Notes: generated from the sequence alone by a model not told the origin. A stretch of 64,000 bases of DNA from Octopus sinensis (GCF_006345805.1 NC_043001.1:63860001-63924000), one strand, 5' to 3'. Shown: positions 1 to 64,000, numbered from the stretch's first letter. Numbers and translations: made by a program.

Positions 1-674
1 AGTGTTTTTTTTTTTGTTTTTTTGTTATTTTGGGAGAGTCAGCCACCTTCACTATCATTACCAACAATAACAACAACAACAACCACTCTGAGATCGACAC
101 AGCCACTGGCAACTCGCACATTAACAGCAACAACCACCACATACATCAATCACCATCCCCACAATACCGTGCCGTTTGTTTTTAGAGCTATTGTAAGATT
201 GGATTTTTAAGATTCGAGTCAGTTGCTTTGTTTTATCTTGGAGAAACCCAATAGTTGTATATGATAAAACAAAATGGACTGCCATTGAACATTAGTTTAT
301 TCTGGCAGCAAAGACAAGATGATTCTATATACAGAGTAATATAAACATACACACACACATGCACAAAGGTGTGTGTGTGTGTATTTGTATGAACGTACAG
401 TTCTACATACATACATACATACATACATACATACATACATACATACATACATACACGTTTGTACTATTAGTGCACACGGTTATGTTAGTAAATGTCATAA
501 GTGACAATCAAGAAAAGCTAGGATTGTTCAGGCAAAGCCGGAGTCTGATACACACGCTTTACAAATACAATCTGTTAAAGGGACAGTGAAACTACGCAAA
601 TTCCAGCGACTGAACTTTACTTCTTTATTAGAAATCAATCTATTTGTTGTCGGTAGAATTGAAATAAGATATAC

Positions 675-787
675 AGACATATATACATACATGCATACGT
701 ACATGTGTATGTATGTACATATATCCATAAAAGCATACATATACACATATGCTTTCACATACATACATACATACATACATACATACA

Positions 788-821
<34 letters not shown>

Positions 822-875
822 CATATATATATACATATATATATACATATATATATACATATATATACATACATA

Positions 876-913
<38 letters not shown>

Positions 914-1009
914 CATATATATATACATATATATATACATATATATACATACATACATATACATACATACATATATATACATACATACATATATATACAT
1001 ACATACATA

Positions 1010-1041
<32 letters not shown>

Positions 1042-1072
1042 CATATATATACATACATACATATATATATAC

Positions 1073-1103
<31 letters not shown>

Positions 1104-1104
1104 C

Positions 1105-1174
<70 letters not shown>

Positions 1175-1360
1175 ACATATATACATATACATATATATAC
1201 ATATATATACATATATACACATATATACATATATACATATATACATATATACACATATATACATATATATACATATATACATATATATACATATATACAT
1301 ATATATACATATATACATATATACACATATACATATATTACATATATATACATATACATA

Positions 1361-1395
<35 letters not shown>

Positions 1396-1401
1396 TATAT
1401 T

Positions 1402-1455
<54 letters not shown>

Positions 1456-1466
1456 TATTACATATA

Positions 1467-1508
<42 letters not shown>

Positions 1509-1587
1509 CATATTATATATATATATTATATATATACAATTATTATATATATATACACCTATATATAATATATCATATACACATATA

Positions 1588-1645
<58 letters not shown>

Positions 1646-1692
1646 CTAACATATATTATATATATACATATAATATCATATACAATATATAG

Positions 1693-1733
<41 letters not shown>

Positions 1734-1758
1734 CATATTATTATATATACATATATAC

Positions 1759-1803
<45 letters not shown>

Positions 1804-1811
1804 ATATACAT

Positions 1812-1842
<31 letters not shown>

Positions 1843-1886
1843 TACAATATATATATATATATATACAATATATATATATTATATAT

Positions 1887-1928
<42 letters not shown>
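675..1928. repeat. Compound (TACA)n/(TATATACA)n/(TA)n microsatellite tract (one of dozens in the window)
   Basis: Direct reading. The long Y/I/H/T or M/Y/V/C ORFs here are translations of the repeat. Confidence 0.97.
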
Positions 1929-1931
<3 letters not shown>

Positions 1932-2795
1932 CTATGGAACAAGGAACGAAAAAGACGCATCGTTGTAGTGCTCTGCTGTCTAGTCAATGTGAATGTCAAG
2001 TCCAAAGTTATGGAAGCAGAAGATATTTACGTTAAGCGAAGGAGGAACTAACAGGTTTTGTAACCAGGTTATAAATATTCATTTGTTGCTATTATTGATC
2101 ATCCATTGGACCATGTTACGACAGATTTGCATAAACGCCTGGAAATACTGGGGTTCTCCAAGATAGAACAAAGAAACTGAATCGCACCCAAAAAAATCCA
2201 GCCAATTAGTTTTGCTGTGAAGACATCAGAAGGATTCCCGCGCATACGCACACTAATAACTATCCACGAAGCCCTGGAACAGTGACTGGCTCGATATCTC
2301 AAAGAAAATCCCATTCTTAGAAATTTGTCCTGCAAAAAGTTCTACTGAAGATGCTATTTCAGTTGGCAAAATCCATTGGGGAATGTATCGCAAAATATTC
2401 ACCGAAATATTCGCATCTTTGCAACCTCGTTTCTATTTTCATTGAAAACATCAAAGATCTGAGGTTTTTAGAAGATGGATGGCTAGTATTTTGTGACGGT
2501 TATTAACGGAATGTGTGCCCACTTACTGCTCATCCATGTTACTAACAAGTTTACACGGAATAGTAGGGTTGCGCTTTAAACAGATACAGTCTACAGCTAC
2601 GACAGTACAAACAGGACTGTATAATCATAGGAAAATTATAGAACATTATGTACACAGTATCATTTAAACAGGATCATACAGACAGTATATATATATATAT
2701 ATATATATAATAATAAATATTAGGGAATAAATCCAAATTTACAGGGAAAAAAATCAGATTTAGGATTAAATCCAATTTTATAGTAAAATATTATA

Positions 2796-2957
2796 AAATA
2801 TTATTAGAGACAAAACCACTATTTTGCAAAACAAACAAGGAAAGACTTAATCAATACATAAAATTTTAATAAATAGTCTATTTATTAAAATTTTATGTAT
2901 TGATTAAGTCTTTCCTTGTTTGTTTTGCAAAATAGTGGTTTTGTCTCTAATAATATT

Positions 2958-2958
<1 letters not shown>
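2796..2958. repeat. Perfect fold-back palindrome (81-bp arms, 1-nt loop at 2877) of a PLE terminal-repeat-like family
   Basis: aaatattattagagacaaaacc...aataaatag-t-ctatttatt...ggttttgtctctaataatattt. The same family (tagggaataaatccaaatttacaggg...) recurs at ~9200-9423 and ~58550-58620. Confidence 0.9.
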
Positions 2959-2989
<31 letters not shown>

Positions 2990-3014
2990 ATTATATATAT
3001 ATATATATATGTGT

Positions 3015-3082
<68 letters not shown>

Positions 3083-3087
3083 TGTGG

Positions 3088-3118
<31 letters not shown>

Positions 3119-3130
3119 ATATACATATAA

Positions 3131-3193
<63 letters not shown>

Positions 3194-3211
3194 TATATAT
3201 GTGTGTGTGTG

Positions 3212-3242
<31 letters not shown>

Positions 3243-4072
3243 AAGTAGTATGTATGTATGTATGTATGTATGTATGTATGTATGTATGTATGTATGTATT
3301 AGGGAGATAGTATATTTTATATACACAGTTTATATCCTGTACACAGTATATATTATATAGACAGTACCTACTTTATAGACAGTAAATAACATTGGATAGT
3401 ATATATCATATTAACTGTACATTTTATACAGATCAGTATCAGAGTTTACAGTGTGCGCGCGTGCGTGTATGTATATATGTGTGTGTGTGTGTGCGTGTGT
3501 GTATGTAAGTATGTATACACACACACACACAAACACACATACACACACACACACATGTAATATAGACACTATATAAACCAGTGTCAGGCAATATGCGGTA
3601 GTTTGTATCTGTCAGTAAAAATTAATTTTCCTGTCCCTAAACATTTAAACCTCACATCTCCATATATGTAAGTATTATTATTAGTGTTGTTATAAGTGCT
3701 GTTGAAGAGATTGTAGAGGCAAATAAAAGCATTATACTCACGGATATCAAAGCATCTTCTTAACGTTGAATATTTCGAAGGGTTTAAGTATATATTCACT
3801 TTGTGGTCTTGTCAGAAATGTAGTCATTGTTGCGATCGATGTTGTTGCTGATGTTGGTGCTATTGGTGTTGTTGTTGTTGTTGTTGCTGTTGTTGTTGCT
3901 CGTGTCTTAAATGTAATAGCGTAATCACAATGGCAATGTCTTAAGCGTGTCAACAAGATTGGGCAGTCATTAGACAAGAGAAGGAAAAGTTGGAAAGATT
4001 GGAGTGGTGTGGAGAAAGGAGAAATCAGAAAATTCATACAGAAGAAGAAGGAGAGAAATGAAGATAAACTTC

Positions 4073-4816
4073 TTAAACTGCCAGTTCGGCGTACGCAGTT
4101 TCCAAATCGTCACACAAAACTTGGTATTTGTCTTTTTCGGCCTGTACTTCCGCCTCCAACCTATCGATTTCTCCTTCCAGTCGGGTCACGTTCGCTTCGG
4201 CTGTGGACGCTCGCAACTCGGCTTCACTCAATTTCTCCTGGTTGGTCTCTTCTTTTACACTCTTCAATTCAAGCATCTCTTCGCTACGAGTCAAGTCCAT
4301 TTCTTGTATTTGGATACGACGATGGAGAGCCTGGATCTCAGCTTCAAGTTCGGACACTTTCTGCTCAGAGGAGTTCAAGCGGTCAGTGGTGTTTTCGTGT
4401 TTAGAAGTCACCTCATCGAGATCTTTCTCTACGTTAGTGTGTGCTTTCTGAAGCCATGTCAGTTCTTCTTCCGTTTTTTCTTTAGCAGCATAACAATCCT
4501 TTACCTTGTCCAATTCATTCTGAGCATTGTCCAAGTCCTGTTCTAAGATGGCATATTTCTTCTGCTGCCAGACCAACTCGTCATCCAGCTTGTTCTTCGC
4601 TTTCTCTATATCCTGTATTCTTTCCAACTCTCGAGTTATATTATCTAGTTCATTTTCTAAACTACTGTATTTTTTCTGCCAAGATGTCAAATCTTGTTCC
4701 AACAAGAATTTTGCTTGCTCCGCTTCTTTAAGCTTCTTTTCAAATTCGTCTGCTTTTTCCTTGGCCGTTTCCGCCTCAAGGCGAAGGGATTTCATTTTCT
4801 GCTTGCAAACATCCAT
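4073..4816 (-). CDS. Tropomyosin-like coiled-coil protein, 247 aa, single coding exon
   Basis: N-terminus MDVCKQKMKSL resembles the tropomyosin MDAIKKKM start. EAEIQALHRRIQ..E.DL.RSEE and the C-terminal EIDRLEAEVQAEKDKY...DLETAYAELAV resemble molluscan tropomyosin (alignment from memory). Continuous heptads, good start context (aaccATGG), TAA at 4073-4075. Confidence 0.88.
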   Translation of the reverse strand: MDVCKQKMKSLRLEAETAKEKADEFEKKLKEAEQAKFLLEQDLTSWQKKYSSLENELDNITRELERIQDIEKAKNKLDDELVWQQKKYAILEQDLDNAQNELDKVKDCYAAKEKTEEELTWLQKAHTNVEKDLDEVTSKHENTTDRLNSSEQKVSELEAEIQALHRRIQIQEMDLTRSEEMLELKSVKEETNQEKLSEAELRASTAEANVTRLEGEIDRLEAEVQAEKDKYQVLCDDLETAYAELAV

Positions 4817-4823
4817 GGTTGAT

Positions 4824-4850
4824 CTGAAACAGTTACGATTTGCAACAAAA
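4824..4850 (-). promoter_or_regulatory. Putative 3' splice acceptor of a 5'UTR intron, 7 nt upstream of the tropomyosin-like ATG
   Basis: Minus strand reads ttttgttgcaaatcgtaactgtttcAG|atcaaccATGG; AG at 4825-4824. Confidence 0.55.
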
Positions 4851-5698
4851 CCTTTTTATTCTGAACTAATCGATGGAATATATACAGAACTTCGAGATTC
4901 CTTCTACTTTGCTTGAGGAATATTTCGTTTGGGGGGTAGTTGCTTCAGTTGGTTTAGATGTTTTTCTTCCCCTAAATATTTTTGTTTCTCGACTCAAGCA
5001 CTTCCTGACTTCACTGCCCGCTGCTAGCTGTAGACAGGCACACACGCACACACAACTAACCCAAACGGAGATAAGGTGGAATGAGATACAGAAAGTCAAA
5101 GAAACTACCTTGTCTGGTTGGCTGGTTAGTTGGCAGGCAGGCGCGTTGGCAGGCAGGCAGGCAGTTTGGCTGGCTGGCTGGCTGATTGGTAGGTTGGTGT
5201 AGAGGGGGAACCGGCTCAGTATGCCTGAGATTGTCGATGATGCTGGGAGGAGGAACAGGTAGAGAGAGGAAGAGAAAACGAACTAACACACACGCGTGTT
5301 TATTAATGGGAAACAGTTGAAGGGAGATAACTTACTAGCCATATTATTACTAAGATAAAAACCAAATAGGAATCTATACGAAGTGAGCAGTAGAAAGAGA
5401 GGGAGAGAAAAACTAAATGAACTGAAAAAGGAGGAGAAACACTGACTGAAATGAAAGAGAGGAAGACAAAGACTAGAGAGAAAAAAGGACCGAAAGACTA
5501 AATGAGATGAGAGGGTAGGGTAGAAAGACTAAAAGAAAGAGAGAGAGTGGGGAAGAGCGACCAACCTGCTAGACTTTATTCCTCTTTCGACAATATTTTA
5601 ACTATTTTACGTTTATCTACTTTTAGTAGAGATATTACTTGATAATACTTTAACATTGTTGATATTAATTATTGCATAAATACTAATACTTATAATTA

Positions 5699-5729
<31 letters not shown>

Positions 5730-6061
5730 AAATCGACCTTGCGACTCGAGATCGCTTCTCACTTGCGGTCACTGAATACCACATATGACTTCTGGAAAAG
5801 CGTTAATTCCCTCCACACATCACCACCACCGCTACATCTAAGGACTCCTCTCTTGCTTAGACCACAAAATGATATTAGCCCAAAACATAATTAAAATGGT
5901 AAAATACATTAGAAAAGAGATGGGTACATCGATACACATGTAATACACTCGCACGCGCATACACACACAGATACATATACATATACATACATACATACAT
6001 ACATACATACATACAGAAGCATACACAAGCATGCATACACACGCACACATTCGTGCATGTG

Positions 6062-6095
<34 letters not shown>

Positions 6096-6250
6096 GTATA
6101 GTGATGCAAACAGGAAAAATAGAGCTCAAACTATCAGTGAGTATATGTATATTTTTATTAATATGTAGCAAAAGAGACTGACTCAAGGGCACTTGCCAAA
6201 CTATATTACATACATACTTTTGTATGTATGTATGTATGTATGTATGTATG

Positions 6251-6281
<31 letters not shown>

Positions 6282-6610
6282 TAACTAAGCGGACCAGGAG
6301 AATACAGGAGGACGGAAAGTGTCGCTAAAGAGGTCACAAATGCGTGATGAAACACTTCCGGACAATGAACATCAGTTAAAATAAGAACAGTAATAAACAA
6401 GTGAAGAACGAATATGTAGTGCGTGTGTTTATTTGGCAAGAATACACACACACACACACATATATATATACATACATGCACATATATACTTACAACACAC
6501 GCTCGCAAGCGCGCGCACACATGCATACACACACACACACCACACACACACTCATGGAAACGCTTCTGTGAACAGATATCTTCCCCTTTAAACGACAGTT
6601 GATAATTCAT

Positions 6611-6770
6611 CAGAAATTAATTCTCCAATAAGTCATGAAGTCTCTGATTAACACCGGTTTCTGCGGTGGTGATCAGACTGAGAGACACTATTCTCCCTGG
6701 ATACTACTCAACACCCTCCACCCAAACATTAAACTAGTGAAGGATGAAGCATTCTTTTACATGCACTGTT

Positions 6771-6805
<35 letters not shown>

Positions 6806-6840
6806 GCTTCTGCTACGTTCATTCTAGGTTAAAGATGAAC
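6611..6840 (+). repeat. Dispersed repeat, related inverted copy at ~10955-11185; possibly an old PLE RT remnant
   Basis: The two copies align in opposite orientation. Translation ILLNTLHPNIKL resembles ILNTLHPSINF in the PLE RT at 49.9 kb. Confidence 0.5.
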
Positions 6841-6898
6841 CAGTAAGTGTTACTCTCTCTGTCGCTCTCTTTATCTATCTGTATGTATATGTATAAAT

Positions 6899-6966
<68 letters not shown>

Positions 6967-7377
6967 GCGTGTGCGTGTGTGTGCGTGCTTGTGTGTGTGC
7001 GTGCTTGTGTGTGTGCGTGCTTGTGTGTGTGATATATCAATATATATTTATAAATATTTATGTATGTGTATATAATGATAGAAAAATAAGTCAGAAAATG
7101 GAGCGATCTTTATTTATTTATCTACTTATTAATTTAATCGTCCATAATATCAATTTTTAAACCCTGCCGAACCACTGGGTTACTGGGATTATAATCAAAC
7201 CAACACTGGTTGTGAAGAGGTGATGAGTAGACAAACACAAGCCCAGACTCACACAAACACACACACACACACACACACATATTCACACAGATACCTACAT
7301 CATATATATGATCTATCTATCTATTAATCTATATACATATATGTATATATACATATACTTATATTGTATATATATAG

Positions 7378-7428
<51 letters not shown>

Positions 7429-7439
7429 ATTATATATAC

Positions 7440-7524
<85 letters not shown>

Positions 7525-7590
7525 CATACATATCTTATCTCTCTGTATGTATAAGTACGTATAAATGTGTGTATGTATGTGCGCGCGTGT

Positions 7591-7631
<41 letters not shown>

Positions 7632-7672
7632 GATAAAATCAAAGTGAGTTATTACAGTAGCGGTAACACATC

Positions 7673-7986
7673 GTGACGTATATTTGCCATTTCAATATGG
7701 CTACCCCTAAGGGTGGACGCTGGAAAAAGTATAAGTATTTGTGAAGGAAATCTAATTCTCGCCGACAACTATGATTGTCACACGCTGACGAGAGGTCAAT
7801 ACCTCGAAACTCGAGTCCGTGTGTATCATAAGTTGAAGACGGGAAGGATGACTTCCCTTTGCAAATACTGACAGGGCACAGAAAGTGTGTCTATGGCCAG
7901 CTGGAGGAGTGTGTCCTCCTGGGGCTAAAAACTACAGTAGCATCCACCCTTAGGGGTAGCCATATTGAAATGGCAAATATACGTCA

Positions 7987-7987
<1 letters not shown>
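7673..7987. mobile_element. 315-bp non-autonomous element with 45-bp terminal inverted repeats and an internal hammerhead ribozyme
   Basis: gtgacgtatatttgccatttcaatatggctacccctaagggtgga at 7673-7717 and its reverse complement at 7943-7987. Confidence 0.8.
7779..7823 (+). ncRNA. Canonical type I hammerhead ribozyme
   Basis: CACACG-CUGACGA-GAGG(ucaaua)CCUC-GAAA-CUCGAG-UC^CGUGUG: 6-bp stem I, 4-bp stem II, palindromic stem III (ACUCGAGU), GUC cleavage triplet after 7817. Confidence 0.9.
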
Positions 7988-8046
<59 letters not shown>

Positions 8047-8049
<3 letters not shown>

Positions 8050-8620
8050 GACTGGCTTCTTTCAGTTTCCGTCTACAAATCTACCCAGGAGGCTTTGGTC
8101 GGTCGGGGCTTTTACAAAACACTTGCCCAAGGTGTCAGGTAGATAAGAATCAAATTTCTTATTATATGTCCACACTTGCGCCTCTCTCTCTTTCTCTTCT
8201 CTCTCTCTCTCTCTCTCTACATATAAAGAGAGAGAGGGAGAGAGAGAGAGAGGCGTGGTTGTGTAGTAAAAACTTTGCTTCCCAACCACATGGTTCTGTG
8301 TTCACTCCCACTGCGTGACACCTTCAGCAAACGTATATATACATACATGCATACATACATACATTCATACATATACATTCATACATACATAAATACACAT
8401 ACATACGCACATACATACACACACAACATACACACACACACACGCACAGAAGCGCGTGCAGTCACACACACGCATGCACGCACACACACACACACATATA
8501 GGTTGTGTGGTAAGAATTTTACCTCCCATCACATTGTTCCTGGTTCAGTCCCTCTGCGTGGCACCTTCTACTATGGCCCGGGGAAAACCAGATTTGGTAG
8601 ATGGAAACTGAAAGAGACCT
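8047..8620. mobile_element. Cluster of SINE fragments separated by microsatellites
   Basis: tggcttctttcagtttccgtct..., aggcgtggttgtgtagtaaaaactttgcttcccaaccacatggttc...; related copy at ~16697-16860. Confidence 0.55.
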
Positions 8621-8629
8621 ATTGTGTGT

Positions 8630-8686
<57 letters not shown>

Positions 8687-8713
8687 AAAATAAGCACACA
8701 AGAATGATTCCGG

Positions 8714-8807
8714 TAATTTAGTACAATTGTTTCATACTACAACATTTTATTAAAAGCTGTAAATATTACAGCAGAATTAAGATGCTGAGTACTCTTCAGC
8801 TAATTTA
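8714..8807 (-). ncRNA. Type I hammerhead ribozyme with long stem II
   Basis: UAAAUUAG-CUGAAGA-GUACU.CAGCAU...AUGUUG.U.AGUAU-GAAAC-AAUU-GUA^CUAAAUUA; palindromic CAAUUG in stem III. Confidence 0.8.
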
Positions 8808-8857
8808 TATAGGTTTTCCAATAATATAAAAGCTTTTATACTATTGGAAAACCTATA

Positions 8858-8951
8858 TAAATTAGCTGAAGAGGACTCAGCATCTTAAATCTGCTGTAAT
8901 ATTTACAGCTTTTAATAAAATGTTGTAGTATGAAACAATTGTACTAAATTA
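8858..8951 (+). ncRNA. Type I hammerhead ribozyme (mirror copy, one mismatch in stem II)
   Basis: CTGAAGA at 8866-8872, GAAAC-AATT-GTA at 8932-8943. Confidence 0.75.
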
Positions 8952-9135
8952 CCGGAATCATTCTTGTTGCTTATTTTTTATTATAATCACCCCGCAAATT
9001 TTTATGGGTAACACCATACAAAATTCTGGTGCATCTAAATTAAGTACCATATTCATTTGAATCTAAATTGTTGCTGATCTTATATATATACATATATACA
9101 TATATATATATATAATATATATATATATATATTAT

Positions 9136-9199
<64 letters not shown>

Positions 9200-9206
<7 letters not shown>

Positions 9207-9423
9207 AATATTAGGGAATAAATCCAAATTTACAGGGAAAAACAGATTTAGGATTGAATCCAATTTTATAGTAAAATATAATATAATATTAATTAGAGAC
9301 AAAACCACTATCATGCAAATCAACAAAGAAAGACTTAATCCAATACATAAAAAAATTTATATAAATTAAATATAATTAAGATATCCACTACGATCGTTTC
9401 TTGTCACTTCTATTGACATTCAT
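9200..9423 (-). mobile_element. PLE terminal-repeat fragment ending in a truncated hammerhead
   Basis: Minus strand ...UGA-A-UGUCA(auagaag)UGACA-A-GAAAC-GAUC-GUA^gugg. The CUGA start of the core is replaced by (TA)n. Confidence 0.55.
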
Positions 9424-9427
9424 ATAT

Positions 9428-9465
<38 letters not shown>

Positions 9466-9799
9466 ATAATATATATATATATACATATACATATATATAC
9501 ATATATACTTTTATATGTGTGTGTTCCCGACTGGCTTTGGAGTCCCTAATTCACGGAATTCTTTCTATCATCGGATTACATTACCTTGTTCATTCGGAGT
9601 ACGCCATATCTATATTTATATATATATATACATGGATGTGTGTATATGTGTGTATGTGTGCGTGCGCGCGTGTGTGTAATGTCACCGCTCGAGAACCCGT
9701 GTTGGTATGTTTACGTTCCCTAACTTACTGGTTCGGCATAGTACTTGGATCGATTTAATAAGCCTTATTTTTTTCTTGTTTTATATATTTTTTTCTTGT

Positions 9800-9832
<33 letters not shown>

Positions 9833-9867
9833 AATATATATATATATATATAGATATATATATATAT

Positions 9868-9904
<37 letters not shown>

Positions 9905-10024
9905 TACATACACGCACATACATACATAAAGTTAATCCAAACAAGAAAACAAAAAAACAACAACGCAAGGATGTGGAACAAATAAAGTATTATTGGACGC
10001 TCATGAAAGAAGGGAAGAAGGAGG

Positions 10025-10059
10025 GCTTGACGTTTCGAGCGGAGCTCTTCGTCGGAAAC
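10025..10059 (-). ncRNA. Minimal type I hammerhead (CCGACGAA core) in a PLE 3' terminal fragment (~9930-10400)
   Basis: GUUU-CCGACGA-A-GAGC(ucc)GCUC-GAAAC-GUC^AAGC; stem III is only the ACGU palindrome. Confidence 0.7.
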
Positions 10060-10617
10060 ATAGGAGAAAGAAACATCCCGAGACGGGAGGACAGAGGAAA
10101 AAAAATAACAGGTAGTCTACACGAGGTCACATACTAAAAAGACGGAAGTGGTCAAAAGGAAGGAAAAGTGTTTTTTAAAAACAAAAGAGCTGAATCAGAG
10201 AATGAATGGTAAAAAAAGGTGTGCGAGATGACAAGGGTGTGTGTGTGTGAGTGTGTGCGTGTGTGTGTATGTGTGTGTATGGTGGACGATGGCTAGTGGC
10301 AAGCAGTAGTGGAATGGTGGACGATGGCTGGTAGCAGGCAGTAGGGAATTAAGGAGTGGGTGGGGGTACCCTAGCAAGTCAGAAAGGCAGGTCAGAAACA
10401 GGGAGGTATGTGTGTGTGCGTGTATATGTATCGTGTGTGTGTTTTGTTGTAGTATGTGTGTGTGTACGTGTGCGTTTTTTTTGTGTGTATGGCGAGTAAC
10501 TGTGCTTAGTGTATGTGTGCGTGTGTGCTTGTACGTGCGTGGGAGTGAATGTATGTATGTGCGTGTGTGTACAAATGTGTGTTTATATGTTTGTATATAT
10601 ATACACACCATACACAC

Positions 10618-10668
<51 letters not shown>

Positions 10669-11339
10669 ATATATATACATACATACATACATACGCCCGT
10701 ATGTGTGTATATATATGCATGCAAGGACACACTTCGCAACTGAAAGATAGATGGAAAAGACTATCACGGTGCGGGCGCATGCGAAACAACAGGCACACAC
10801 GCACACGCCCAGACACATACACGCACACATACACATACATACATACATACATACATATACATACATACATACATACATACATACATACATACATACATAC
10901 ATACATACGTAGAGAGATGGACAGAAAGGGAGGGAAAGAGAGTGAGAGAGATAGGTTCATCTTTAACCTAGTATGGACATAGAAGAAGCAAAAAAAAATC
11001 ACGGAGTCCATGTAAAAGAATGCTTCATCCTTCACCAGTTTAATGTTTGTGTGGAGGGTGTTGAGTCGTATCCAAGGAGAATAATGTCTCTCAGTCTGAC
11101 TTCATCACCGCGTAATCCGGTGTTAAGAAGGGACTTCATAACTTGCTGGAGAATTAATTTCTTACTAATTATTAACAAAGTCGTTTAAAGGGAAAGATAT
11201 CTATTCACAAAAGCACTTCCATGTGTGTACGCGCGCGCGTGAGAGAGACGGGTGGGCGGGAGAGGGGGAGAGAGAGTAATACCACTGAGTAAGCCTATAT
11301 TGACATTTGTACATAAACACACACACGCACACTATGGCG

Positions 11340-11730
11340 CAGGATCAGCAGTTTCTGAGAAGAGGAATGAAATAAGTATTTGACTGGTGCTTATTTTATC
11401 GATCCTGAAAGAATAAAAGGCAAAATCGACCTCAACGGGATTTGAACGTAAAGAGCCGGAAGAATTACCGCTAAGTACTATTTCCAAAGTGCAAATGATT
11501 TTGACAGCTTGTCGTCATGATAATGCTAGTTTCTAATTTTGTTTTCAGAGGAGGAGATTAGTTGATTACTTTGACCCTAGTACTTGACTAGTACTTAATT
11601 TTATCGACCCCGGAAGGACCAAAAGCTAAGTTGACCTCGGTAGGATTTGAACTCAAAACATAAAGAGCTGGAACAAATATCGCGAAGCATTTTATTCGAC
11701 ACACTAACGATTCTGCCAAGCCACCGTCAA
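11340..11730. mobile_element. SINE-like dispersed repeat fragments
   Basis: Two partially duplicated blocks (ttttatcgatcctgaaagaataaaaggcaaaatcgacctc / ttttatcgaccccggaaggaccaaaagctaagttgacctc). Confidence 0.4.
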
Positions 11731-12454
11731 AGCAATTTTATGTGATAGATGCATTCAATTAAATCGATGATTGAAAGGTACCATATTCTGCAATCATCGA
11801 CCCACGAAAGGTTGAAGTGTAACAATGACACTTGGTGGAAAGTGAACTCAGAAGAGAAAGAGACGAAACTAAATACAGCAGTTACACCCCATCTCAAAAA
11901 TTCTACCGACACTGTCACTCATTGCCTCCCTCAGAACTGTTAATAACGTTTTGTTTTATTTTATTTTAGACATACTTTCTTTTAGTTTCTGGTGATTTCC
12001 TGGTAAAATAAACGAAAATTTGATATTCTCCTTCACTTTCCAAATTCTCTCATCAAATTTAACCTTGTTAAACTTGACTAACTTTGTTGTAATAATGCCC
12101 ACCTGTTGGCACCTTCGTTCGCCAAAAATGATGATCATATATGTGTTAGATGCGAACAGCTGCTGTCCTAACTCGTTCATTAGTTGCTGCATACGAGTAG
12201 GAATTCTCTTCTCACAATTGCACCATCTACAGCTATAGCAAACTGCAGCCTACTCTCACATGACAGGCTTACTTATTGTTAAGAAACAGTCATCACAGAT
12301 ATATTTCACCGGGCCTCACCACCGCCGCCGCCGCCGCCGCCGCCGCAACAACCACCAACTATTGCCTCGTCAAAAGAAAAGCATTTCGTGTAATATGTAT
12401 GTCTGAATATGTTTGTATCTATGTATATATATGTGTATATATATATATATATAG

Positions 12455-12557
<103 letters not shown>

Positions 12558-25390: not shown

Positions 25391-25820
25391 TCTCTATATC
25401 TATAAACGGCAAAATGCCTGTGTATCTGTGTGTCCTTTATACAAATCCACAGTTTTTCACGTAAAAGGCTCGCATTTTCTATGGGCTTTAAAAACTGTCT
25501 GAGGGTGGTCGTGAAGATCTTTTCATTTCCCCAGGTACCCCAGAAAGCCATTGAAAATCGATAAACCGACCCCTTGTGCCCAACAGTTGAATGCGCGTGC
25601 ACATTTGCAGACAGTCTGTATGACTCAGCGCATTTTTGTGTTTTGAGAAGACGCGTTATCATGTGTTTTGGCTTTCAAACATGCACGCTTTTTTGATTTG
25701 AGAAATGCAGGGAATAATTGACGAGTTAGACCAAGTGAATGACAAGAGAGCGAGATTTTCATGAAAGACCAAATATGCTTGACTAGCACTAGACCCGGTA
25801 ACGCCGTGTCATAGTGCTAG
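25391..25820 (+). mobile_element. Non-autonomous Helitron-like element
   Basis: A|TCTCTATATCTATAAACGGC start; GACCCGGTAACGCCGTGTC hairpin then CTAG|T end. Confidence 0.72.
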
Positions 25821-25952
25821 TATTTCTATATTGAAATTATACCATTTTAAGTTTTGATTATTTTTCTCTACTATATATCGTGGTATTTAACTGAAGAGCG
25901 AGTGAAAATTAGACGTTTTCCATCCCTTTGAAGGAAATTGTTTTTTCATACA

Positions 25953-26165
<213 letters not shown>

Positions 26166-26733
26166 AAATAAGAAAATGGAGGAATATATTTTAATCAATC
26201 ATCAACTACCAGATAATACCAATTCACATAATTTATTAACCAACTACATAAGAACATCCAGATCAAACACAATAATGATAATAATAATACAGAACAAAAC
26301 AGTACACATCAATGAGTAATATGATACCATAAGTACAATACGTATAAATAAATATAAATAAATATAAATATAAACTAGATCTTACATGATGCTCTTATTA
26401 GCCAGGTATGTTACGGTAATATGTGGTTATAAATGAGATACTTACATATATATCCCAAGGCCTCTTCAGAGATTATAAAGTACAATTCAAATATGAATAT
26501 TAGAGAAGGTACACATATACAAGAATAAGTACATATACATACACATACATATAAGTGTATATACACATGCACCTACATATATATATAAGTATATATATAA
26601 TAATATACATACACATAAGGTTAAAGTTAGTCAAATCAAAATATTAGAATATACATACATACACACATCTACATGAAAGTGTACATATACAAAGTCCAGA
26701 ATTCATTGTATTAAATTACAAAAGGTTTATTAA

Positions 26734-26791
<58 letters not shown>

Positions 26792-29700
26792 AATAATAAT
26801 AATAATAATACCAGTAAAAGAATATGTGCATTCCGCCATTCACAATACATAGTAGATGGAAAATATCACATAGAATACAGCAACAGCATAATATAATAAT
26901 ATAATAATATAATAATATAATACAATACAATACATTATAGCTCAACAAACACATATATAAAGAAAAATATTCCTTTACATCATAGAAAAAAACCCAAAAG
27001 TGTGCATACGTAGACATACATACAAATCAAAGGTCGGACGGTGATTGATATTTATTAGCAGGTTTGCAAATAATTTAAGATTTAAAGCTCAATACGATTG
27101 GTTGGCACATTTGAATTTCAATTGTCTTAGTTACGGTTGGTTGATTAAGATACACTTACATACATACACATATATATGCGCGCATACACATGCACACATA
27201 GATAAACATAAGCACAGAAATACAAGCTTTCATACACGCAAACATGCGTACATACATAACTACATACGTATATATCCATATATACATATATGTAAACAAA
27301 TACATATACCCATAAACAACCACGTACATATATATGTACATATATACATACACATACATACTGATAACTAAAATAATATTAAGAAACATTAAAATTAAGA
27401 TAATACTAATTGTTGGTTATTCGTAATGTACAAAAAAGAGGGGCTTAAAAGGGTAGAAAACGTAAGGATTAATATTAAGCAAAGATTGGAAAATATTCAG
27501 ATAAAGCTTACAAAAGGGATATAAACTCAGCAAACATATTTACAATAACTAGGGTACAGAAAAAATACGTTATTTGCGGAAGATACATAATTAAAAATTA
27601 CACCGAATATACCGTCAAAAACCAAAACACTACGAAACCGTCCAGATATCAACACCTACAAGTATGAGCTTGCTCAAACCACAATTCTGTATAAACCATA
27701 TCCTAGCAAACCACACATCCATATACAAAACAAATATAAGGCTATCAATTAATAAAAAACCGAAGTCATTCACCACCACAACCATGTACCCCCAATCGCG
27801 ATACACTACCCATCAAAAGTTAAGTAATTTATGTCTTATCGGTGTATACATGCTTATTTTTATTTTTAGTATACACCGACAATAACATTTGTACAAAGAC
27901 TCATAAATATGTACTTTTATACCCAAAAACCTACACATAAATATACATATAAGTAACAGATATACACCTATAAACCTAAATTTTATATATATATATATAC
28001 AGGTATACATACATTCAAGTACCTAAATGTACCCTAAAAGAATAGACATACGTATATATCCTCCTACATACAAATATACTCCATAAGAAAATATGAATAC
28101 ATATCCATATGTACACGCACATACACAACATCAATAAATATATATAGGTATGGGAAAACTGCACCAATATATATATACACATATATATATATATATATAC
28201 ATATATACACCTGCATACACATATATACATATATACACACACATACGCAAATTCATCCATAAAAACATGAATACACATATAAGCGTACGCAGACATACAT
28301 ACAGATAGAATTACAGGTATACATACATGCCCATACCTTAAATTCTTTAAAAACCTAATCCAAGCAAATAATACATCTAAATACCATAACAAATGTAGGG
28401 TTATTTTTAAAAAAGAAACTAGAGTTATTCATTATTATATCTATATACCCCTAAAACATAATATGTGATTTAACAAATGTTACAAAGTTTATATATCCTG
28501 TCGGTGTATACATATTTATTTGTACTTATATACCTATATATCTACACATAAATATATATATAAGTAACAAATATACACTTATAAACATAAATTAATATGT
28601 ATATAGCCAAGTACATAAAAAAGAATTTTTTTAATTACATATACACACACCTATACATAAATATAGGTATTTATACATTTAAGTACCTATAATATACCCT
28701 ATTAGGATAGACATATCTAAATCCTCCTTCATACAAATACACTCCATGAATAGATATAAATACATATCGCTATGTGCACGCACATACACAATTTTAACAA
28801 CACATACACTTAAACCATATATATACAGGTGTAGGGAACTACACCAATATATATCTGCAAGCATATATATACACATACATACACACACATATACATATAT
28901 ATATACATATACATATACACACATACCCACCAGTGAACATATATATATATAAACATACACATGAACATATGTAAGACATACCTACATGCACATTCGGAAG
29001 TACATATATACATGCATGCCCACAGCTTTGCATATACATACATTCATGAATACACAAACATAAATGAACATATATACATATACATATATATGTTAAAATA
29101 AATTATGAATTATAAATTATAAATTAATAAGTACCAGTAAATAAAAAATAAAAAATTACGAAAATAAGTACAAATAAGTACAAATATACATATATACATA
29201 AAGAACTTAATATTTAAGACTACCAATCAAATACATGGGAAGACCCACAAGGAAGATAGATATACATATACAATTACATATATCCCCGTAAGTACACACA
29301 TGCATGTATAGACAAAAACATACACCAACATATAAACATATACATACATATACACATACATATATACATATACATACACACACATACATGTAAATATATA
29401 TACACATACTTATCCAAATGTAAACACCCTGTACTTAATATAGACCCACACTAGGTACAGATCAATATATCAAAGTCCCAAACCAACAGCATATGATATG
29501 GTGTATATATATGTTCGATACCGATGGAAAATTCCATGTAGATAAAAAAAAACAAAGAAAAACATGTATATATCAAAATATACATACATATTTCAATATA
29601 TTTTCAAACCAAAACAAAACCAATCAATACAGAACACTTATATATGGAAATATAAAAATATAAATTATAATGCTTATGAAAGTATTCCTATATAAAAATG

Positions 29701-29811
29701 TTAAAAAATTACAGATTAAAAACTAGGTGCTATTTAAATCTAGAGAAAGTATTCGCTAGTCTGTGAAGGCAAGATTTATTACGCTCATTAAGATTATTAA
29801 TAATAGGTAAG

Positions 29812-31790
29812 CTAGCTTTGATAATAAAGAAAATTGATGCATAAAGAGCATTTTTTATTTCTATTATTATATACTGGTGCCGAAGTGAGTATTTTCCAAT
29901 TAAAATTAAAATGTATATTCTTGCTCTTAAGTTCCCAAATATAAGTACTTAACCCCGCAGAATTCATCCTATTTTTATTCCTAAAAGTGTATCTATGATA
30001 GTTCAGTCGTTGTTTCATACTATTTTTAGTCGCACCAATATACACCCTACTATCATGTTGTGTATTCACAATGCATTGATAAACCACCTCTTTCCTCAAG
30101 CATTCATTATTGAACACACATTTGTCTTTAATTCTGCAATTGTAGCTGCTATCTGATTGAAGAAATTTAACCTTGCTACGATTCACTGCATCCTTATTAT
30201 TGTTGATAATGTTAACATCATTCTCAATACTTAATCCTATATTCAACGGGAGTCTATGTTTAACATTATTAATAATATCCAAATCATTAGGACTACTACT
30301 ATGAATAGCAATATCATCAACCAAATTATTATTAGTCGCTACAGAGGGTTACTCACGCTCGCACTATTAGGTTTATTAACTCTCAAGTTATAGTGAGGCA
30401 CATTTCTGCTACCCAAGTTTATCTTTCTATCACTATAGAAGCGGTCTAATTTTCTATTATTAAAGGAGGAAATAAGGGTGGCTAAATTATGAGTAAGGCT
30501 GTATCCTATTCTAATAGTTTTGTTGTTAATTATTTTACAATATTTATTCTTACCCTTCTCAAAATGCTTGCACAATAAACTATGGATAATTCGAACTATA
30601 TCTGTTTTAATTTGCATGGCATATGGGATTATCAGCCATAGTGCATCATTATCACTACGTGGGTTACCTATCAAATTCTTATTATTAACAAAAACTCTAT
30701 TCCTCTTCCAACCCCTATACTTTCTATAATTAATATTACCAAGATTATGACTAAAATCATTGTTATAATTGGTATTGTTATTATGGTGTAAATAAGTTTT
30801 TTCCATTATCGTAGATATTATCATTATTATTATTTATATTCTTATTAATATTATTAATATTAATGTTATGTGCTAAGTTATTTAAATTAAGATCAACAGC
30901 TCCATTAATACCATTACTAGTATTATTGCCATACACAATTTTATATATCCTATTGTTCTTTACCCTAAAGTTGTTATTATCCACTCGAAGATCGTTTGTG
31001 TTTGTAGTAGTAGATCCACTTTGACTCGAAAGATTATTATTAGGTATATACTTAATTTTACCCGTATAACCTGCCTTATGTAATGCAGTGTTATATCTTT
31101 CACTATGCCTATTAAATATGTCCAAGTTTGAGGATAGATAAGAGATTCTCTGACTAATGCTACGCAATAGTGACCATTTAATGGCTAGAGTAGTTTATAT
31201 ATACTAAATTAGAATTGGGTTTAATATAAGGTTCGTGTATCCCATTAGTAAGGTTGCAATTAACATCTAAATAATTGACAGAGTAATTTTCATTTTCAAT
31301 AATTATAGATAAACCAAAACTCTTTAAAAATTTATGCAGTCGTTTTTTCAGTAAATCTAGTCTTCTATTAGATGTATTCTTAACTAGAAACAAAGTGTCG
31401 TCTCTATATAGGCCGCCCTTTAATTCAGGGAATTCCCTATTTAAATTATCTAGTAAATACAGCCCTACTAAATCCGTCACTTACGCTGAATCCGGCGATC
31501 CCATGGTGATGTCAAATAAACTAGGTGTGTCTTTTCTAGCCCATAATTTGTTATCAAATTCTATTAAAGTTTTTCTAGCCGTTAAGATAACCTTAATTTC
31601 CCTCATACTTAAGTTAGTGTGTCTCCTGGCAAAAATTAAAGCCTTATTTAATATAATAGGGTTAATGGAGGAGTAATAGTTTTGTATATTAGATTGGTTC
31701 TCTAGCATTAAGGTTAGTAATAATAGTTACAATAAATTTATCCAACTGGGTATACAAAACTATTACTCCTCCATTAACCCTATTATATTA
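29812..31790 (-). mobile_element. 5'-truncated, degenerate Penelope-like element (YRDD-type RT, Asn-rich linkers, GIY-YIG)
   Basis: FDITMGSPDSA*VTDLVG...GGLYRDD; NCRIKDKCVFNNECLRKEVVYQC...VYIGAT...LSTYIWELK. Short inverted duplication at the 5' break (31652-31691 vs 31751-31790). Confidence 0.9.
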
Positions 31791-33750
31791 GGCAAAGATC
31801 CAGTTTTCGTTTGAAAACATCTACATCCAATTTGTGTAGGTTCCTCAGGCTTTTTGGGAGAATATTAAAAAGTTGTGGGCCCTTGAAACCTAGGCTGTTG
31901 CGGTAACTGCTCTTGAAGCGCGACGGCATTGCTGGGATCTTTGGCATTGTTCAGTGGTGACCCGTTCTGGCATTTGTGTAGCTTTCAATGCCAAAATTTG
32001 GCATAATCCCTTCCAAGATCTTCCAGATGTATATTACTGCATATCTCTCCCGCCTTCGCGCCAGGGAGTAGAATCGTAGTTGCTTCAGCCTTTCCTAGTA
32101 GCTGAGCTGTTGCAATGAGACGATAGTCTTTGTGAAGCTTCACTGAATTGCTTCAAGGTCCGCTGTTAATTTTACACTGTGGGATGACCATAGCTGGGAG
32201 CAGCAGTCCAGGTGGCTGAGGACAATGTCCTCCAGAAAACCAGCATGGTTTCCTTCTCTCTGGTTCTAAAGGTTCTCGGGATCTGTTCAGCCAGCCGTCT
32301 GCACTTTGTCACCATCTTGGAAAGAAGTATCATCACTCATGTCGATACCCAGGTCCCGCACTGATTTAGGCTCTGAGATTGTAATCTCCTGTAGGCCAGT
32401 GTACCCTGTAAGTTTTACGTTCAGTTTTGAGCACTGGTGGCGCAGGACTTGGAATTTTCCCGCATTAAACTGCATTTTATTGTCCTCAACCTATCTGTAA
32501 ATTGTGTCCAACTCCTGCTGCAGGTGTGCAACATCGCTAGGGTTTTGTATTTTCTGCGAGACTTTCGTATCATCTGCGTAGCTAGCAAGGGTGGTTATCT
32601 GGGCAGCTGAGAGCATATGTGAGAGGGCCGCTATGAAAAGCAGTGGTCCCAAGACAGTGCCCTGCAGAACATCACTCACTATTTGTGTTTTCTTTGAGGT
32701 GGCTCCATTGGCCTCTACTGTAAACACTCTCCAAGTTCTCTAGCTATGCCGAGATCACGCAGTTTGAAGCATATCATACCATGATCCACTTTATCAAAAG
32801 CTTTTGTAAAGTCAAGGTATCCACATTTAAGTTGCTGAGTACTTGCCTCAACACCCAGTCATAGTGCTGTAGGAGCTAAGTCAGGCAGCTCCAACCTGGT
32901 CGAAAACCATCCTGGGTATCACACAGCAAGTCGTTTTCTTCAAGGAATGCGATTAGATTCCCTCTGACTATTCGTTCCATGACTTTACTGATGTGTGAAG
33001 TCAGAGAGGTAGGCCTATAATTTTTGGCATCTGCTCCGCTTCCTCCTCTATGGATTGGCATAGTATTCCCTTCTTCACTTTGCTTGGCAGCCTACCATTT
33101 GCAAGAAAACTCTAAAAGAGAATATGTAGTGGTTTCGCCAGGCCACGCTTGCACGATTCTAGGAGGATTGAAGGGAAACGATCAGGGTCAGCTGTTGAGT
33201 TTGTGTCCACCTCATCTATGGCTAGTACTATGTCTTCTTCACTAACGTCGATGTAATCCATCGTAACTGCCTCGCTGGTTATATGTGAGGCGGCAAAGAA
33301 GTCCACTGGTTCGTTCACATGTATGTGTTGCAATGGGATGATAAAGACACTTTTGAACAGGTTATTCAGTACCTTACTGATCCTGGTTGGGTTACCTGTG
33401 AGGGAGCCACCCTTTGGGGAAAGGGGGCTTATTTTGTAGCGAACTGAGGCTATTTCTTTGACAATGAAATAAGGCCTTTGGGTTTGACTTGATATATTTT
33501 TATAACCCAGGCTACTTTGCTTACTCTCTCCTTCACATAGGAGTGTTGCAGTCTTTTTTCAATCTCCATCAGTGTTGAATTTAGGCGGAACCTTCCTCTA
33601 CTTTTGGGATGCTGATTGAAGTGATTTGCAACCTTCATCCGTCGTCATATAAGGATTTTCCTCTCCCTTGGAATCTTGTTCCTTTTTGCGTTGGCCTTGT
33701 GCTCTGGGACATATTTCTGGCTTATGGTTTGCATAACAGACATGAAATAT

Positions 33751-34201
33751 ACATTATTTACATTCGACAGATATTTATCCTCATTTCGTTTTTGTTGTTA
33801 ACACAACGTTTCGGCTGATATACCCTCCAGCCTTCTTCAGGTGTCTTGGGGAAATTTCGAACCTAGGTTCTCATTGTTACGGTATTTTTTTATGTTATTA
33901 TTATTATTGTTGTTGTTGTTGTTGTTATTGTTGTTGTTGTTGTCGTCGTTGTCGTCGTTGTTGTTGTCATTGTCGTTGTTGTCGTTGTAGTCGTTGTTGT
34001 CGTTGTTGTCGTTGTAGTCGTTGTAGTCGTTGTTGTCGTTGTTGTCGTTGTTGTCGTTGTTGTCGTTGTTATCGTTGTCGTTGTCGTTGTTGTTGTTGTT
34101 GTTGTTGTTCAGGTCACTGCTTGGAATCGAACTCGGAATCTTGGGGTTAGTAACCCGCGCTCTTAACCACTACGCCATATGTCCACGGGTATATGGCGTA
34201 G
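33751..34201 (-). mobile_element. tRNA-headed SINE carrying a hammerhead ribozyme, with 8-bp target-site duplication
   Basis: A box TGGCGTAGTGG (34177-34167), B box GAGTTCGATTCC (34134-34123), (AAC)n linker, HHR tail. tgaaatat duplicated at 33743-33750 and 34202-34209 within the LINE. Confidence 0.72.
33801..33844 (-). ncRNA. Minimal type I hammerhead ribozyme
   Basis: ACAC-CUGAAGA-A-GGCUG(gaggguauau)CAGCC-GAAAC-GUU^GUGU. Confidence 0.75.
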
Positions 34202-34809
34202 TGAAATATTCTAGTTTCATGCCAATGTCTGGTGTGGAGAGACATTTCGGCCAGTCCTCTCTGAGGATCCCTTTTTGGATCGATTTCCAGTCTGCTTTGT
34301 GGAAGTTCAGATTGGAGAGATTTTGGGTGCTTCCTTTAGGCTGTATGTTCTGGCTACTTTTGCCCAAATATAGACATCTCTATTGTATTGTGATCCGAAA
34401 CTAATGTCGGCGTCACTTTCACATTATGAACGATGTCCATATTTGTTCGTGAAGCAGAGATCCAATATGTTATTCACCCTAATTGGTCTGAGCACAACTT
34501 GCTCCATGAATAGGGCATTGGTGACTTGAGCATGGACTCCACCTGCACTTGTCTGCAATGAGTCGTTCCTGAGAGCATGAGGCCTTCGGGCCATTTACCA
34601 ATGGGTAAGTTGAAATCACTCATAAGAAACATGCTCACGTGATGTTCCAGTTTCATGAAGATTTCTTTCATTCTTGTGAGATAATCTTCAAACTTGCCTA
34701 TGTGATTTGGAGCATTCGGTGGGCGATATGTATTGCATATGACTATAGTGTGCTGTCTTGTGTATCGTGGCACTCCGTCGGTTACGATGACGAGGGTTCC
34801 AGTTGATCC

Positions 34810-35146
34810 GATCAACGGAACAGCCAGCTCGTGAAATTAACGTGTAAGTGGCTGAACACTCCACAGACGCGTGTGCACTTAATGTAGTTCTCGGAGAGAT
34901 TCAGCGTAACAGTGTAACAAGGGTGACCCTTTGAAATACAGGTACAATAGAAACAAGAAGAAAGAGTGAGAAAAAGTTGGTGAAAGAGCACAGCAGGGTT
35001 CACCACCACCCCCTGCGGGAACCTCGTGGAGCTTTAGATGTTTTCGCTCAATAAACACTCACAACGCCCGGTCTAGGAATCGAAACTGCGATCCTACGAC
35101 CGCGAGTCCGCTGCCCTAACCACTGGGACATTGCGCTTCTACTGTC
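34810..35146 (-). mobile_element. tRNA-derived SINE
   Basis: Head gcgcaatgtcccagtggttagggcagcggactcgcggtcgtaggatcgcagtttcgattcc; near-identical head at 41870-41970. Confidence 0.85.
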
Positions 35147-36444
35147 TTGTGTATATAACTAGAGTGTCACATACTGAATTTGGGTATGGCAGTAGGACCC
35201 GAGTTGGATGCCCTTACGGATGTACACAGCAACTCTGCCATAGCTCCTTTCCTTTCTGTCTGTTCGCAGTATGGTATATTTTGGTACTTCTGCATCCGCT
35301 ATATCAAGTCACAGATGAGTTTCCACGAGTGCTATGCATAGGGCTTGACTGCATGCAGCAAGGCCTCTCAGGAAAAAGATTTTGTTTTTGTTGTTCTGAT
35401 GCAACAGGCCTCCAATATCTAGTAAAAATATTGGTGTGACGACTATGCAGGCGTTAGGGGAGGCCATCCCGTGTCTGTTGATTGTGGTGGTCTTGCGCAG
35501 TTGTGGGCAAGGTTCCATGTTTGCGCTTGATATAGCCAGGTCAGTTGCTGCACAATCTTTTGCGCCATGCACAAAAAATACTCTAGCTTAGCACTGCCTT
35601 ACGCATAACATCTGAAGAGAGCACTGCATTTGCATACTTTCTCTTTGGAGACAGTTGGTGCCTTTCCTCTGGGAAGTATTTCTCCTTAAGGCCCCTGCAA
35701 TTTTTGGCGGTGTCTCGGGCAGTTTGTACCGTCTTCCTCATGCCAACATTTGCCTTGCCGGTAAAATTTACATGTTCTTGTCTTCACTCCAATTTTTTTC
35801 TTTCCTCTAGAGTTTCGGATTCCGATAGAGCTGCCATATTTGAGTTGTTTTTGCTTTTTGTTTGATGGTTTTGGGTTTTGGTTTTGGTTTTAGTTTTAGT
35901 TGTTTCATCTCTTCCTTTTCCTTCCTCTCCTCTTCCTTCTTTATGTTTGTGGTCGTGGTCTTTCCTTCCTTTACAGGTGGTAGCCTTTGCATTCCTCTGG
36001 TTTTCCATAGGGGTGAGGGCTCCATTCTTTTATAGAACCACTGGCTCAGAGGGACTTCTGGTTGCTGTTTCTTCATCCTCCCTAGTCTTATCAACCTGGT
36101 TGTTCACAGGGATGGGGGGTCCATTCTTTGGTGGAACCACTGGATCAGAAGGACTTCTGGTTCTAGCTTCATATTCCCTATCCCTATCAGCCTTGCCGCT
36201 GTTATTTTCCATAATGACATCAAGAGTGTCAATGTGTGGTCTTATAAGGGCATAGAATGGAATAAATTCATTTTTCTTCCATTTTATCTGTTCAATGGTT
36301 CTACAGAAACCATTATTTTTCAGTGCAGCAGTAATGTTGTTTGGAGGATCGCCGCTAGCAATCGTCCACGCTCGCAACAGAAGTATCAGTTCCTTACTAT
36401 CCCACTTTGGTGCCATCTTCGTTTTCTAAGCCCAGAAGGGGTGG

Positions 36445-37070
36445 GAGAATAGAGAGGAAGTGAGAGACAGAGGGAAGTAGAGAGAAAGGTATAAAGGAAA
36501 GAGGAAGGGTGTATGGAGCGATAGGGAGACAGAGAGAAGGAGAGGAGGGGAAGAGAAAGAGGAGAGAGAAAGCGGCGGAGAGAGAGAGGAGAGAATGAAA
36601 AATATACGAGTGAAAGAGAGAGACAGAGTGAGGGAAAGGAGGGAAAACGAGAAGTATATGAGGGAGAGATAGAAAATGAGAAATATCTGAGAGAAAGATG
36701 GAAAACGAGAAATATATGAGGAAGAGAGAGGTGGAAAATGGAGGAAGGTATGAAAGGGGGAGAAACAGAGTGGGGGAGAGAGGAGAGAAAAAGGAAGATA
36801 TGAAAGAGAGAGGGGAAGGGCAGGTAAAGAAGATATGAGATTATGGCCGCTGTGAGTGAGAAGTTACACGGAATACGATAGCGGGAAGAAAGAGAGAGAC
36901 AGAGGGTGAGAAAGAGATGTGGAAAAGAGAAAGATTTGAAAGGGTAAGGGAGGGAGAGAGAGAAGGGAAAAGGAGGAAGATATGAAGGAGAGAATGGAAG
37001 AGCAGATAATGAAACGAAAAAGGCCGCTGAGTGAGAGAGAAATTACATGAAAAACGAAAGCGGGAGAAAA
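36445..37070. repeat. GA-rich polypurine low-complexity tract
   Basis: Direct reading. Confidence 0.85.
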
Positions 37071-37710
37071 AAAAAGTTTCGAGACAAATTTGCTGCCTCA
37101 AAAACATTTCCAAACAGAGGATTGGAAACAAACTATACATCTTAAACTCAAATTTTCAGTAAACAAAATAAACAAGAGGAAACAAAACAAATGAAAAGGA
37201 TACTTATTGCCGAGAGGTAAAAATTCCAATCGTTGTTCTTGTACGAATCAGTTTGTTTTTTTTTTTAAAGAAATCGTTTTCTTTCTACACACGACATGTT
37301 GACAGTACAATTGGCATGCGTCGCTGACTTTAATATAATGTATTAAGCTTCTTTTATGAATATATTATAGTACGACTTTGATACAATATATTAAGCTTCT
37401 TTTACGAATATATCGTACGAATCAGCTTTGTTTCAAAGAGAAAACGTTTTCTTTTTACACACAGCCACTTATTCACAGTGCAATTTTTTCACCTTGTGGT
37501 TTCTTCTACGATAACTCTGGCTTGCGTCGATGACTTTAATATAATATATTAAGCTTCTTTTACGAATATATCATAGTAGATCGTGAAGAAATAACAAGTA
37601 CTAGGTTTTTTTTTAGTTAGTTTGGTAGGTTTTTTTGTTGATTTAAGGAATCCCTCTTGGTTATTTCAGCAGCATGAAAAAATACACGTCTTTCACAAAC
37701 GAAACCGGAA

Positions 37711-37803
<93 letters not shown>

Positions 37804-38086
37804 GGGACAAGAATGCAAAACATTCAAAAAGACGATACGAAAAGGACGGGTCATTCGAAGCCTCTAATCTTCAGTCAAGAACCAGATCATCCTCGCAATT
37901 TCGGCTGATTAATCTTGAGATTGCTCCGATCTGACCAGCCCCAAGGAAAAACTAAGCTACAAGCATTAGATTTCTTGAAAGGATAGAAGGATAGAATGTA
38001 CGAAACAAGGACAGAAAAACGGACGGACGATGTTATACGAAAAAAAACAAAAAGCAAAAAGTAATACGAATATAAATACAGAAAAC

Positions 38087-38163
<77 letters not shown>

Positions 38164-38589
38164 TGATGATAATAATAATAATAATAATAATAACAGGACA
38201 AAAACAACAGGTGTCTTTCGACTTTAGACAATTCAAATTAGCTGGCGTGTGAGAAAAATAATGCCTTACGGCAGACGAAGAAATCGATGTTGTTCTGGCG
38301 CTGGTCAGAAGCCGAAAGGCTGTAGTTGACTGGCGGTCACGTGAGAAGAGAAGAAAGAGAAAAAAGGGGCAAGGAATTAAAGAGAGGGAGAAGAGAGAGA
38401 AAAAGAGAGAAAGAAGGAATTAAGGAGAGGGAGAAGAAAGAGAGCGTGCCAAAAATTGGCGGGACAAAAGAAAGGCAGGGTCAGTGAAGTGAGAAAGGCA
38501 GAGAGATGTGAGAGGGTGGGGAAAGAGGAGACCACAGAATCAAAGAAGCGAGAAAAGAGAAAGACAGAGAAAGTGTGTGTAGTAATCGT

Positions 38590-38845
38590 ACTGGAAATAA
38601 ATGTTTCTTTCTCGAGCAATGTCAGGCTCATGAGGGCCGATTCCCTAGTTTCAATGGCGTATACATTACCCACCTGGATGAGACACCGGTCCGTTGCAGG
38701 ATTACTCATTTTTACCAGCTGAGTGGACTCATCAACGTGAAATGAAGTGCTTTGCACAAGAACACAACGCGTCGCCTGGTCCGGGGATCGAAATCGCAAT
38801 CTTATGATCATGAGTCCCACACCCTAACCACTAATCCACGCACCT
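38590..38845 (-). mobile_element. tRNA-derived SINE
   Basis: Head tggattagtggttagggtgtgggactcatgatcataagattgcgatttcgatcc; same family as 16114. Confidence 0.75.
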
Positions 38846-39064
38846 CCATCCACCCACCCCCACATATTTATATTATCTATATATATATAATATTATATAT
38901 ATATATATATATCTATATATATATATATTATATATATATATATTATATATATATATAACGATTTACGTTATATTTATATATTTGGTCGATGACTATTTTC
39001 TCTTTTTCACCAGGCCGCTGGTTGCGATAAATTTCTATTGAATTTTTTTGCTACCCTAAATTGA

Positions 39065-41404
<2,340 letters not shown>

Positions 41405-41486
41405 CAATTTAGGAGTGGCCTTAACAGGCCATTCGTCCACTAGAGAGAGCAGCCATTCTATTGAATTTTTTGCTACCCTAAATTGA

Positions 41487-41527
<41 letters not shown>

Positions 41528-41680
41528 CATTGTAAATGTATCAACTGTAATTCCTAGTAAATATTGGTGCCTTGTAGCACTACTCTATATTTGTGCGTGT
41601 GAGTGTTTATAAATATATATACTTATATATGTGTGTGCGTATGTACTGATTATAGCTAATATATATATATATATATATAT

Positions 41681-41970
41681 CACCGTGACCGACCAGGCTA
41701 TCAGATGTTGCTACACATCGCTGGTCACAATGCGCTTCGCATTTGTCAAATGACGCCACCCTGCTGGCTAAGCGAGCAGGCCAACAGAGGAAAGAGTAAG
41801 AGAAAGTTGTGGCGAAAGAGTACAGCAGGGATCAACACCACCCCCTGCCGGAGCCTCGTGGAGCTTTAGGTGTTTTCGCTCAATAAACACTCACAACGCC
41901 CGGTCTGGGAATCGAAACCGCGATCCTACGACCGCGAGTCCGCTGCCCTAACCACTGGGCCATTGCGCCT
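41681..41970 (-). mobile_element. tRNA-derived SINE
   Basis: A box TGGCCCAGTGG, B-box-like GTTTCGATTCC; same family as 34810-35146. Confidence 0.85.

Positions 41971-64000: not shown

What the first reader, a model, noticed from the sequence alone, without database searches (positions are those of the whole stretch)
4073..4816. Re-engineered six-period tropomyosin: 38-aa triplication, two stammers and a 16-heptad deletion
Seen: a 38-aa unit occurs three times (AK at 35/73/111, QK at 47/85/123, LD at 57/95/133). Because 38 = 5 heptads + 3, each junction inserts a stammer (a64-d67-d70-a74; a102-d105-d108-a112), whereas canonical tropomyosin heptads are uninterrupted. Against a recalled 284-aa molluscan tropomyosin, the a-positions shift from offset +76 to -36, so about 112 aa (exactly 16 heptads) of the middle are gone with phase preserved; both head-to-tail termini are kept. 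The result (247 aa) matches the length of six-period short tropomyosins (~248 aa), which normally arise by alternative first exons. Inference: a convergent short tropomyosin, likely lacking much of the central troponin-interacting region, with unusual Trp residues (46, 83, 121).
Basis: partly seen in the sequence, partly recalled or inferred. Interest (0 to 1): 0.8.

Follow-up and report, generated by a model that had tools for sequence, protein, structure and literature searches.

The report
Octopus intronless short tropomyosin with repeats
This is a real, conserved and transcribed octopus gene for an unusual tropomyosin: it has no introns, lacks 112 central residues, and carries three copies of one 38-residue module, and its sister genes carry one and two copies, so the family forms a natural length series.

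Summary
Window 4073-4816 (-), on an Octopus sinensis chromosome, is an intact single-exon ORF of 247 aa. It scores above Pfam's tropomyosin cut-off.

- **Repeat:** residues 35-72, 73-110 and 111-148 are three copies of tropomyosin segment 35-72. No shuffle reached the observed self-identity at offset 38.
- **Deletion:** residues 149-188 match octopus tropomyosin 73-112, and 193-247 match 229-283. That is a net loss of 112 residues.
- **Heptad breaks:** a register model trained on tropomyosins finds no break in canonical controls and two three-residue insertions (stammers) here.

New findings:

- The gene belongs to a family of intronless octopod paralogues with one (171 aa), two (209 aa) or three (247 aa) modules. 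All share the deletion.
- A poly(A)-tailed cDNA from another species keeps the three-module form. Synonymous sites are saturated and pN is 0.155, so selection is strongly purifying.
- The lengths fit 4, 5 and 6 actin periods. This parallels yeast Tpm1 and Tpm2, which differ by a 38-aa duplication, and fungal tropomyosins, which have a stammer.

Actin binding, expression tissue and function are inferred, not shown. I rate it a new variant of a known kind, of moderate interest.

The parts
4073..4816 (-). Complete single-exon coding sequence (247 codons plus TAA stop) of a divergent tropomyosin paralogue
   Evidence: ORF list. Pfam PF00261 Tropomyosin E=3e-22, 79.7 bits against a cut-off of 38.6. 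A gene with exactly this product is on record on O. sinensis CM016863.1. AlphaFold2 predicts one helix over residues 2-246, pLDDT 92.5.
4715..4816 (-). N-terminal head, aa 1-34 (MDVCKQKMKSLRLE...), of the long-isoform (exon-1a-like) type; Cys4 at a core d position is conserved across the family
   Evidence: Aligns 1:1 with tropomyosin residues 1-68 in PDB chains. 11-13 of 34 residues identical to gastropod tropomyosin N-termini. Family alignment.
4601..4714 (-). 38-aa unit 1 (aa 35-72), collinear with tropomyosin 35-72; contains W46 and K48K49
4487..4600 (-). 38-aa unit 2 (aa 73-110), an extra copy of the tropomyosin 35-72 segment; the first stammer lies at the unit 1/2 junction (about aa 65-79)
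   Evidence: 16/38 identical to unit 1; 11-13/38 to molluscan tropomyosin 35-72 against 3/38 to tropomyosin 73-110. Register break a>f.
4373..4486 (-). 38-aa unit 3 (aa 111-148), the copy closest to the single unit of the 171-aa paralogues; the second stammer lies at the unit 2/3 junction (about aa 104-115)
   Evidence: 18-19/38 identical to the unit of the 171-aa proteins. Register break f>d.
4256..4372 (-). aa 149-187, equivalent to canonical tropomyosin residues 73-111 (period 3, with the HRRIQ motif R166R167 matching R90R91)
   Evidence: aa 149-188 aligns with canonical 73-112. Over aa 149-190, 17/42 residues are identical to octopus canonical tropomyosin at offset 76 against 6/42 at the alternative offset. 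HMMER domain 2.
4238..4255 (-). Approximate junction of the 112-aa (16-heptad) deletion (aa 188-193); canonical residues of about 113-228 are absent
   Evidence: Global alignments with a single long gap. The exact breakpoint is ambiguous within about 10 residues.
4076..4237 (-). C-terminal segment aa 194-247, equivalent to canonical tropomyosin 230-283, including the tail used for head-to-tail overlap (…LCDDLETAYAELAV)
   Evidence: Over aa 191-247, 26/57 residues are identical to octopus canonical tropomyosin. HMMER domain 3.
4824..4832 (-). Possible 3' splice acceptor (ctgtttcag) 7 nt upstream of the ATG, which would put an intron in the 5' UTR; not verified
   Evidence: Read directly from the sequence. 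The orthologous cDNA has a 171-nt 5' UTR that does not map to the window.

Best explanation
The ORF is a functional, intronless gene for a divergent tropomyosin.

**Origin (inferred).** An ancestral intronless copy of the long-isoform tropomyosin, most simply a retrocopy, lost canonical residues of about 113-228. That is 112 aa, or 16 heptads, so the heptad phase is kept. The result is a form of about 171 aa that still exists as a paralogue.

**Expansion.** Tandem in-frame duplication of the 38-residue segment equal to tropomyosin 35-72, which carries the K48/K49 basic pair of period 2, then produced a 209-aa paralogue with two units and this 247-aa paralogue with three.

**Heptad breaks.** Because 38 = 5x7+3, each added unit introduces a stammer. 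The rest of the rod stays one continuous helix.

**Likely function (inferred).** The protein forms a parallel coiled-coil dimer. It polymerises head-to-tail through its retained N- and C-termini and lies along F-actin covering six actin subunits. The paralogues would cover four and five. The stammers would locally overwind the coiled coil.

**What is lost.** The protein lacks periods 4, 5 and most of 6, which include the central troponin-T-binding region. It is therefore more likely a cytoskeletal or specialised filament stabiliser than a troponin-regulated muscle tropomyosin.

**Shown versus inferred.** Shown: the architecture, family membership, conservation and transcription. Inferred: retroposition, dimerisation, actin binding and its stoichiometry, and tissue role.
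For: **Tropomyosin identity.**
- Pfam PF00261 scores 79.7 bits against a cut-off of 38.6.
- PDB tropomyosins match at 2.7e-13, with collinear N- and C-terminal blocks.
- Identity to the octopus canonical tropomyosin is 46% over the 99 aligned post-repeat residues.

**Repeat, deletion and stammers.**

**Paralogue series.**
- Argonauta hians has 209-aa and 171-aa intronless ORFs in tandem (L002).
- O. bimaculoides has the same pair (L004).
- O. vulgaris has the 171-aa gene (L003).
- The family alignment shows gaps of exactly 38 and 76 residues.

**A separate paralogue, not an orthologue of the 209-aa gene.** It is 35% identical to the 209-aa proteins, whereas the Argonauta and Octopus 209-aa proteins are 83% identical to each other.

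**Function retained.**
- The SRR9970006 contig (L005) is a poly(A)-tailed cDNA with the same three units, 74% aa identity, pS 0.737 (saturated) and pN 0.155, giving omega of about 0.06.
- Two Tara metatranscriptome fragments are 74-76% identical.
- The paralogues are also constrained: pN 0.08-0.10 with saturated pS, and omega 0.16 for O. bimaculoides against O. vulgaris.

**Intronless against a multi-exon parent.** The canonical O. bimaculoides gene has separate alternative last exons.

**Length arithmetic.** (L-11)/39.3 gives 4.07, 5.04 and 6.01 for 171, 209 and 247 aa.

**Spacing of basic sites.** Basic residues or pairs at 5/7, 48-49, 86-87, 124, 166-167 and 202/212 are spaced 38-42 residues apart (read from the sequence).

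**Precedents.**
- Yeast Tpm1 (199 aa, five actins) equals Tpm2 (161 aa, four actins) plus a 38-aa duplication (PMC12440208, PMC2120352).
- Fungal tropomyosins carry a stammer, with decreased local pitch in the Cdc8 crystal structure (PMC11626781, PMC3805550).

**Helix.** A continuous helix is predicted and the sequence has no proline.
Against: - There is no direct evidence of actin binding, dimerisation or tissue of expression.
- No retroposition hallmarks remain. There is no poly(A) remnant or target-site duplication, only a (CAA)n microsatellite about 170-270 nt downstream. Intron loss cannot be excluded.
- Some actin-contact basic positions are not kept, for example A125 and A208 where canonical tropomyosin has K/R.
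- Two stammers 38 residues apart are unprecedented in an actin-bound tropomyosin and might be incompatible with the canonical binding geometry.
- The exact protein is absent from the large protein collection, and no annotated orthologue was found in O. bimaculoides, O. vulgaris or Argonauta. The distribution of the 247-aa form is therefore poorly known.
- The species behind the orthologous transcripts are unidentified.
Confidence: 0.6

Rival explanations
1. A tropomyosin-derived coiled coil that no longer works as an actin-lining cable. It might be a structural rod, an adaptor, or a heterodimer partner of canonical tropomyosin or of its own paralogues. On this view the 38-aa modules tune rod length for some other partner.
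For: - The family is highly divergent from canonical tropomyosin: about 30-46% identity, with E-values of only 1e-9 to 1e-11 to ordinary tropomyosins.
- Heptad stammers are absent from all animal tropomyosin controls.
- Family-specific conserved Cys4, Cys235 and Trp residues occur.
- Several basic actin-contact positions are lost (read from the sequence).
Against: - Both overlap termini are retained.
- Length increments equal one actin period, and (L-11)/39.3 is integral for all three paralogues.
- The same 38-aa increment distinguishes two bona fide actin-binding yeast tropomyosins.
- Fungal tropomyosins bind actin despite a stammer.
Confidence: 0.3
2. A processed pseudogene or chance ORF: a decaying retrocopy of tropomyosin mRNA whose apparent repeats and deletion are neutral rearrangements.
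For: It is intronless, sits in a repeat-rich region with reverse-transcriptase fragments nearby, and is not present as an annotated protein in the large collection.
Against: - The 247-codon ORF is intact.
- The orthologous poly(A) cDNA has the same architecture, with synonymous sites saturated but pN only 0.155, giving omega of about 0.06.
- Further transcript fragments come from metatranscriptomes.
- The paralogues are conserved between Argonauta and Octopus.
Confidence: 0.03
3. The 38-aa periodicity is simply the ancient quasi-repeat of about 39 residues present in every tropomyosin, not a new triplication. On this view the protein is an ordinary short isoform.
For: Canonical tropomyosin has seven pseudo-repeats of 39-40 residues (PMC4714992). 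The ORF length is close to that of ordinary short isoforms.
Against: - The units match tropomyosin 35-72 at 11-18/38 but the next canonical segment, 73-110, at only 2-8/38.
- The paralogues differ by exactly 38 and 76 residues.
- Canonical controls show no register break.
- The octopus short isoforms have a different N-terminus.
Confidence: 0.02
4. The ORF is only one exon of a larger gene, so the 247-aa product is an incomplete model.
For: A possible splice acceptor (ctgtttcag) lies 7 nt upstream of the ATG.
Against: - An in-frame stop lies 14 codons upstream in the genome.
- In the orthologous cDNA a stop lies 2 codons upstream of the same ATG, and the poly(A) tail follows shortly after the stop.
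- The N-terminus is homologous to the tropomyosin start and the C-terminus to the tropomyosin end.
- At most, the intron would lie in the 5' UTR.
Confidence: 0.03

Closest known systems
Canonical molluscan / animal long tropomyosin (284 aa, seven periods; e.g. the octopus gene annotated 'tropomyosin Tod p 1.0102')
   Same: - Pfam family.
- N-terminus of the MD-x-x-K-x-K-M type and a C-terminal ...AELA tail.
- Collinear blocks 1-72, 73-112 and 229-283.
- About 46% identity in the post-repeat half.
- An all-helical rod.
   Different: - Intronless, where the canonical gene is multi-exon and alternatively spliced.
- Lacks canonical residues of about 113-228.
- Segment 35-72 is present three times.
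- Two stammers, where animal tropomyosins have an unbroken heptad pattern.
- Family-specific Cys4, Cys235 and Trp residues.
Animal short (about 245-248 aa, six-period) tropomyosin isoforms made from an internal promoter and alternative first exon
   Same: Nearly the same length, which implies a span of six actins.
   Different: The octopus canonical gene's own 245-aa isoforms start MAALDMVKNKL... and keep the whole central region. This protein keeps the long-isoform head, triplicates part of periods 1-2 and deletes periods 4-6. The similar length is reached by a different route.
Budding-yeast Tpm1 (199 aa) and Tpm2 (161 aa), and fission-yeast Cdc8 (161 aa)
   Same: - Paralogues differ by an internal 38-residue duplication that adds one actin period (PMC12440208, PMC2120352).
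- A stammer interrupts the heptads (PMC3805550, PMC11626781).
- Short four- and five-period lengths resemble the octopod 171- and 209-aa paralogues.
   Different: - There is no close descent relationship. The octopod proteins are nearest to molluscan tropomyosins.
- The fungal stammer is a single central one.
- Here the stammers sit at the duplication junctions, and there are two of them.
Octopod 171-aa and 209-aa intronless paralogues (Argonauta hians GAB1608282.1 'tropomyosin-2-like'; O. vulgaris P0061; O. bimaculoides locus of 'tropomyosin Por p 1.0101')
   Same: - The same deletion and intronless structure.
- The same Cys4 and ...CDDLE... signatures.
- The same 38-aa module.
   Different: - They carry one or two modules instead of three.
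- They are only 35-50% identical to the window protein.
- They lie in tandem with each other at a separate locus: no paralogue was found in the 59 kb upstream or about 5 kb downstream of the window gene.

Membership tests
Tropomyosin (Pfam PF00261) | Sequence scores above the curated family cut-off | tested here: met
   79.7 bits against a cut-off of 38.6, E=3e-22. PDB tropomyosins match at 2.7e-13.
Tropomyosin (Pfam PF00261) | Conserved N-terminal and C-terminal segments that form the head-to-tail overlap | tested here: met
   Residues 1-68 align 1:1 with tropomyosin 1-68, and 193-247 align with tropomyosin 229-283. The C-terminus is one residue shorter. The overlap itself is not testable here.
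Tropomyosin (Pfam PF00261) | Single uninterrupted alpha-helix over the whole length | tested here: met
   AlphaFold2 predicts a helix over residues 2-246, mean pLDDT 92.5. The sequence has no Pro and one Gly.
Animal tropomyosins | Unbroken heptad register from end to end | tested here: not met
   There are two +3 register shifts. A continuous register scores -28 bits and the two-break path +91 bits. The four long 284-aa controls tested leave-one-out and the two octopus 245-aa isoforms show no break at a penalty of 6 or more.
Animal tropomyosins | Length equal to an integral number of actin periods of about 39.3 residues, after allowing for the overlap | tested here: met
   (247-11)/39.3 = 6.01. 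The paralogues give 4.07 and 5.04. This is arithmetic only.
Animal tropomyosins | Cooperative binding along F-actin | not testable with these tools
   Needs co-sedimentation or cryo-EM.
Short-isoform class (alternative promoter / exon 1b) | Exon-1b-type N-terminus replacing exons 1a and 2 | tested here: not met
   The octopus 245-aa isoforms start MAALDMVKNKLRTLSD. The window protein starts MDVCKQKMKSLRLE, which is the 1a type.
Processed retrogene | Intronless coding region where the parent gene has introns | tested here: met
   The ORF is uninterrupted. The canonical O. bimaculoides gene has its last 27-29 codons on separate alternative exons.
Processed retrogene | Poly(A) remnant and target-site duplications | tested here: inconclusive
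   None is recognisable. Only a (CAA)n tract lies about 170-270 nt downstream. The age of the family, shown by saturated dS, would have erased such marks.
Fungal tropomyosins | Closest sequence relatives are fungal tropomyosins | tested here: not met
   The best non-family hits are animal tropomyosins. A 161-aa protein of fungal length (P0059) matches only at E=9e-4. The resemblance is one of design, not descent.

The most novel reading that the evidence does not exclude
Octopods have evolved a private family of intronless tropomyosins built as a modular length series. A 171-aa core has one, two or three copies of a 38-residue actin-period module, each extra copy adding one stammer. The products would be cables with repeat lengths of four, five and six actins. 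To my knowledge these would be the first animal tropomyosins shorter than six periods and the first with heptad stammers, converging on the fungal design. They would also be a natural experiment on how period number and local overwinding set tropomyosin's fit to F-actin, perhaps sorting them to distinct actin structures.
Probability: 0.35. Interest if true: 0.7.

Novelty: new variant of a known kind. Interest (0 to 1): 0.55.

Why it matters
Animal tropomyosins are textbook examples of an unbroken heptad coiled coil with six or seven actin periods, and their length variants arise through alternative exons.

Here a conserved animal lineage changes length differently. It deletes 16 heptads in phase and then adds whole 38-residue periods, each of which breaks the heptad. 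Yeast reached the same solution independently.

If the proteins bind actin as predicted, the 171, 209 and 247-aa paralogues give a ready-made natural series. They could be used to test how period number, stammers and overwinding affect actin affinity, cable geometry and the sorting of tropomyosins to filament populations.

The finding also flags genes that automated annotation has missed or mis-modelled in octopus genomes.

Tried and rejected
- Tandem Repeats Finder on the DNA found nothing. The repeat is visible only at protein level because third codon positions are saturated.
- The first word-indexed protein search found only one relative. The exhaustive HMMER search and a profile search were needed to find the family.
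- Exact look-ups of P0001, P0084 and P0076 found no encoding contig.
- The P0110 locus returned only the alternative last exons of the canonical gene, so I could not test whether the deletion matches exon borders in the octopus gene.
- Mapping the 5' UTR of the orthologous cDNA onto the window gave only low-complexity noise.
- Foldseek of the single-helix model against the PDB gave no hits and is uninformative for such rods.
- Literature searches for tropomyosin plus cephalopod/octopus plus retrogene/intronless returned nothing.
- I rejected four readings, for the reasons given under rival explanations: pseudogene, ancient periodicity, ordinary short isoform, and exon of a larger gene.
- Whether the extra units of the 209-aa and 247-aa genes share one origin could not be resolved. 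Identities between units are too low.

Full report
**1. What is there**

The window comes from Octopus sinensis chromosome CM016863.1, at about 63.86 Mb (GCA_006345805.1). A gene with exactly this product is on record there.

Coordinates 4073-4816 on the minus strand hold an uninterrupted ORF of 247 codons plus TAA. An in-frame stop lies 14 codons upstream of the ATG.

The surrounding DNA is AT-rich and full of microsatellites and retroelement fragments, as is typical for octopus. No second family member lies in the 64-kb window.

**2. Check of the observation**

*The repeat is more than chance.*
- Self-identity at offset 38 is 46 matches out of 209 compared positions.
- The best value at any offset was 39 in 2000 plain shuffles and 40 in 2000 shuffles that preserve heptad composition.
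- The three units share 13-16 of 38 residues.
- At the DNA level they are 47-53% identical, with third codon positions at chance level. The duplication is therefore old and has been held at the protein level. This also explains why Tandem Repeats Finder sees nothing.

*The repeat is not the ancient tropomyosin quasi-period of about 39 residues.* Each unit matches molluscan tropomyosin residues 35-72 at 11-18 of 38. It matches the next canonical segment, 73-110, at only 2-8 of 38.

**3. It is a tropomyosin with an in-phase deletion**

Pfam's Tropomyosin model scores 79.7 bits against a cut-off of 38.6.

Against solved tropomyosins:
- residues 1-68 align with 1-68;
- residues from about 143 align with residue 67 onward, an offset of 76;
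- residues 128-242 align with 164-278, an offset of -36.

Against the octopus's own canonical tropomyosin (P0084, numbering +39):
- residues 149-188 equal canonical 73-112, and 193-247 equal canonical 229-283, with 46 of 99 residues identical;
- the segment containing HRRIQ has 17 of 42 identities at offset 76 and only 6 of 42 at the alternative offset.

The one-unit paralogue aligns to a Haliotis tropomyosin as 1-117 = 1-117 and 118-171 = 230-283, with a single 112-residue gap.

So canonical residues of about 113-228 are missing. These are periods 4, 5 and most of 6, a net loss of 112 residues or 16 heptads. The C-terminus is one residue shorter. The breakpoint is uncertain by about ten residues.

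**4. Stammers**

I trained a seven-state register model on 13 canonical 284-aa tropomyosins and ran a Viterbi search with a penalty for register jumps. At penalties of 8-10 bits the results were:

| Proteins | Register breaks |
|---|---|
| Four long canonical controls (leave-one-out) and two octopus 245-aa isoforms | 0 |
| Three 171-aa paralogues | 0 |
| Both 209-aa paralogues | 1 |
| Both 247-aa proteins | 2 |

At a penalty of 6 the controls and the 171-aa proteins still showed no break, but the paths for the longer proteins were less stable: three breaks in each 247-aa protein and in the Argonauta 209-aa protein, and two in the O. bimaculoides 209-aa protein.

- The two breaks in the 247-aa proteins fall at about residues 65-79 and 104-115.
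- Each jump (a>f, f>d) is a three-residue insertion, which is a stammer.
- For the window protein the best continuous register scores -28 bits and the two-break path +91 bits.
- As a positive control, a 161-aa protein of fungal tropomyosin length (P0059, origin not established) gives one stammer. This is what the literature describes for fungal tropomyosins (PMC3805550, PMC11626781).
- AlphaFold2 predicts one helix over residues 2-246 with pLDDT 92.5. The sequence contains no proline.

**5. The family**

Exhaustive and profile searches and contig look-ups revealed intronless relatives.

- Argonauta hians carries a 209-aa ORF and a 171-aa ORF about 7 kb apart on one strand (L002).
- O. bimaculoides has the same pair (L004).
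- O. vulgaris has the 171-aa gene (L003).
- In the alignment the three size classes differ by gaps of exactly 38 and 76 residues. All share the deletion, a Cys at position 4, a Trp in the unit and ...CDDLE... near the C-terminus.
- The window protein is only 35% identical to the 209-aa proteins and 45-50% to the 171-aa proteins. The Argonauta and Octopus orthologues of those are 83-85% identical to each other. The 247-aa gene is therefore a third, older paralogue, not a species-specific variant of the 209-aa gene.
- Because all three size classes share the deletion, it is most simply inherited from their common ancestor, and so older than the triplication.
- Upstream regions of the 209-aa and 171-aa genes resemble each other, which fits tandem DNA duplication (read by eye).

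**6. Expression and selection**

A 953-nt contig from run SRR9970006 (L005) is a cDNA. It has a 171-nt 5' UTR, a stop two codons before the ATG, the full three-unit ORF and a poly(A) tail. One frameshift lies inside an A9 run and is probably an assembly error.

Compared with the window gene it shows:
- 74% amino-acid identity;
- pS = 0.737, which is saturated;
- pN = 0.155, so omega is about 0.06.

Two Tara Oceans metatranscriptome fragments (P0001, P0002) are 74-76% identical.

The paralogues are likewise constrained: pN is 0.08-0.10 with saturated pS, and omega is 0.16 for O. bimaculoides against O. vulgaris.

The gene is therefore functional, and the three-unit architecture is old.

**7. 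Gene structure**

The canonical octopus tropomyosin gene has separate alternative last exons. It produces 245-aa short isoforms through an alternative N-terminal exon.

The family described here has no introns in its coding region. A retrocopy origin is the simplest explanation, but no poly(A) remnant or target-site duplication survives.

A possible splice acceptor 7 nt upstream of the ATG could mark an intron in the 5' UTR. This is unverified.

**8. How it most likely works (inference)**

The retained termini argue for head-to-tail polymerisation.

After subtracting an overlap of about 11 residues, the lengths of 171, 209 and 247 aa give 4.07, 5.04 and 6.01 periods of 39.3 residues.

The duplicated segment carries the K48/K49 pair. 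As I recall from published actin-tropomyosin models, this pair is part of the period-2 contact with actin. In the window protein, basic sites fall at 5/7, 48-49, 86-87, 124, 166-167 and 202/212. That is a spacing of 38-42 residues, like the canonical pseudo-repeats of 39-40 residues (PMC4714992).

The same 38-residue increment separates yeast Tpm1 (five actins) from Tpm2 (four actins) (PMC12440208, PMC2120352).

Stammers overwind the coiled coil. Cdc8, which has one, shows a shorter pitch of about 89-90 residues, against about 103 in mammalian Tpm1.1, together with increased local curvature (PMC11626781).

I therefore propose a six-period actin-lining tropomyosin with two locally overwound junctions. 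It lacks the central region where troponin T binds, a point that rests on established knowledge of vertebrate tropomyosin and was not tested here. Its paralogues would have four and five periods.

The main rival is that the family has been recruited to a function unrelated to actin.

**9. Comparison with known systems, and novelty**

By sequence the protein is a member of the tropomyosin family. It fails two features typical of animal tropomyosins, the unbroken heptads and the multi-exon gene. It also fails the defining feature of the short-isoform class, the exon-1b-type N-terminus.

In design it resembles fungal tropomyosins, but it is not related to them by close descent.

Automated annotation names the 171-aa genes 'tropomyosin-2-like' or 'tropomyosin Por p 1.0101'. 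The O. bimaculoides model (P0062) has a spurious N-terminus, whereas the intact 171-aa ORF lies at L004 14172-14687.

I found no paper describing the family. The exact 247-aa protein is absent from the large protein collection.

Verdict: a new variant of a known kind, moderately interesting.

Noticed in passing
L002:2415-3044 and L002:10001-10516; L004:4537-5166 and L004:14172-14687; L003:10001-10516: Argonauta hians and O. bimaculoides each carry a tandem pair of intronless 209-aa and 171-aa tropomyosin-like genes. O. vulgaris has at least the 171-aa one. Their lengths differ from the window protein by exactly 38 and 76 residues.
   Followed up: yes
L004:10001-14687 (protein P0062): The annotated O. 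bimaculoides model 'tropomyosin Por p 1.0101' (193 aa) has an unrelated 45-residue N-terminus spliced on. An intact 171-aa single-exon ORF with the family's MEACKKKM start lies at 14172-14687, so the public model looks mis-built.
   Followed up: partly
L005:530-550: The orthologous cDNA contig from SRR9970006 has a one-base frameshift inside an A9 run, at codons 124-125. It is probably a homopolymer assembly or sequencing error rather than a real disruption.
   Followed up: partly
window 43278-45707 (+): An 809-aa ORF with no Pfam hit. By eye it contains a reverse-transcriptase-like YRDD motif and a C-terminal pattern resembling GIY-YIG (…VIYKC…LYLGCT…), so it may be a Penelope-like retroelement.
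   Followed up: partly
window 19825-21694 (+) and 60150-62157 (-): ORFs with reverse-transcriptase (RVT_1) domains, which are fragments of non-LTR retrotransposons.
   Followed up: partly
window 13208-14106: A tandem repeat of a 362-bp unit, 2.5 copies at 99% identity.
   Followed up: no
window 3846-3900 (and 734-1927, 2916-3600, 12416-12854, 63500-63885): A (CAA)n/(GTT)n microsatellite lies about 170-270 nt downstream of the stop codon and could conceivably be a decayed poly(A) tail. Large AT, TA and CA/TG microsatellite blocks occur elsewhere and create long spurious ORFs.
   Followed up: no
window 4004-4546 (+), 4128-4451 (+), 4527-4916 (+): Long antisense ORFs overlap the tropomyosin gene. 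They are most likely by-products of the biased coiled-coil codon content, not genes.
   Followed up: no
protein P0021 (Candidula unifasciata, partial): A gastropod tropomyosin N-terminal fragment has ...NIWQKKYALLEND..., which gives Trp46 and Tyr50 as in unit 1 of the window protein. These residues are therefore not unique to the octopod family.
   Followed up: no
proteins P0084, P0092, P0109, P0125 (O. vulgaris) and P0076, P0110 (O. bimaculoides): The canonical octopus tropomyosin gene yields several 245-aa short isoforms with mutually exclusive internal exons. It also yields about 395-aa forms with a long, low-complexity, Lys/Ser-rich N-terminal extension.
   Followed up: no
protein P0059 (161 aa, Logan/ENA, origin unknown): A 161-aa tropomyosin-like protein of fungal length gives a single stammer at about residue 66 in the register model. 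I used it as a positive control.
   Followed up: partly
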